Below, piece after piece: positions 1 to 64,000 of a DNA stretch of 64,000 bases. The translations under genes were made by a program, and so were the position numbers. Below the pieces are notes generated by a model that saw only the letters and a program-made list of their open reading frames with translations, did no database searches and had not been told where the DNA came from. How positions within the stretch are numbered: the first letter of the stretch is position 1; the number at the start of each line of letters is the position of its first letter. Source of the DNA: Methanothrix sp. (lineage in GTDB: Archaea; Halobacteriota; Methanosarcinia; Methanotrichales; Methanotrichaceae); contig OY821645.1 of NCBI GenBank assembly GCA_963682135.1, forward strand, positions 2,944,001-3,008,000, given 5' to 3'.

Positions 1-956
1 ACTTTGAATCCAAGAGGATGCTACCGATCTGGAAAGAGATGAAGCAGGAACTGAAAACCGTTCATTCTCAGGTATTGCAGGACGTGGTTCTGAGGGTTAA
101 CCTCGCATTCAGAGCCTTCTTCAAACGGGTTCAATCTGGCGAAGAAGAAGTTGGTTATCCTCGCTTCAAGGGAAAGAACAGATACGATAGCATCAGTTAT
201 CCACAGAGTGGCTTCTACATAGATGGCAACGTGATTTGGTTATCCAAGATTGGTGATATCAAATTCAAGTTGCATCGCCCCATTGATGGATGCATTAAGA
301 GACTGACCATCCGAAGATCATCAACCAAAAAATGGTATGGATCTTTCCTGGTTGAAGATGCCCAAAATCACATTCTGCAACCCTCTGATGAGATGGTCGG
401 CGTGGACATGGGTATCAAGAACTTCGCTGTGCTTTCCAATGGCGAGTTCATCGAGAATCCTAAATTCCTCCTAGCTGATGAAGAAAGACTCAAGAAGGCT
501 CAAAGCAAACGTGACAAGCTGCCAAAAGGATCTGCCAATAGAAGGAAAGCAAGCAAAATTGTAAGTCATCTGCACGAAAGGGTAACCAATCATAGAGAGA
601 ACTTTGCCCAACAACTGAGCCGAGAATGGATCAACAAATATGGAATAATAGCATTTGAAGACCTGAATATAATCAAAATGGTTCATAATCACAACCTAGC
701 GAAGAGCATATTGGATGCTGCTTGGAATAAACTGGTACAATATACTTCATACAAAGCGGAAGATGCTGGTAGGAAAGTAGTATTGGTTAATCCTGCAAAT
801 ACATCTCAGATATGCTCAAGCTGTGGTCAAATAGTCAAAAAGGATCTATCTATCAGAGTCCATAATTGTCCTTATTGTGGATTATCGATAGATAGAGATC
901 TCAATGCTGCTCTTAATATCGCAAGACTGGGGCTACAGTCTTTGGCATCAGCCTAG
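1..956 (+). CDS. tnpB: RNA-guided endonuclease TnpB (IS200/IS605 family, IS1341-like), 5' end outside the window
   Basis: The frame is open from base 3. Motifs: GYPRFK, RuvC-I GVDMG, RuvC-II AFEDL, Zn finger CSSC..CPYC, RuvC-III DRDLNAA. Confidence 0.95.
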   Translation, partial: FESKRMLPIWKEMKQELKTVHSQVLQDVVLRVNLAFRAFFKRVQSGEEEVGYPRFKGKNRYDSISYPQSGFYIDGNVIWLSKIGDIKFKLHRPIDGCIKRLTIRRSSTKKWYGSFLVEDAQNHILQPSDEMVGVDMGIKNFAVLSNGEFIENPKFLLADEERLKKAQSKRDKLPKGSANRRKASKIVSHLHERVTNHRENFAQQLSREWINKYGIIAFEDLNIIKMVHNHNLAKSILDAAWNKLVQYTSYKAEDAGRKVVLVNPANTSQICSSCGQIVKKDLSIRVHNCPYCGLSIDRDLNAALNIARLGLQSLASA

Positions 957-988
957 ATGCCCGCCAATTCATTTGCGGGAGTGGTCAC
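957..988 (+). mobile_element. IS605-family right end / 3' part of the TnpB omegaRNA scaffold
   Basis: Hairpin CCCGC-CAATTCATTT-GCGGG right after the tnpB stop, followed by AGTGGTCAC; the terminal TCAC is typical of these right ends. Confidence 0.7.
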
Positions 989-993
989 TTGAT

Positions 994-2895
994 ATGAAAG
1001 ACAAAAAGCTATTAGAAGAGTTTAGGAAGATTCATCCTGAAAAGTTCGCATCAGAGGATGAGATCTTCTCTCACATCCATGCCGGCGACCGCATCTTCAT
1101 CGGCACGGGCTGCGGCGAGCCGCAGTATCTGGTCTTAGCCTTGGTAAATTACGTCAAGAACCATCCCAAGGCCTTCTTCGATGCCGAGTTGATTCACGTT
1201 TGGACGCTGGGGGTCGCGCCTTACACCGATGAGAAGCTTCAGGAGAACTTCCGGCTCGACTCCTTCTTTGTGGGCGACAGCACCAGAAATTCCGTCAACC
1301 GCGGCGCTGCCGACTACACACCTGTCTTCCTCTCCCAGGTTCCCGACCTCTTCCGCTCAGAGCTCATACCGGTGGATGTGGCCCTCATCCAGACCTCTCT
1401 GCCCGACAAGCACGGCTATTTGAGCCTGGGAATCAGCGTGGATGTGGTCCAATCAGCCGTCGAGATGGCTGAGCTGGTGGTGGCTCAGGTCAATACGAAT
1501 ATGCCTCGCACCCACGGTGACGGTTTCATAAATATTAAAGACATTGATTACATTCTGCCTCATGACGAGCCTCTGCTGGAATATTCGGTCAAAGCGCCAA
1601 ATGACATTGTGCAGAGCATCGGAAGATATGTAGCCCGCATCATCGAAGACGGCTCGACCATCCAGGTGGGCTACGGGCTGATCCCGGATGCAGTAGTTCC
1701 CAATTTGATGGATAAAAAGGATCTGGGAGTTCATACCGAGCTGCTCAGCGACGGCATTGTCAATCTCATGAAGAGAGGGGTTGTCACCAATCGCAAGAAG
1801 ACCCACAACCCCGGCAAGACCATCGCCTCCTTTTGTATGGGAAGCCGTGACACCTACGATTTCCTGGACGAGAATCCCGCTGTGGAATTCAAACGGATCG
1901 ATTACACCAACCATCCCCTCATCATTGCCCGCAACCGGCTCATGACTGCTATCAACAGCGCTATGGAGTTGGATCTGACCGGTCAGGCCACGGCAGAGTC
2001 GCTGGGCGGAACCTTCTACAGCGGCATCGGCGGACAGGCGGATTTCATGCGGGGAGCAGTTCTGGCTCCGGGAGGAAAGACCATCCTGGCTCTGCCCTCC
2101 ACTGCTTTGAATGAGAGCGTCTCTCGAATTGTTCCCACGCTTCAGGATGGGGCGGGAGCCACCCTGAACCGGGGAGATATTCGCTATGTAGTAACTGAAT
2201 ATGGCATTGCCTATCTGCACGGCAAGAACATTCGGGAGAGAGCCATGGATCTCATCGCCATCGCTCATCCTAAATTTCGGCCCTGGCTTATGGAGACAGC
2301 CCGCAAGAGGGCTCTCATCTACAAAGATCAGGTCTTCATTCCCGGAGAGAAGGGAATCTATCCAGAGGAGCTGGAGATCTACAGGACCACCCGCAAAGGA
2401 CTCAATCTGCTTATGCGGCCTGCCAAGATCACGGACGAGTCGCTGCTAAAAGACTTCTTTTATGATCTATCAGAGGATAGCCTTTACAAGCGTTTCTTCT
2501 CGGTTCGAAAAGACATGCCTCACAAGAGGCTGCAGGATTTCGTGGCTGTGGACTACAGCAAAAAGATGGAGATATTAGCCACGATTGTGGAGAAGGAAAA
2601 AGAGATCATTATCGGCCTGGGTCAGTATGAGCTTAATTCGGATATGCATTCGGCAGAGGTCGCCATGGTGGTAAGCGACAAGTTCCAGGGGCTGGGCATA
2701 GGCAGAGAGCTTCTTTCCTATCTAATCTATCTGGCAAAAAGGCAGGGATTGCTCGGGTTTACAGGAGAGGTGCTGGTGGAAAATAGATCTATGGTGGGCC
2801 TCTTCGAGAAGATGGGATTTGATACCGAGAAGAGGAGCGAAGAGGAGGTTTATGAGATGCGCATGTGGTTTAGCAGAAGAGGGGAGCGGGAATAG
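994..2895 (+). CDS. Acetyl-CoA hydrolase/transferase fused to a C-terminal GNAT acetyltransferase
   Basis: GTGCGEP, GVHTE, GIGGQADF and VVTEYGIA motifs; GNAT VSDKFQGLGIG. The start was moved to ATG 994 (MKDKK) because the upstream part overlaps tnpB. Confidence 0.9.
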   Translation: MKDKKLLEEFRKIHPEKFASEDEIFSHIHAGDRIFIGTGCGEPQYLVLALVNYVKNHPKAFFDAELIHVWTLGVAPYTDEKLQENFRLDSFFVGDSTRNSVNRGAADYTPVFLSQVPDLFRSELIPVDVALIQTSLPDKHGYLSLGISVDVVQSAVEMAELVVAQVNTNMPRTHGDGFINIKDIDYILPHDEPLLEYSVKAPNDIVQSIGRYVARIIEDGSTIQVGYGLIPDAVVPNLMDKKDLGVHTELLSDGIVNLMKRGVVTNRKKTHNPGKTIASFCMGSRDTYDFLDENPAVEFKRIDYTNHPLIIARNRLMTAINSAMELDLTGQATAESLGGTFYSGIGGQADFMRGAVLAPGGKTILALPSTALNESVSRIVPTLQDGAGATLNRGDIRYVVTEYGIAYLHGKNIRERAMDLIAIAHPKFRPWLMETARKRALIYKDQVFIPGEKGIYPEELEIYRTTRKGLNLLMRPAKITDESLLKDFFYDLSEDSLYKRFFSVRKDMPHKRLQDFVAVDYSKKMEILATIVEKEKEIIIGLGQYELNSDMHSAEVAMVVSDKFQGLGIGRELLSYLIYLAKRQGLLGFTGEVLVENRSMVGLFEKMGFDTEKRSEEEVYEMRMWFSRRGERE

Positions 2896-2910
2896 CGGAG
2901 TGGACGGAAT

Positions 2911-3495
2911 ATGAGAAAGCTCATAATAATAAGAATCGTGCATGCTCCTACTGACATGGGCTCTGCAGGAGCAGGGCTGGAAAAGGCAGGCATATCAACT
3001 CTGGGAAAGCAGCGCTGGCTGGAAAACCAGAAGAAGATCGAGAACTTCTGGCTGGAACTGGAAAAAGAGGTGGACGATATGGGCCTGGATATGGAGAAGC
3101 TGCGCATCTACCAGGACGGCCTGCCCTGCGCCGGGGCTCTCGGGGAGCGAATTGTGCGGGAGACGGCAGCCAAAGGCAGCAAAAACTATCAGATTGTGCA
3201 AAAGCTGATGGAGAGGGGCGCCAGTATCGAGGCGACGGAGAGCCCTGATCTGCTTCGCCGGGAGTACGGCTACATCAAAGCGCTCCTGGAAGCCAAGAGC
3301 AATGAAGAGAGACGGGCGGCTGAGGAGCGATACAACCAGGTTAAAGATAAGCTTCTGGAGGAGAGAGATCAATTCATCGCTCGGGCCATTGATGCCACTC
3401 TGGCGGAGGGAGAGACGGGTCTGCTCTTCATCGGAGCCTCGCATAACGTGCTCCCCAAGATAGCTGGTGATATTGAGGTGAAGTGCCTGGATTAG
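2911..3495 (+). CDS. Conserved hypothetical protein
   Basis: 194-aa ORF 15 nt after the previous gene; charged, alpha/beta-like, ending in LFIGASH. Confidence 0.75.
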   Translation: MRKLIIIRIVHAPTDMGSAGAGLEKAGISTLGKQRWLENQKKIENFWLELEKEVDDMGLDMEKLRIYQDGLPCAGALGERIVRETAAKGSKNYQIVQKLMERGASIEATESPDLLRREYGYIKALLEAKSNEERRAAEERYNQVKDKLLEERDQFIARAIDATLAEGETGLLFIGASHNVLPKIAGDIEVKCLD

Positions 3496-3831
3496 GCGGA
3501 TTGGAATGGAATACGAGTCAACTACTCGCCAATGAATTGGCGAGCTTGCCTCTACGCAAAAAGTCGCGAGGCGTAAGGGTGGCTGACTCTTCATGCTGAC
3601 TGCATTGTGGCGGGCTCTACCGCTGGCACCCCACCTATCCAGAGAAGCATCCTCTGTCATACTATCAGCTAGACCAGTTACCCGGTCTCATGCTCTGGAA
3701 AGGCTGTTTTGTCCCCCAGCGTCTGAGCGATTTGGTGATGAAGCTGTTTTATCCCTACAAAATGAGGGTGCCCTACCGTTTCAGGTACCGCTCTGCCTGA
3801 TCATGCAAAACACACATCGGGAGGTAGATTT

Positions 3832-4698
3832 GTGAGCATAAATAACTTACGGCGGGGTACGCTCCTCCTGCCACTGAAGAGACAGGAATCCGCTACCCCT
3901 GCATCCCAACGAGTCTTGAAGCCCACTACTGCCAGATATGCCATAGCTGCCTGGAGGCCGGTGCACCTCACCGATACCATAATGCTGGCGGACAGAGTCC
4001 ATGAGGCTCTGGTCAGCCTCTCCGATGGCTCAAGCGTCTTTACCGGTTGCGACAGTCACCGAGATCCGCTGCACGGGAACAGGCATGCCTATATCTTTTG
4101 CGAATCGAATAGCGGGCCGGAAAAGGGCGATGGCGGGGAGATCACTCACATCGTCGTTTACGCACCAATGGGCTTTGAGTTGGGTGATCTGAAGGCCCTG
4201 GAGGATCTGAAGGAGATCTGGGGAGAGAATGATCTCCGTGGTTTAGTGACTTTGCAGGGATTTGGCCGGCCTGAGGATTTTGCCGGAAAGGATGCAGAGC
4301 ATGCTTTCTGCCCTCTGCTGTCCAGGTCGCAGGTCTGGGTATCTCGCACTCCATTCATCCCCACCCGGCATCCCAAGGTCACCAGAGCTGGCGCTCTCAA
4401 GCTGGATGCGACAGGCCTGCAGATAGGGTCTCCTGAGCACGAAGTCAGAAGGCTTCTCGAGCTGGAGCAGCTGCCTGAGATCACATCGGTCGAGCCGATT
4501 GCAGATACCCTTCTGGGAAAATCGCAGACTGGATGGTCAAGCTTCAGATTGCTGAGAGACAAAGGCCGGGGCAGGCGGGCAGGATGCTGGGGTTATGGAT
4601 TTAGAATTGTTTTTTCTCAGCCGGTGCAGGGGCCTGTGGCAGTCGGGTATGGCGCACATTTCGGCATGGGGCTGTTTGTGCCTGAGGTAGTCAGGTGA
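3832..4698 (+). CDS. csb2: Type I-G (I-U) Csb2-like protein, essentially only the Cas6-like C-terminal part
   Basis: HAY motif, W-x-S-x-TPF, and C-terminal Gly-rich loop GPVAVGYGAHFGMGLF. At 288 aa it is shorter than the typical ~500-aa Csb2. Adjacent to cas2 and an array. Confidence 0.8.
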   Translation: MSINNLRRGTLLLPLKRQESATPASQRVLKPTTARYAIAAWRPVHLTDTIMLADRVHEALVSLSDGSSVFTGCDSHRDPLHGNRHAYIFCESNSGPEKGDGGEITHIVVYAPMGFELGDLKALEDLKEIWGENDLRGLVTLQGFGRPEDFAGKDAEHAFCPLLSRSQVWVSRTPFIPTRHPKVTRAGALKLDATGLQIGSPEHEVRRLLELEQLPEITSVEPIADTLLGKSQTGWSSFRLLRDKGRGRRAGCWGYGFRIVFSQPVQGPVAVGYGAHFGMGLFVPEVVR

Positions 4699-4807
4699 AC
4701 CAGATAGTGGATGCAGCTTTAGAGCAGTCCGGGCAGGGAGGAGAGAAGAATGAACTGGATTGAGATAGTCTCTTTGCTGGCCAGCTTTGCTTCAATTTTG
4801 TGAGACC

Positions 4808-4924
4808 ACTCACCCGCTCTTTGGATACAAAATTAGCTACAGGAGAGTCCTGGAGGTGTCGCGACTTTTAGCCAGAGTTCTCTCCGGGGAGATTGAGGAG
4901 TATCCGGCATTCTGCACAAGGTGA
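4808..4924 (+). pseudogene. cas1: C-terminal remnant of type I-G Cas4/Cas1 (cas1)
   Basis: Translates [38 protein letters not shown], matching the characteristic C-terminus of I-G Cas4-1. In-frame stop at 4766-4768, no full-length start, and it lies directly before cas2. Confidence 0.8.
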
Positions 4925-4949
4925 TCGGCATAAACATAAAGTGATTTGC

Positions 4950-5246
4950 ATGAGTGGGCTGCAGAGCTATGTGATAAGCTATGATATAATGGAGCCGAGA
5001 AGGCTCGTAGAGGTGCATAAGACCATGATGGGCTACGGCCAGCCGCTTCACTATTCCGTCTTCCGCTGCGACCTGAATTCAAAGGGCATGAATGCTATGG
5101 TTGCTGATCTGGATAGAATAATCAATCACAAGGAGGACAGGATAATGATCATTGACATGGGGCCGGCTGAAGGCCGGGTGGATGAGAAGATCAGGTTCTT
5201 GGGAATAAAGCAGAAGTGGGAGAATCACAGGGCCAGGATCTTCTAA
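4950..5246 (+). CDS. cas2: CRISPR-associated endoribonuclease Cas2
   Basis: YVISYDI..RRL..HKTMMGYG..LHYSVFRC; 98 aa; upstream of the leader. Confidence 0.93.
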   Translation: MSGLQSYVISYDIMEPRRLVEVHKTMMGYGQPLHYSVFRCDLNSKGMNAMVADLDRIINHKEDRIMIIDMGPAEGRVDEKIRFLGIKQKWENHRARIF

Positions 5247-5564
5247 TCAGTTGGAGGCAAAGAATAAATAGAAAGAGAGCGAAACAAATGCAAAGCTCTG
5301 CAAATTAAAAACCCTGCCAAGCCGGGGCCGTCCAACAGAGGGATGGATCTGAGCCTTAATCCCATTAGAAGCTAAAGCTTTTATATGAGATCTTTTGCGA
5401 GCGCCTCATTTATCCCCAAGACCCCAGGGGGTGCTCGCAGAGCCCATGCATATTGAAAGTGACCCTAAAATACAAAAATTTTAGAAGTATTTTGGGGCAA
5501 AAAGGGGAGGTGCTCGCAAATCGAGGAGAAATCCAATGCAGGCACAGTCCCGAAATGATACCCT
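5247..5564 (+). promoter_or_regulatory. CRISPR leader
   Basis: Non-coding stretch between cas2 and the first repeat, with GCGAGCGC / GTGCTCGCA (x2) inverted motifs and A/T tracts. Confidence 0.7.
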
Positions 5565-6450
5565 ATTTCCATTTCTGAAAAGAAGTGGCTCCATTGAAAC
5601 TGGCTTCAATCGGCCTTAAGTGTTTTCCCTGCAGCCACATTTCCATTTCTGAAAAGAAGTGGCTCCATTGAAACCCCTGTGGAGACAATGTAGTGGCCAA
5701 CGCAAATCGATTAATTTCCATTTCTGAAAAGAAGTGGCTCCATTGAAACCAGATAGCTGGAAACCGTAATTTACTGCCCCGGCTGGCATTTCCATTTCTG
5801 AAAAGAAGTGGCTCCATTGAAACCAGATAGCTGGAAACCGTAATTTACTGCCCCGGCTGGCATTTCCATTTCTGAAAAGAAGTGGCTCCATTGAAACCGC
5901 ACAAAAAGATAATGTATGAGATATAACAGTTGGTACAGTTGATTTCCATTTCTGAAAAGAAGTGGCTCCATTGAAACTCATTCTATTTTCATCATCGTTC
6001 CAAACAATGGACTCATACCATTTCCATTTCTGAAAAGAAGTGGCTCCATTGAAACGCTGTTTCATCGCTCTCTCCATTTTTTCGCAAGGAATACCAAATA
6101 TTTCCATTTCTAAAAAGAAGTGGCTCCATTGAAACACCTCTTTGATTGTATTTTCTCCACCACCCCTTAAATGCTCATTTCCATTTCTGAAAAGAAGTGG
6201 CTCCATTGAAACGCGCGAACAGCAGAATCAAAATCTTATATTCGTCTCTCACATTTCCATTTCTGAAAAGAAGTGGCTCCATTGAAACTCAATTGCGTCC
6301 TTGTTTTTTGTTGTGGTCATAACATCCTCTCCAATTTCCATTTCTGAAAAGAAGTGGCACCATTGAAACAAGCAAAGCTCTTCTCGCGGCTCATCAACTT
6401 TTTCTTTAGCCTAATTTCCATTTCTGAAAAGACGTGGCTCAAATTGAGAC
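5565..6450 (+). CRISPR. CRISPR array: 12 repeats (36 bp, ATTTCCATTTCTGAAAAGAAGTGGCTCCATTGAAAC), 11 spacers of 38-45 nt
   Basis: Repeats start at 5565, 5639, 5714, 5788, 5862, 5942, 6020, 6100, 6177, 6253, 6334 and 6414 (degenerate terminal). The 3' ATTGAAAC handle, upstream leader and distal degeneration give + orientation. Spacers 3 and 4 are identical. Confidence 0.98.
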
Positions 6451-6585
6451 GCCATAGATACTCGCAGCAACCCAGAACGGCCCAGCCCACAGGCGGCAGG
6501 CCTGGGGCGAGAGCCGAAAGACGGGCAAAGCCGCCATTCACTCATAGCCGATACATTTTTAGCTTTGGTGTACCATGGTTAACTC

Positions 6586-6930
6586 ATGAGTGCTTCCGAT
6601 AAGACGATTTCTTCTCCTGCAACGGTATCGATTGGAGCAAAAATAACTCCCGTGCAGGCCAGGCAAATCAGAGAGTTGATTGAAGCTGGGGCTTTTATTA
6701 ACGAGTCGGACTTCGTAAGAGATGCCATTCGCCACAGGCTGACGGAAATAAAGGTCATCAAGTGCCGGGATATCGACTACGATACCGCCAGAAAGGAAGT
6801 CGAAGGCTATTTCAAGCGTCGTGGAGAGGCATTTCCGGATGAAGCTGCTGAAGATCTGGAGCTTGACTTCGATCTTGTGATGAGAATCACACAGGAGCTG
6901 AGAAAAGAAGGCACATTGGAGGAAGCCTGA
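6586..6930 (+). CDS. Ribbon-helix-helix (CopG/Arc-like) domain protein with C-terminal HTH-like part
   Basis: IRELIEAGAFINESDFVRDAIR is an RHH signature. Confidence 0.7.
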   Translation: MSASDKTISSPATVSIGAKITPVQARQIRELIEAGAFINESDFVRDAIRHRLTEIKVIKCRDIDYDTARKEVEGYFKRRGEAFPDEAAEDLELDFDLVMRITQELRKEGTLEEA

Positions 6931-7121
6931 TGGACTATTACGAAATTGGAGATACCATTCATGGGTCTAAGATCTATGTAGAGGCCAGGAAGATCGAAGG
7001 CTACAGAGTAATAGTAAAAACAGGGAGACATAAGGCTCAGAGCGTTACGCTTATCGAAAATGCTAAGGCAGTCGTTGTTAAAAAATTAAAGTATGCTGCA
7101 AAGAAGCCAAACGAGCCTTAA
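6930..7121 (+). CDS. Small basic hypothetical protein
   Basis: 63 aa; translationally coupled (TGATG overlap) to the RHH gene. Confidence 0.5.
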   Translation: MDYYEIGDTIHGSKIYVEARKIEGYRVIVKTGRHKAQSVTLIENAKAVVVKKLKYAAKKPNEP

Positions 7122-7173
7122 GATTGAGATGGTAACTTCATTTACTATGTGCACTTATTAACCATAGAAACAA

Positions 7174-7398
7174 ATGCTAGGAACCAGGAGATTAGATAAT
7201 CAAATGTTCTCAGATAGTCTAAAGGCAAAAGAGGCTGTAACTGTTGATGAGGACGAAGTGTTGCTGAACCTTGAAGAAGCCAAAAAGCTCAAGGAATTTG
7301 AGGCCCATATTAAAAAATCGATTCAGCAGTTTGAGTCAGGCCTTGGCAGAACCTTTGACGATAAAGATGATTTTCTCAACTATCTTAGAAATCTCTAG
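7174..7398 (+). CDS. Small antitoxin-like protein
   Basis: The C-terminus IKKSIQQFESGLGRTFDDKDDFLNYL resembles RelB-type antitoxins; no toxin follows. Confidence 0.5.
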   Translation: MLGTRRLDNQMFSDSLKAKEAVTVDEDEVLLNLEEAKKLKEFEAHIKKSIQQFESGLGRTFDDKDDFLNYLRNL

Positions 7399-7509
7399 CT
7401 CTTCTAATTCAGTTCCAGAAGCTGCAAGTGGAGGATACGAAGGTGAGCGGAAGAAAATATAAAACTATGAAAAAATTATGAGTCTGACGACTCTGCTCAA
7501 AAAATGCGG

Positions 7510-7770
7510 CTATCTGCCGCAGCAGGGCGCAGTGTTTATCGTGCAGGAACCCTGGCCTGTGCAAGATGAGCCGCAGCCGGACTGGGGGCAGCTGGCCGCG
7601 CAGGAGGATGCTCCTTCAGCTCCAAGCGCGCATGGTCCGGTGCAGTTCTCCTGGCACCCCGTCTGCCCGCATGATTCATTGCTGGGGCAAACGCATGATC
7701 CAGCTTGTCCGAGAGACAATCCAATTCCTGCAAGCAGCAGGATAATTGATACAATTGCGAGTTTCTTCAT
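7510..7770 (-). CDS. Secreted cysteine-rich small protein
   Basis: Signal peptide MKKLAIVSIILLLAGIGLSLG followed by 13 Cys in about 62 aa. Confidence 0.75.
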   Translation of the reverse strand: MKKLAIVSIILLLAGIGLSLGQAGSCVCPSNESCGQTGCQENCTGPCALGAEGASSCAASCPQSGCGSSCTGQGSCTINTAPCCGR

Positions 7771-8091
7771 TTAAACCACTCTGCTAATCCTTTGAACGTC
7801 GCACGTTCACAACAGTCAGTTATCGCTATAGCATATGACGATTTGTATTTGGGCAAGACTCTTTTGGTTACTGGGTAATAGTGCGCTACAAATCGAAAAT
7901 GAATGCTTACTACATTTTATCAATTGATGCTAAAATCTCATTTCAATGAACATTTTCTGCCAGCCGGATGGACGATAAATGAATCTTGGAAATTGATTTG
8001 TCTATCTGGGGGGCAGAAAACTCTTTATAGTTCGACGATTGTCTTATATTATCAAGTTCACAATTGTGATAAAAGAGATCAAGGAGGAGCT

Positions 8092-8682
8092 ATGAAGATT
8101 ATTAGCCTGCTTCGTGCATTGGTCATTTTCAGTCTCATCGTCCTGCCTGCATGCTCGCAGCCGAGCCACAAGGACTGTTCCTGCATTCTCGGCAACTGCC
8201 CTGAAAAGACTGTGGACAGCTGCTGCAGCCAATCTTCCGATAGCTGCATCTCCATGAGCTGCAACTGTTCAGGCCAATTTGCATCTTATCAAGGGATGGA
8301 ATATTACGATCCCAGCGATTCGCATTTCAGGAAAGCAGGCTCGCGTTTGCCTGACAGGCAGGGGTTTGCTGGCCCGCAAAGCTGCAGCAACGCCGGTGCG
8401 TTATGCCCTGTGCCTCCAGCTTCACATAATAATAACCACGTCGGACCGCCGGATCCGGATGTAGTGGAATTTCTGCCCTCGTCAGCCAGGCAGGTATTCC
8501 AGGTGCTAGTTTCTGATGGACCTCTGACTCAAAAGGACATCATAAGCAAGACCGATCTCCCGCCAAGGACGGTGAGATATGCCCTGGGCAGGCTCAGGGG
8601 AGAGGATATGCTGGAAGAGCGCTTCTGCTTTCGCGATGCCCGGCAAAGCCTCTACGGCCTGAATGGAATGAATGCGAGGTGA
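8092..8682 (+). CDS. Hydrophobic N-terminus + Cys-rich region + MarR-like winged HTH
   Basis: AGGAGG before ATG 8092; C-terminal LPSSARQVFQVL..GPLTQKDI..LPPRTVRYAL..DARQSLY. Confidence 0.75.
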   Translation: MKIISLLRALVIFSLIVLPACSQPSHKDCSCILGNCPEKTVDSCCSQSSDSCISMSCNCSGQFASYQGMEYYDPSDSHFRKAGSRLPDRQGFAGPQSCSNAGALCPVPPASHNNNHVGPPDPDVVEFLPSSARQVFQVLVSDGPLTQKDIISKTDLPPRTVRYALGRLRGEDMLEERFCFRDARQSLYGLNGMNAR

Positions 8683-8843
8683 AGCCACCTCTCCGTTTTT
8701 CATGGCCTATGTATTTCAATTGCGGATGCTCGAAGCTAAATTGCCTCAGCACAAAGATATAAATAACTCCTTGGTTAACAATTGTGATCGGTGATATTAA
8801 ATGAGGGATCGCCTTTGCTGACGCGGAAATACAGCCGCATAGT

Positions 8844-9080
8844 TTGAACCTGGACCGTTTGCCGCCATCGGCCAAGCTGGTTATCAAGGTGCTTGAATCG
8901 GGAAGCCTTCTAACCCAAAAAGAGATCATAGACAAGACCTACCTTCCTGCCAGAACCGTCAGATACGCTTTAACCAGGCTGAAGGAAGAGAATCTTCTCT
9001 TAAAGAAATTCTATTTCCCGGATGCACGCCAGAGCCTCTACGGCCTTAGCGCCGAATCCTCGGAGGTGATGACTGCATAA
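8844..9080 (+). CDS. Small MarR-like winged-HTH regulator (start could be ATG 8801 region or 8844)
   Basis: LPPSAKLVIKVL..LTQKEI..LPARTVRYAL..DARQSLY; paralog of the upstream HTH domain. Confidence 0.8.
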   Translation: MNLDRLPPSAKLVIKVLESGSLLTQKEIIDKTYLPARTVRYALTRLKEENLLLKKFYFPDARQSLYGLSAESSEVMTA

Positions 9081-9193
9081 CCCTATTTTTTAACCATTAA
9101 ATTTTTTTAATTACACAAAAAATGTCTAGAATGTCATGGACAATCTTATCAATCATGGTGTCCTGATATTGATCCGATAATGGGAGAAATGAT

Positions 9194-9493
9194 ATGGAAC
9201 ACGTAAAATTGCAGCTAGCTGGAAAGCAGGCAGATGGATATGTGATCGCTTTGGGTCCGGTAAATCTCGTCAACGTTGTCACCGATGTGGGAATGGTGGG
9301 CTGCGGAGCATTTGATGTCGCTGCCCTAAACAACTTCGGCTACCCGGCAGCCAGGGTCAGGCCCGCTCAGGGAGTCTCCATTGCCACCATCGAGGATCTC
9401 TTGCAGGGCATAGTCAAGGAAGTGAATCCTGCTGCAGAGATGCTGGGATTGAAGGTTGGCCAGACCGGAAAAGAGGCACTCGAATTGCTATAG
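9194..9493 (+). CDS. YunC/DUF1805 family protein
   Basis: GMVGCGAFDVAALNNFGYPAARV..TIEDLL..V..AA..LG.KVG..GKEAL. Confidence 0.8.
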   Translation: MEHVKLQLAGKQADGYVIALGPVNLVNVVTDVGMVGCGAFDVAALNNFGYPAARVRPAQGVSIATIEDLLQGIVKEVNPAAEMLGLKVGQTGKEALELL

Positions 9494-9505
9494 CTCAAAT
9501 GTGAT

Positions 9506-10075
9506 TCATCCAGTGATCAATAGTTCAGCTTCTTTCTCGGATGCTGTTGCTCTCGCAGCGTCGGCCAGTGCCTCTTCGAACTCATTTCTCTCTGATAGGG
9601 ATATCCGTGCGCTGCCCTCCGGATAAATCAATTCCAGTTCCTTCCTAACATCGTGAGAGGCAGGCACCCTCAATACGCGCAGATTTTCCAGCGACGTCTC
9701 GAAGAGAACTTTGCCAGGTGTCTTGACCCAGAGAATGACTCTTTGGCTGGTAATATTCCAGATGCCTGGCACCCAGCATTTTATCAGACCCTCATCCTCT
9801 CGCAGATATCCGAAGGTCTTGTAGAGGATCTCCTCGCCCGGGAAGAGCGGCAGGTGCGTCTCCTGGCTGGCATACAATTCCCGGCTGCTCTTATCCCAGT
9901 CTTCCATTATGCCGTACTCCAGCATGGTCTCCATGCCGGCGATCATGGCCCTCAGTGTCACGCCAATCAGGGGTATGCCGGCCACGGAGATGATTAGATC
10001 GGCGTTTAGAACTGCTCCCTTGTTGAGAAGCCGATCCAAAACCTCGACCAGACAGCTCTCTCTCTCCGGATTCAT
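9506..10075 (-). CDS. Gas vesicle GvpM/GvpJ-family protein with C-terminal beta-rich (PH-like) extension
   Basis: LVEVLDRLLNKGAVLNADLIISVAGIPLIGV GvpA-family motif; ATGA overlap with gvpL. Confidence 0.8.
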   Translation of the reverse strand: MNPERESCLVEVLDRLLNKGAVLNADLIISVAGIPLIGVTLRAMIAGMETMLEYGIMEDWDKSSRELYASQETHLPLFPGEEILYKTFGYLREDEGLIKCWVPGIWNITSQRVILWVKTPGKVLFETSLENLRVLRVPASHDVRKELELIYPEGSARISLSERNEFEEALADAARATASEKEAELLITG

Positions 10076-10854
10076 CCTACCCCCGAGAGGCATACAAAGC
10101 TGAAGGGAGCCCAGGGGCCGGTGAACCTTACATAGAATCCTTCTTTGCCGTTTATCTCTTCAAGGACCTCGCCCAGCTTTTTCACGGCCTCATCCGAGAC
10201 CCTGCAGCAAAAGGCAGCGAGAAGCTTCTTGTCCTTGTATTTGTCCGCAGTCCAGGAGCTCTTGCCTGCGGCCTTCAGCTCTTCCGCCAAAGGCTTGATT
10301 TCTAAAAAAAACTGATCTGCCAGCCCGCCGGCTTCTGCGTAAGTCAGGTCTTTCAGCTTTATGTCAAGATTGCGCTTGAGAAGATAGGCCTTTCCTTTCG
10401 GCTCATTTTCGATGCGGCTTTTGAGATCCACCAGCTCCTGATTATGGGCTAATACCAGATTTTCCAAACAAGCATGATCGCAATATATCTGGATTGAATA
10501 CTCTGCCGTTCCCTGCATGCGCAGCAGCTCGCTTGCAAGTTTTTCGTAGTCCCGGCAAAGCCAGTCTAAAACCGCATCATCATCACCCCTGATGATGACA
10601 TCGAAAGAGAAAGGAAGCACGGTTCCGAACATCTTCGTCGCCTGGTCTATTACATAGCTATGCTCCAAGACCCAATCCTCGGCCAGCTTTTTGTCCTCGG
10701 TATGATATGGTTTTGCCTCGCAGGCATGTACTATTGCTGCGATGTCCTTGTAGGGTACTATGTAGACGTCATTCTCCTGGATGCCTATGCTGCCCAACCG
10801 GGCTTCCTGTCCGGTCATGGCAACTGAGTAAAGGTATCTGGCCTCGTTTACCAT
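10072..10854 (-). CDS. gvpL: Gas vesicle protein GvpL/GvpF family
   Basis: YLYSV start, TVLPFSF, C-terminal FTGPWAPFSF. Confidence 0.88.
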   Translation of the reverse strand: MVNEARYLYSVAMTGQEARLGSIGIQENDVYIVPYKDIAAIVHACEAKPYHTEDKKLAEDWVLEHSYVIDQATKMFGTVLPFSFDVIIRGDDDAVLDWLCRDYEKLASELLRMQGTAEYSIQIYCDHACLENLVLAHNQELVDLKSRIENEPKGKAYLLKRNLDIKLKDLTYAEAGGLADQFFLEIKPLAEELKAAGKSSWTADKYKDKKLLAAFCCRVSDEAVKKLGEVLEEINGKEGFYVRFTGPWAPFSFVCLSGVG

Positions 10855-10858
10855 TATC

Positions 10859-11182
10859 TCAGGACTCCTCTTCCTGGCTTTCTTCATTCCAGCTTGCAGG
10901 ATTCAGGAACTTGTCTATCAGGTCTTCTGCGGCCAGATCCAGATCAGTCCGAACCAATTGCACAGCATCTTCTATGTTGTTGTCAGACTTTATCTTGGCG
11001 AGGGCCTCGGTTAATTCAGAGAGGGCTTCGCCCAGTCGCTCTATTTCGCCGTCGCTGAGACTTCCACTCTCCATTCTCCTCAAAGCCTGTCGTTCTAAAA
11101 GCTCCTGGATGATCTCCACCAGGGCCACCACCAGGCCCAAAAGCCCATCCTTCAGGTTTCCTTCATCCAGGTTGATCGACAT
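10859..11182 (-). CDS. gvpK: Gas vesicle protein GvpK
   Basis: GLLGLVVALVEIIQELLERQALRRMESGSLSDGEIERLG. Confidence 0.92.
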   Translation of the reverse strand: MSINLDEGNLKDGLLGLVVALVEIIQELLERQALRRMESGSLSDGEIERLGEALSELTEALAKIKSDNNIEDAVQLVRTDLDLAAEDLIDKFLNPASWNEESQEEES

Positions 11183-11190
11183 TTCGGGTC

Positions 11191-11805
11191 CTAGTCTAGC
11201 CGCAGGTGAAGTATGCCGTTCTTGAAGCTCTTCTCGATGATGGATTTTGCCTGCCTGGGCATTACTATTTTCTTGCTGAATTGACCGGCAGTTATTTCCA
11301 GAGAATCTCCCTCCAGATTCATCAGCAGCTCCTCCTCAGAGACCCCGGGCAGTTCGGCAATAATAGTGATACCGTCCTTTCCTTCCATCACATCCACTAT
11401 CGGCTGCCTTTGGGGTGCGGCCTCGGGCATTCTGACGCTTTCTGTTCGGGGAGCCGCCCGCCTCGCTGCATGGCCTGGGCCCCGGCCTAGCGGCCTGGTA
11501 GAGACATGATAGTCGACGACAGGCTTGCTGGACCAGCCAACATCGATCCTGTGTTTTATTTCTGCGTCCGTGTCGGCAATCCTCTGCCGAAATTCGGGTG
11601 AGGACTCTTCCAGGGACTTGATTATGCCTCCCAGACCGGGGATAAACTGGCTCACCACGTTATGCACTATCCCACCCATTTGAATATCGCCGCTTTGCTT
11701 ATGGGACCCCTTTTCCAGTTCTTCGATTCTTTTTTCCAGGCGCGCTATCTTCTCAGCATCCTCTTTATTCTTGCTTGCATCCTTATCTTTTGAGTCCTCG
11801 ACCAT
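11191..11805 (-). CDS. Hsp20/alpha-crystallin domain protein (GvpH-like)
   Basis: VDVME..IIAELPGV...SFKNGILHLRL, within the gvp cluster. Confidence 0.8.
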   Translation of the reverse strand: MVEDSKDKDASKNKEDAEKIARLEKRIEELEKGSHKQSGDIQMGGIVHNVVSQFIPGLGGIIKSLEESSPEFRQRIADTDAEIKHRIDVGWSSKPVVDYHVSTRPLGRGPGHAARRAAPRTESVRMPEAAPQRQPIVDVMEGKDGITIIAELPGVSEEELLMNLEGDSLEITAGQFSKKIVMPRQAKSIIEKSFKNGILHLRLD

Positions 11806-11821
11806 AAGTATCCCTCCAAGA

Positions 11822-12187
11822 TCAATCGTAATTTCCAACGCCGGGCCGGATGATGGGCAGAGGTGCTGGGCTGGACCAACCGCAGATATGACAGCCCTCC
11901 CGGATCAACTCATCTTCATCTCTTTTATTACCGCATTCCGGGCAGCAGGCCTTGGGTTTGACTGCATCTTTCCAGCCTGGTGCTTTAAGATTGGTTCCTG
12001 CGGGCATCTCCAGGCCGTACTTGGCTGCGGTCTCAAAAGAGGCTAATACTGCCCGAATCTTGATGCCCAAAAGCTCTGTGCCAGCTATTGATACGGCTAT
12101 ATCAGCATTGATCACCAGGCCCTTGTCAAGAATTCTTTCCACAATATCGGCAAGATTCTGGCTTTTTGTCGGCGCCAAAGAATTCAT
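11822..12187 (-). CDS. gvpJ: Gas vesicle protein GvpJ with C-terminal Zn ribbon
   Basis: LADIVERILDKGLVINADIAVS..ELLGIKIRAVLASFETAAKYGL; then CPECG..CHICG. Confidence 0.88.
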   Translation of the reverse strand: MNSLAPTKSQNLADIVERILDKGLVINADIAVSIAGTELLGIKIRAVLASFETAAKYGLEMPAGTNLKAPGWKDAVKPKACCPECGNKRDEDELIREGCHICGWSSPAPLPIIRPGVGNYD

Positions 12188-12199
12188 TTATACCCCCAC

Positions 12200-12499
12200 T
12201 TACCCTCGGTTGGCCATCTCGTTACGGATTCTCCTCTTATGAGCCAGTATCTTTGCCTTATGAATGAGCCTTTGCGTGCGCTGGATCATTCTGACCGTTG
12301 TCCTTTGAGTATGCCATCTCTCTTTGATCTTACGATTATTATTCCTGGAACTCACATACCAGGTTCTTTTCGTCTGCATAAGTGCAGGGAGGACCTCGTC
12401 TCTTATCCTTCTCTTATGAGCAGTTACCAGGGCGTGCTGACGTCTCCGGTTGTCCAGAACCTTTTGACTTAGAAGGGCCATTGTTTCATATCTCCACAA
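12200..12499 (-). CDS. Highly basic protein, GvpI-like by position and composition
   Basis: Arg/Lys/His-rich, with AHKRRIR twice; sits just before gvpJ, as haloarchaeal gvpI does. Confidence 0.55.
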   Translation of the reverse strand: MWRYETMALLSQKVLDNRRRQHALVTAHKRRIRDEVLPALMQTKRTWYVSSRNNNRKIKERWHTQRTTVRMIQRTQRLIHKAKILAHKRRIRNEMANRG

Positions 12500-12501
12500 G
12501 A

Positions 12502-12693
12502 TTATTCATTTTCATCCTTAAATCCTATCTGCACTCTACCATGGTAAATTGCTCGAATGAAGCCGGGATATCCCAATGACCCTGAAAAAGGCCGTTTATG
12601 TTCATTGTTTTCATCCATTTCCTGGATTATCTGCCAAAATTCCCCAACTTTCTTTGCGGGCGTTTTTTTGGCATCTCCCGATTCATCGGCCAT
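12502..12693 (-). CDS. Small hypothetical protein in the gvp cluster
   Basis: 63-aa ORF tightly packed between gvpG and the GvpI-like gene. Confidence 0.55.
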   Translation of the reverse strand: MADESGDAKKTPAKKVGEFWQIIQEMDENNEHKRPFSGSLGYPGFIRAIYHGRVQIGFKDENE

Positions 12694-12696
12694 ATC

Positions 12697-12978
12697 TTAT
12701 CCCAGTATATCCATCCTTGAACCGAGATCCATTTCCAAAACTTTCATAGCTACATCCAGCTTATGCAGGAGCTGTGAGTTCATCTGTTCGTATTCCTGGC
12801 GATCAAGCTCTCCAAATTCATAGAGCAGACGGGTCTCTTTTATCTGGTCTCTAATCTTTTCCGGATTGTAATATCCTTTCAAGGCAAATTTTTGGATCTG
12901 CTCCAGCGTCCAAATCATATCCAGCCCAGGCAGGGTGATTCCAATGGATCGCAGCACAATATCATCAATTATGAACAA
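12697..12978 (-). CDS. gvpG: Gas vesicle protein GvpG
   Basis: MFIIDD...YNPEKIRDQIKETRLLYEFGELDRQEY. Confidence 0.85.
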   Translation of the reverse strand: MFIIDDIVLRSIGITLPGLDMIWTLEQIQKFALKGYYNPEKIRDQIKETRLLYEFGELDRQEYEQMNSQLLHKLDVAMKVLEMDLGSRMDILG

Positions 12979-12979
12979 T

Positions 12980-13669
12980 CTATCGAAACCCCCTTCGTTT
13001 GCCTCCCAGGATATGAATGTCTACGAAGTTATAGGCAGGCCAGGGACCGGAGTATTGCACCTTCATCTCGTGATATCGTTCTTTAAGCCTGCCCACCTGC
13101 ACAGAGAACTCATCCATAGTGGACTTATCTACCAAAAAGGTGCTGTTTAAAATCAAGCGGTCAGAAAAGAGCTTGAGCTTTTTATTATCAGAGGAAACTG
13201 CTAAGAGGCTTTGCAGAAAATCGGCGCTGCATTCCTCTTTTTGGGCGCTGTTCATGGGTTCTAGATCTTTAGGAAGAAATACCTTGATGCCCAGTTCCAC
13301 CTTGCCGTCTACAATCGGCAGTGCCTTCTGCATGGCCTGATAGCCGGCGCTCATGGCAATTTGCAGTAGCTTCTTGCTCTTAAATGCCATGCCATAGGCC
13401 ACAGGAATCACACTGTACTCTCGCATTACCTGTTCAACTACATTCCTGTGGATCTCGACTTCCTGCTCAATAGCAGCATAATCCCTGTAGGTCACGTCAC
13501 TCACGACAGGGCTTAAGTCCCGATAGTCCATCGTATAGACCTCGCTGGCATCAAAGCCGATATTCCCAAAGCTCTCTCTCTCCTTAAATGGGAAAGGAAT
13601 GACGCAATAGACATACTTTCCTAGAGTCTCGGGGACATCCTTCTCAGCTTTGCGAATCCTCCTTAACAA
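12980..13669 (-). CDS. gvpF: Gas vesicle protein GvpF
   Basis: GKYVYCVI, VIPVAYGMAF, VELGIKV, YSGPWPAYNFV. Confidence 0.9.
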   Translation of the reverse strand: MLRRIRKAEKDVPETLGKYVYCVIPFPFKERESFGNIGFDASEVYTMDYRDLSPVVSDVTYRDYAAIEQEVEIHRNVVEQVMREYSVIPVAYGMAFKSKKLLQIAMSAGYQAMQKALPIVDGKVELGIKVFLPKDLEPMNSAQKEECSADFLQSLLAVSSDNKKLKLFSDRLILNSTFLVDKSTMDEFSVQVGRLKERYHEMKVQYSGPWPAYNFVDIHILGGKRRGFR

Positions 13670-13673
13670 GAAG

Positions 13674-13952
13674 CTACACCTCTTCCTCGACCATCTCCAT
13701 GTCCGATCTTCTGCGCAGCATTATCCTCTTGTAGCCAAGAAGCTCCCCATCAAGATCGAATTTCATCTCGTACCTCCCCATAATATCCTGTGTGTCGGGC
13801 ACGGATCTTCTTTCCAAAACCTCGATCTCAGCCACCCAGCCTTCTGTATCCTTGTTAAGGCTGATGATGCTGTCAAGCTTCTTCTTCAACATGGTTTCTG
13901 CAGCTTGGGTTGCTATCCCAAGAATATCCTGAATCTTTGGCTTACCGCTCAT
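13674..13952 (-). CDS. gvpO: Gas vesicle protein GvpO
   Basis: GWVAEIEVLERRSVPDTQDIMGRYE..D.DGELLGYKR. Confidence 0.92.
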   Translation of the reverse strand: MSGKPKIQDILGIATQAAETMLKKKLDSIISLNKDTEGWVAEIEVLERRSVPDTQDIMGRYEMKFDLDGELLGYKRIMLRRRSDMEMVEEEV

Positions 13953-14331
13953 GCATGGTCACCTGAGGAGTGTAGATAGAGAGCTCTCCATGAATGGGAA
14001 TTATTTCCACGTCCCTTCCCTTTAATTCATGAATTCTCTCTTTCAATTTATATTTATCTACTTCGTCAGCCAATCTATAGTAGCGAAGAAATGAGGCAAG
14101 CTTATGTCTCCTGGATTTGACGGCATCTCTGCCCAAGGCTTCTTCCTCAAAAGTTCCATCAGGTTTGAGGGTGAAATAGAATGTTGCCCCTATCTGTCTT
14201 CCGTCCTGCATTCTGGCTTTGATGACCAGAGCATCGGTCTCATTGAATGCGAGGCCAGGAGGCTTCTTGTGGAAGAGCTGGCTTATTTTATAAACCTCCG
14301 CCTCTTCGACTACCGCAGTTATTGGTTGCAT
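13942..14331 (-). CDS. Hypothetical protein between gvpN and gvpO
   Basis: 129-aa ORF overlapping the gvpO start; beta-rich. Confidence 0.65.
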   Translation of the reverse strand: MQPITAVVEEAEVYKISQLFHKKPPGLAFNETDALVIKARMQDGRQIGATFYFTLKPDGTFEEEALGRDAVKSRRHKLASFLRYYRLADEVDKYKLKERIHELKGRDVEIIPIHGELSIYTPQVTMHER

Positions 14332-14353
14332 ATTCGCTTCCCTTAGGCTGAAC

Positions 14354-15430
14354 TCAAGCTGCCGACTCTCTAACCAGTCTCTTCTTCTCTTCCATATCCT
14401 TGGGAGAACAGGTCTTGTTGGCTATGACATCGATGCACATTTGCTGGAAATCTATGGTTAAATCTTCTCGGTCTTTTAGGGTTTGCAGTCCTTTGGCGAT
14501 CATGATGCAAGCCCTGGTTCCGGGTTTCTGGGCATCAGGAAGCTTTTCTCTTATCGATCTTATTGTCTGTACAATCTTCTCGGCTTTGTCCTGAGAGATT
14601 CCCGTGTGCTCCATCACGATTCGCACTTCAGTCTCGTGGCCGTAGTAGTCGGCATATATGCCCACCATACGATCGAGCAGCGCATCTTGCGGCCTGTGAA
14701 TTCCTGCATATTCAATGGAGTTGCTGGTGAGGATGGCTTTGAAATCCGGATGAACTTTTATGTACCTTTCTTCTCCAAATTTAGTTGGAAGTTCCAGGAT
14801 GCCTTCTTCAAAGACGGACAGGAGAACGTTATTCGATGCAGGCTTGGTTCTGGAGAACTCGTTGTAGATGAGGGTATAACCATATTTGCAAGCCAGAGAG
14901 AGGGGATTGTCAACCCACTCGATCTTCATGGTATCTCTTGTCTTGAAGACGTTGTGGACGTAATTATCTCGCACACTTTCGCTCTGCATCTGAGAGTAGC
15001 CGCCGATTAAATCGGATGTAGTTATAGCTTCATCTCCGTTTATCCAGACCACAGGCCGCCCAAGTCTTTTGGCCACATGTACGGCCATGCTGGTCTTGCC
15101 GCAGCCTGTAGGCCCAATCAGATGTACAGGATATCCAGCTTGAAGCCACAGAGAGAGGCGGCTTTCCATCTCCATTACCTCCGGGGTGCTGATGAAATGA
15201 TTTGCCTCGGGCGTGAGGAAAGCCTCTTCAATGGCCTTATGCCTGGCTTCTTCAGATATCAATTCATAGCTGCAGTCCATATTAGCCGGAGATTTGATTC
15301 TCACTTGAATGCTGGGATCATTTAATCCTGCCTTAGAATTGTGAGCCATCTCGCTAGCCTTTTTCTCAGAAGCGGTCATGTGAACTGCTTCCCCTCTCAC
15401 CCTTCTGGGATGTGACTCAATATACGGCAT
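14354..15430 (-). CDS. gvpN: Gas vesicle AAA+ ATPase GvpN
   Basis: Walker A GPTGCGKT, DNYVHNV, WVDNPL, YNEFSR, EYAGIH..QDALLDR. Confidence 0.95.
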   Translation of the reverse strand: MPYIESHPRRVRGEAVHMTASEKKASEMAHNSKAGLNDPSIQVRIKSPANMDCSYELISEEARHKAIEEAFLTPEANHFISTPEVMEMESRLSLWLQAGYPVHLIGPTGCGKTSMAVHVAKRLGRPVVWINGDEAITTSDLIGGYSQMQSESVRDNYVHNVFKTRDTMKIEWVDNPLSLACKYGYTLIYNEFSRTKPASNNVLLSVFEEGILELPTKFGEERYIKVHPDFKAILTSNSIEYAGIHRPQDALLDRMVGIYADYYGHETEVRIVMEHTGISQDKAEKIVQTIRSIREKLPDAQKPGTRACIMIAKGLQTLKDREDLTIDFQQMCIDVIANKTCSPKDMEEKKRLVRESAA

Positions 15431-15482
15431 CGCTTAGCACCTTCATGGAATTATGATAATAATAAAAAGTTCTACTAAGGAT

Positions 15483-16295
15483 TTACCCATAGTAGAAATC
15501 ACGGACATAGTTCTTGAGATCTTGCTCTTGATATCTGTAGATCTCATTTTGGAAAGACGCTGCTCTTCCTTGAAGCTCCCTTGCTCCGGAATACAGCCTG
15601 GAGACAGCTTCGCGGTTCTCTTTTATCTGTGAGTTAAGATTGCTTTGGAACTTTGCCAGACCAGTCTGCAAATTTCTGTAGCCCTCATCTCTGATGTTCT
15701 TTCCAGCTTTCGAAAATTCACGAGCCATCTTTTCCTGAGAGGACATAATCTCTCTGGCTCCTGAGTGCATTCTTGCGGTAGCGTCCGAATTTTCCTTGAT
15801 TTGGGCATCAATTGACCGCTTGAATTGCATTTGAGCCTGATCGAATCTCTTCTGACCGTCCTCTACCATTTTTTGGGCTTCGGAGTGCATATTTCTAGAT
15901 AATGTGTTGCTGGCAGCGTGGAACTCTTTCACCGATTTGGTCATCTCTCGGATACCTTCATCACGGATATCTTTACCAGCTTTCTTGATTTCAGCTGCTT
16001 TGTTATCGATTGCATTGGCCTTTGCCAAAACACCCTTCTTGCCAAAGCCAGCCGGTTTCGCTGCACTTTTCGGTTTTTCGATCATTGAAGCCTCTTTAGG
16101 ACTCACATGTGGTATGGGCTTGGGAGGCTCTTTCTGCTTCTTCATAGCCTCCAGGATATACTCAGCTAACTGAGACTTTGTTCCTCCCAAATTCTCCAAA
16201 CCATACTTCAGAGCCAATTCTTCCAGATCTCGCCGAGTGTGCTTAGTTACCAGCTCGTCGAAGGTCTCAACTTTGTTGGTTGCGTATTCTTCCAT
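15483..16295 (-). CDS. GvpC-like helical repeat protein with N-terminal HeH/Rho_N-like motif
   Basis: Lies between gvpA and gvpN; internal repeats KAGKDIRDEG/KAGKNIRDEG and QIKEN..A..R..SGARE. Confidence 0.6.
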   Translation of the reverse strand: MEEYATNKVETFDELVTKHTRRDLEELALKYGLENLGGTKSQLAEYILEAMKKQKEPPKPIPHVSPKEASMIEKPKSAAKPAGFGKKGVLAKANAIDNKAAEIKKAGKDIRDEGIREMTKSVKEFHAASNTLSRNMHSEAQKMVEDGQKRFDQAQMQFKRSIDAQIKENSDATARMHSGAREIMSSQEKMAREFSKAGKNIRDEGYRNLQTGLAKFQSNLNSQIKENREAVSRLYSGARELQGRAASFQNEIYRYQEQDLKNYVRDFYYG

Positions 16296-16331
16296 GGCTC
16301 TTCCTCCTAAAATAATTAGAAGAAATCAGCA

Positions 16332-16562
16332 CTAAGCAGGAACCCCAGGAGTAGCGCCGATGGCCGCTTGTTCGATCTTGGCCATCTCCTCAGAGTAGTG
16401 CAGATAGGTGTCCACCGATGCTACGACAACACGTGCCTCGACGGTCAGAATCTCAATACCCACCAGGCTGATCCTGGCCCAAACATCGACTACGATACCC
16501 TTGTCGAGAATCCTATCCAGAACCTCGGCAAGACTTGATGCGTCCGGTGTAGCGGTTACCAT
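16332..16562 (-). CDS. gvpA: Gas vesicle structural protein GvpA (copy 6, variant C-terminus GATPGVPA)
   Basis: [48 protein letters not shown]. Confidence 0.97.
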
Positions 16563-16597
16563 TTTTATTCACTCCTTTAGATATTGCATTAACAGAT

Positions 16598-16828
16598 TTA
16601 AGCTGGGACTTTGGGGCTTGCTCCGATGGCCGCCTGCTCTATTTTGGCCATCTCTTCAGAGTAGTGCAGGTAGGTGTCCACCGATGCAACGACAACGCGT
16701 GCCTCGACGGTCAGAATCTCAATACCCACCAGGCTGATCCTGGCCCAAACATCGACTACGATACCCTTGTCGAGAATCCTATCCAGAACCTCGGCAAGAC
16801 TTGATGCGTCCGGTGTAGCGGTTACCAT
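16598..16828 (-). CDS. gvpA: GvpA (copy 5)
   Basis: 76-aa GvpA identical to copies 1-4. Confidence 0.97.
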
Positions 16829-16863
16829 TTTTATTCACTCCTTTAGATATTGCATTAACAGAT

Positions 16864-17094
16864 TTAAGCTGGGACTTTGGGGCTTGCTCCGATGGCCGCC
16901 TGCTCTATTTTGGCCATCTCTTCAGAGTAGTGCAGGTAGGTGTCCACCGATGCAACGACAACGCGTGCCTCGACGGTCAGAATCTCAATACCCACCAGGC
17001 TGATCCTGGCCCAAACATCGACTACGATTCCCTTGTCGAGAATCCTATCCAGAACCTCGGCAAGACTTGATGCGTCCGGTGTAGCGGTTACCAT
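16864..17094 (-). CDS. gvpA: GvpA (copy 4)
   Basis: Identical 76-aa GvpA. Confidence 0.97.
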
Positions 17095-17129
17095 TTTTAT
17101 TCACTCCTTTAGATATTGCATTAACAGAT

Positions 17130-17360
17130 TTAAGCTGGGACTTTGGGGCTTGCTCCGATGGCTGCCTGCTCTATTTTGGCCATCTCTTCAGAGTAGTGCA
17201 GGTAGGTGTCCACCGATGCAACGACAACGCGTGCCTCGACGGTCAGAATCTCAATACCCACCAGGCTGATCCTGGCCCAAACATCGACTACGATACCCTT
17301 GTCGAGAATCCTATCCAGAACCTCGGCAAGACTTGATGCGTCCGGTGTAGCGGTTACCAT
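17130..17360 (-). CDS. gvpA: GvpA (copy 3)
   Basis: Identical 76-aa GvpA. Confidence 0.97.
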
Positions 17361-17395
17361 TTTTATTCACTCCTTTAGATATTGCATTTACAGAT

Positions 17396-17626
17396 TTAAG
17401 CTGGGACTTTGGGGCTTGCTCCGATGGCTGCCTGCTCAATCTTTGCCATCTCTTCAGAGTAGTGCAGGTAGGTGTCCACCGATGCAACGACAACGCGTGC
17501 CTCGACGGTCAGAATCTCAATACCTACCAGGCTGATCCTGGCCCAAACATCGACTACGATACCCTTGTCGAGAATCCTATCCAGAACCTCGGCAAGACTT
17601 GATGCGTCCGGTGTAGCGGTTACCAT
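17396..17626 (-). CDS. gvpA: GvpA (copy 2)
   Basis: Identical 76-aa GvpA. Confidence 0.97.
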
Positions 17627-17660
17627 TTTTATTCACTCCTCTTAATATGTAAATACAAAT

Positions 17661-17891
17661 TTAAGCTGGGACTTTGGGGCTTGCTCCGATGGCTGCCTGC
17701 TCAATCTTTGCCATCTCTTCAGAGTAGTGCAGGTAGGTGTCCACCGATGCAACGACAACGCGTGCCTCGACGGTCAGAATCTCAATACCTACCAGGCTGA
17801 TCCTGGCCCAAACATCGACTACGATTCCCTTGTCGAGAATCCTATCCAGAACCTCGGCAAGACTTGATGCGTCCGGTGTAGCGGTTACCAT
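17661..17891 (-). CDS. gvpA: GvpA (copy 1)
   Basis: Identical 76-aa GvpA from ATG 17891. Confidence 0.97.
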
Positions 17892-18285
17892 TTTTCTCTT
17901 CTCCCTCTGACTTATCCTGAGCAATCTCAAGGATTATTATTTGTCTGGGATTATTTCTAAAGCATTTTTTTATGCAAAGGACTGGAGGCGGATAGTTGGA
18001 GGCCGCTGCCTATCCTTCCCTCCTCCTGTCCTCTGTGTCTGACACTCCACTTTGGCTGAGTTCATCTGTACGAATTTTCTCCCAGAGCCCTTCGTACAAT
18101 ACCATAGAGAGTACGGTTGGGACTAAATAGTCTTTCATCTTCTGTATTTTGTCTCAAGTGTTGTTTCTAAATTTGTTTCAAAAATTGAGAGTTAACAAGC
18201 TATATGTTTTAGAAAAATAGATAATAATCATCGGTATCATGGGATCAAGCAGATTATAATAGATGTCATGGTCTGGAGGTAAATT

Positions 18286-18654
18286 ATGAAACTACTTATA
18301 ATTGATGACGCTCCGGAGATGCTTAAAGCATTCAGGGACATACTCGAAGCCTATGGATGCGAGGTATACGTAGCGGAAAACGGTGAAGAAGGCCTGACCA
18401 GATATACAGAAGTTATGCCGGATGTCGTTCTAATGGATATATTGATGCCCAAGCTTGATGGCATAAGTGCTACTAAAAAAATTCTGGAGATGGACCCATC
18501 CGCGAAAATTATTGTTATCTCTGCTGTGGGAAAGAGTGGACTTGATAATGAATGCCTCCTTGCCGGCGCTAAGAAATTTATTATAAAACCATTTAAGATA
18601 AAAGAACTAATGAGCTCAATCAACTCGCTGGTGTCAATGAATGAAAGGAATTGA
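18286..18654 (+). CDS. Single-domain response regulator (CheY-like REC)
   Basis: IIDD, PDVVLMDILMPKLDG, ISA, FIIKPF. Confidence 0.95.
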   Translation: MKLLIIDDAPEMLKAFRDILEAYGCEVYVAENGEEGLTRYTEVMPDVVLMDILMPKLDGISATKKILEMDPSAKIIVISAVGKSGLDNECLLAGAKKFIIKPFKIKELMSSINSLVSMNERN

Positions 18655-19774
18655 ATCGGTAAGGGGGTATCAGGAAGAAATAATTGAGGCGATCCCCAGC
18701 ACCATCATTGTCGTAAATAGGAGCCTGGAGGTGCTTTACGCCAATAGGAATTATTATGCTAAATCAGTCGCGAAGCGGGAGAGGGATGTCTTGGGAGAGA
18801 GACTGTCCAGGGTAATTCCGTCTATGCTCATAGAAAAAACAGGAATTATTGATAAAATTCGAGAGGTTTTTCTTACCGGTGTTCCTTTTGATGGTGATCA
18901 GATCAGATATCCGGGCGGGATGTTCTATTTCTATAAAATATATCCTTTGAAGGAGGATGAAGAGTGCATAAGCAAGGTTGTAATCTTCATGGAGAACATC
19001 ACCGAGCTTACCCGACTGGAAGAGGAGCTTCGGGAATCTTATGTCAAGCTGGAGAATGCTTTTGCCGAGCTGAAAGAGAATGACGAAATCAAGTCTGAGT
19101 TCATCTCTACTGCCTCTCACGAACTCAGAACTCCCATAACCGTGATCAACAGTTACGTTGAGATGTTCGAGGGAGGGATGCTCGGCGAGCTTACTGGAGT
19201 TCAGCGGGAAAAGGTGGCGATCATAAGCTCGCAGATTGAGCATATGATTCGACTGGTAGAAGACATGCTTGATGTCTCTCGATTGGAGTCAAAGGCTCTC
19301 AAGATCAATAAATATCTTATCCGGGTCGATGATATAGCCAGAAAAGCTCTCGATGATCTGAGTCGTCTGGCCGGGCTAAAAGAGCAGTCTGTGTCTTTGA
19401 CCATAGAGGGAGAACCCCCTCTGGTGGAAGGCGATGATCGGAGAATCAAGCAGGTCTTCAATAACCTTCTTACGAATGCCATCAAGTACACTCCCAAAAA
19501 AGGAAAGATTGACGTAATAATTACCGATGAGCCGGAGGATATCTGTGTATCGATAATTGATAATGGTATGGGAGTTGCCAAGAAGGATCAACAGAGAATC
19601 TTTGAAAAATTCTATACAGGCAGCGGCAGCTCGCTGACCAGAGAATCAGGTCGTATGGGCCTTGGCCTGGCCATAGCCAAGGGAATAATTGAGGCTCATG
19701 AAGGACGCATTTGGGTAGCGAGCGAGGTTGGCAAGGGAAGCACATTTGTTTTCACATTGCCCAAAAAGCTATGA
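18641..19774 (+). CDS. Cytoplasmic PAS-domain sensor histidine kinase
   Basis: H-box SHELRTP, N-box NNLLTNAIKY, DNGMG, GLGLAI; N-terminal PAS-like domain; no TM segments. Confidence 0.95.
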   Translation: MKGIESVRGYQEEIIEAIPSTIIVVNRSLEVLYANRNYYAKSVAKRERDVLGERLSRVIPSMLIEKTGIIDKIREVFLTGVPFDGDQIRYPGGMFYFYKIYPLKEDEECISKVVIFMENITELTRLEEELRESYVKLENAFAELKENDEIKSEFISTASHELRTPITVINSYVEMFEGGMLGELTGVQREKVAIISSQIEHMIRLVEDMLDVSRLESKALKINKYLIRVDDIARKALDDLSRLAGLKEQSVSLTIEGEPPLVEGDDRRIKQVFNNLLTNAIKYTPKKGKIDVIITDEPEDICVSIIDNGMGVAKKDQQRIFEKFYTGSGSSLTRESGRMGLGLAIAKGIIEAHEGRIWVASEVGKGSTFVFTLPKKL

Positions 19775-20421
19775 TCAAAAATATTCTTGCCAGGCTCAAG
19801 ATCGCGCATGCAGTTGTGCCCACGACTGAACCCTTAAATAGTCATGTATGTCGCGATTTGACCAAAGGCTCCAGCTACCTGGTCAAGGAGCAAAAGGCAG
19901 AGGTTGGCTTCGAACTCTTTGTCTCTTTGGTAAAGGGAAGGTGCAAAGATTGCGATTATCTTGATTCTTTCCCCTGCGAGAGCATCGGTTGTGAAAAGTG
20001 CAAGTTGCCGTGCACCTGCAAAGTATGCAAGCATTCAAGGGCGCAGGGATTATGCTTTACAATGCATTCACCTCAGGATATCCGTTTGAGGTATGCTCTG
20101 CAAACTACTCCTATTTTCTGGATAAGCAATCATGGGACCCAGAGCATCAGCCCAATGGGCCTTGAGGTAATTGCTGATATTGTCATCAAGTTCTTGAAGC
20201 AAAGCAAGAATCCGGTAATTCTTCTGGACGGAATAGAGCATTTGATCTTCGAAAATGGCTCAGCGCCTGTGTTGAGGTTGCTGAGGGATATACAAGAGTT
20301 GATCATAATGCAGAGGGCCATTCTAATCGTGCCGGTAAATCCTGAGGCGATCGAGAAGAAAGAGCTGGCATTGATGGAACGAAATATGAGCGAGCTAAGG
20401 CAAAACACAATTGATGACTGA
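19771..20421 (+). CDS. DUF835 (inactive KaiC-like) protein with Cys-rich insert
   Basis: GSSYLVKE, PIFWIS, VILLDGIEHL..ENG..VLRLL..ELALMER; insert CKDC..C..CEKC..CTCKVC. Confidence 0.8.
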   Translation: MIKNILARLKIAHAVVPTTEPLNSHVCRDLTKGSSYLVKEQKAEVGFELFVSLVKGRCKDCDYLDSFPCESIGCEKCKLPCTCKVCKHSRAQGLCFTMHSPQDIRLRYALQTTPIFWISNHGTQSISPMGLEVIADIVIKFLKQSKNPVILLDGIEHLIFENGSAPVLRLLRDIQELIIMQRAILIVPVNPEAIEKKELALMERNMSELRQNTIDD

Positions 20422-20496
20422 AAGCCAGCGCTTAAGTGGACGAAAAAATTCTTATAGTTTGTACTGCTACGATTAATTGGAGTCATCATTAATCAC

Positions 20497-20868
20497 ATGA
20501 AAACATCGATCCAGAACTTCGAGGACCTCGGTGAATTCCAGGAGGATAACTGCAAAAAGTTCGTTGATAGAATCATCAAGACGAATCGCGAAGTTTTTAT
20601 GATGTCTTCCCTTATTGAAAAGCAAATGTGTGGTTATGATCTGATTAAAGAAATATTCTCGAAGTGTGATGTTTTTCTCAGCCAGGGAACCGTTTATCCC
20701 GTCTTATATACTCTCGAGGGAGAGGGATTGCTGCATGCCGAATATAGCAAGGGTGATATGAGAAGCAAAAATTACAGCCTTACGCTCAAGGGCAGAAAAA
20801 TCGCTGAAAAGGACATTGATGATTTCTCAAAAGCATTGGAGCAGGTATGCTTATTACTCAAGAGATGA
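20497..20868 (+). CDS. PadR-family winged-helix regulator (GvpE-like)
   Basis: GYDLIKEI..SQGTVYPVLYTLE.EGLL..K.YSLT.KG. Confidence 0.88.
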   Translation: MKTSIQNFEDLGEFQEDNCKKFVDRIIKTNREVFMMSSLIEKQMCGYDLIKEIFSKCDVFLSQGTVYPVLYTLEGEGLLHAEYSKGDMRSKNYSLTLKGRKIAEKDIDDFSKALEQVCLLLKR

Positions 20869-20872
20869 GTTG

Positions 20873-21565
20873 ATGCTGAAGAACACAATCAATGGCCTCG
20901 ATAAAATTCTCTTTGATGAAATCCCTAAGGGTTCAGTGATCCTTGTAACCGGTGCAGAAGGTACTCTGAAATCAGGCCTGGTATTCAGCATGATGGCCAA
21001 CTATTTTTCGGCGAATGATGAACATGGCCTCTATGTAACTTTAGAGCAAAATATAGAAAGTCATCTTAGAAACATGAATAGTCTGGGGATTAGAGAAGAG
21101 CCTGGTTTACATATATTTGACTACCGGGATATGCGGTTGGAGTGGATGGACAGCGAATTGGATCTCATAAGAACTACTGAGGAAGTCATCGATTCTTACA
21201 AAGAAAAGTATAACAACCTGACGTTATTTGCACTTGATTCTCTAAATGCCCTCTATTCCATCTCAGATCCTGGAAATATGAGGACGAAAATCTATAATTT
21301 CTTTTCGCATCTTCGAGATGAAGAGCTTACATCTTTCTTGATAATGGAGTCTGCCCAGTCGAGAATCTCTGGACAATTCTCCCAATTTCATCAAGTAGAG
21401 CATTTCCTGGCGGACGGAACAATTGAGCTCGGCATGATTGAAGGGAAAGGCGGCGTGAAAAGGTACATTCAAATCTTGAAAATGAGAGCCACAAAACACG
21501 CGATGGAAAAGCATCAGCTTATCATCGGCGATAATGGGCTGAATATTCTCGGTCCTATCTATTAA
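20873..21565 (+). CDS. KaiC/RAD55-family RecA-superfamily ATPase (GvpD-like)
   Basis: GLD...IPKGSVILVTGAEGTLKS, YVTLEQ, ALDSL, HFLADGTIEL, R.IQILKMR.T.H. Confidence 0.88.
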   Translation: MLKNTINGLDKILFDEIPKGSVILVTGAEGTLKSGLVFSMMANYFSANDEHGLYVTLEQNIESHLRNMNSLGIREEPGLHIFDYRDMRLEWMDSELDLIRTTEEVIDSYKEKYNNLTLFALDSLNALYSISDPGNMRTKIYNFFSHLRDEELTSFLIMESAQSRISGQFSQFHQVEHFLADGTIELGMIEGKGGVKRYIQILKMRATKHAMEKHQLIIGDNGLNILGPIY

Positions 21566-21570
21566 AAATT

Positions 21571-22011
21571 CTAGCGTTTCTCCTGCCGGGCTATGTTAGA
21601 TGCCAGATAATGAACTCTGAGCCTCGATTTCTTAAGCTGGAGCTCGGATGCCATTTTTTTATTGTACCATGCCCTGACAAATAGCGGCTCAATTTCTATT
21701 GCTCTATTATAGCAATCTATGGCATCTTTGTATTTTCCCTGTTTATATAATATATTGCCTTTTGTATTGTAGACATGTGCATTATTTGGATTGAGGCTGA
21801 TGGATCTATCGCAACACTGCATACTCATATCATGTTTTTTCTGGAAGTAAAGAATTTCTGCCTTTGCAGACCATGCTTCCCAGTTTTCCGGATCCTTCTC
21901 CAGTTCCCGTTCAACTACCATCAAGGCGCCGTCGATTCCTTCCGTGGACAATAGACGTAATGCTTTTTTGAAGGAATCATTTCCTTTTGCCCCATCGCAA
22001 GACATTACCAT
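21571..22011 (-). CDS. TPR repeat protein
   Basis: AWSAKAEILY.. / VYNTKGNILYKQGKYKDAIDCYNRAIEI. Confidence 0.85.
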   Translation of the reverse strand: MVMSCDGAKGNDSFKKALRLLSTEGIDGALMVVERELEKDPENWEAWSAKAEILYFQKKHDMSMQCCDRSISLNPNNAHVYNTKGNILYKQGKYKDAIDCYNRAIEIEPLFVRAWYNKKMASELQLKKSRLRVHYLASNIARQEKR

Positions 22012-22151
22012 CGAATGACTCCTTTTTTTAGTTGAATCTCCAAAAGGAAAATGTCTTTGGCCATATTAATAGACGATTGCGTCTCATATGTGCAAATCAA
22101 GCTACAAATCGATCACGATCGTTCATAGAAAATCTTGAAGGATAGGTTAGC

Positions 22152-22814
22152 TTACTTGAACACCTCTCCCGCTTCCTTATACCAGAGGAGAAGGTCAAGG
22201 TGACCCATGGGTATCTTCGCCTCCTGGGAAAAGGCGGTCATCTTTCTCTCAATCTCCAGGTAGATTCTTTTGGTTAGGGATGGAGGAACTTCATCTATCA
22301 CGCCCAGGAGAACAAGATTCTTAAGAATATGCCGATCTAATATGGCTAGATTCTCGCCCAGGCCAATGTTTCTCAGGAAATGGCTGGCTTCTTTGTATCC
22401 CAGGCCTTTGATATTTTGCACCAGCCATTCCCGGGCCGCTCTGGGATCGGAAAATCCTGCCAGCGTGGCTCTTAGAGATCTGGCGCAAAACATATTCCTG
22501 GCCAGGCAGATATACTCCCCTTTTCGCTGATGGAATCTGACGCCCCCCAGCTCCTGGGAAATTTGTGCCGGATCTGAGCTATTAATCATGCACTTCTCGC
22601 TGAGTCGTTCTACAGCCTTCCAGCAGGTCTTGGCCTTGGATTGAGGCGTGAGCAGGCAGAAGGCCAGCTCCAAGAAGAGCTCTTCATCCGTGGCCGTCTC
22701 CCAGATACGGCGGAAATCCATGAGTCTGGCCTCGATTTGCGGCTTTACGGGATTGTAATGCTTCATCAACTCCTCAACGGTGAGGGGGAAATTCTCTGTT
22801 TGCCGGTCCATCAT
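22152..22814 (-). CDS. ogg: 8-oxoguanine N-glycosylase/DNA lyase
   Basis: ELAFCLLTPQS, GLGYKEASHFLRNIG, AILDRHI, LDLLLWY. Confidence 0.93.
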   Translation of the reverse strand: MMDRQTENFPLTVEELMKHYNPVKPQIEARLMDFRRIWETATDEELFLELAFCLLTPQSKAKTCWKAVERLSEKCMINSSDPAQISQELGGVRFHQRKGEYICLARNMFCARSLRATLAGFSDPRAAREWLVQNIKGLGYKEASHFLRNIGLGENLAILDRHILKNLVLLGVIDEVPPSLTKRIYLEIERKMTAFSQEAKIPMGHLDLLLWYKEAGEVFK

Positions 22815-22897
22815 CCTTTCTAGTTCCTGGGAATATTAGGGCTTTTTGATCAGCAAAAAGCTCATAGCTTTTGGCATTCTAGCTGCTATCACCTTCC

Positions 22898-24901
22898 ATG
22901 ACGATACACTCATCAAATGCCGCAGGATCAGAACAGCGATTTCATCTTGTCTCTGCCTTTGCGCCCACCGGCTCACAGCCCCAGGCCATCGAAAAGCTCA
23001 TATCCGGCCTGCAGTCGGAAGAGCGGGCGAGCGAACATGCTGGCGCTGGCGTTGGCGGCAATTTTCAGACCCTTCTGGGTGTCACCGGCTCGGGCAAGAC
23101 CTACACCGTAGCCAATGTCATCGAAAAAGAGCAGCGTCCCACGTTGGTCATCGCCCACAACAAGACCCTGGCCGCCCAGCTCTATAACGAGTTTCGGGAG
23201 TTTTTTCCGGAAAACCGGGTGGAGTACTTTGTCTCTTACTACGATTACTACCAACCGGAATCCTACATCCCTTCCAAGGATCAGTACATCGAAAAGGACT
23301 CTCATATCAACCCCAAGATAGAGCAGATGAGGCTGGCAGCCACCGCTTCACTACTCTCGCGCAGAGATGTCATTGTCGTTGCCTCCGTCTCCTGCATCTA
23401 TGGTCTGGGCAACCCCGAAAACTTCCAGAAGATGGGCTTTGAGGTGAAGGTGGGAGAGCATATCTCCAGAAGAGAGATCCTGGGAAAGCTGGTAGACATT
23501 CTCTTTGAGAGAAACGACCTGGACCTCTCTCCCGGACGCTTCCGGTCGAAGGGCGATACCATCGATCTGGTCCCCGGATATATTAACAACATAATTAGAA
23601 TCGAGCTGTTCGGGGATCTGGTAGAGAGGATCTCTGAGGTTGACCGGCAGACAGGCCTTCTCGTTGAGGAAATGAATTATTTCTTCATCTATCCGGCACG
23701 CCATTATGTGATCCCTGAAGAGGAGCAGAATGCGGCCATAGAGACCATCCTGGCGGAACTGGAGGAGCGACTACCACAGCTCGGCATGATCGAAGCCCAT
23801 CGGCTCAAGCAACGCACTCTGCACGACATGGAGATGATCTCGGAGACGGGCAGCTGCAAGGGCATCGAGAACTATTCCCGCCACTTCGACCGCCGCCAGC
23901 CTGGCGAGGCACCCTACTGTTTGGTTGACTATTTTCCGGATGATTTTCTGCTGGTAATCGATGAGAGCCACCAGACCCTGCCACAGCTTCGGGCCATGTA
24001 CAACGGCGATCGCGCCCGAAAGAAGAGCCTGGTGGATTATGGCTTTCGCCTGCCCAGCAGCTACGACAACCGGCCATTGCGCTTTGAGGAGTTTGAGCAG
24101 CACATGAAGAATGTGATCTTTGTGTCTGCGACGCCGGCAGCTTACGAGCTGGAGCATTCCGCCCAGGTAGTGGAGCAGATCATCCGGCCCACCGGCCTGC
24201 TCGATCCCCTGGTGGAGATTCGGCCCATCGAGGGGCAGGTGAGGGATGTGATGACAAATATCCGCCTGGTAGTGGAGAAGGGCGACCGGGCGCTGGTGAC
24301 GACGCTTACCAAGCGCCTGGCGGAGGAACTCACTGACTTTCTGGCCCAAAATGAGATCAAGGCCCGCTACCTGCACTCCGATATCGACACCATGGAGAGA
24401 ACTGAGATCATCCGCGAGCTGCGCCTGGGCAAGTTCGATGTGCTGGTGGGAATCAACCTTCTCCGGGAGGGCCTAGACATCCCAGAGGTGGGCTTCATAG
24501 GCATTCTTGATGCCGACAAAGAGGGCTTTTTGCGAGACGAGAAGAGCCTCATCCAGACTATAGGAAGAGCATCGCGCAATGCCAACTCAAGGGTAGTTCT
24601 TTATGCGGACAGGATGACCGGATCCATCAGAGCCGCAATGCAGAAGACTGAGCAGAGGCGGGCCATGCAGATGGCCTACAACCAGGAGCACGGCCTTGTT
24701 CCTCGGACTATCAAGAAGCCCATCCGGGAGAAGGTGGTGGAGATTACCGATACCAGGCATATTCCAAAAGCAGACATCCCCAATGTGATCATCGAGCTGG
24801 AGGCGGAGATGCGGGCGGCGGCGGAGCGGCTGGAGTTTGAGAGGGCGATACAACTGCGGGATACGGCGAGAAGGCTGGAGAGGGAGATGAAATCAGAATA
24901 A
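22898..24901 (+). CDS. uvrB: Excinuclease ABC subunit B
   Basis: LLGVTGSGKT, YFVSYYDYYQPE, DESH, LLREGLDIPEV, C-terminal UVR domain. Confidence 0.98.
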   Translation: MTIHSSNAAGSEQRFHLVSAFAPTGSQPQAIEKLISGLQSEERASEHAGAGVGGNFQTLLGVTGSGKTYTVANVIEKEQRPTLVIAHNKTLAAQLYNEFREFFPENRVEYFVSYYDYYQPESYIPSKDQYIEKDSHINPKIEQMRLAATASLLSRRDVIVVASVSCIYGLGNPENFQKMGFEVKVGEHISRREILGKLVDILFERNDLDLSPGRFRSKGDTIDLVPGYINNIIRIELFGDLVERISEVDRQTGLLVEEMNYFFIYPARHYVIPEEEQNAAIETILAELEERLPQLGMIEAHRLKQRTLHDMEMISETGSCKGIENYSRHFDRRQPGEAPYCLVDYFPDDFLLVIDESHQTLPQLRAMYNGDRARKKSLVDYGFRLPSSYDNRPLRFEEFEQHMKNVIFVSATPAAYELEHSAQVVEQIIRPTGLLDPLVEIRPIEGQVRDVMTNIRLVVEKGDRALVTTLTKRLAEELTDFLAQNEIKARYLHSDIDTMERTEIIRELRLGKFDVLVGINLLREGLDIPEVGFIGILDADKEGFLRDEKSLIQTIGRASRNANSRVVLYADRMTGSIRAAMQKTEQRRAMQMAYNQEHGLVPRTIKKPIREKVVEITDTRHIPKADIPNVIIELEAEMRAAAERLEFERAIQLRDTARRLEREMKSE

Positions 24902-26323
24902 ATGGACGTCACCGAAAAATCAGGCGTTGAACTAGATCAAAAAGATCTGACCCGTGGCGTTTCCTTATTGATCGGAGACCCAAAAAAAGCCGTTTTGAAG
25001 CTCTCCGGCCCGATGATCGTAGCCATGCTGATTCTTGCTGCTTATAATCTGGTAAACGCCGTCTGGGTTTCAGGCCTGGGATCGGATGCCTTGGCAGCAG
25101 TAGGGTTCGTGAGCCCCATTTTCATGGTGGTGGTGGGCCTTTCCAATGGCCTGGGCGCTGGCGTATCTTCCTCCATATCTCGCAGAATTGGGGCTGCAGA
25201 TAAAAGTGGCGCCGACAATACGACCATGCATGCCATGCTCTTAATGATCATCGTATCCGTAATATTAACTGTCACCCTCCTTTATTTCTTAGAGCCGATG
25301 CTCCTGGTTATAGGTGCAGGGACGGCTCTTGACCTTGCCGTCCAATACGGCAACATAGTTTTTGCGGGAAGCATATTGATAGTCTTCACGAACACAGCAT
25401 ATGCGATTTTAAGGGGTGAGGGGGACGCAAAACGCACCATGTATGCCATGGGCGCGGGATCGTTGATCAATGCCATTTTAGACCCTATTCTGATATATTG
25501 GGCGGGCCTTGGAATCGCAGGAGCGGCATGGGGCACGATCATCTCCCTTTTTCTGGTTTCGGCAGTTCAAATTTACTGGCTGCTCATAAAGAAAGACACC
25601 TATGTTTCGCTCTCCAGGAAAGCCTTTGTCCCGAGCAGGGGCGTGATGTTGGATATTCTCAAGGTGGGAATTCCGGCAAGTATTGAGTTCCTCTTCTATT
25701 CCATAGATGCAGTCATCATCAATGCCATGCTGGTGAGAGTATCGGGAACTGATGCCGTGGCAGTCTACACCGCCGGATGGCGGGTGATCTTCGTGGCCCT
25801 GGTTCCCCTGATCGCCATCGCCACTGCGGAGATATCGGTTGCCGGGGCAGCCTTTGGAGCCAGGAGATACGACAGCCTGGCCATAATTCACAGCTATTCC
25901 ACCAAACTGGGGCTGGCCATTGGGCTGGCAACGGCCCTCATCACCGGGCTATTTGCTCCGCAGATAACGGCTCTCTTCACCTTCGGCCCGGAGAGCGCGC
26001 ACCTGGCGCCGACCATGGTGGCATTCATGCATGTCATGTGCCTCTTTTATCCCTTCGTCTCTCCGGGAATCATGTCCTCCAGCTTCTTCCAGGGGGCGGG
26101 CAAAGGTATGACCTCGCTCTTTCTAAATTTGCTAAGAGATGTGATCCTGGTAACCATGATGGCCTACTTGCTGGGAATGGTCCTGGGACTGGGCCAGGAG
26201 GGCATCTGGTGGGGGATAGTCTTCGGCAACATCAGCGGGAGCCTTTTAAGCTACTTGTGGGCCAAATTGTACATATCGCGGCTGATGAAGGATAAGGGGC
26301 TCTTCTCAGTGCGAAGAGATTAA
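24902..26323 (+). CDS. MATE family efflux transporter
   Basis: About 12 hydrophobic segments; LRGEGDAKR..NAILDPILIY..GIAGAAW. Confidence 0.93.
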   Translation: MDVTEKSGVELDQKDLTRGVSLLIGDPKKAVLKLSGPMIVAMLILAAYNLVNAVWVSGLGSDALAAVGFVSPIFMVVVGLSNGLGAGVSSSISRRIGAADKSGADNTTMHAMLLMIIVSVILTVTLLYFLEPMLLVIGAGTALDLAVQYGNIVFAGSILIVFTNTAYAILRGEGDAKRTMYAMGAGSLINAILDPILIYWAGLGIAGAAWGTIISLFLVSAVQIYWLLIKKDTYVSLSRKAFVPSRGVMLDILKVGIPASIEFLFYSIDAVIINAMLVRVSGTDAVAVYTAGWRVIFVALVPLIAIATAEISVAGAAFGARRYDSLAIIHSYSTKLGLAIGLATALITGLFAPQITALFTFGPESAHLAPTMVAFMHVMCLFYPFVSPGIMSSSFFQGAGKGMTSLFLNLLRDVILVTMMAYLLGMVLGLGQEGIWWGIVFGNISGSLLSYLWAKLYISRLMKDKGLFSVRRD

Positions 26324-26374
26324 TATCATAATGATGGGATAAGATTGCAGAATTCATGGAGATGTGATGCGGGC

Positions 26375-27703
26375 ATGATTACATCATTTTCCTTAAAGAA
26401 CTTCAAGAGCTACCGTGGGGCGGAGATGCCTTTAGCCACGCTTACCCTTTTTACAGGCCCGAATGCATCCGGCAAGAGCAATGCCTTGGAGGCAATTCGT
26501 CTCTTGTCTTTGCTCTCCAAAGGAACTCGTCTGGATGACATTGAAAAGGGAATTCATGGGGCAGGTGCCATCTTTCGTGGAGATCCGGAAAATTTCTTCC
26601 GCGATACTGGAATGGGATTTGAGATCGGCTGCCAGATCGATGGCATTGAAGGGGATTGGAATCGTCTCTCACTCCAAGTCGGCTTGATCTCAGATCATTT
26701 GGTCATCACAGATGAGTTTGTCTGGAAGATGTCCGAGCCTCTTCCTTTGTATCGTTTGGATGGACTGCCGTTTAATGAATGCATGGATGAGATCACTTCT
26801 GTACAGTATAATAATTTTAAACCTGAAAATAAGCCAAGAATTCCCTGCTCAAATCGACAGGCAATTTTTTTCCAGTTGGATACTCCGGCGCGTTTTTATG
26901 AAAAGGATATGGACTCCCAGAGGATTATTCCAGAGGTAGTTAGTGAAATTAGAAAGAACCTTCAGAATGTGATGTTCCTGGAGCCCCGGCCCGAGACGAT
27001 GCGTGATTACTCCTACTTCAAGGATGATGTAATGCAGGTGGGTGGAAGAAATCTCTCCAGCGTTCTGTTTAAGATTTGTAATGATCCATTCGGCAGAGAT
27101 GAGATGCTACAATTCGTTCTGTCCCTCCCGGAACAAGACATCACTGATATTAGATTCATCAGGACGGAGAAAAATGATGTCATGGTTCGGCTGGTGGAGT
27201 CCTTCGGCGGAAAGGAGGGCGTTTTTGATGCTCCGGTCCTCTCCGACGGTACACTGCGGGTCTTGGCGGTCGGGGCGACGCTGCTCTCTGCTCCCCATGG
27301 GTCTTTGGTCATCATCGAAGAGATCGACAATGGCGTTCATCCCAGCCGAGCTGAAAGCCTTATTTTGCAGATTAAAGGGATTGCTGAGGCTCGCAGTCTT
27401 CGAGTTCTTCTAACCTCCCACAATCCCGCCCTTCTCGATGCTCTTCCTGATGAATCTCTGGGCGATGTGCTCTGTTGCTACAGAGATCCGGAATTGGGAG
27501 ACAGCCGCATAGTGAGGCTTGGAGATCTCGATCGTTTCCCCGAGCTTATGGCTCAAGGCACATTAGGGGAATTGGTGACTCGGCAGATCCTGGATCGCTT
27601 CTTGAAGGATAAGACCACTCCAGAGGAGAGAAAGCAAGCGGCATTGTCCTGGCTTAAGGAACTCAAGAACGGGGTGAAGGATGAGTGCCATTTGCCTGAT
27701 TGA
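26375..27703 (+). CDS. ABC-type (AAA_21/AbiEii-like) ATPase
   Basis: NFKSY, Walker A GPNASGKSN, signature LSDGTLR, Walker B IIEEIDNGVHP, TSH. Confidence 0.9.
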   Translation: MITSFSLKNFKSYRGAEMPLATLTLFTGPNASGKSNALEAIRLLSLLSKGTRLDDIEKGIHGAGAIFRGDPENFFRDTGMGFEIGCQIDGIEGDWNRLSLQVGLISDHLVITDEFVWKMSEPLPLYRLDGLPFNECMDEITSVQYNNFKPENKPRIPCSNRQAIFFQLDTPARFYEKDMDSQRIIPEVVSEIRKNLQNVMFLEPRPETMRDYSYFKDDVMQVGGRNLSSVLFKICNDPFGRDEMLQFVLSLPEQDITDIRFIRTEKNDVMVRLVESFGGKEGVFDAPVLSDGTLRVLAVGATLLSAPHGSLVIIEEIDNGVHPSRAESLILQIKGIAEARSLRVLLTSHNPALLDALPDESLGDVLCCYRDPELGDSRIVRLGDLDRFPELMAQGTLGELVTRQILDRFLKDKTTPEERKQAALSWLKELKNGVKDECHLPD

Positions 27704-28141
27704 CACCTCCATTTTTTCGAGATTCTTGATGTTCCCAGAAAGGCTTGCGATCATGATCACGTGATCTCAGAGCTTCAGTCGAAGATAGAGAATGGCGAGT
27801 CGTTGTTTTTGCCAATGGCAACCATTCTGGAGACAGGAAATCATATCGCTCAAAATGGGGATGGAGGGCAGCGGCGATCTTGCGCTCATAAATTTGTCGT
27901 GCAAGTTCAGCAAGCACTCAACGGGCAGTCTCCTTTCAAGCCTATCAGCTTTCCTGAAAAGGAGCAGCTGTATCAATGGCTGATCGAATTTCCCGATTCC
28001 GTCATTCAAGGAAAAAGCCTGGGAGATTTATCTATAATCCACGATTTTAACAGGTTTAGCAGGCAAAATCCTAGGCGGGAGATTTACATCTGGTCCATGG
28101 ACGGCCATCTTTCATCCTTCCGCCAGCAAGCCAGATATTAA
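27681..28141 (+). pseudogene. PIN-domain protein, frameshifted at a T6 run (27712-27717)
   Basis: ATG 27681 gives MSAICLIDTSIF; one added base joins EILDVP..LPMATILETGNHI..SLGDLSII..IWSMDGHL, supplying the four PIN acidic residues. Confidence 0.7.
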
Positions 28142-28202
28142 TATTATACATCGACATTTATTATTGTGATTAGGTCTTTTTGTGCAAGCACCTCTTGCAC
28201 AA

Positions 28203-28400
28203 TTATGCGATCGGGCCGGAAGACGCAAACGCGCGCATGTACTTCAGGTTGCGAGGTGAAAGCCCCTGCATCTCCGGGAAGTCCACCCAAAGTTCTGTGG
28301 ATAGTCGGTCGATCACCTTAGCTCCCCATCCTTCGCTCTGCCGTCTCTCAAAGATCATGCACCCAATATTCCAGAAAAGCCGCGCTTTCAAGGAGTTGGC
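28203..28400 (-). pseudogene. DUF1016 (YhcG-like) N-terminal fragment
   Basis: LFWNIG..GWGAKVIDRLS.EL..FPEMQGLSPRNLKYMRAFA, then truncated. Confidence 0.8.
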
Positions 28401-28505
28401 GACTATGACCACATGTAGGAAGCCTAATTGGATCCGCTATTTGATCTGATGGAAAAGATGCAACAGAACGGCTTTCTGTTTTCAGGCAAAACCGACGAAG
28501 ACATC

Positions 28506-29063
28506 TCAGCATATCGTCGAGCTGTCCTGTCGCGGGATGCTTTTGTTCAGTTTGGCATACAAGTACTGGTCGAGGATTCTCCCATCCTTGAAGACGGAAG
28601 CCCTGATAATCCCCTCAAGGGTAAAACCAGCTTTTTCAAGCACCCTGGCTGAAGCGGCATTTGTGGTGTATGGTTCTGCGAAGATTCGGTGAAAGCCAAG
28701 CTCTGCAAAGGCATATTCGCTCAGTGCTCCTATCGCGGCTGTCATGATTCCATTGCCCCAGAAAGGCTCTGCAAGCCAATATCCCAGCTGCGCAGTGAAT
28801 CGATGAACATCAATCCCAGGCATCAGACCGATGCTGCCAATGGCCTCATGATCGGATGCAATTACAAAATAGGTTCTGGGCTCCATTTGCATAACTCTGG
28901 ATAGAAACGCTTCTGCATCTGCCAGCCTGTAAGGATGAGCAAACTTATCTCGAAGGTAAATCCAGATCTTTCTGTTGTTGGCATAATGAGCTATTGATGC
29001 AGCATCGTCCTCGCGCCAATCTCGAATCACGTACTTGTCGATCTTGATATGCACGATGGGCAT
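28506..29063 (-). CDS. RimJ/RimL-like GNAT acetyltransferase
   Basis: LGYWLAEPFWGNGIMT, N.ASARVLEKAGF.LEG. Confidence 0.92.
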   Translation of the reverse strand: MPIVHIKIDKYVIRDWREDDAASIAHYANNRKIWIYLRDKFAHPYRLADAEAFLSRVMQMEPRTYFVIASDHEAIGSIGLMPGIDVHRFTAQLGYWLAEPFWGNGIMTAAIGALSEYAFAELGFHRIFAEPYTTNAASARVLEKAGFTLEGIIRASVFKDGRILDQYLYAKLNKSIPRQDSSTIC

Positions 29064-29121
29064 CCTGCACCTGCCAGCTCCAATCCGGCGAGCCAGATAT
29101 TAGTATTAGTTGATAATTGTT

Positions 29122-29430
29122 GCGAGTGAGGAGAGTAAGCCCCCTTCTGTTCTTTGACGGCATTCAGCTTAGCGCCATACCCGAGCTTGGCTGGACGTCC
29201 GTGATTTCAGCTCTATTTTGGCTTGCACCCACAGGGTTTCGCCGTTTCATCCGCTTCCCGCGCGACCTTCAGCCTTGCGGCATCATCGCTTTAACGCGGA
29301 GCGGTCTCGTTTCTGTGCCAGAGCCGGAGCTCTCGCCCCACATCATTTGAGATGTCTGTGTGTCCAGTGGTGGAGGGACTTTCCACACCGGCCGGAATTG
29401 GCCAGCGGCAGCCGCCCTTCCTCTCTCGCT
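29122..29430 (-). ncRNA. rnpB: Archaeal RNase P RNA
   Basis: Minus strand has GGAAAGTCC (CR-I), ACAGAAAC, TGAAACGGC, GTGCAAG and ACAGAAGGGGGCTTA (CR-V), with terminal pairing GCGAG..CTCGC. Confidence 0.92.
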
Positions 29431-29530
29431 GCAACATAGGTCCATGGCGCGGTTTATAACGCCTTCGCTTCTCATGGCCGCAAGTCCTCGGGGGCAAATC
29501 TTTATCACAGGACCGATCTTTTAACCACAA

Positions 29531-30301
29531 ATGGCCCGAGATCAAAAAGACTACTATTATCGACTGGCAAAACAGGAGGGCTACAGAGCCCGATCCGCCT
29601 ATAAGCTGCTACAGATCAATGAGAAGTTTAACGTCATCAAGCGAGGGGACAGCGTGGTTGATCTGGGAGCTGCGCCCGGCGGCTGGCTGCAGGTGGCTGC
29701 CAAGCTTTCCGGCGGTAGCATAGTGGGCGTAGACCTGGAGGGCATTGCGCCCATCCCAGGTGTGAAGACCTTTGTGGCGGACATAACCCATGAGAGCACC
29801 GTAGATCTGGTGAAGGATGCCCTGGGAGGGGAAGCGGATGTGGTGATCTGCGATGCTGCGCCTAATCTCACCGGAGCCTGGCACAGAGATCATGCCGTCT
29901 CCGTCGACTTAGCCCGATCGGCGCTCAAAATCGCCAAGAAGCTTCTGCGGCCCCGGGGAAATTTCGTGGTCAAGGTCTTTCAGGGTGACCTGTTCCTGGA
30001 CTATCTGAACGAGGTTCGAAAAGAGTTCTCATCTGTCCATGCCCACTCGCCGCTTGCATCCAGAAAGGAGAGCGCTGAGACCTATGTCGTGGCCAAAAAG
30101 CTGCTCACAAGCCCAGTGAGGAGAGGCGATATGCTGGACGTGGAGATCGAGTATTTGGGTAAATCGGGAGACGGTGTAGCCATAGTGGAAGGCTTCGCGA
30201 TCATTGTGCGCAAAGCACAGAAGGGCGAGAGGCTGCGGGTGAAAATCGATGCTGTGAAGCCCAATTTTGCCTTCGCCGATATATTGGAGAGAAAGGGTTA
30301 A
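29531..30301 (+). CDS. rlmE: 23S rRNA Um2552 methyltransferase RlmE with C-terminal TRAM domain
   Basis: GYRARSAYKL, DLGAAPGGW, SRKESAETY; TRAM GKSGDGVA. Confidence 0.95.
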   Translation: MARDQKDYYYRLAKQEGYRARSAYKLLQINEKFNVIKRGDSVVDLGAAPGGWLQVAAKLSGGSIVGVDLEGIAPIPGVKTFVADITHESTVDLVKDALGGEADVVICDAAPNLTGAWHRDHAVSVDLARSALKIAKKLLRPRGNFVVKVFQGDLFLDYLNEVRKEFSSVHAHSPLASRKESAETYVVAKKLLTSPVRRGDMLDVEIEYLGKSGDGVAIVEGFAIIVRKAQKGERLRVKIDAVKPNFAFADILERKG

Positions 30302-30343
30302 TAACCTGCCCAAGAAAAACAGAGGGAAGGCAGGGGCGATGCT

Positions 30344-30619
30344 ATGGAAGACAATGCCGTGATTTTCGTTGGTGACAAACCAGTCATGAACTATGTTCTC
30401 GCCGTAATGACCCAGTTCAACAAGCCGGTCTCCACAGTAACGCTGAAGGCCAGGGGACGAGCCATCTCCCGGGCAGTGGATGCGGCAGAGATCACACGGA
30501 ATCGATTTATGCTCAACGTAGTTGTCAAAAACATAACCATCGGCACGGAGTCCATCCCCAGCGAGGATGGCAAGACGGTGAATGTATCTTCAATGGAGAT
30601 CTTGCTGGCCAAGACCTGA
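30344..30619 (+). CDS. albA: DNA/RNA-binding protein Alba
   Basis: [33 protein letters not shown]. Confidence 0.95.
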
Positions 30620-30631
30620 TTTAGATTAATA

Positions 30632-31369
30632 TTATTTCACAATCACGCAGGCATTCTCATCAAACGGATTAGTTCTCATTGCCAGGGAGAATAGATAGGG
30701 ATAATTCGAATTGAGATATCTCATGTATGCCATCCACTCCATAACCAGCAGGAAATATGCTCTTTCAATGTCGCCGGCAAGATGCCGGTAATCGGAATCC
30801 GGTTGACCTTGAAAGTCCCGGCGAAGCTCCAGTTCCTCCGTCAAGTGGAATACAGATCGAAGCAAATTGGTGAAGCTCTCATTCTCCAGCAATAGGGGGT
30901 TTTCCAGCAGTCTCAGGGAAAAGCTCCTCTTGGAACTCAAATAAGCGGAGAGAGCCTTCATATCTATCTTTTTTATATCGATGCTGTAATTGTGATTTCT
31001 AAATTTGTCCTGCACCCGAATAAATTCCTCTTCGGACCACTGGTCGATCTTCACAAGATCCCCGCTAAGTTTGCATAGGTTAGGATCATTATCGGAAAAA
31101 TAGGTCAGGAGCCAGGTTCCGATCTCGCTAAAAAAAACGCCCACTACTATGTTCATCTTCTCCAGTCTATTCTGTCTGGATCGATTGGCAAGCAGCCTAT
31201 TGAGAATTATGGTTACCAGCAGTACATTTAGGGGCAAATATCCCAGAGAGTTGAAGAGATAATTGAAGATATTTTGAGCATCACCACTAATCAGGTATTT
31301 TGCGCTGTAGATTGCAATGGACAGCAGAATCAAGATTGTACCAAGGCGCGCTTCCCAGCTCAGCTTCAT
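30632..31369 (-). CDS. Conserved membrane protein (2 N-terminal TM helices)
   Basis: EKMNIVVGVFFSEIG..LLENP.LLE.E.FT..YPYLFSLAMRTNPF. Confidence 0.75.
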   Translation of the reverse strand: MKLSWEARLGTILILLSIAIYSAKYLISGDAQNIFNYLFNSLGYLPLNVLLVTIILNRLLANRSRQNRLEKMNIVVGVFFSEIGTWLLTYFSDNDPNLCKLSGDLVKIDQWSEEEFIRVQDKFRNHNYSIDIKKIDMKALSAYLSSKRSFSLRLLENPLLLENESFTNLLRSVFHLTEELELRRDFQGQPDSDYRHLAGDIERAYFLLVMEWMAYMRYLNSNYPYLFSLAMRTNPFDENACVIVK

Positions 31370-31490
31370 TTCCTTCGCTCTTCTCCAAGGGTTAATGTTC
31401 CCAATTTATTGTCAAAAGCTAAGAACGTATCGATATAGAGCATCGATATCTTTACCTACAATAAATCACCACTGGAAAATTGGTGATTAT

Positions 31491-31889
31491 ATGTTTCCAG
31501 GACTTGGAGGATTAGGCGGAAGGGGCGGCATGAGCCCCAAGAAGATGAAAGGCATGTTGAAGAACATGGGCATCAATATCGAGGAGCTGGAGAACGTCTC
31601 CGAGGTTGTCATTCACATGCCCGACAGGGAGATTGTCATATCCAATCCTTCTGTCGCGATCATGGACTCACATGGCACACGAAGCTATCAGATATCCGGC
31701 GACGAGTCTGAGCGCGCGCCATCTGGGGTGGCACCGCAAACTGTAGCCGAGCCTCCAGTTGAGATTTTGGACTCGGACGTGCAGCTGGTAGCAGCTCAAA
31801 CGGGCGCGAGTCTGCCGGAGGCAAAAGCTGCCTTGCAGGAGGCCAAAGGAGACCTGGCGGCTTCCATAATAAAGCTCTCATCAAAATAG
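31491..31889 (+). CDS. nac: Nascent polypeptide-associated complex protein
   Basis: MSPKKMKGMLKNMGI..YQISG; C-terminal UBA DVQLVA.QTG..A..AL..GDLA. Confidence 0.92.
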   Translation: MFPGLGGLGGRGGMSPKKMKGMLKNMGINIEELENVSEVVIHMPDREIVISNPSVAIMDSHGTRSYQISGDESERAPSGVAPQTVAEPPVEILDSDVQLVAAQTGASLPEAKAALQEAKGDLAASIIKLSSK

Positions 31890-31892
31890 GTT

Positions 31893-33632
31893 ATGTCCTG
31901 CACCATTCGCGACCCAGTTCATGGTGCCATTCAGATCGATGAGCTTGAGCGCCTTCTCATCCTGTCCCGACCGCTGCAGCGACTGAAGGGGATTAAGCAG
32001 CTCGGTCTGGTGGAGACGGTCTATCCAGGGGCGACACATAGCAGATTCGAGCATTCTCTGGGAACCATGTACATGGCCGGACGGATGGCTGAGCACCTGG
32101 CTCTCTCCAGAGATGAGATACGAAAAGTGCGCCTCGCCGGGCTCTTGCACGACCTGGGGCACTCGGCACTATCTCATGCGGTGGAGGGCGTTCTTCGCCG
32201 AAACCCGGACATACAGCCCACTCTGTTCGGTAGACCTGCTTCCAGACACGAAGAGTTCACCCGTCAGATCATAACGGCTCATCCCTTTGGAGAGAAAGCT
32301 GTGCAGGTTGCAGAGAGGGATTTCACCAGTGCCGATGAATTATTTCTAGAGGTCGCGGATATTGCTTCCGGAAAAAGGCCCCCTCTTGGCCAGATCATTG
32401 TGGGCGATCTGGATGCGGACAGAATCGACTTTCTCTTGCGCGATTCGCATCATTCGGGCGTTTCCCTGGGTCTCATAGATACCGACCAGATACTGCAATC
32501 TCTGACCATCAGCAATGGTCGGATTGTGCTGGCGGGCGATGGCGACTATCGGGCCGAGATGTCCCATACAGCAGCAGAGTCGATGCTCATTGCCCGGTCT
32601 CATCACTATAATGCACTTATCTACCATCCAACGGTTCAGTCCATCCGGGCCATGCTTCTGGCTGCATTGGAGCGTGCCTTGAGCCGGATGGATGGCGATG
32701 AGGCTAAACGCAGCATTATTCTATTCTTCCAGGAGTATACGGACCCCGATCTTCTGGAATTTATCCGGCGCAGAGGAGACAGCACATCTCAAGATCTTCT
32801 GGAGCGCATAAAATATGGCAGAGAATTTCCTCTGGCTGCCAGATTCGACCACAGCACATTGCCGCCGGATATCAGAATGGCCCTCTCCACGATCTCCCGA
32901 CATGGACACATGAGAAAACTCTTCGAGGACGCTCTCGGCAAGAAATACGGGGCACTTGTCGATGTCACTGTGGGCAGCGGAGTGCCACGATCCATGAGAA
33001 CAGAGGCAAACGGATTTTTTTATGACGAGTCGGCTCTGGCTTCGGGTCTGGTAAAATCCTTGACCCGCCAGATTGCGATATCTTTTTTTTCCGACGATAA
33101 GAGGGAGATCTCACTCTCAGAGGTGAAGAGCCAAGCTCAGCGATTACTCAGCTTCATTCGAGACGAGAGCTATCTTCCCATTGACGGGCTGTTGCTCCTG
33201 TTTTATACCCTGCATCAGATGCTTTCCGAGACCTATGGCCAGAAGATCCTCGTTCCCAGGATCAGAAACATAACCTGGCTCTACCGGACCGTGGCCAGGA
33301 TAAAGGATCTGGGGCAGGCCGGACTCTCCGGTCTTTTTGACTACTCGTTTCATTCCGATTATGGTTTTCCCTACAGCGAGAAGCTATTCGAGGACATTCA
33401 GATCCTGGTGGCGGGCGGCATGATCTATCAGGACGAGCGGCACTATGAACTGAACGGACGGTGGCTACAGCGATACGAGTACATGCTCACGGCTGACGGC
33501 ACAAAGTACGCCGAAAATGTGGCCATATCTTACGGCAAAGAAGCAGAGGCACTGGCCAATCACCTTCGACTGGAGAAGCACACCATTCCTTATGATGTGG
33601 TGAGCCTCTATCTCAAGAGATATATTGGATAA
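31893..33632 (+). CDS. HD-domain phosphohydrolase (dNTPase/YwfO-like) with long C-terminal wHTH-like extension
   Basis: RDPVHG, QRLKGIKQLG, HSRFEHSLG, LLHDLGH, DADRIDFLLRD. Confidence 0.88.
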   Translation: MSCTIRDPVHGAIQIDELERLLILSRPLQRLKGIKQLGLVETVYPGATHSRFEHSLGTMYMAGRMAEHLALSRDEIRKVRLAGLLHDLGHSALSHAVEGVLRRNPDIQPTLFGRPASRHEEFTRQIITAHPFGEKAVQVAERDFTSADELFLEVADIASGKRPPLGQIIVGDLDADRIDFLLRDSHHSGVSLGLIDTDQILQSLTISNGRIVLAGDGDYRAEMSHTAAESMLIARSHHYNALIYHPTVQSIRAMLLAALERALSRMDGDEAKRSIILFFQEYTDPDLLEFIRRRGDSTSQDLLERIKYGREFPLAARFDHSTLPPDIRMALSTISRHGHMRKLFEDALGKKYGALVDVTVGSGVPRSMRTEANGFFYDESALASGLVKSLTRQIAISFFSDDKREISLSEVKSQAQRLLSFIRDESYLPIDGLLLLFYTLHQMLSETYGQKILVPRIRNITWLYRTVARIKDLGQAGLSGLFDYSFHSDYGFPYSEKLFEDIQILVAGGMIYQDERHYELNGRWLQRYEYMLTADGTKYAENVAISYGKEAEALANHLRLEKHTIPYDVVSLYLKRYIG

Positions 33633-33690
33633 ATTATTCGTCCGGCAGGCAGCTTGTACGATTTGCCTGCCATCCGAAAAAAAGTTGGTC

Positions 33691-34161
33691 TCAGTTCATC
33701 TGGTGCTGCTTGTATGGAGACTGCTCGTAAGTCTCGACCGGAGCGGATGGGGACCATGCATCATTTAAGAACTGATAGATGCTCTCGCCTGTCCAGGCTA
33801 CCGTCTTGTCCTTTCCGGCAGCACTGGCAGTGTAAACAGGAGAAGAGGCCGCAGGTGAGGTATAATTATCTTTCAGGAAATCATAAATGGCATAGTTGGA
33901 GCTGTTCAGGGTGGTGTTGTTACCTGTCATGTTCCTTTGTACACCGGTAGACTGGCTTGCCAGAGGAGCGACGAATGTGCTCGGCGTCCAGCTATCATTG
34001 ATGAAAGCGGCCATAGATGGTGTAGTCAGCAGTGATGATTCAGCCGGTGACGGCATAGCAGCAAGATCATCCTTTAAAACTGTCGAAGGAAGGGCTATAA
34101 CAGCAGGCAATAGCCCACCAAGAGCTACCAGAGCAAATAGCACAAGTATAATATGTCTCAT
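33691..34161 (-). CDS. Secreted low-complexity protein with three F-[IL]-x-D-x-[WY]-[TS]-(S)-P repeats
   Basis: Signal peptide MRHIILVLFALVAL..; FINDSWTP, FLKDNYTSP, FLNDAWSP. Confidence 0.65.
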   Translation of the reverse strand: MRHIILVLFALVALGGLLPAVIALPSTVLKDDLAAMPSPAESSLLTTPSMAAFINDSWTPSTFVAPLASQSTGVQRNMTGNNTTLNSSNYAIYDFLKDNYTSPAASSPVYTASAAGKDKTVAWTGESIYQFLNDAWSPSAPVETYEQSPYKQHQMN

Positions 34162-34252
34162 GGCGTTTGCATTATCCCTCAGGTATCCATAAAGCTTTCC
34201 GTCGGTAAGGCCAGTCTCGGGCAATGAAATATATGAAAATGGATAATAATTT

Positions 34253-35233
34253 CTAAGCGCCTTCATTCTCATTGATATCGTTTTTTTCCTCAGCAGGGTC
34301 TTGCAGGACTTTCAGCTGCGTCGTGGTCGCCTCCGGGTGCTCCATCAGGTATACGGCCACATCTTTGCGGTGCACCAGCCGGCAGTTGATGCAGCTCCAA
34401 AACCTCTTTCCTTTCTTGGTTCTCACATACCCGCCAAGCTCTTCATCCTTGCAGGGATATAAGGGGCAAAAGCAGTGCGTGCAGTCCTGATCAGAGAAAT
34501 GATGACAGGGATAATACTGGCAATTTTCTTTGCCTGTTGCTTCTGCAGGTAGGTCGGCTACCTCCCGAATAAGGCAGGGGTTATCGGTCACCAGTCCATC
34601 AGCTCCCAATCGGAAGAGCCAGCTCGCCTCTTCTCTGCTATTGACGGTCCAGGGAAAGACCGCGATTGCCCGCTGATGAGCTTCTTTGAAGAGTCTGGCA
34701 TTGACTCGCTTTGGAAAAATGGCCGTCGCTTTTGCCATAATGGCCAATTGAACTGGATTTATGGGCAGCGATGAGATGATGATACCTGTCTTCAGATCCG
34801 AAATGTCTGATAGCTCGCGCAGGCTGTCATGATAAAAGGAGGTCACAATGCTTTTTTTGCCCTGGAGAGCTTCAGCCACCAGCCCTTCCAGTCCTTCTTC
34901 CTTCATCTCCACCACCAGGCCCAGGCCAAGCTCCCCGGCCAGAATGATGGCCTCTTTTAGTGTTGCAATTCTTTGGTTTTCCACACTCCGGCCGGTTAGG
35001 TCTAACACATCGAGGGCTTTTAGCTCCACCAGGCTGAGTTCTTCAACCAAGCCGTTGCCATTGGTAGTCCTGTCCACCCTTTCATCATGCATCAAAACCA
35101 GCTCGCCGTCGCGAGATAGCCTTACATCCAGCTCTACATAGTCTGCTTTGCACAAAGCGGCGGCCCTGATGCCTTCCAGAGTATTCTCCGCGGCGCTGGC
35201 GGCAGCCCCCCTGTGACCTATAACTAAAGCCAT
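34253..35233 (-). CDS. Glycerophosphodiester phosphodiesterase with C-terminal cysteine-rich small domain
   Basis: IGHRGA..ENT, ELDV..D..LVLMHD..RTT; CQYYPCH..DCTHCFCPLYPC..WSC..C..H. Confidence 0.88.
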   Translation of the reverse strand: MALVIGHRGAAASAAENTLEGIRAAALCKADYVELDVRLSRDGELVLMHDERVDRTTNGNGLVEELSLVELKALDVLDLTGRSVENQRIATLKEAIILAGELGLGLVVEMKEEGLEGLVAEALQGKKSIVTSFYHDSLRELSDISDLKTGIIISSLPINPVQLAIMAKATAIFPKRVNARLFKEAHQRAIAVFPWTVNSREEASWLFRLGADGLVTDNPCLIREVADLPAEATGKENCQYYPCHHFSDQDCTHCFCPLYPCKDEELGGYVRTKKGKRFWSCINCRLVHRKDVAVYLMEHPEATTTQLKVLQDPAEEKNDINENEGA

Positions 35234-35318
35234 TGACCCTAAAACGTCTGCAAAATATATCACTTTTTGCATAAAGCTGGCAAAGGATTATACTTGCGGA
35301 GAGACAAGGGTAGATTGA

Positions 35319-36458
<1,140 letters not shown>

Positions 36459-36545
36459 GATATGCAACAGCTTTATTATTACTGGATAAGAGTGTAGATT
36501 GATATGGAGGGATAGATAACGAATTGCAGATCGCAAAACGTCTCC

Positions 36546-37013
36546 TTGGCTCTGGTCACCCTGGCACTGATTTGTACTTTAATGACGCCTGCCTATGCCG
36601 GAGCAAATGAAACCTCTACTGATTGGTTCATGAAGGGTCTTGAGCTTTATAACGATGATAAAATCGATGAATCACTGCAGGCCTATAATAGGGCTCTCGA
36701 ACTGGACCCAAATGATTCTGAGGCCTGGAACAATAAAGGAATTGACGAGGGTCTTTTGGGAAAGTATGACGATGCGCTGGTATCTTTTGGGAATGCGGTG
36801 GCCATAAATGAGTCTTATGCCGAGGCTTGGTACAATATGGGTGTGATTTATGATTTTAAAGAATACTATGGTTCTGCCGTCCAGGCATACAAGAGAGCCA
36901 CCCAGCTAAATCCCTCCTATCAGAAAGCCCTGGTGAGGAGAAATGTCGATACGGATGTCGTAATGGCCCGTTCGCTCTCCTGCGCCTGTCAGGATCCGAT
37001 AATTTTGGTCTAG
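36546..37013 (+). CDS. Secreted TPR protein
   Basis: Signal peptide plus TPRs (AWNNKG, AWYNMG). Confidence 0.82.
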   Translation: MALVTLALICTLMTPAYAGANETSTDWFMKGLELYNDDKIDESLQAYNRALELDPNDSEAWNNKGIDEGLLGKYDDALVSFGNAVAINESYAEAWYNMGVIYDFKEYYGSAVQAYKRATQLNPSYQKALVRRNVDTDVVMARSLSCACQDPIILV

Positions 37014-37084
37014 CCCTACTCATTGCTTTGTGAGAGCTTTCTTGAAAGGCCTCACATTTTTTTTTGCGCTGATTATGGCTATTT

Positions 37085-37279
37085 TTACAGGCCGCTCATT
37101 CCTATCGGTATCTGGCTGATATCTCCCACTCCTGTCAAGATTCTATCCGCATCCTCGCGCACATCATGGTACATCGATTTTTGGGATGATGCCGGAATTG
37201 GGATCTCTTTCGCCTTCGTCATGGTGGCATTTGTCTCAAAATCAGATCGCAAAGAGACTTTACCATTGCTCACCTGCAA
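37085..37279 (-). pseudogene. Short ORF or remnant paralogous to the C-terminus of the upstream secreted protein
   Basis: DVREDADRILTGVGDISQIPI vs DIHQYADKVQTGVGDISGIPI; an in-frame stop lies about 10 codons upstream of the TTG. Confidence 0.5.
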
Positions 37280-37332
37280 AATGCTGCGGGTGCAAGAAAA
37301 ATAAAATTAAAGCTTTGCACATGCGGAATAAT

Positions 37333-38019
37333 TTAGATAGGTATGCCGCTGATATCTCCCACCCCGGTCTGGACCTTATCTGCGTACTGGTGAATGTCAA
37401 CAAACCTTGAGACTGGTTTCGCCGGCTCTGCCGTCTGCTCTGCAGTTGTATTCGTGGCAGACTTGTCCTCAACAGCAGCAGGGGTCTCGACTTTGGTCTC
37501 CTCGATGATGGCAGGGGAGTAACTGGAGACCTCCGGGCTGACCCACAAGGCGCTGAAGTTGCCGCTGCCTACCTTCTTTCCTCCGCTGATCTGGGTGAAG
37601 TTGCCTACGATGGTATCATCGGCATATATTCCGGTCATCTTGGTGGTGACAAGCTCTTTGTCCTTCTGAGCGGTCAATGTCAGAGTTATCTCGTTTTCTG
37701 CGACTGAACCGAGGACATCCGCATTCCAGGCCTTTCCACCTTCCGGCTCGTACTTGGCCTGGCCGTACAGCTCGTTTCCTTCCTGATTGAGGACCATGGT
37801 AATGGGATCAATCTCAATGCCTGTAAAAGACCAGATGTAGTTGAGATTGGGCCCGGCAGCCGCCTGCGATGCATTGACATCGGCCGTATCGTTCGACGGG
37901 ATACTCTCATTTGTCGAGCCGGTCTCAGAAATGCTCGTATTGTTGTCGATCTGGCCAAGAGACAGGCCGGTGAAGAGGGATACAAGCAGTAGGGAAAGAA
38001 TTATGCTTCTTTTATTCAT
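37333..38019 (-). CDS. Secreted hypothetical protein (beta-rich domain, N-glycosylation sequons)
   Basis: Signal peptide MNKRSIILSLLLVSLF..; several NxS/T sites. Confidence 0.78.
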   Translation of the reverse strand: MNKRSIILSLLLVSLFTGLSLGQIDNNTSISETGSTNESIPSNDTADVNASQAAAGPNLNYIWSFTGIEIDPITMVLNQEGNELYGQAKYEPEGGKAWNADVLGSVAENEITLTLTAQKDKELVTTKMTGIYADDTIVGNFTQISGGKKVGSGNFSALWVSPEVSSYSPAIIEETKVETPAAVEDKSATNTTAEQTAEPAKPVSRFVDIHQYADKVQTGVGDISGIPI

Positions 38020-38171
38020 AATATGCCTCCGATATATTTCTACCTTTCAGCGATAGGCTTTTCGTCATTTGCCTACAACGCCCTCCTGTCTAACCTCCTC
38101 CTTTATAAGCTTTTCACACATACCATCAATTAATAAATACATAATTCAATTGATTATCAGGTGAATTTGCT

Positions 38172-38474
38172 TTGAATAGTGGCCGACTTCTCGTTAAGAT
38201 AAATCGAATCTGCGCCTGGATGCTTCTCATCTTCATGATCATCTTCCTTATCTCAGGATATGCCTGGTGGAACAGGACATTGCTTCCTTTGAAGGATGCC
38301 ATATATATGCACACCAATCTGGACCTATTCCTGGTATTTTTCTTCCTGATGCATGTGCTTATCAGCATCAGATTTGCATTGGCGCGCTGGAGGGTGGGCC
38401 ATGCTCAGATGGTTAATTTGCTGCTTATCGCGATCGGTATTCTCTCTTTCTGGTCCATCCTTAGCATTCGGTGA
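38172..38474 (+). CDS. Small 3-TM membrane protein with His residues
   Basis: Hydrophobic segments; H in YMHT and LMHV. Confidence 0.6.
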   Translation: MNSGRLLVKINRICAWMLLIFMIIFLISGYAWWNRTLLPLKDAIYMHTNLDLFLVFFFLMHVLISIRFALARWRVGHAQMVNLLLIAIGILSFWSILSIR

Positions 38475-38592
38475 AATATCCTGCCAACTTCGTCCAGTCC
38501 CGAGTTCGGGACTGCACAGGCATAAAGGACGAGAGAAAGCTTAAATTAGGTATGAGTAGTAACACAGATTTAAATAAAACAGGAGATAAGCT

Positions 38593-38847
38593 ATGAACCG
38601 AATACCAATTGGGGCTGCAATTCTTGCTATAATTATATCGTGTTCTCTGGGAATTGCTTTCGGTGAGATTGGAGCCGTTCAAACCAAGAACGCCGCAGAT
38701 AACTCGACAGGTGATTCTACAGAAAATGCATCAGTTAAAACAGGAAACATATCCATAAACGTCATAGGAAATTTGACAATAAGTGCGGCAGGCAATGCGA
38801 CAATCAATATGATATTCAATAATCTAACGAGCATCCAATGTGACTGA
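38593..38847 (+). CDS. Small secreted protein
   Basis: Signal peptide, Asn-rich; AGGAGA RBS. Confidence 0.55.
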   Translation: MNRIPIGAAILAIIISCSLGIAFGEIGAVQTKNAADNSTGDSTENASVKTGNISINVIGNLTISAAGNATINMIFNNLTSIQCD

Positions 38848-38961
38848 TCCAGTCAAAGCAGAGTATACTGCCTGAAATCAAGAGATATATTAATATTAAA
38901 AAAATCCTGCGCCCTTCTGGACACAGGATACTGACACAGGATCCTTTCGATTGCCGAATGC

Positions 38962-40530
38962 CTAATATCCGGCTTTGGCTACAGGAACCACTCCAATGTC
39001 GAGATACTGGTCTTTCTCATTGCTGTATTGCGGCCAGGTAACATTGATCCCGCCATTGGGGTTGCCCGTCTTGGCAAATCTGGTCCACATGTCCATGATG
39101 TAATCGGAAACCGTGCTGCTGGTTGGATTTGCCTTCCAGTAGCTTGGCCTGAAGACAAAGTAGAGCTCGCTGGTATGATATGCGCCATTGGGCTGGCCGG
39201 GCAGGACATAGGTGAACTTATACAGATATGTGCTCTTGTTGAGATCGGCCATAGAACCGGCAATGAACTTGGAGGCCAGGGCAAAGTCGATATCTGTGGC
39301 AATCCTCTCTATTCTGTACTGGACCTCTGAATCGTTCCTGGCCGGGTACCTGGCCAGCATCTTGAAGGCGTACGGTCCAAAGCCGTCCTGCAGGAACTTC
39401 CAGTAATCCTCCGTGGTCATATTTGTCTTGGCAGCCAGCAGAGTTCCTTCATCTGCGTTAGATCCGATCAAGAGTGGGACTGGATTTTGTCGCCCCTGTC
39501 TGAAGATCTCTTGCGGCTCCTCTGGAATCAGCCACCCGTCAATGGTGGGCTTGAAGGCCACATTATGGAAACCCCAAAATGTTGAATTCCATACATACGG
39601 CGTGCTGTTGACCAGGTCAAGGGCACTCATGTTGCGCATCTTCTGGATTGCATCAGGCCCGGAATATCCCAGGCTTTCGGCGTACTTCTGGCCGTAATCT
39701 TCTGCCTCAGCCTTTGTTCTGTAACCAATAATTGCCGGGCCATTTGACCAGACTCCGCCGCTCTCGACGATGGCCTGGCTGTAAAGCCCCTTGCTCTGGG
39801 GTATTGCCAACTGGCTGACTATGTTGGCAGCTCCTGCCGATTCGCCGAAGATAGTGACGCGATCTGGGTCTCCCCCAAATGCGGCGATATTCCTTTGGAC
39901 CCACCCCAAGGCTGCCTCCTGGTCAAGAAGAGCGTAGTTGCCTGAGGTATTGTTAGGTGACTCTTGGGAGAGCTGTGGATGAGCCAGATATCCAAGAACT
40001 CCGACCCTGTAGTTGAACGTAACCACGATAACCCCTTTTTCAGCCAGGGCGGTCCCATTATAGAGTGGTAGAGCGCTAGATCCCCTAACATATGCTCCTC
40101 CATAGACAAAGACCATCACCGGCAGTTTTTCGCTGGAATTGGCCGCAGGAGTCCAGATGTTCAGGGTGAGGCAGTCCTCGCTCATGTTCCCCGGGTACCA
40201 TTCAGGTCCAAAGTCTTTTGAGACTGCCTGGGGGCAGGACGGGCTGAACCTGTCGGCTTTGAAGACACCCTCCCAGAGTTTAGCGGCCTCTGGAGGCTTC
40301 CACCTCAGATCTCCAGTTGGAGGTGCTGCATATGGAATCCCAAGGTATATGTTAAGCCCGTTCTGGTTAATTCCTGAGACATATCCACCTTGCGTCTTTA
40401 TAACATCCAATCCTTTTTGCGTATCTTCTGCTACAGCAGATACCGCCAAGAGGCAAATCCCGGCGTATATCACACAGATCAGATATTTGATTTTTTTATT
40501 CTTTATCGTATTTTCCTCTATACACACCAT
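38962..40530 (-). CDS. Secreted type-B carboxylesterase/lipase
   Basis: GIPYAAPP.GDLRW, SEDCL.LN, FGESAG nucleophile elbow, AYHTSE. Confidence 0.95.
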   Translation of the reverse strand: MVCIEENTIKNKKIKYLICVIYAGICLLAVSAVAEDTQKGLDVIKTQGGYVSGINQNGLNIYLGIPYAAPPTGDLRWKPPEAAKLWEGVFKADRFSPSCPQAVSKDFGPEWYPGNMSEDCLTLNIWTPAANSSEKLPVMVFVYGGAYVRGSSALPLYNGTALAEKGVIVVTFNYRVGVLGYLAHPQLSQESPNNTSGNYALLDQEAALGWVQRNIAAFGGDPDRVTIFGESAGAANIVSQLAIPQSKGLYSQAIVESGGVWSNGPAIIGYRTKAEAEDYGQKYAESLGYSGPDAIQKMRNMSALDLVNSTPYVWNSTFWGFHNVAFKPTIDGWLIPEEPQEIFRQGRQNPVPLLIGSNADEGTLLAAKTNMTTEDYWKFLQDGFGPYAFKMLARYPARNDSEVQYRIERIATDIDFALASKFIAGSMADLNKSTYLYKFTYVLPGQPNGAYHTSELYFVFRPSYWKANPTSSTVSDYIMDMWTRFAKTGNPNGGINVTWPQYSNEKDQYLDIGVVPVAKAGY

Positions 40531-40689
40531 AATAATCCCTTAATAATAGAGGACGATTCAATCTATTAAGTTTTTTTGTATCTGTTTTGTTTAAAAAAAT
40601 GCGTTGGTTGAATCAAAGATAGGTGACATTGAGTTGTTGAGTCCAAAATTAAGAATCTCACATAAATTGCTGAGCACCGCAAAGCTTAT

Positions 40690-40718
40690 TTAACCTGGCG
40701 TTACTAACTTAAGGTTCA
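40690..40718 (+). promoter_or_regulatory. Putative HSR1-type operator, two overlapping CTAAC-N5-GTTAG-like sites next to the TATA box
   Basis: TTAAC-CTGGC-GTTAC (40690-40704) and CTAAC-TTAAG-GTTCA (40704-40718), directly upstream of the ArsR/HSR1-like gene. Confidence 0.5.
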
Positions 40719-40733
40719 ATAAGTAATAATAGA

Positions 40734-41363
40734 GTGATGATATTGGATCCAGTTGAGCTTTTAGATATCCTGGGGAACGAGAATAGGAGGCGCATACTTC
40801 AATTGCTCTCCTTTCGCCCTTTCTATTTTAATGAGATGGCCAAGCGACTTGATGTCGGGCCAAAGGCAGTCATCGATCATCTGCTGATGCTGGAGAGAGC
40901 GGGCCTGGTGGAATGCTACCAGGACCAGGGAAGAAGAAAGTATTTCCGTATTGTCAGAAAAACGGTCCTGGAAGTGGCGGTCTCGCCTCATTCTTATGGG
41001 GTGCGAGCCTTTCTCTCTGAGGACGTACCAAAGGTGGAAGATACCGAGTTGGCCCAGGATATGAAGCTCTTACGCGACGAGCTCTCAAGCCTGGAGGAAG
41101 AAAGGCTGAAACTGCGCACCCTCCTGGACGAGATCGAATCTCGCGAGATGGAGATCAAACACAAAGCTTGCAGTGCGGCGAAAGACTTTGCGCAAAACCA
41201 GCTGGAGGCGGAGATTCTGACGGCATTGCTCTCGGGTGACATTGATGCTTTGCATCTCTCTATGAAGCTCGAGGTTCCAGAGATTGTGGTAATAGATCGG
41301 CTTAAGAAGCTGGAAGAGCGTGGGGCTGTGCATTTATTAGATCAGAAATGGAGCATTAGATAA
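40734..41363 (+). CDS. ArsR-family regulator, Phr/HSR1-like heat-shock repressor
   Basis: [34 protein letters not shown]; coupled to cdc48. Confidence 0.82.
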
Positions 41364-43576
41364 TGGAGAGGGATGCGGCGAGCCTAGAGACGGTCGAAGG
41401 TGGGCCAAAAGGAGTTGCTTCTGCGCAGCTTCGAGTGGCTGAAGCCTATCACAAAGATGCAGGTAAGGGCGTGGCCAGGATTGGGGCTGATGCATTTGCT
41501 TCCCTCTCCCTGGAGAATGGCGGAGTGGTGGAGATCAAAGGAAAAGATAAGGTCTACGCCATAGTCTGGCCCGGAACCCCTGACGATCCCCAGGACCTAA
41601 TCAGGATTGACGGAAGTACCCGCGCCAACCTGGGTGTGGGGATAGACAGCAAAGTTGTGGTCACTCGGGCTGAGGCAAGACCCGCCCGAAAGATCGTAGT
41701 CGCCCCCACGCGCCAGATCCGGCTCATGGGCGGTCCGCAGTATTTGCTTCGCATGCTGCAAGGACGGGCAATTGTCAAGGGTGAGATGCTGCGCGTAGAG
41801 ATGATCAATAGCAGCCTCAACCTGGCCGTGGTCAGCACATTGCCCGCCGGTGCGGTGCTGGTGACAACAGATACAATCATCAGCATCACCAGAGAGACTT
41901 TGGAGGAGCTGGCACTGCAAGTGCGGGATATCTCCTATGAGGATATCGGCGGCCTTTCCCGCGAGATAAGAGAGATCAGAGAGATGATTGAAATACCGCT
42001 GCGCCATCCGGAGCTCTTCTCTCGCCTGGGCATAAATCCACCGCGCGGAGTGCTGCTGCACGGACCGCCCGGCACGGGAAAAACGCTCATCGCGAGAGCA
42101 GTGGCCAGCGAGACCGATGCTAATTTCATATCTATCTCCGGTCCTGAGATTGTATCCAAGTTTTATGGAGAAAGCGAGCAGAGGTTGCGCCAGATCTTCG
42201 AGGAGGCCTCAAAGACTGCTCCTTCCATCATATTCATCGATGAGATCGATTCCATTGCACCCAAACGTGAGGAGGTGTCCGGCGACCTGGAGAGGCGTGT
42301 GGTAGCCCAGTTGCTGGCTCTCTTGGACGGCCTTTCCTCGCGGGGAGAGGTAATAGTCATAGCCGCCACCAATAGGCCAAATGCCCTTGATCCTGCCATC
42401 CGTCGTGGCGGACGCTTTGATCGAGAGATTGAGATCGGCATTCCCAGTAAAACCGGTCGGTTGGAGGTGCTTTATGTTCATACCCGGGGCATGCCTCTCG
42501 ATCCTACCCTGGACTTAAAAGAGATCGCGGATGCTACGCACGGCTTTGTGGGAGCCGACCTTTATGCTCTCTGCAAAGAAGCAGCCATGCGAACATTGGA
42601 GAGGGCGTTTCCTGACCTGGATGTGAGTGAAGATATACCATCAGAGATCGTGGAAAGCCTTAGGGTCACCAAAGAGGATTTTAAAGCGGCTTTAAAGAAG
42701 ATTGAGCCTTCCGCCATGAGAGAGGTCTTCGTAGAGGTGGCGGAGGTACACTGGGATGATGTGGGGGGCCTCGATGGTGTCAAGCAATTGCTCATCGAGG
42801 CGGTGGAGTGGCCGCTGCAGTATCCGGAAGCTTTTGCTGCTGTGGGCGTTCGCCCTGCGCGCGGCATACTTCTCTATGGCCTGCCTGGGACGGGCAAGAC
42901 CCTCCTGGTAAGGGCTCTGGCTACAGAGAGCAATTTAAACTTCATCAGCGTCAAAGGCCCGGAGCTGCTCAGCAAGTGGGTAGGCGAATCGGAGCGTGCT
43001 GTAAGGGAGATCTTTCGCAAGGCCCGCCAGGCGGCCCCAGCGTTAGTATTCTTTGATGAGATCGACTCCATTGTTCCCAGCCGCAGCGGCGGAGCGGAAG
43101 CGAATGTTACAGAGCGAGTGGTAAGCCAATTCCTAACTGAACTGGATGGACTGGTGTCGCTCAAAGATGTGGTAATTGTGGCGGCAACCAACCGGCCGGA
43201 TCTTCTGGATAGCTCAATGCTGCGTCCCGGAAGGTTCGATCGTTTAATTTATATTCCCATGCCGGATAATCTTGCAAGGAAGAGAATACTTGAGATTTAT
43301 CTCTCCCGCATGGCCGCATCCGGTGTACAGGCCCAATGGCTGGCTGATATGACAGAGGACTTTTCCGGTGCAGATTTGGAGATGTTCTGCCGGGAAGCAG
43401 GGATGCTTGCTTTAAAAGAGCATATAACACCAGGCATGAATCGAGAAGAATTGATCATTGATAGGATACTGATAACACATGATCATTTCCAAAGAGCGCA
43501 TGAGCTTATCAAGCCCCATCTGTCTAAAGGCATGCGGGAAGAATACCTTAAAATGATTCGAGATTTCCAAGGGTAA
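41363..43576 (+). CDS. cdc48: CDC48/VAT AAA+ ATPase
   Basis: N-domain plus two AAA modules ([16 protein letters not shown]). Confidence 0.96.
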
Positions 43577-43650
43577 GAAAGGACGAAATGAGCAAAAATA
43601 GTATGGTAGCAAAGCATCAGATATATAGTCAAGAAGGATTAAGAGACGAT

Positions 43651-45570
43651 ATGAGGGCCGAAAAATTGACTTTTGAAGACGAGTCGAAAGAGCTGCTTGG
43701 GGATATAGATTTCAATGATACCAGCAGCATAACCGTGCCTGAGAGCCTCATTGATCACGTAATCGGTCAGGATGAAGCCGTGGAAGTGATCAAGAAGGCG
43801 GCACGTCAGAGACGCCATGTCATGCTCATCGGATCGCCGGGAACAGGCAAATCCATGCTCGGCAAGGCCATGAGCGAGTTGCTCCCTGTGGAAGAGCTAC
43901 AGGATGTGCTGGTCTATGCCAATCCAGAGGATAACAACACACCGCGCGTTCGCATAGTGCCTGCCGGCAGAGGCAAGCAGATAGTTGAAGCCCAGAAGAT
44001 GGAGGCCAGAAAGAAGGTCCAGACGCGCAATATGTTCTTAATGCTCATCGTAATGGCCCTGATAGTATATGCCTATTATACCGGACAGCTCCTCTTCGGA
44101 ATCATAGCGGCAGCGCTCATATTCCTATCACTACGTTATATGCTGCCCAAAGAGGATGCCATGGTACCCAAGCTCTTGGTGGATAATAACGCCAAGAAGA
44201 AGGCACCTTATATTGATGCCACCGGTGCACACGCTGGTGCCCTTCTGGGAGATGTGCGCCATGATCCCTTCCAGTCCGGAGGGCTGGAGACGCCATCCCA
44301 TGAGCGGGTGGAATGCGGAGCCATTCATAAGGCCCACAAGGGAGTTCTCTTCATTGACGAGGTAAACACCCTGCGCCCGGAGTCGCAGCAAAGCCTGCTT
44401 ACTGCTTTGCAGGAGGGTGAGTATCCCATCACTGGTCAGAGCGAGAGAAGCTCCGGAGCATTGGTCAGAACTGAGCCGGTGCCCTGCAACTTCATCATGA
44501 TCCTGGCGGGAAATTTGGATGCCGTGCAGGGAATGCATCCCGCTCTGCGTTCCCGCATTAAAGGCTACGGATATGAGGTCTACATGAGAGACAGCATGGA
44601 CGACACTCTGGAGAACAGAAACAAGCTCATAAGATTCGTGGCCCAGGAGATTGTGAGAGACGGCAAAATACCGCATTTTACCAGGGATGCAGTCTCGGAG
44701 ATTATGCGGGAAGCCAAGAGGAGGTCGGGCAGGAAGGGCCATCTCACACTAATGCTGCGAGACCTGGGCGGCTTGATCAGGGTATCCGGGGACGTAGCTC
44801 GCGCCGATGGTGCGAACCTCACTGATGTGGACCATGTAAAAGAGGCCAAGAAGATGGCAAGGTCTGTAGAGCAGCAGCTTGCAGATCGCTACATGGAGCG
44901 GCGCCGTGATTACAGCATGTTCCATTCTTCCGGTGACGAGGTGGGAAGAGTAAATGGTTTGGCAGTCATGGGCGACTCGGGAATAGTGCTCCCCATCATG
45001 GCCGAGGTCACACAGGCCCAGTCCAAGGAAGAGGGCAAGATCATAGCTACCGGCAAGCTGCAGGAGATAGCCAGAGAAGCTGTCACCAACGTCTCCGTGC
45101 TCATCAAGAAGTTCCTGGGTGAAGACATAACCAAAAAAGATGTGCATATTCAGTTCATCGGCACCTATGAGGGTGTGGAGGGCGATAGCGCATCTATCTC
45201 CATTGCCACAGCAGTCATATCCGCCCTGGAAGGTGTACCCGTCAAGCAATCGGTGGCCATGACCGGATCGCTCTCTGTGCGGGGAGATGTCATGCCTGTG
45301 GGAGGCGTGACGCAGAAGATCGAGGCCGCAGCGAAAGCCGGCATCAAGACGGTGCTTATACCAAAATCCAACATGGGTGATGTACTCATTGATGACGCCA
45401 TCAAGGGCATGATCGAGATAATCCCCGTCTCCAATATGAGTGAGGTCTTTGAGTATGCCATGGGCGGACAGAGGAATCGGTTGATAGAGAAGCTGAAGAA
45501 GTTTGCAGCTGAAAAGAAGATCGGCATCATCTTGCCGGAGACCATCTCTATCCCCAGCAGGAGCATCTGA
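43651..45570 (+). CDS. lonB: Membrane-anchored ATP-dependent protease LonB (start 43651 or 43588)
   Basis: GSPGTGKS, TM insert, RHDPFQSGG, catalytic GDSAS and QKIEAA. Confidence 0.96.
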   Translation: MRAEKLTFEDESKELLGDIDFNDTSSITVPESLIDHVIGQDEAVEVIKKAARQRRHVMLIGSPGTGKSMLGKAMSELLPVEELQDVLVYANPEDNNTPRVRIVPAGRGKQIVEAQKMEARKKVQTRNMFLMLIVMALIVYAYYTGQLLFGIIAAALIFLSLRYMLPKEDAMVPKLLVDNNAKKKAPYIDATGAHAGALLGDVRHDPFQSGGLETPSHERVECGAIHKAHKGVLFIDEVNTLRPESQQSLLTALQEGEYPITGQSERSSGALVRTEPVPCNFIMILAGNLDAVQGMHPALRSRIKGYGYEVYMRDSMDDTLENRNKLIRFVAQEIVRDGKIPHFTRDAVSEIMREAKRRSGRKGHLTLMLRDLGGLIRVSGDVARADGANLTDVDHVKEAKKMARSVEQQLADRYMERRRDYSMFHSSGDEVGRVNGLAVMGDSGIVLPIMAEVTQAQSKEEGKIIATGKLQEIAREAVTNVSVLIKKFLGEDITKKDVHIQFIGTYEGVEGDSASISIATAVISALEGVPVKQSVAMTGSLSVRGDVMPVGGVTQKIEAAAKAGIKTVLIPKSNMGDVLIDDAIKGMIEIIPVSNMSEVFEYAMGGQRNRLIEKLKKFAAEKKIGIILPETISIPSRSI

Positions 45571-45576
45571 AACCCA

Positions 45577-46896
45577 ATGGCGCCTGAGTTCTACGACATC
45601 CGAACCCTGCGCGGCAGTAGGACCAGGATTGTCCTGGACAACGGAAAGCTGGAAGAGATTAACCAGGCCCCTTTCCAGGGCGCGGCTGTGCGAGCTCTTT
45701 TTGGAGGGGCCTGGGGTTTTGTTACCACGGATAGTGTGACAGATCTGGGGGAGGATGTCGCTCTGGCCAAACGCATCGCCCGGAAGATTGACCGGCGCGA
45801 TGATCTCACGCTGGCCCGGGCCCCACCGGGTAGAAGCGTCGTAGTTCCGGTTAAAAAAGATCCCAAGGACATTTCCCTGGAGGAAAAGGTGGCGCTGCTG
45901 CGAGAGATTGAAGACGCAGCTAAAGTGAAAGGCGTAACCTCGACTCAGGCCGTCTATGCGGAAATGGATTTCACCATGCATTATAGTAGCTCTGAGGGCC
46001 TGGATCTGGAGGCAAAGACGACGCGTATGGGTTTTGTCATCAGCGCTGTGGCCCACAGAAACGGACTGTACCAGACGGATGGAGAGGGTCGGTCCGGAGT
46101 GGGAGGCCTGGAGCTCTTTGACCGGGAAGACCCCATTGCCCTGGCTAGAGTTGTAGGAGAGACGGCGGTAGCCCTTCTGGACGCAAAAGCGCCCAAGGGC
46201 GGAACCTATCCCGTTCTCCTTGATCAGGAGCTGGCCGGAGTCTTCGTTCATGAGGCAGTGGGTCATGCCACTGAGGGAGATATCATCCTGGAGGGCGACT
46301 CCTGTTTGGAAGGAAAGCTGGGCCAGAAGATCGGATCGGAATTGGTGACGGTCAAGGACGATCCCAGTCTGATGAATAACGGCTACTATCCCTTTGACGA
46401 CGAGGGAAGCCTTGCTCAGGAAACGGTATTGGTAGAAAACGGTATCCTCAAGTCTTATCTCAATTCTCGCGAGACGGCTGCGCGGTTAGGCGGCGTGCCG
46501 CGCAATGCCCGCGCTGAGGGACTGGACCGGCCGGTGGTGCGTATGAGCAACACCTACATCGCCAATGGCGACTGGAAGCTGGAAGAGATGCTGAGCGAAC
46601 TGGGAGATGGCGTCTACCTGGCAGGTAGTCGTGGGGGCCAGGTGAGCACGGGCGAGGGCGTCTTCCAATTCAATGCCAAGAGAGGCTATCTGGTGGAAAA
46701 GGGCGAGAAGACCAGGCTATTGCGCGATGTCTCGTTATCCGGCAAGATCCTGGAGACTCTGCTGCATGTGCGCGCGGTGGGAAATGATCTGAAGTTCAAC
46801 AGCGGGCGCTGCGGAAAAGCAGGACAGCTTGTGCCCGTGAGCGACGGTTCGCCGCACCTCCTGGTGGCCGAGGCGACGGTGGGCGGAGCGGGATAG
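45577..46896 (+). CDS. tldD: TldD/PmbA family metalloprotease (TldD)
   Basis: HEAVGH, DDEG, RMSNT, CGK.GQ.VPV..G.PH. Confidence 0.93.
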   Translation: MAPEFYDIRTLRGSRTRIVLDNGKLEEINQAPFQGAAVRALFGGAWGFVTTDSVTDLGEDVALAKRIARKIDRRDDLTLARAPPGRSVVVPVKKDPKDISLEEKVALLREIEDAAKVKGVTSTQAVYAEMDFTMHYSSSEGLDLEAKTTRMGFVISAVAHRNGLYQTDGEGRSGVGGLELFDREDPIALARVVGETAVALLDAKAPKGGTYPVLLDQELAGVFVHEAVGHATEGDIILEGDSCLEGKLGQKIGSELVTVKDDPSLMNNGYYPFDDEGSLAQETVLVENGILKSYLNSRETAARLGGVPRNARAEGLDRPVVRMSNTYIANGDWKLEEMLSELGDGVYLAGSRGGQVSTGEGVFQFNAKRGYLVEKGEKTRLLRDVSLSGKILETLLHVRAVGNDLKFNSGRCGKAGQLVPVSDGSPHLLVAEATVGGAG

Positions 46897-47000
46897 AAAT
46901 GGACCTTCTCAATTTATTTTTCTATTTTATTAATGGTTTCTTTAAGTTAAGTGGTATTAGAAGCATAATTTAAATGAGATTATAGCGAACATGAGGGATA

Positions 47001-47720
47001 ATGGTGGCGACCGAAATTCCAATGCAAGTAAAATTTCATCAGATATTGGCCCTTACGTTTCCTGGCTTCTTTTCCGCGGTAACATTTTTCATGTTGATTG
47101 ATCTATGGAGTCCATTAAATCTTACATCTTATGTATTTGGTGAGACTTCAAGAATTATCGCATTTATTGGATTGGTATTTGTTATAGGAACTATGTTTGG
47201 CATCATAAATGATGGGATTAACCATTTGATTATTGAAGGTGTTTTCTTCGATAGATCTCAGAAAATAATTAAAATAAAGGCTTGCATTAGACATGCTGTT
47301 AAAGATTATTACCTAAATATTTTGCATAAACGTTTGACTTGTGCAAATGAAATAATGAGTTGTGAAACATGTGCTCATAATAATAATTGCAATTTGAATG
47401 AATTGATTCTAAACGACTACTATATATTCAGCAAAGATATTACTAAATATATCTCTATTGATGCGCATCTCAATGAAGAATATTATTGCTATTGTAGCTT
47501 TTATTCTAACTCATTTATTTCATTGGTATTTTTCGCTGTAGTATCGCCGAGTTATTTTCATGGATCCTTTGGCATCGGATGGGGACAGGCTTTGCTATTA
47601 TGCGCCATCACGCTGATTTTGTCTGGATTAGGCCTCTATAGCAGTTTTAATACATATATCTACTATTATCGGGCATTATACTCAATAATTAGGGGATATG
47701 TCGATACGCAAGACATTTAG
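47001..47720 (+). CDS. AT-rich hypothetical membrane protein (about 4 TM)
   Basis: 239-aa ORF with hydrophobic N- and C-terminal pairs and a central Cys cluster; visibly lower GC than its flanks. Confidence 0.7.
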   Translation: MVATEIPMQVKFHQILALTFPGFFSAVTFFMLIDLWSPLNLTSYVFGETSRIIAFIGLVFVIGTMFGIINDGINHLIIEGVFFDRSQKIIKIKACIRHAVKDYYLNILHKRLTCANEIMSCETCAHNNNCNLNELILNDYYIFSKDITKYISIDAHLNEEYYCYCSFYSNSFISLVFFAVVSPSYFHGSFGIGWGQALLLCAITLILSGLGLYSSFNTYIYYYRALYSIIRGYVDTQDI

Positions 47721-48026
47721 CTGGATGCTCGCGAAATCAAGTGTTTCCAAGAGATCAGCACAGTATTTGTCGCTAGTGATCGATCGACGTATCTGCCTAT
47801 AGCTTGGGGTATTATGGGCGTGGCGAGATAGCTCTTGCAAGCTCTGCAAATTTGACCAATTGCTTTTGCTCTATCTAAATCTAACAGAACTTGAGCGTAA
47901 CTGTTTTGTGGAGCGATATGTGCGATCTTCCTTGATGATTGCATATCGGTAGCGGCTGAGATTCTACTGGCGGGTACTATTGTGGTGGTTTTCCCTCCTA
48001 ATTGCATCCCTCTTTTATCCGCCATC

Positions 48027-48308
48027 TATAAATACGGGTCATCCATTAGGGAAGAGGCCGATGCGATGGGCTCGCAGGATCCGCTTCGTTCTCCAGATGC
48101 AAACCTGGGGATCAGATGGGGCGAAATCCTTAAGTACGAGTTTCGATCACAATGGCTGCCGAAAAGAGTTCATGTTTTCGTGTCTCCTTCGCGACTTCTC
48201 CTCATGGTCAAGTCCAAGTGACTCGAAAGCTATAAATAGTACGAACTCCTTTTGTGCTGGTCCAATAATCGACGCTAAAGAGGTCTGCTGAAAGGCAACC
48301 TTTAAATA
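48027..48308 (+). promoter_or_regulatory. Tandem rRNA operon promoters (BRE/TATA)
   Basis: TATAAATA 48027, CGAAA..TTAAGTA 48130, CGAAA..TATAAATA 48231, TTTAAATA 48301, spaced 70-100 bp upstream of the 16S leader. Confidence 0.5.
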
Positions 48309-48517
48309 GTAGTGATGCGTACAGAATTGGGCCGATGAGGCGTCGCACCTGAAAATCCAGATCCAGCATTAAATGGCTGAACCTGCTTCGAAGCTGCGAT
48401 TAAAACAAATGGAGACGCGAGTTTTTTCGTGTCTGACATTGGTCTTGGCGACTCAGCCAATTCCGACTGGTTTCGGAATAACATGATTGAGTTTTAAAAC
48501 TTCCTAGAAGGATATGA

Positions 48518-49988
<1,471 letters not shown>

Positions 49989-50114
49989 AACGTTATTGGG
50001 TATGCGAAACTGCATACCCGTCCCCTTAACCAGTTGGAAGCTGAAAATGTCGACCGAGACCAAACAAGAGAAATTAGCCAGCTATTCTGATTATTAGCTG
50101 GGCAATGATAACCC

Positions 50115-50187
50115 GGGCTTGTAGCTCAGCTGGTAGAGCGCCGCCTTTGCAAGGCGGAGGCCCTGGGTTCGAATCCCAGCAAGTCCA
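50115..50187 (+). tRNA. tRNA-Ala(TGC)
   Basis: GGGCTTG..CAAGTCCA acceptor, CCGCC-TTTGCAA-GGCGG anticodon arm, GGTTCGAATCC; lies in the 16S-23S spacer. Confidence 0.97.
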
Positions 50188-50314
50188 AATTCATATGCAC
50201 ACATTGAGGCAGACTCGATGTGGAAGGGCAGAGGTCCGTTCATTGACGGGACGGTCCTGTGAAGCCGTGCACAAGCTTTGCGACCAGACGCTCACTGAGT
50301 TTAGTGGGGCATAA

Positions 50315-53206
<2,892 letters not shown>

Positions 53207-53258
53207 GCCCCGCTAAACTCGGGCGAAATCTGGTCGCAAAGCATAAATTGTGCATTAC

Positions 53259-53316
53259 TCCACGGTAAGCTTCCAACGGGGAAGCAATTACTGCCGGTTC
53301 GAATCCGGACCATGGA
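53259..53316 (+). ncRNA. tRNA-like processing element upstream of 5S rRNA
   Basis: TCCACGGT/ACCATGGA acceptor-like stem, GCTTCC/GGAAGC hairpin, T-arm CCGG-TTCGAAT-CCGG; no anticodon cloverleaf. Confidence 0.65.
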
Positions 53317-53319
53317 TTC

Positions 53320-53446
53320 GAGCATAGCGGCCAGAGCGACAGGGAGACTCCTGAACCCATTCCGAACTCAGAAGATAAGCCTGCCCACGTTCTGCACTGT
53401 ACTCAGATGCGCGAGCTCTCGGGAAATGCAGATCGCTGCTATGCTC
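53320..53446 (+). rRNA. rrf: 5S rRNA
   Basis: GAGCATAGCGGCC..CCCATTCCGAAC..GCTGCTATGCTC, with terminal pairing. Confidence 0.95.
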
Positions 53447-53567
53447 ACCTAAACCTATTTTCGCAAAGCTTGATTAAATTAATTGGATTGATATTACTAC
53501 TATTTAGCCGTGCTGCTATATGCTTCACGTTTACAATTTCATGGATAAAGGCAACCTTGCCACATCC

Positions 53568-56500
53568 TTATCCCGTATGTGCGCCTTCCTTACCTGATTC
53601 CTTCTTAAGTCGTGCGAGACTATTTTGAACGATGCCCACGCTGTATTCATCCTTGAATTCTTTGAGGATCGCTAGCGCCTTCTGGTAGTAATCCTCGGCT
53701 TCGTCCCATTTTCGCTGCTCTTCGGCCACCCTGCCCAGTTGATGGTAGGTGCTGGCCTGGCTGTAGCGGTCGTTGAATTCTATCTTGATTCTCAGAGCCT
53801 TCTGGTAGTAATCCTCGGCCTCGTCCCATTTTCGCTGCTCTTCGGCCACATTGCCCAGTTGGTGGTAGGTGCTGGCCTGGCTGTAGCGGTCGTTGAATTC
53901 TATCTTGATTCTCAGAGCCTTCTGGTAGTAATCCTCGGCCTCATCCCATTTTCGCTGCTCCTGGGCCACCCTGCCCAGTTGGTGGTAGGTGCTGGCCTGG
54001 CTGTAGCGGTCGTTGAATTCTATCTCGATTCTCAGAGCCTTCTGGTAGTAATCCTCGGCTTCGTCCCATTTTCGCTGCTCCTGGGCAACCATGCCCAGTT
54101 GGTGGTAGACGCGAGCCTTATCGTAATTAGCGTTTAATTCAAAACATATTTTCAGAGCCTTCTGGTAGTAATCCTCGGCCTTGTCCCATTTTCGCTGCTC
54201 CTGGGCCACACTGCCCAGTTGGTGGTAGGTGCCAGCCTGCCCGTAGCGGTCGTTGAATTCGATATAGATTTTCAGAGCCTTCTGGTAGTAATCCTCGGCC
54301 TCGTCCCATTTTCGCTGCTCCTCGGCCACCCTGCCCAGTTGGTGGTAGGTGCCAGCCTGCTCGTAGCGGTCGTTGAATTCGATAAAGATTTTCAGAGCCT
54401 TCTGGTAGTAATCCTCGGCATCGTTCCATTTTCGCTGCGCTTGGGCAACCATGCCCAGTTGGTGGTAGACGCCCGCACATATTTTCTCTTGTTTCTCATC
54501 TATAATGTCTGAGTCATCATGCAGGAAATTGAGAATATCTTGATATAATTTCTGGGAGCTGGTATAATCTTTGAGCATTAGATGTCTCAATGCAGCATTA
54601 TCCATAATAGCGATAAATTCGAGTCTAAGACTATCATTCTTGGCAAGACCCGAATATCCCTTAATCTTCTCGATAACCTTTTGGCCCATCTTAAGGCCGA
54701 GCGAATGGTTCTGATGAATGTCATAGTATTGGGATAGAGCCGTGTAGATGGATAAAACAGGAGCCTTGGCCTTGAGAGCCATATCCAGAGCCATGGACAG
54801 ATTCTCAAACTCCAGCTCCATTAATATCTGTCCCGTTTTTTTCTCTTTGGGATCATTCGATCTGTTGAGATGGCCAATGTTTTGAGCTATAAGATTGTAG
54901 AGTTTATAGAAGGCGATTTCCACGGAAGCCTTGAATTGTGCATCTTCTCTGTTCAGGCGGGTGGAAAGAAAATAGGGAAACGTAGGCTGCAACCTCAAAA
55001 ATCCTTGAATCTCGTGCATAGTGGCCAGACCCCAGCGCCCGACCTGGCCCAAGACATCCTGCCAGCGATCAAAGGGAAGCGCTGAGAGAGTGGGCTGCTC
55101 CTTTAGAAAACTGGTGTACTCACCCAGAGTGTATGCGGGTAGAATGCTCGTAAAAGGAGCGAGGCAGAGTAGCAGCCTCTGATCCTCGGCTGAGAGATTG
55201 CTGTGGGAATAGTCGATGCATTTCAATATGCTCTTGGTCTTATCCTGAGTATCCTTCTGATCCAGCCCTTCTTTTCCCAGCCGCAGAGTCTCCATAACCT
55301 GGGCCGGGGTTTGAGACCGCAGATTGGAGAGGACCACCTGGATAGCCAGAGGATAGCCACTCAGGATCTTCATCAGCCGGGAAAGCTCATCGCTTCGCAT
55401 ATATTCCTCTCTGATATCTGGATCGGAAATATTTCTCTCCAGGACTCTCTGGGCCAGATCCGAGGCTGCCTCGGGGTCCAGGCCCTCCAGCTCATAAAGA
55501 TCGCTGGAGTGCAGCGGCCCGTCATGACCGTCCATCAGCCAGTCCTCGCCTCCTCTGGTTCCAAATAGTACCAGGCTCCTGCCTCCTGCCAGCTCCTTCA
55601 AAAAACTGCAAAGCTCCTGGCGCTCTTCTTCCGAGAGCGTATTCTTGATGGCCAGGCCTTCGCCCGTAACCGACTCAAGATTGTCCAGAATCAGGAGGTG
55701 CCTCTGCTTCTGGCTCTGCAGGCCGGAAGCAACTTTTTGAATCTGAGCAGCTATTGGCATGGCCTGAAAGCTCAGTAGCTCAAAGCTCGGCCTTCCCGAT
55801 GCTTCAACCTTCGGCCCGTAGAGCTTCTGGGCAAGGGTCTGCAAGATCTCCTCTAACTTCCAGGCTTTCTCATCATAGCCGAAATAGGAGACTTCGCCCG
55901 CCAGTCCGGTGGTCTGCCACCATCGAGCCAGATGCCTGAGCAAAGCGGTCTTGCCTGATCCTCCCATGCCTTTGATAAGCAGAAGATTTCGTTCTGATCC
56001 CTCCCTTGGCAAGAGCAGCTTTCTCTCGATTCTCAATACATCAAGGTCTCTGCCTACGAAACCATAGACCGTTTCCGCCTCTCTGCAAACATTAGCTCTC
56101 TGGCAATTGAAGTCATACTCCTCCTGAGGTGTAAAGGAGCGACGGTCTAAGGGATTCTCGCCCATTATTCCTTGCTGATAAACAACAGGCAGCATCCAGT
56201 CCTCCAGGTCGATGCTCTGATTATAGTGAGCCCTGCGGCCTTTATCGGCAGATAGGGCGAATCTGGCCTTTTGCAGGGCAGAGTTTAGGTCATTTCCTTC
56301 CATGATCCGCTGGTAGAGGGCGGACATCATGATCCGGGCAGCACTGACGGTAACTGAATAGCTCATGCCCAGAGCAACCTTCACTCCAGCCTGGAGGAGC
56401 TGGCTAGCCATGACTGTCTCTACGCCCCCTACCTGTTTGCCGGATTGGCATGCATTGATAATAGCCACTGGTATGGAATAATGCTGGAATATCCTGTCTG

Positions 56501-57341
56501 CCAGCTCCTGAGCAGAAGTGGGTTCTGGAAGCTCCTTCTTCTCCGACTCGAAGAAGATGAAGGCTCTATGGCCGGGGAACTCAGAGATGTCCACTCGCCC
56601 CCAGCGGGCCTGGAAGAGGAGTCTGTCTGCTTCGCGCGCTTTCTGGAGGTCTTGATAGGTCAGGACGGCGCCATGCAGATCGAAATGAAGGACATGATAA
56701 TAGCCAGGGCCTTTACGATCCAGGTGCTCTGCCAGGGCCCTGAATGTTCCTGGCCGGACCAGGTCGATGCTGACCGGGATTCCTGATTTTTGCATTGATT
56801 CCACGAGTGGTCGGGAGATGGTTCGATAACTGATATCTTCTCCTTCCTTTGGCCTGGAAGTGATCAGCAGGATGTTGAGGGTCGGTGATGGTTTTGTACT
56901 GGCGGCAAATGATGAAGCCTTAAATGTTCTCCTGATCATGGCCGATCGAACGGAGAATGGATCGGAAAGTTTTGGATCTTTGAGGGCCTCCCAATGAAGG
57001 CTATGAATATTTTCCGGTGAGCCTATGATCTCAAAGGCCAGATGTTGCAAGCCGGATTGCGTTGCCTGTTTGTAGCTGGTGTAGAGATCAATGTCGGAAA
57101 AGAGCTGTGCAAAAAGAGCTTCGCCATAATCCTGGATACTTTTTGCGGCCTGCAAAGCTCTCTTCTGGCCGGTAAACGGAAATCTTAGATGCTCCTCGAA
57201 GTACCATACCAGTTCCTTTTCTTGAGCATCGCTGAATGGACTCTTTACTGCGGTTTTGAATTCGCCCCGGCCATCTATGCTCAGGACAACGTTGGGCTCA
57301 TCATTTAAAGCCGCAATCTCGCGAATGGTTATCAAGGGCAT
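53568..57341 (-). CDS. CHAT (caspase-like) protease - STAND/NB-ARC-like NTPase - TPR protein
   Basis: CHAT LHWE, His VLHFDLHG, Cys INACQSG, DW..PVVY; Walker A GMGGSGKT, Walker B LLILDNLE, GYPLA; C-terminal TPRs. Likely start MPLIT at 57341. Confidence 0.9.
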   Translation of the reverse strand: MPLITIREIAALNDEPNVVLSIDGRGEFKTAVKSPFSDAQEKELVWYFEEHLRFPFTGQKRALQAAKSIQDYGEALFAQLFSDIDLYTSYKQATQSGLQHLAFEIIGSPENIHSLHWEALKDPKLSDPFSVRSAMIRRTFKASSFAASTKPSPTLNILLITSRPKEGEDISYRTISRPLVESMQKSGIPVSIDLVRPGTFRALAEHLDRKGPGYYHVLHFDLHGAVLTYQDLQKAREADRLLFQARWGRVDISEFPGHRAFIFFESEKKELPEPTSAQELADRIFQHYSIPVAIINACQSGKQVGGVETVMASQLLQAGVKVALGMSYSVTVSAARIMMSALYQRIMEGNDLNSALQKARFALSADKGRRAHYNQSIDLEDWMLPVVYQQGIMGENPLDRRSFTPQEEYDFNCQRANVCREAETVYGFVGRDLDVLRIERKLLLPREGSERNLLLIKGMGGSGKTALLRHLARWWQTTGLAGEVSYFGYDEKAWKLEEILQTLAQKLYGPKVEASGRPSFELLSFQAMPIAAQIQKVASGLQSQKQRHLLILDNLESVTGEGLAIKNTLSEEERQELCSFLKELAGGRSLVLFGTRGGEDWLMDGHDGPLHSSDLYELEGLDPEAASDLAQRVLERNISDPDIREEYMRSDELSRLMKILSGYPLAIQVVLSNLRSQTPAQVMETLRLGKEGLDQKDTQDKTKSILKCIDYSHSNLSAEDQRLLLCLAPFTSILPAYTLGEYTSFLKEQPTLSALPFDRWQDVLGQVGRWGLATMHEIQGFLRLQPTFPYFLSTRLNREDAQFKASVEIAFYKLYNLIAQNIGHLNRSNDPKEKKTGQILMELEFENLSMALDMALKAKAPVLSIYTALSQYYDIHQNHSLGLKMGQKVIEKIKGYSGLAKNDSLRLEFIAIMDNAALRHLMLKDYTSSQKLYQDILNFLHDDSDIIDEKQEKICAGVYHQLGMVAQAQRKWNDAEDYYQKALKIFIEFNDRYEQAGTYHQLGRVAEEQRKWDEAEDYYQKALKIYIEFNDRYGQAGTYHQLGSVAQEQRKWDKAEDYYQKALKICFELNANYDKARVYHQLGMVAQEQRKWDEAEDYYQKALRIEIEFNDRYSQASTYHQLGRVAQEQRKWDEAEDYYQKALRIKIEFNDRYSQASTYHQLGNVAEEQRKWDEAEDYYQKALRIKIEFNDRYSQASTYHQLGRVAEEQRKWDEAEDYYQKALAILKEFKDEYSVGIVQNSLARLKKESGKEGAHTG
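53640..54477 (-). repeat. Seven near-identical 120-bp (40-aa) TPR repeats
   Basis: YHQLG.VA..QRKW..AEDYYQKAL repeated 7 times with 120-nt periodicity. Confidence 0.95.
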
Positions 57342-57348
57342 CGAAATT

Positions 57349-57681
57349 CTACTCCTGATCAGGAGTGACAACTATTATTTGCCCTTCATAATTATTAATT
57401 ATATTGATTGAGATATTGCCTGGTTTTTCAGGGGCTTGCTTCTCGAAAATCGATTTTATTTTATCTTTGATTAAATCCTTTATGAGATCGAGAGCTATAG
57501 CTCCAGCCACTGTCTGGAGGAGTATGAGCGCTTGATCCGGCGACATGCTAAAGGCATCTTTAGAGTATTTGATCTCTTCAGCCTTGCCTGCGTAAAGAGA
57601 TTTGGGATCCGAATTCCACATAGCAACGAAGTCATGCGAATTGATATTCAGATCTGGTGAAAGCGCTATCTTATATTCCAT
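57349..57681 (-). CDS. Small protein encoded 7 nt upstream of the CHAT-STAND-TPR gene
   Basis: 110 aa; central hydrophobic/amphipathic helix ALILLQTVAGAIALDLIKDLIKDKIK and beta-rich tail. Confidence 0.75.
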   Translation of the reverse strand: MEYKIALSPDLNINSHDFVAMWNSDPKSLYAGKAEEIKYSKDAFSMSPDQALILLQTVAGAIALDLIKDLIKDKIKSIFEKQAPEKPGNISINIINNYEGQIIVVTPDQE

Positions 57682-57779
57682 GAATAATCAGCTCAACAGA
57701 CGATGCGGAGAAAAAAACTTAAGGTTATCGCTCAAGCTCTTTGATATTTCCATTTGGTTTTGGAGGACGAAACTCGGTT

Positions 57780-57914
57780 CTATTTCTTTAATGCGGCAAT
57801 GAATTCTTTTCTCTCCAGCTTAGCCTGCTTCATAATCGAGATCAATGTGCCTTTCGCCAGCTCTCGGTGATTCGGCACGGTAACGACAAGATTTCTTTCT
57901 TCATAGTAGAGTAA
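57780..57914 (-). pseudogene. hicA: HicA toxin C-terminal remnant
   Basis: LLYYEERNLVVTVPNHRELAKGTLISIMKQAKLERKEF..*; the N-terminal half with GSH is missing and an in-frame TAA sits at 57915-57917. Confidence 0.8.
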
Positions 57915-59465
57915 TTAGGTATCCATTCAGACTCTAAACGCCCATGATCCTTAAGGCTCATACGTGGCGGATGAAAAACCTCTCATGCTTTGTTAGCTAT
58001 GTTTAGTCTGATATGGGCAGTGAAGGCAGTCACCCTTTTCGGACTATGATCCACTTCCCTAAACTAGCCAATAATCCCGCGAATACGGGGCTGCGTCATC
58101 GAACGCGTATGGGAAATTGCCCCTCTGTGAGGGATTTACCATCTGCCCATATCAGGATTGGGAACATATATGGGCAAACGAAAGAATAGAGTTTGCGGAG
58201 CCGATGTCCATAAAGATATCATAGTTGCCACGATCCAAGACTCTGATGATACCGAATTCCAGGAAAAGTTTGGCACTATCTCGATAGAGCTAGGGAGATT
58301 CAGGGACTGGCTCATCGCCCACAATTGCGAGCAGGTAGCCTTCGAAGCTACTGGAGTTTACTGGTTTCCCGTCTACGATGCTCTAAGTCCTTCTATTGAT
58401 ACCATTGTAGCGAATCCCTGGATGATAAAAGGTATCCCTAGGAATAAATCAGATACTCTTGACTCCAAGTGGATTGCAGGTAACTGCTTAGATGGCAAAA
58501 TTAAGAGGTCACGAGTTCTGCCCAAAAATGGTAGAGACCTGAGGACTTTGACCCGTGCCAGATCGGCATATACCAAGACTCGAACACAGCTAAGGAATAG
58601 AATTCACAAGTATCTGGCGCTTTGCGGGATTACGCTGAGTTCTTACATCTCAGATATCTTCGGGAAATCCGGCAGACATATCTTAGATGGCCTAATAGAA
58701 TCTGAGGATATAGATACGATCATGGACGGCATACCTTCTGGAAAAGTCAAGAAAAAGCGAGAGCCTATCAAAGCATCTCTTGGAAATGGTCTTGATGACG
58801 TTTCAAGAATGCTTATCAAGGATACTCTCGAACTCCTGGATCATCTGGATGAGAAGGTAAATGATACAAGCCTGGAAATACTTGGTAGACTTCAGGAAAG
58901 AGCCAGAGACCTGGCAATAGTCATGTCAGTTCCTGGAATTGGATTCGTATCTGCTTCGATTATTCTGGCAGAGATAGGAGACTATCATGATTTCCAAAAG
59001 TCTGAACAACTAGTAAAATGGTGTGGACTGGCTCCAGGACTAAACGAATCTGCGGGAAAGAAGAGCCCTTGCGGTATCACTAAACAGGGATCCAAGCATC
59101 TCAGAACTATACTTGTGGAGATTGCTCAAGTTGTGGCTAAAATGAGCAAGAACAATCTTTCAAGTTTTTTCCATAGATTGAGGGCTAGAAAGAATTACAA
59201 TGTAGCAATTACTGCTTTGGCCAGAAAATTAATCAGCATAATTTTCCATCTGTTGATTAACCAAGAGCTATATCAAGAAGACAACTGCACTACGGTTAAA
59301 ACAAAACCCATCAAGAAGGATCTCCTCCGCCTATCCAAAGAAGAGCAATTTAAGGATGGTGTAGCTGCAATCGTAGATGCCTTTTATTACTTCAAGAAAA
59401 AATCTTCGTTAGAAGGGGGTGGATAGAACCCCACAAATCCCTCAATTGGAGAAGGGTTTTTCATG
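57915..59465 (+). mobile_element. IS110-family element with ~250-bp non-coding left end (ends approximate)
   Basis: The left boundary coincides with the hicA truncation; the transposase gene is inside; no terminal inverted repeats seen. Confidence 0.7.
58170..59426 (+). CDS. IS110-family DEDD transposase/recombinase
   Basis: GADVHKD, FEATGVYW, KSDTLD (DEDD); SVPGIG, WCGLAP..NESAGK (Ser), ARKL. Confidence 0.95.
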   Translation: MGKRKNRVCGADVHKDIIVATIQDSDDTEFQEKFGTISIELGRFRDWLIAHNCEQVAFEATGVYWFPVYDALSPSIDTIVANPWMIKGIPRNKSDTLDSKWIAGNCLDGKIKRSRVLPKNGRDLRTLTRARSAYTKTRTQLRNRIHKYLALCGITLSSYISDIFGKSGRHILDGLIESEDIDTIMDGIPSGKVKKKREPIKASLGNGLDDVSRMLIKDTLELLDHLDEKVNDTSLEILGRLQERARDLAIVMSVPGIGFVSASIILAEIGDYHDFQKSEQLVKWCGLAPGLNESAGKKSPCGITKQGSKHLRTILVEIAQVVAKMSKNNLSSFFHRLRARKNYNVAITALARKLISIIFHLLINQELYQEDNCTTVKTKPIKKDLLRLSKEEQFKDGVAAIVDAFYYFKKKSSLEGGG

Positions 59466-59532
59466 GGAAAGGGATGGGGAATTCGTGACCCTCCGCACTC
59501 CCGTTGTATCAATTGCCGGGGATTGTGCGCCC

Positions 59533-61812
59533 TCAGGCGTACATCTCTCCGCGCTCCACTTCCCGTGAGGCTTTCTTGCGCAACTCCGCTGCCAATTTGG
59601 AATAGTACTTCATGGTGTCGGGGGTAACCGAGGGTCCGATCTCCTGCAAAGCCGCCAGGAAATGCTTCTGGCCGATCTTCTCTGCCGCCATATCCTCTCG
59701 CAAGGCCAGCCGCCCGGCTTTACGCACCACCGCAGCGATATCAGCTCCCGTGTACTGGTCAGTGAGGTCAATCAGCTCGTCGATATTGATGTCGTCCGCC
59801 AAAGGCGCTCTTTTCAGATGCACCTGGAAGATCTTCCTGCGGGACTCCTTGTCAGGCACAGGAGCTAAAATCAGTTCGTCAAAGCGTCCCGGTCGCAAGA
59901 GCGCCGGATCGATGATATCCGGCCGGTTGGTGGCCCCAATTACTACCACTCCTCTCAACTCCTCCAGGCCGTCCATCTCACTTAAGAGCTGGTTTACGAC
60001 TCGCTCCGTGACATGCGGCTCTCCTGCGCCTCCGCCGCCACGCATGGGCACCAGCGCATCCAGCTCATCCAGGAAGATGATGGACGGAGCCACTTGCCTT
60101 GCTTTTTTGAATATCTCTTCCACTCTCTTCTCGCTCTCTCCATACCACTTGGAGAGCAGCGCAGATCCTTTGACCGTGATGAAGTTGGCTTCGCTCTCAT
60201 TGGCCACCGCCTTGGCAAGCATGGTCTTGCCCGTTCCCGGAGGCCCGTAGAGCAGAATTCCCTTGGGCGCCTCAATCCCTAGGCGGCGAAAACTCTCGGC
60301 GTTTCTAAGCGGCCACTCCACCGCCTCCACAAGAAGCTGCTTGACTTCTTCCAGGCCGCCAATGTCCTCCCAACTGACACTCGGAACCTCAACTAAAATC
60401 TCCCTCATAGCCGAAGGAGAGACCTCTCGCATGGCTGCCTCAAAGTCGTCCTTTTGCACAATGAGCCGGTCCAGGATCTCTTTGGGAATGGTGGGCTCTT
60501 CCAGATCTATCTCCGGAAGAATGCGGCGCAGAGCATTCATGGCCGCCTCCCGGCCCACTGCCGAGATATCCGCGCCTACGAAACCGTAGGTTCTCTTGGC
60601 AAAGTCCTCCAAAACGACATCCTCGTGCAAAGGCATGCCGCGCGTGTGAATCTGAAAGATCTCCATGCGTCCTTCCATATCAGGAACGCCCAGCTCGATC
60701 TCCCGGTCGAACCTGCCCGGCCTGCGAAGGGCCATATCCAGCGCCTCGGGCCGGTTGGTGGAGCCGATTACTATTACGTTCTTTCTCTCTTTCAGGCCGT
60801 CCATGAGCGATAAGAGCTGAGCCACAACGCGCCTTTCCACCTCGCCGGTGACGTCGCCGCGCTTGGGTGCAATGGAGTCCAGCTCATCCAGGAAAATTAT
60901 GGCAGGGGTGTTCTTCTCCGCCTCTTCGAACAGATCTCGCAGCGCCTTCTCGCTCTCACCATAGTACTTGGACATTATCTCCGGGCCGTTGATGCTTATG
61001 AAGTAAGCGTCACTCTCATTGGCCACGGCTTTGGCGAGCATTGTCTTTCCTGTGCCGGGCGGGCCGTGCAGGAGAACGCCCTTGGGCGGATCAATTCCCA
61101 GGCGGTCAAAGAGCTCGGGATGTTTGAGGGGAAGCTCAATCATCTCCCTGACCTTGGTAATCACCGGCTTCAATCCGCCAACATCTTCGTAAACTACCGA
61201 GGGCACAGAACGCTGCGGCGTCTCTACAGCCTGAGGTAAAAGCTCAATGTCGGTTCCTTCTGTGATCTTGACAATTCCGCCCGGGCTGGTGGAGATCACT
61301 CTCAGCTTGATCTCGCCCAGGCCAAAAGCTTGAGCTCCTAAAAAGCCGCGGAATATCTCCTCAAACATGGTCTCTCGGCCCATGGAGTCGGTGGGCGGCT
61401 TTCGCACGCTGGTCGTAGAGATGATATCTCCTTTTGTCAGCGGCCGGCCATTGAAGACCTTGGTGAGGACGTCCCCGGGAGCAAAGATCTGCATCCCTTG
61501 CGTGACGGGGGCCAGGGTTACATGCTTGGCCTCATTCCAGACCGCCTTCTTGACCTCTGCATACTGGCCTATGCTCGTTCCGGCGTTGGACCTGATCAGA
61601 CCGTCCATCCTTATCATGTCAAGCCCCTGATCCTGGGAGTAGGCACTGACCGCCAGAGCTGCCGTTGACCTTGAACCTAACAGCTCAACTACATCTAAGG
61701 GACGTGCGCCTATTCTCTCCAGAAAATCCTCGCCAATCCTGACGATGCCTTTTCCTACATCGCCCTGATTGGCCTCGGAAACCTTCAGCCTGACGCTTTC
61801 TCCTTCAGTCAT
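59533..61812 (-). CDS. cdc48: CDC48/VAT AAA+ ATPase (second paralog)
   Basis: Two GPPGTGKT modules, N-domain, C-terminal HbYX-like MYA. Confidence 0.96.
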
Positions 61813-61933
61813 GCAATTACGAATATTGGCACCTATTTTTTAAGTAGTTTGCGATTTACTGCATTTTTGCATTATTCGAAGGATATATCTCCGAAGAGCG
61901 CTCACTACAGCTCGCTAGGGAGCTGACACTATC

Positions 61934-64000
61934 ATGCAAGGCGCTAAAGACAAATTTCCCCATCTTCCCGAAAGGATCTCTGGATTGCGAGAGCTGGCCT
62001 ATAACCTCTGGTGGAGCTGGCACCCGGAAGGCCGGGCTCTCTTCAAGCTCCTCAACCGCCGGGGATGGTATCTGAGCAACCACAACCCCGTAAAGATGAT
62101 CAACCGCATGGATGGCGTCGCTCTGGAGGCCGCGGCATCCGACCCGCACTTTCTGAGGCACTATGAAGCCGTCATGATCCGGTTCAACAGCTACATGGAC
62201 CCATCCTCAGGATGGTTCTGCAGTCGTGTCGATCAGCCGGATAAGTGCAAGATCGCCTACTTCTCAGCCGAGTACGGCCTTCACCACGCCCTTCCCTTCT
62301 ATGCAGGCGGCCTGGGCTTTTTGGCAGGAGACTTTCTCAAGGAGTGCAGCGACCTGGGGCTGCCTCTTGTGGCTGTAGGGTTCATGTATCCACAAGGATA
62401 TCTCCGCCAGATGATCTCGCCGGACGGCTGGCAGATGGGAGCCTGCGAGATGATGGATAGGGAGAATGCACCTATTAGAAAGATGGAAGATGCTAATGGC
62501 GATCCGATCAACATCAAAGTGCCGATCATGGACCCACCCATCTATTTAGAGGTCTGGATGGTTCAGGTGGGAAAGACCAGCCTTTACTTGATAGATACCT
62601 CCAGCGAGGCCAACGATCCCTGGAATCGGGTCATATCCGACCGGCTTTATACCGGTGATCTGGAGCAGCGCCTGCGCCAGGAGATAGTCCTGGGCATAGG
62701 GGGTGTGCGCGTCTTGCGTCATCTGGGTGTGGACTATTCCGTTCTTCACTGCAACGAGGGCCATCCTGCTTTTGCCATCCTGGAGAGAATTCGGGAGAAG
62801 GTAGAGGAAGGAACGAGCTATGCAGATGCTTTCGAGCAGGTCCGGAGTACCACGGTCTTCACTACCCACACGCCTGTTCCTGCCGGCCATGATGTCTTTT
62901 CCTTTAAATTAATGGACAAGTACTTCGGCTCATACCTTCCCACACTTGATCTCTCTCGAGATGAGCTATTTCGCCTGGGAATGAATCCGGCCAAACCGGA
63001 AGGCTTTAACATGACTGCTTTTGCCCTGCGCTGCAGTGCTTTTAGAAATGCGGTGAGCAAGAAGCATGGAGAAGTCAGCCGGGATATGTGGCAGCAGCTT
63101 TGGCCGGATCTCGAGGTGGACAGAGTTCCCATTGAGCACATCACCAATGGGGTGCATGTTCCTACCTGGATTGACCGGCGTCTGGGTGATGAAATATTAA
63201 ACCGCTACCTTGGACGAACTTGGTTGGAGGAGCACGACCAGCCGGCTATCTGGCAATTAGTCGATGAGATACCGGACAACGTTATCTGGGAGCATCATCG
63301 TTTCATGAAAGAGATGGCAATTGCCAAGATAAGAGAAAGGGCCCGCAACAAATGGCGCAAATCCGGTTCAGACTTCAACAATGTCATGGCCTCAGGGGTG
63401 CTGCTCGATCCGGCTGCTCTCACCCTGGGCTTTGCCAGGCGCTTCGCCTCCTACAAACGGCCCACCCTCCTCATGCAGGATATGGCCCGTCTGGCTAGAA
63501 TCGTAGGCGATCCCAGCAGGCCGGTGCAAATCATCTTTGCCGGCAAAGCTCATCAGGATGATCAACAGAGCAAGCAGCTCCTGCAAATGGTCTTCAATGC
63601 CGCCAAGGACCAGTCCTTCGGAGGGCGCATCGCCTTTGTAGAGGATTACGATGAGCTCCTGGCGCAGTATCTGGTGCATGGCGTTGATGTCTGGGTCAAC
63701 AATCCTCTGCCGCCCATGGAAGCGAGCGGAACGAGCGGCATGAAAGCCACCTTGAACGGCGTGCCTCAGCTTTCCATCCTGGACGGATGGTGGATCGAAG
63801 GCTACAATGGAAAGAACGGCTGGGCTGTGGAGGGCGCAGGAGAGGGGCCCGACAGAGACGCACGCGACGCAGCGGCCATCTACGATCTGCTGGAAAAGGA
63901 TATTGTGCCGCTGTTCTACGATGTGGACGAGGATGGTGTCTCACACGGCTGGGCGGCTGTCATGAAGGAGGCCATCAAGATGGCCGGGCAGGGCTTTTCC
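61934..64000 (+). CDS. glgP: Alpha-glucan (glycogen) phosphorylase, runs off the window
   Basis: MQGAKDKF..LAYNLWWSW, AYFSAEYGL..YAGGLG.LAGD, NEGHPAF, FARRFASYKR, EASGTSGMK; absent from the ORF track because there is no stop in the window. Confidence 0.95.
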   Translation, partial: MQGAKDKFPHLPERISGLRELAYNLWWSWHPEGRALFKLLNRRGWYLSNHNPVKMINRMDGVALEAAASDPHFLRHYEAVMIRFNSYMDPSSGWFCSRVDQPDKCKIAYFSAEYGLHHALPFYAGGLGFLAGDFLKECSDLGLPLVAVGFMYPQGYLRQMISPDGWQMGACEMMDRENAPIRKMEDANGDPINIKVPIMDPPIYLEVWMVQVGKTSLYLIDTSSEANDPWNRVISDRLYTGDLEQRLRQEIVLGIGGVRVLRHLGVDYSVLHCNEGHPAFAILERIREKVEEGTSYADAFEQVRSTTVFTTHTPVPAGHDVFSFKLMDKYFGSYLPTLDLSRDELFRLGMNPAKPEGFNMTAFALRCSAFRNAVSKKHGEVSRDMWQQLWPDLEVDRVPIEHITNGVHVPTWIDRRLGDEILNRYLGRTWLEEHDQPAIWQLVDEIPDNVIWEHHRFMKEMAIAKIRERARNKWRKSGSDFNNVMASGVLLDPAALTLGFARRFASYKRPTLLMQDMARLARIVGDPSRPVQIIFAGKAHQDDQQSKQLLQMVFNAAKDQSFGGRIAFVEDYDELLAQYLVHGVDVWVNNPLPPMEASGTSGMKATLNGVPQLSILDGWWIEGYNGKNGWAVEGAGEGPDRDARDAAAIYDLLEKDIVPLFYDVDEDGVSHGWAAVMKEAIKMAGQGFS

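Follow-up and report, generated by a model that had tools for sequence, protein, structure and literature searches.

Two collinear genes on the minus strand of the window (the whole 64,000-nucleotide stretch of DNA analysed) were delimited from the ORF list, the translations and the sequence (Table 1). The small ORF ends with TAG, and 7 nt further on an ATG at 57341 opens a 1257-aa frame ending at 53568, in agreement with the first-pass annotation, which had placed a 110-aa ORF 7 nt upstream of a CHAT gene. The position given there for the pair, between the rRNA operon and a hicA remnant with an IS110 element, was likewise borne out by matches to PF07927, PF01548 and PF02371. The hicA remnant matched PF07927 at 33.6 bits over profile positions 27-58 of 58, and the frame upstream of it was broken by stop codons (translation with three stops). 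An alternative TTG start for the large gene is present at 57371; starting there, the protein would be 10 residues longer and its gene would overlap the small ORF.

Table 1. Coordinates of the gene pair, of the parts of its two products and of the neighbouring features in the window.
Feature	Position	Strand	Basis or remark
EACC1-like small gene	57349..57681	minus	ATG start, 110 aa, coordinates including stop codon; ORF and translation
Small protein, residues 1-49, N-terminal beta-alpha part	57535..57681	minus	Alignment A2; AlphaFold2 E2-7, H15-31, E33-36
Small protein, S47-P48-D49, candidate cleavage region directly ahead of hydrophobic helix	57535..57543	minus	Alignment, AlphaFold2, EACC1 comparison
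Small protein, residues 51-70, hydrophobic segment rich in Gly, Ala, Thr	57472..57531	minus	Hydropathy; conserved columns
Small protein, residues 90-107, C-terminal beta-hairpin	57361..57414	minus	AlphaFold2 strands E90-97 and E100-107, both models
Spacer between small gene and CHAT gene	57342..57348	minus	7 nt, aatttcg; operon-type spacing
CHAT-STAND-TPR gene	53568..57341	minus	1257 aa, coordinates including stop codon; ORF list, translation, Pfam
Large protein, residues 1-420, beta-rich N-terminal lead-in and CHAT caspase-like protease	56082..57341	minus	Pfam; alignment
Catalytic His223	56673-56675	minus	
Catalytic Cys298	56448-56450	minus	
Large protein, residues 428-714, STAND NTPase	55200..56060	minus	NACHT, NB-ARC, AAA_16 and NPHP3_N matches (Pfam)
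Walker A GMGGSGKT of STAND NTPase	55947-55970	minus	
Large protein, residues about 933-1250, TPR sensor array	53592..54545	minus	TPR_12, 254.6 bits, 6 stretches
rRNA operon (context)	48518-53444		
hicA toxin remnant (context)	57783..57914	minus	C-terminal half only; PF07927
IS110-family transposase gene (context)	58158..59426	plus	PF01548 and PF02371; NF033542 at 247 bits

The large protein was analysed with Pfam and with an alignment of 34 sequences of relatives, and both upheld its earlier description as a protein of about 1257 aa with an intact CHAT His/Cys dyad, a P-loop STAND module and TPRs. The CHAT profile PF12770 matched residues 71-370 at 57.6 bits (curated cut-off, 24), and the catalytic motifs HFDLHG and NACQSG are present and conserved. 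Invariant positions in the alignment were H219, H223, G224 and C298 in the CHAT domain, G458, G461, G463 and K464 in Walker A, and D553 in Walker B (LLILDNLE); the copy in the window has lost none of its catalytic or NTPase residues and is intact. At least 1194 relatives of residues 1-420 were found at E<=1e-20. The TPR array is composed of near-identical 40-residue repeats, and a 120-bp tandem array inside this region (53677-54468; 6.6 copies, 89% matches, no indels) was detected by Tandem Repeats Finder. PADLOC 2.0.0 gave TPR-type matches only for the large protein and no Avs model, the newer Avs families (PMC13581612) being without models in the libraries searched.

The small ORF is a real gene, as its conservation shows: relatives at 32-36% identity keep the frame open in 4 genera of the host's archaeal family, and a profile search at E<=1e-3 recovered a family of 347 representative clusters with members of 100-120 aa. 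Searches of Pfam, NCBIfam and PADLOC gave no match for the small protein. It had been annotated at first pass as a single-helix protein; the hydrophobic helix is present, but AlphaFold2 predicted a small alpha/beta fold around it (pLDDT 75-76; elements E2-7, H15-31, E33-36, E51-56, H64-82, E90-97 and E100-107). W22 and N23 of the N-terminal part are invariant in alignment A2, and residues 1-49 are proposed, by analogy with the EACC1 experiments described below, to act as an autoinhibitory fragment. Across the family, G, A, S and T abound in the hydrophobic segment, and its best 19-residue Kyte-Doolittle window reached 1.6 or more in 43 of the 57 members, the value for the window protein being 1.64; a conserved KD..K motif (K68, D69, K72) follows directly. 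The pattern of the C-terminal hairpin, a hydrophobic strand, a turn (often PDG) and a second hydrophobic strand, is also conserved in A2. We propose the 110-aa protein as a latent membrane effector.

Linkage of the two genes was read at 16 loci, 7 within the host's archaeal order and 9 further ones outside archaea. The small gene was found in 7 of 105 genomes of the order, and in every one of these it is followed by a gene closely related to that of the CHAT protein; among the seven CHAT genes, five extend into or beyond the STAND region and matched CHAT and STAND families, and the other two, cut by contig ends, matched at the N-terminus with 49-95% identity. All six CHAT genes of the order at 49% identity or more came from genomes with the small gene, and no small gene was found in the upstream DNA read for CHAT paralogues at 25-30% identity. 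Outside archaea, a CHAT-type gene lies directly downstream of the small gene in 6 of the 9 loci (L045, L046, L048, L049, L050 and L052). L045 and L048 are decayed copies of the module, and at L045 the CHAT gene is a deleted remnant. The first-pass annotation had asked whether homologues of the small gene lie consistently upstream of CHAT genes, which holds at 13 of the 16 loci and fails at L043/L044 and L047, where no CHAT gene is nearby, and on L051, a very short contig with no CHAT gene beside the small gene. Across lineages, the sole genes in common are the small gene and the CHAT-type gene. The two genes form a dedicated, conserved two-gene module, as the same annotation had claimed in calling the small protein a dedicated partner (7/7 in the archaeal order). 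The window copy has a long branch in a quick tree.

For its candidate immune or cell-death system, the first-pass annotation had also named a match to a described system as a result that would count against it; such a match was found. The pair fits System 4, the two-gene EACC1-caspase system of Kaur, Burroughs, Iyer and Aravind (eLife 2020; PMC7159879), and the system is not new. According to the available text of that paper, EACC1 is encoded by the 5' gene and contains a conserved hydrophobic helix with small residues at its center and alpha+beta extensions on both sides, and the system is linked to a multicellular habit. In the module described here, the 5' gene, whose product is about 110 aa long, is likewise collinear with and directly upstream of the protease gene; this product has one conserved hydrophobic helix with small residues and alpha and beta elements flanking both sides. 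The 3' gene begins with a caspase-superfamily protease (His and Cys), after which come a STAND NTPase and repeats. The distribution, patchy and mobile in filamentous or multicellular prokaryotes, is also alike.

EACC1-KrAvs12 of Ktedonobacter racemifer, whose large component is a caspase-Avs protein, was tested by Evans et al. (bioRxiv, 10.1101/2025.11.14.688446). In the part of the preprint available, EACC1 is reported to be cut by its partner protease near Asp49, the C-terminal fragment suffices for toxicity and makes liposomes leak, deletion of EACC1 abolishes toxicity, and the N-terminal fragment pairs as a sheet with two C-terminal strands. Unlike KrAvs12, in which a shorter caspase domain with Cys152 is fused to Avs12, the protease in the window is a CHAT domain with Cys298. 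The host also differs from the system as described in being an archaeon; archaea are without mention for EACC1 in the accessible portions of Kaur et al. (PMC7159879) and Evans et al. (10.1101/2025.11.14.688446). The small protein has an acidic residue ahead of the helix, where cleavage was reported for EACC1. The columns aligned to this candidate site hold D in 40/57 and P in 50/57 family sequences. Unlike the D-P of the family, the window protein has S-P at these columns, followed by D49; in it and in the two sequences most closely related to it, the consensus Asp column is occupied by Ser, Leu or Pro, and an Asp stands two residues further on. AlphaFold2 confidence is lowest over residues 41-60, and S47-P48-D49 may be the site at which the protease cuts.

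Profile comparison with the Pfam EACC1 family (PF19953) left the window protein unmatched at E<=0.01 and all of 137 members of its family unmatched at E<=1, and it hit nothing in the whole genome of the window at E<=10. An HMM of four archaeal PF19953-type proteins gave 16.4, 13.9 and 11.7 bits, in register, on three of 158 small proteins (nearly all members of the window family), the best of 3318 reversed or shuffled decoys reaching 8.6 bits, and a lead from the ESM Atlas pointed to a cluster at score 0.87 in which PF19953 is carried by 46% of members. These weak profile matches, in register and above every decoy, suggest that the window family is homologous to EACC1; the homology is suggestive and not secure, because hhalign, although it aligned the family with PF19953-type EACC1 in register (P 0.0084), returned a probability of 4.7%. 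Canonical pairs of PF19953-type EACC1 and Peptidase_C14 caspase were found at loci L060 and L061, in the same archaeal family as the host. They resemble the window pair in gene order and small-protein layout, and their small-protein motif GEPITLGLIAL...LDVLKSY...DGAKL is in register with the window family. Unlike the window's protein, their small proteins are of 121-128 aa, have an extra C-terminal helix and score 18-24 bits on PF19953, and their partner lacks a STAND NTPase, its Peptidase_C14 domain being joined to TPR or DUF3417.

From the fit of the pair to the EACC1-caspase system and from the experiments on that system, the small protein is best read as a membrane toxin released by the protease, and the pair is probably an EACC1-caspase-type module of two genes in which a protease gates cell death or defence. 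The 1257-aa protein would be an NLR-like sensor that recognises a trigger through its TPR array, the likeliest trigger being a protein from an invading virus; binding would cause oligomerisation through the STAND NTPase, by which the N-terminal CHAT protease domains would be brought together and become active. The protease would then cut the 110-aa protein in the exposed stretch ahead of the hydrophobic helix, around S47-P48-D49, and so separate the C-terminal part (the Gly/Ala-rich helix and the beta-hairpin) from an N-terminal part that would hold it in a folded, soluble state. Once released, this fragment would assemble into oligomers in the membrane and make it permeable, and the cell would be killed or arrested. 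We infer from the published bacterial EACC1 work what the trigger is, that cleavage takes place and where, and that a pore is formed; here the mechanism would operate in an archaeal ether-lipid membrane.

A different role for the small protein, that of a membrane-inserted sensor or anchor which reports membrane perturbation and activates the caspase, the latter acting on itself or on other proteins, was the original proposal of Kaur et al. (PMC7159879), drawn from the conserved helix with its small-residue patch. The conserved hydrophobic segment and the enzymatic effector domain already carried by the large protein would suit such a role, but the AlphaFold2 monomer is a compact alpha/beta unit and not a membrane-spanning helix, and the results reported for bacterial EACC1 (loss of toxicity on deletion, cleavage by the protease, and a toxic C-terminal fragment that leaks liposomes; 10.1101/2025.11.14.688446) speak against it, so that we consider it unlikely. 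The same mechanism might also serve something other than antiviral defence, either as a stress or damage response removing cells of the filament, or as a decaying mobile passenger with no current role. Non-defence roles are raised in the preprint from EACC1-DnaK fusions (10.1101/2025.11.14.688446), and the multicellular habit tied to the system by Kaur et al. (PMC7159879) agrees with them, but the TPR-STAND proteins tested so far are reported to sense phage proteins (PMC13581612). A passenger is suggested by the decayed copies L045 and L048 and by the long branch of the window copy and its place beside the IS110 element and the hicA remnant, against which that copy keeps every catalytic and NTPase residue; only a slim chance is given to these readings.

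Slimmer still is the chance that the small protein serves to silence the caspase-NLR, as an inhibitor, chaperone or antitoxin, and that the caspase is itself the death effector and cleaves many proteins. Tight operon spacing and strict co-occurrence would also suit a toxin-antitoxin-like pair, and caspase-like proteases with broad targets are cited by Evans et al. (10.1101/2025.11.14.688446). The presence of the small gene without a protease in two loci and its retention beside a gutted protease gene at L045 would both be odd for a dedicated inhibitor, the conserved Gly/Ala-rich hydrophobic helix has no obvious inhibitory role, and the published EACC1 data point the opposite way (10.1101/2025.11.14.688446). 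A Bell/BASS-type amyloid-signalling pair, in which the NLR N-terminus would carry the same motif as the C-terminus of the small protein and be templated by it (Dyrka et al. 2020), is scarcely credible: the layout matches (a small gene collinear with and a few nt from an NLR-like gene in a multicellular prokaryote), and a Methanothrix soehngenii sequence is reported to stand in an alignment figure of Bell-domain proteins, but the NLR here bears its own protease effector, and its N-terminal lead-in also occurs in paralogues without the small gene. A shared motif was sought by local alignment of the last 40 residues of the small protein with the first 45 of the large one, and in 5/5 pairs the alignment was no better than shuffles, the score of the best case being reached by 43 of 500 shuffles.

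The protease-released membrane toxin was compared with further known systems. In bacterial gasdermins with their caspase-like protease and in the type III-E Craspase (Csx29 TPR-CHAT with Csx30), a neighbouring protease cleaves a latent partner and triggers death or a response, a logic that the window pair may share; these parallels, drawn in the first-pass annotation, hold for the logic and not for sequence or size, in which there is no likeness. Gasdermins are of about 240 aa or more. A preprint by Kibby et al. is said to concern antiviral STAND (Avs) and bacterial NLR-related proteins. The large protein resembles these in having an N-terminal effector, a STAND NTPase and a C-terminal TPR-like sensor (as in the available text of PMC13581612), and differs from Avs in matching no PADLOC Avs model and in its array of near-identical repeats.

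What is new in the module is modest, namely the archaeal instance and a CHAT-linked EACC1-like branch unseen by Pfam, and for biology overall it extends a known system as would be expected and brings no surprise. Protease-gated pore formers (gasdermins, now EACC1 and Pepco) represent an immunity logic common to bacteria and eukaryotes, which the intact archaeal copy would carry into the third domain. A bolder reading, held as tentative and rather doubtful, is that the small family is a distinct, Pfam-invisible sister branch of EACC1 that travels specifically with CHAT-STAND-TPR proteins, and that the module was acquired by Methanotrichaceae from bacteria; if true, a pore-forming death effector gated by a protease would for the first time be known to work in the ether-lipid membrane of an archaeon. 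In the window lineage the acidic site is shifted (S-P-D49) and the branch is long, which might then be signs that cleavage or membrane insertion has adapted to the archaeal host. This host is a sheathed, filament-forming methanogen, in which neighbouring cells could be protected when one cell dies. Hundreds of representative clusters of the small protein, encoded beside over a thousand CHAT-STAND-TPR clusters, are invisible to Pfam, NCBIfam and PADLOC, and the modules are therefore at present annotated only as 'hypothetical protein' and 'tetratricopeptide repeat protein'.

The gene pair reported in the first-pass annotation is real, and it is a system of a known, recently characterised kind. 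Both open reading frames lie on the minus strand, with a gap of 7 nt between the end of the small frame and the ATG of the large one, and the claimed catalytic motifs, P-loop and TPRs were borne out by the translations and by Pfam (table). HFDLHG, NACQSG and GMGGSGKT are present in the large protein, and H219, H223, G224, C298, the Walker A residues and D553 were invariant in an alignment of 34 relatives. The final part of the TPR region is made up of 6.6 tandem copies of a 120-bp repeat (89% identical, without indels). The setting between the rRNA operon and a hicA remnant with an IS110-family transposase gene was likewise as described. A sequence search of solved structures with the large protein returned TPR proteins only, and nothing for the first 900 residues. 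The stretch is present as contigs in 5 sequencing runs from 2 studies, and no RNA run was listed for it.

Features of the window locus and of the loci read for gene linkage (L-handles, loci; G-handles, genomes)
Feature or locus	Position	Strand	Description
Small ORF, 110 aa	57349-57681	minus	ATG start; translation
Large ORF, 1257 aa	53568-57341	minus	ATG at 57341; translation
CHAT caspase-like domain	large-protein residues 71-370		Pfam, 57.6 bits (cut-off 24)
STAND-type NTPase	large-protein residues 428-714		Pfam matches NACHT, NB-ARC, AAA_16 and NPHP3_N
TPR_12 repeats	large-protein residues ~933 to 1250		Pfam
rRNA operon	end at 53444		context of the pair
hicA toxin pseudogene	57783-57992	minus	C-terminal half (57783-57914) matches PF07927; upstream frame with three stop codons
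IS110-family transposase gene	58158-59426		followed by CDC48 gene
L049			complete CHAT-STAND-TPR gene downstream of small gene
L048	5394-8920 (large gene)		CHAT-STAND-TPR gene split over three reading frames, beside intact small gene
L046, L050, L052			start of CHAT-type gene downstream, as far as contig end
L045 (G650:C703)	333-1466		decaying large gene (residues 1-178, then last TPRs); intact small gene beside it
L043/L044 (G493, unpublished genome)	5890-6330		small gene without CHAT gene nearby, a peptidase M1 gene taking its place; L043 neighbours are this gene and an RF-1-domain gene
L047	125-442		small gene; no CHAT gene or anything recognisable over next 3 kb
L051			small gene; no CHAT gene seen on a contig too short to judge
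L060	G002:C4:36412-39660		PF19953-type small gene, 121 aa, 22.9 bits, directly upstream of caspase gene
L061	G023:C1:1293334-1296492		PF19953-type small gene, 125 aa, 18.1 bits, directly upstream of caspase gene

The first-pass annotation had named a match to a described system as a refuting outcome, and the pair does match one, the EACC1-caspase two-gene system ('System 4') of Kaur et al. 2020. As set out in that paper, EACC1 is encoded by the 5′ gene, and the 3′ gene opens with a caspase-superfamily peptidase, behind which any of ~50 domains may stand, STAND NTPases and repeats among them (PMC7159879). In a preprint, Evans et al. assayed EACC1 with a caspase-Avs12 protein from Ktedonobacter racemifer; EACC1 and the catalytic cysteine were both required for toxicity, EACC1 was cut by the protease near Asp49 into pieces of 5.7 kDa and 7.1 kDa, only the C-terminal piece was toxic, only cleaved EACC1 caused liposome leakage, and the N-terminal piece was modelled in one sheet with two C-terminal strands (10.1101/2025.11.14.688446). 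Each of these points of EACC1 anatomy has a counterpart in the small-protein family of the window. At the acidic-Pro site, D is found in 40 and P in 50 of 57 aligned family sequences; the consensus Asp is absent from the window's small protein and from its two closest relatives, P0003 and P0004 (S-P in the window protein and P0004, L-P in P0003), and all three carry an Asp two residues later (D49 in the window protein). By this analogy, putative cleavage of the small protein by the large protease to yield a membrane-permeabilising toxin fragment, as first proposed, is the best-supported reading of the pair. Kaur et al. originally viewed the small protein as a sensor or an anchor, a reading made less likely by the experiments on bacterial EACC1 reported in the preprint (10.1101/2025.11.14.688446). 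Novelty is confined to the archaeal host, the CHAT-type partner and a family missed by current domain libraries.

The small ORF is a genuine gene from a large unnamed family. Its product was without match in Pfam, NCBIfam and PADLOC. Among the 105 genomes and 16 genera of the archaeon's order, seven genomes in four genera encode an open-frame relative at 33-95% identity, most of these preceded by a GGAGG-like sequence. A ten-protein profile searched against 1.84 billion representative proteins recovered 347 with E<=1e-3, of which 70 reached E<=1e-10; almost all are 100-125 aa long. In an alignment of 57 members the layout is fixed: an N-terminal strand (M-D-Y-x-I-A-L-S-P-x-L) precedes a helix in which W22 and N23 are invariant, and a linker with [FY]-x-L-D-P at its end leads to a Gly/Ala/Ser/Thr-rich hydrophobic segment that continues into a K-D-x-x-K motif; after this come a basic linker and two hydrophobic strands that form a hairpin with a P-D-G turn. 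In 43 of the 57, hydropathy over the best 19 residues was at least 1.6 (1.64 in the window protein). AlphaFold2 gave the same compact alpha/beta model from 10 or 57 aligned sequences (pLDDT 75.0 and 76.1; pTM 0.65 and 0.70, respectively), with minimum confidence at residues 41-60. The proposed Foldseek comparison, run with this model against the PDB, gave no match at E<=0.001; the best hit of a wide VIA-align search was ribosomal protein eL22 (Z 8.1, background level according to the tool), and a sequence search of solved structures with the family gave no meaningful match. Complex prediction for large-protein residues 1-420 and the small protein, with alignments and without controls, scored 0.30 against a mark of 0.32 and was counted neither way. 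Among individual members, P0036 (284 aa) is fused behind an N-terminal region of ~170 residues without Pfam match, and P0140 and P0141 are longer by ~45 residues at the N-terminus, perhaps through miscalled starts. At L016 (3174) and L017 (6200), both of genus g13, no ATG, GTG or TTG occurs at the aligned start of the small gene, and the nearest start candidate is ATT, two or three codons upstream. The source of member P0081 is named as a multicellular magnetotactic bacterium (Candidatus Magnetomoraceae), in agreement with the reported tie between EACC1 systems and a multicellular way of life.

In all seven genomes of the archaeal order that have the small gene, the gene after it encodes a protein closely related to the large one. 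Five of these partner genes extend into or past the STAND region, with CHAT and STAND family matches, and four of the five, including that of the window, have TPRs; the copy in G034 (L016) ends at a contig edge (876 aa). The other two end earlier at contig edges, their remaining N-terminal parts being 95% and 49% identical. When residues 1-420 were used as the query, CHAT relatives were detected in 17 of the 105 genomes; those at least 49% identical (six, apart from the window's own) were exactly those of the small-gene genomes. CHAT paralogues in the order were 25-30% identical, and no small upstream gene was seen at the nine paralogue loci read, including the second copy in the window's genome. 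That copy (L038, G000:C1:1267372-1268484) is a CHAT-STAND gene with a 1209-aa frame, 28% identical, adjoined, by eye, by an apparent antitoxin and PIN-toxin pair; in total, the window's genome contains five CHAT loci. Outside the archaea nine loci were read, a sample that is small and biased to one subgroup because it derives from a single narrow peptide pattern, taken from a 10-sequence subset and recovering one genome locus and six metagenome loci only. Overall, a CHAT-type gene directly follows the small gene at 13 of 16 loci (7/7 archaeal, 6/9 others), so that the expected position of the small ORF upstream of CHAT genes held at these 13 and failed at L043/L044 and L047, L051 being too short to judge. 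The reading of the small protein as an inhibitor or antitoxin fits poorly, since small genes persist alone or next to a gutted protease gene. Lineage-specific neighbours aside, only the two genes are common to the loci, and their flanks vary by genus (ClC channel, DUF460, ADP-ribosylglycohydrolase, PPDK), which is consistent with a mobile two-gene module.

An amyloid-signalling (Bell/BASS) pair after Dyrka et al. was rejected, as no motif shared between the small C-terminus and the large N-terminus rose above shuffles in five of five pairs. Gasdermin was ruled out by size and by the absence of a Pfam match, and the Craspase reading was also rejected, no CRISPR context being seen next to the two genes; both have only their logic in common with the pair.

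Judging from sequence comparison, the small-protein family is probably a CHAT-linked branch that has diverged within the EACC1 superfamily. The Pfam EACC1 model, PF19953, matched neither the window protein nor 137 family members (E<=1), nor anything in the window's genome (E<=10), and against 401 genomes of the phylum gave two sub-threshold matches, both inside long ORFs. PF19953-type proteins of 121-128 aa occur in the same archaeal family at 18-24 bits (cut-off 23.6); at L060 and L061 the partner is a Peptidase_C14 caspase to which TPR or DUF3417 is fused, so the classical EACC1-caspase system occurs in this archaeal family too. Of 158 small proteins, nearly all from the family, three scored 16.4, 13.9 and 11.7 bits with an HMM of four PF19953-type proteins, GEPITLGLIAL standing opposite YEPITLTLIAF in one alignment, against a maximum of 8.6 bits on 3318 reversed or shuffled decoys. 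In hhalign, the hydrophobic helix and hairpin of the two alignments were in register, with a probability of only 4.7% (P 0.0084). An ESM Atlas cluster at score 0.87, with PF19953 on 46% of its members, is a lead only. When the family alignment was used in a word-indexed protein search, the 14 proteins returned all lacked Pfam domains and hence offered no bridge to PF19953. PF19953-type small genes also follow a long HEAT-repeat gene, with no adjoining caspase gene, at L059 (G058:C271, 1420-1806, 23.9 bits) and L053 (G073:C49, 1426-1809, 20.9 bits), a different neighbourhood for EACC1-like genes.

At least 1194 relatives of large-protein residues 1-420 were found at E<=1e-20. The best 120 of these were 46-52% identical, were annotated only as 'TPR repeat protein' or 'CHAT domain-containing protein', and had source names including Chloroflexi, Anaerolineae, Ktedonobacteraceae, Blastocatellia, Desulfobacterales and Methanothrix. 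In a quick tree of 19 sequences, with 11 named bacterial proteins out of the at least 1194 relatives, six archaeal copies and one Desulfobacterales protein formed one clade (SH-aLRT 99) nested among bacterial copies, with the window copy on a long branch; this position tentatively suggests that the module was acquired from bacteria. Related genomes share the CDC48 gene and nothing to the left of it, so no empty insertion site is definable in them. An IS110-family transposase gene lies less than 2 kb from the pair both in the window and at L015 (12376-13635; G003, another genus), which may be chance or a hint at the module's mode of movement. Just upstream of the rRNA operon, G+C falls to 0.37-0.43 at window positions 46500-48000, from ~0.54 on either side.
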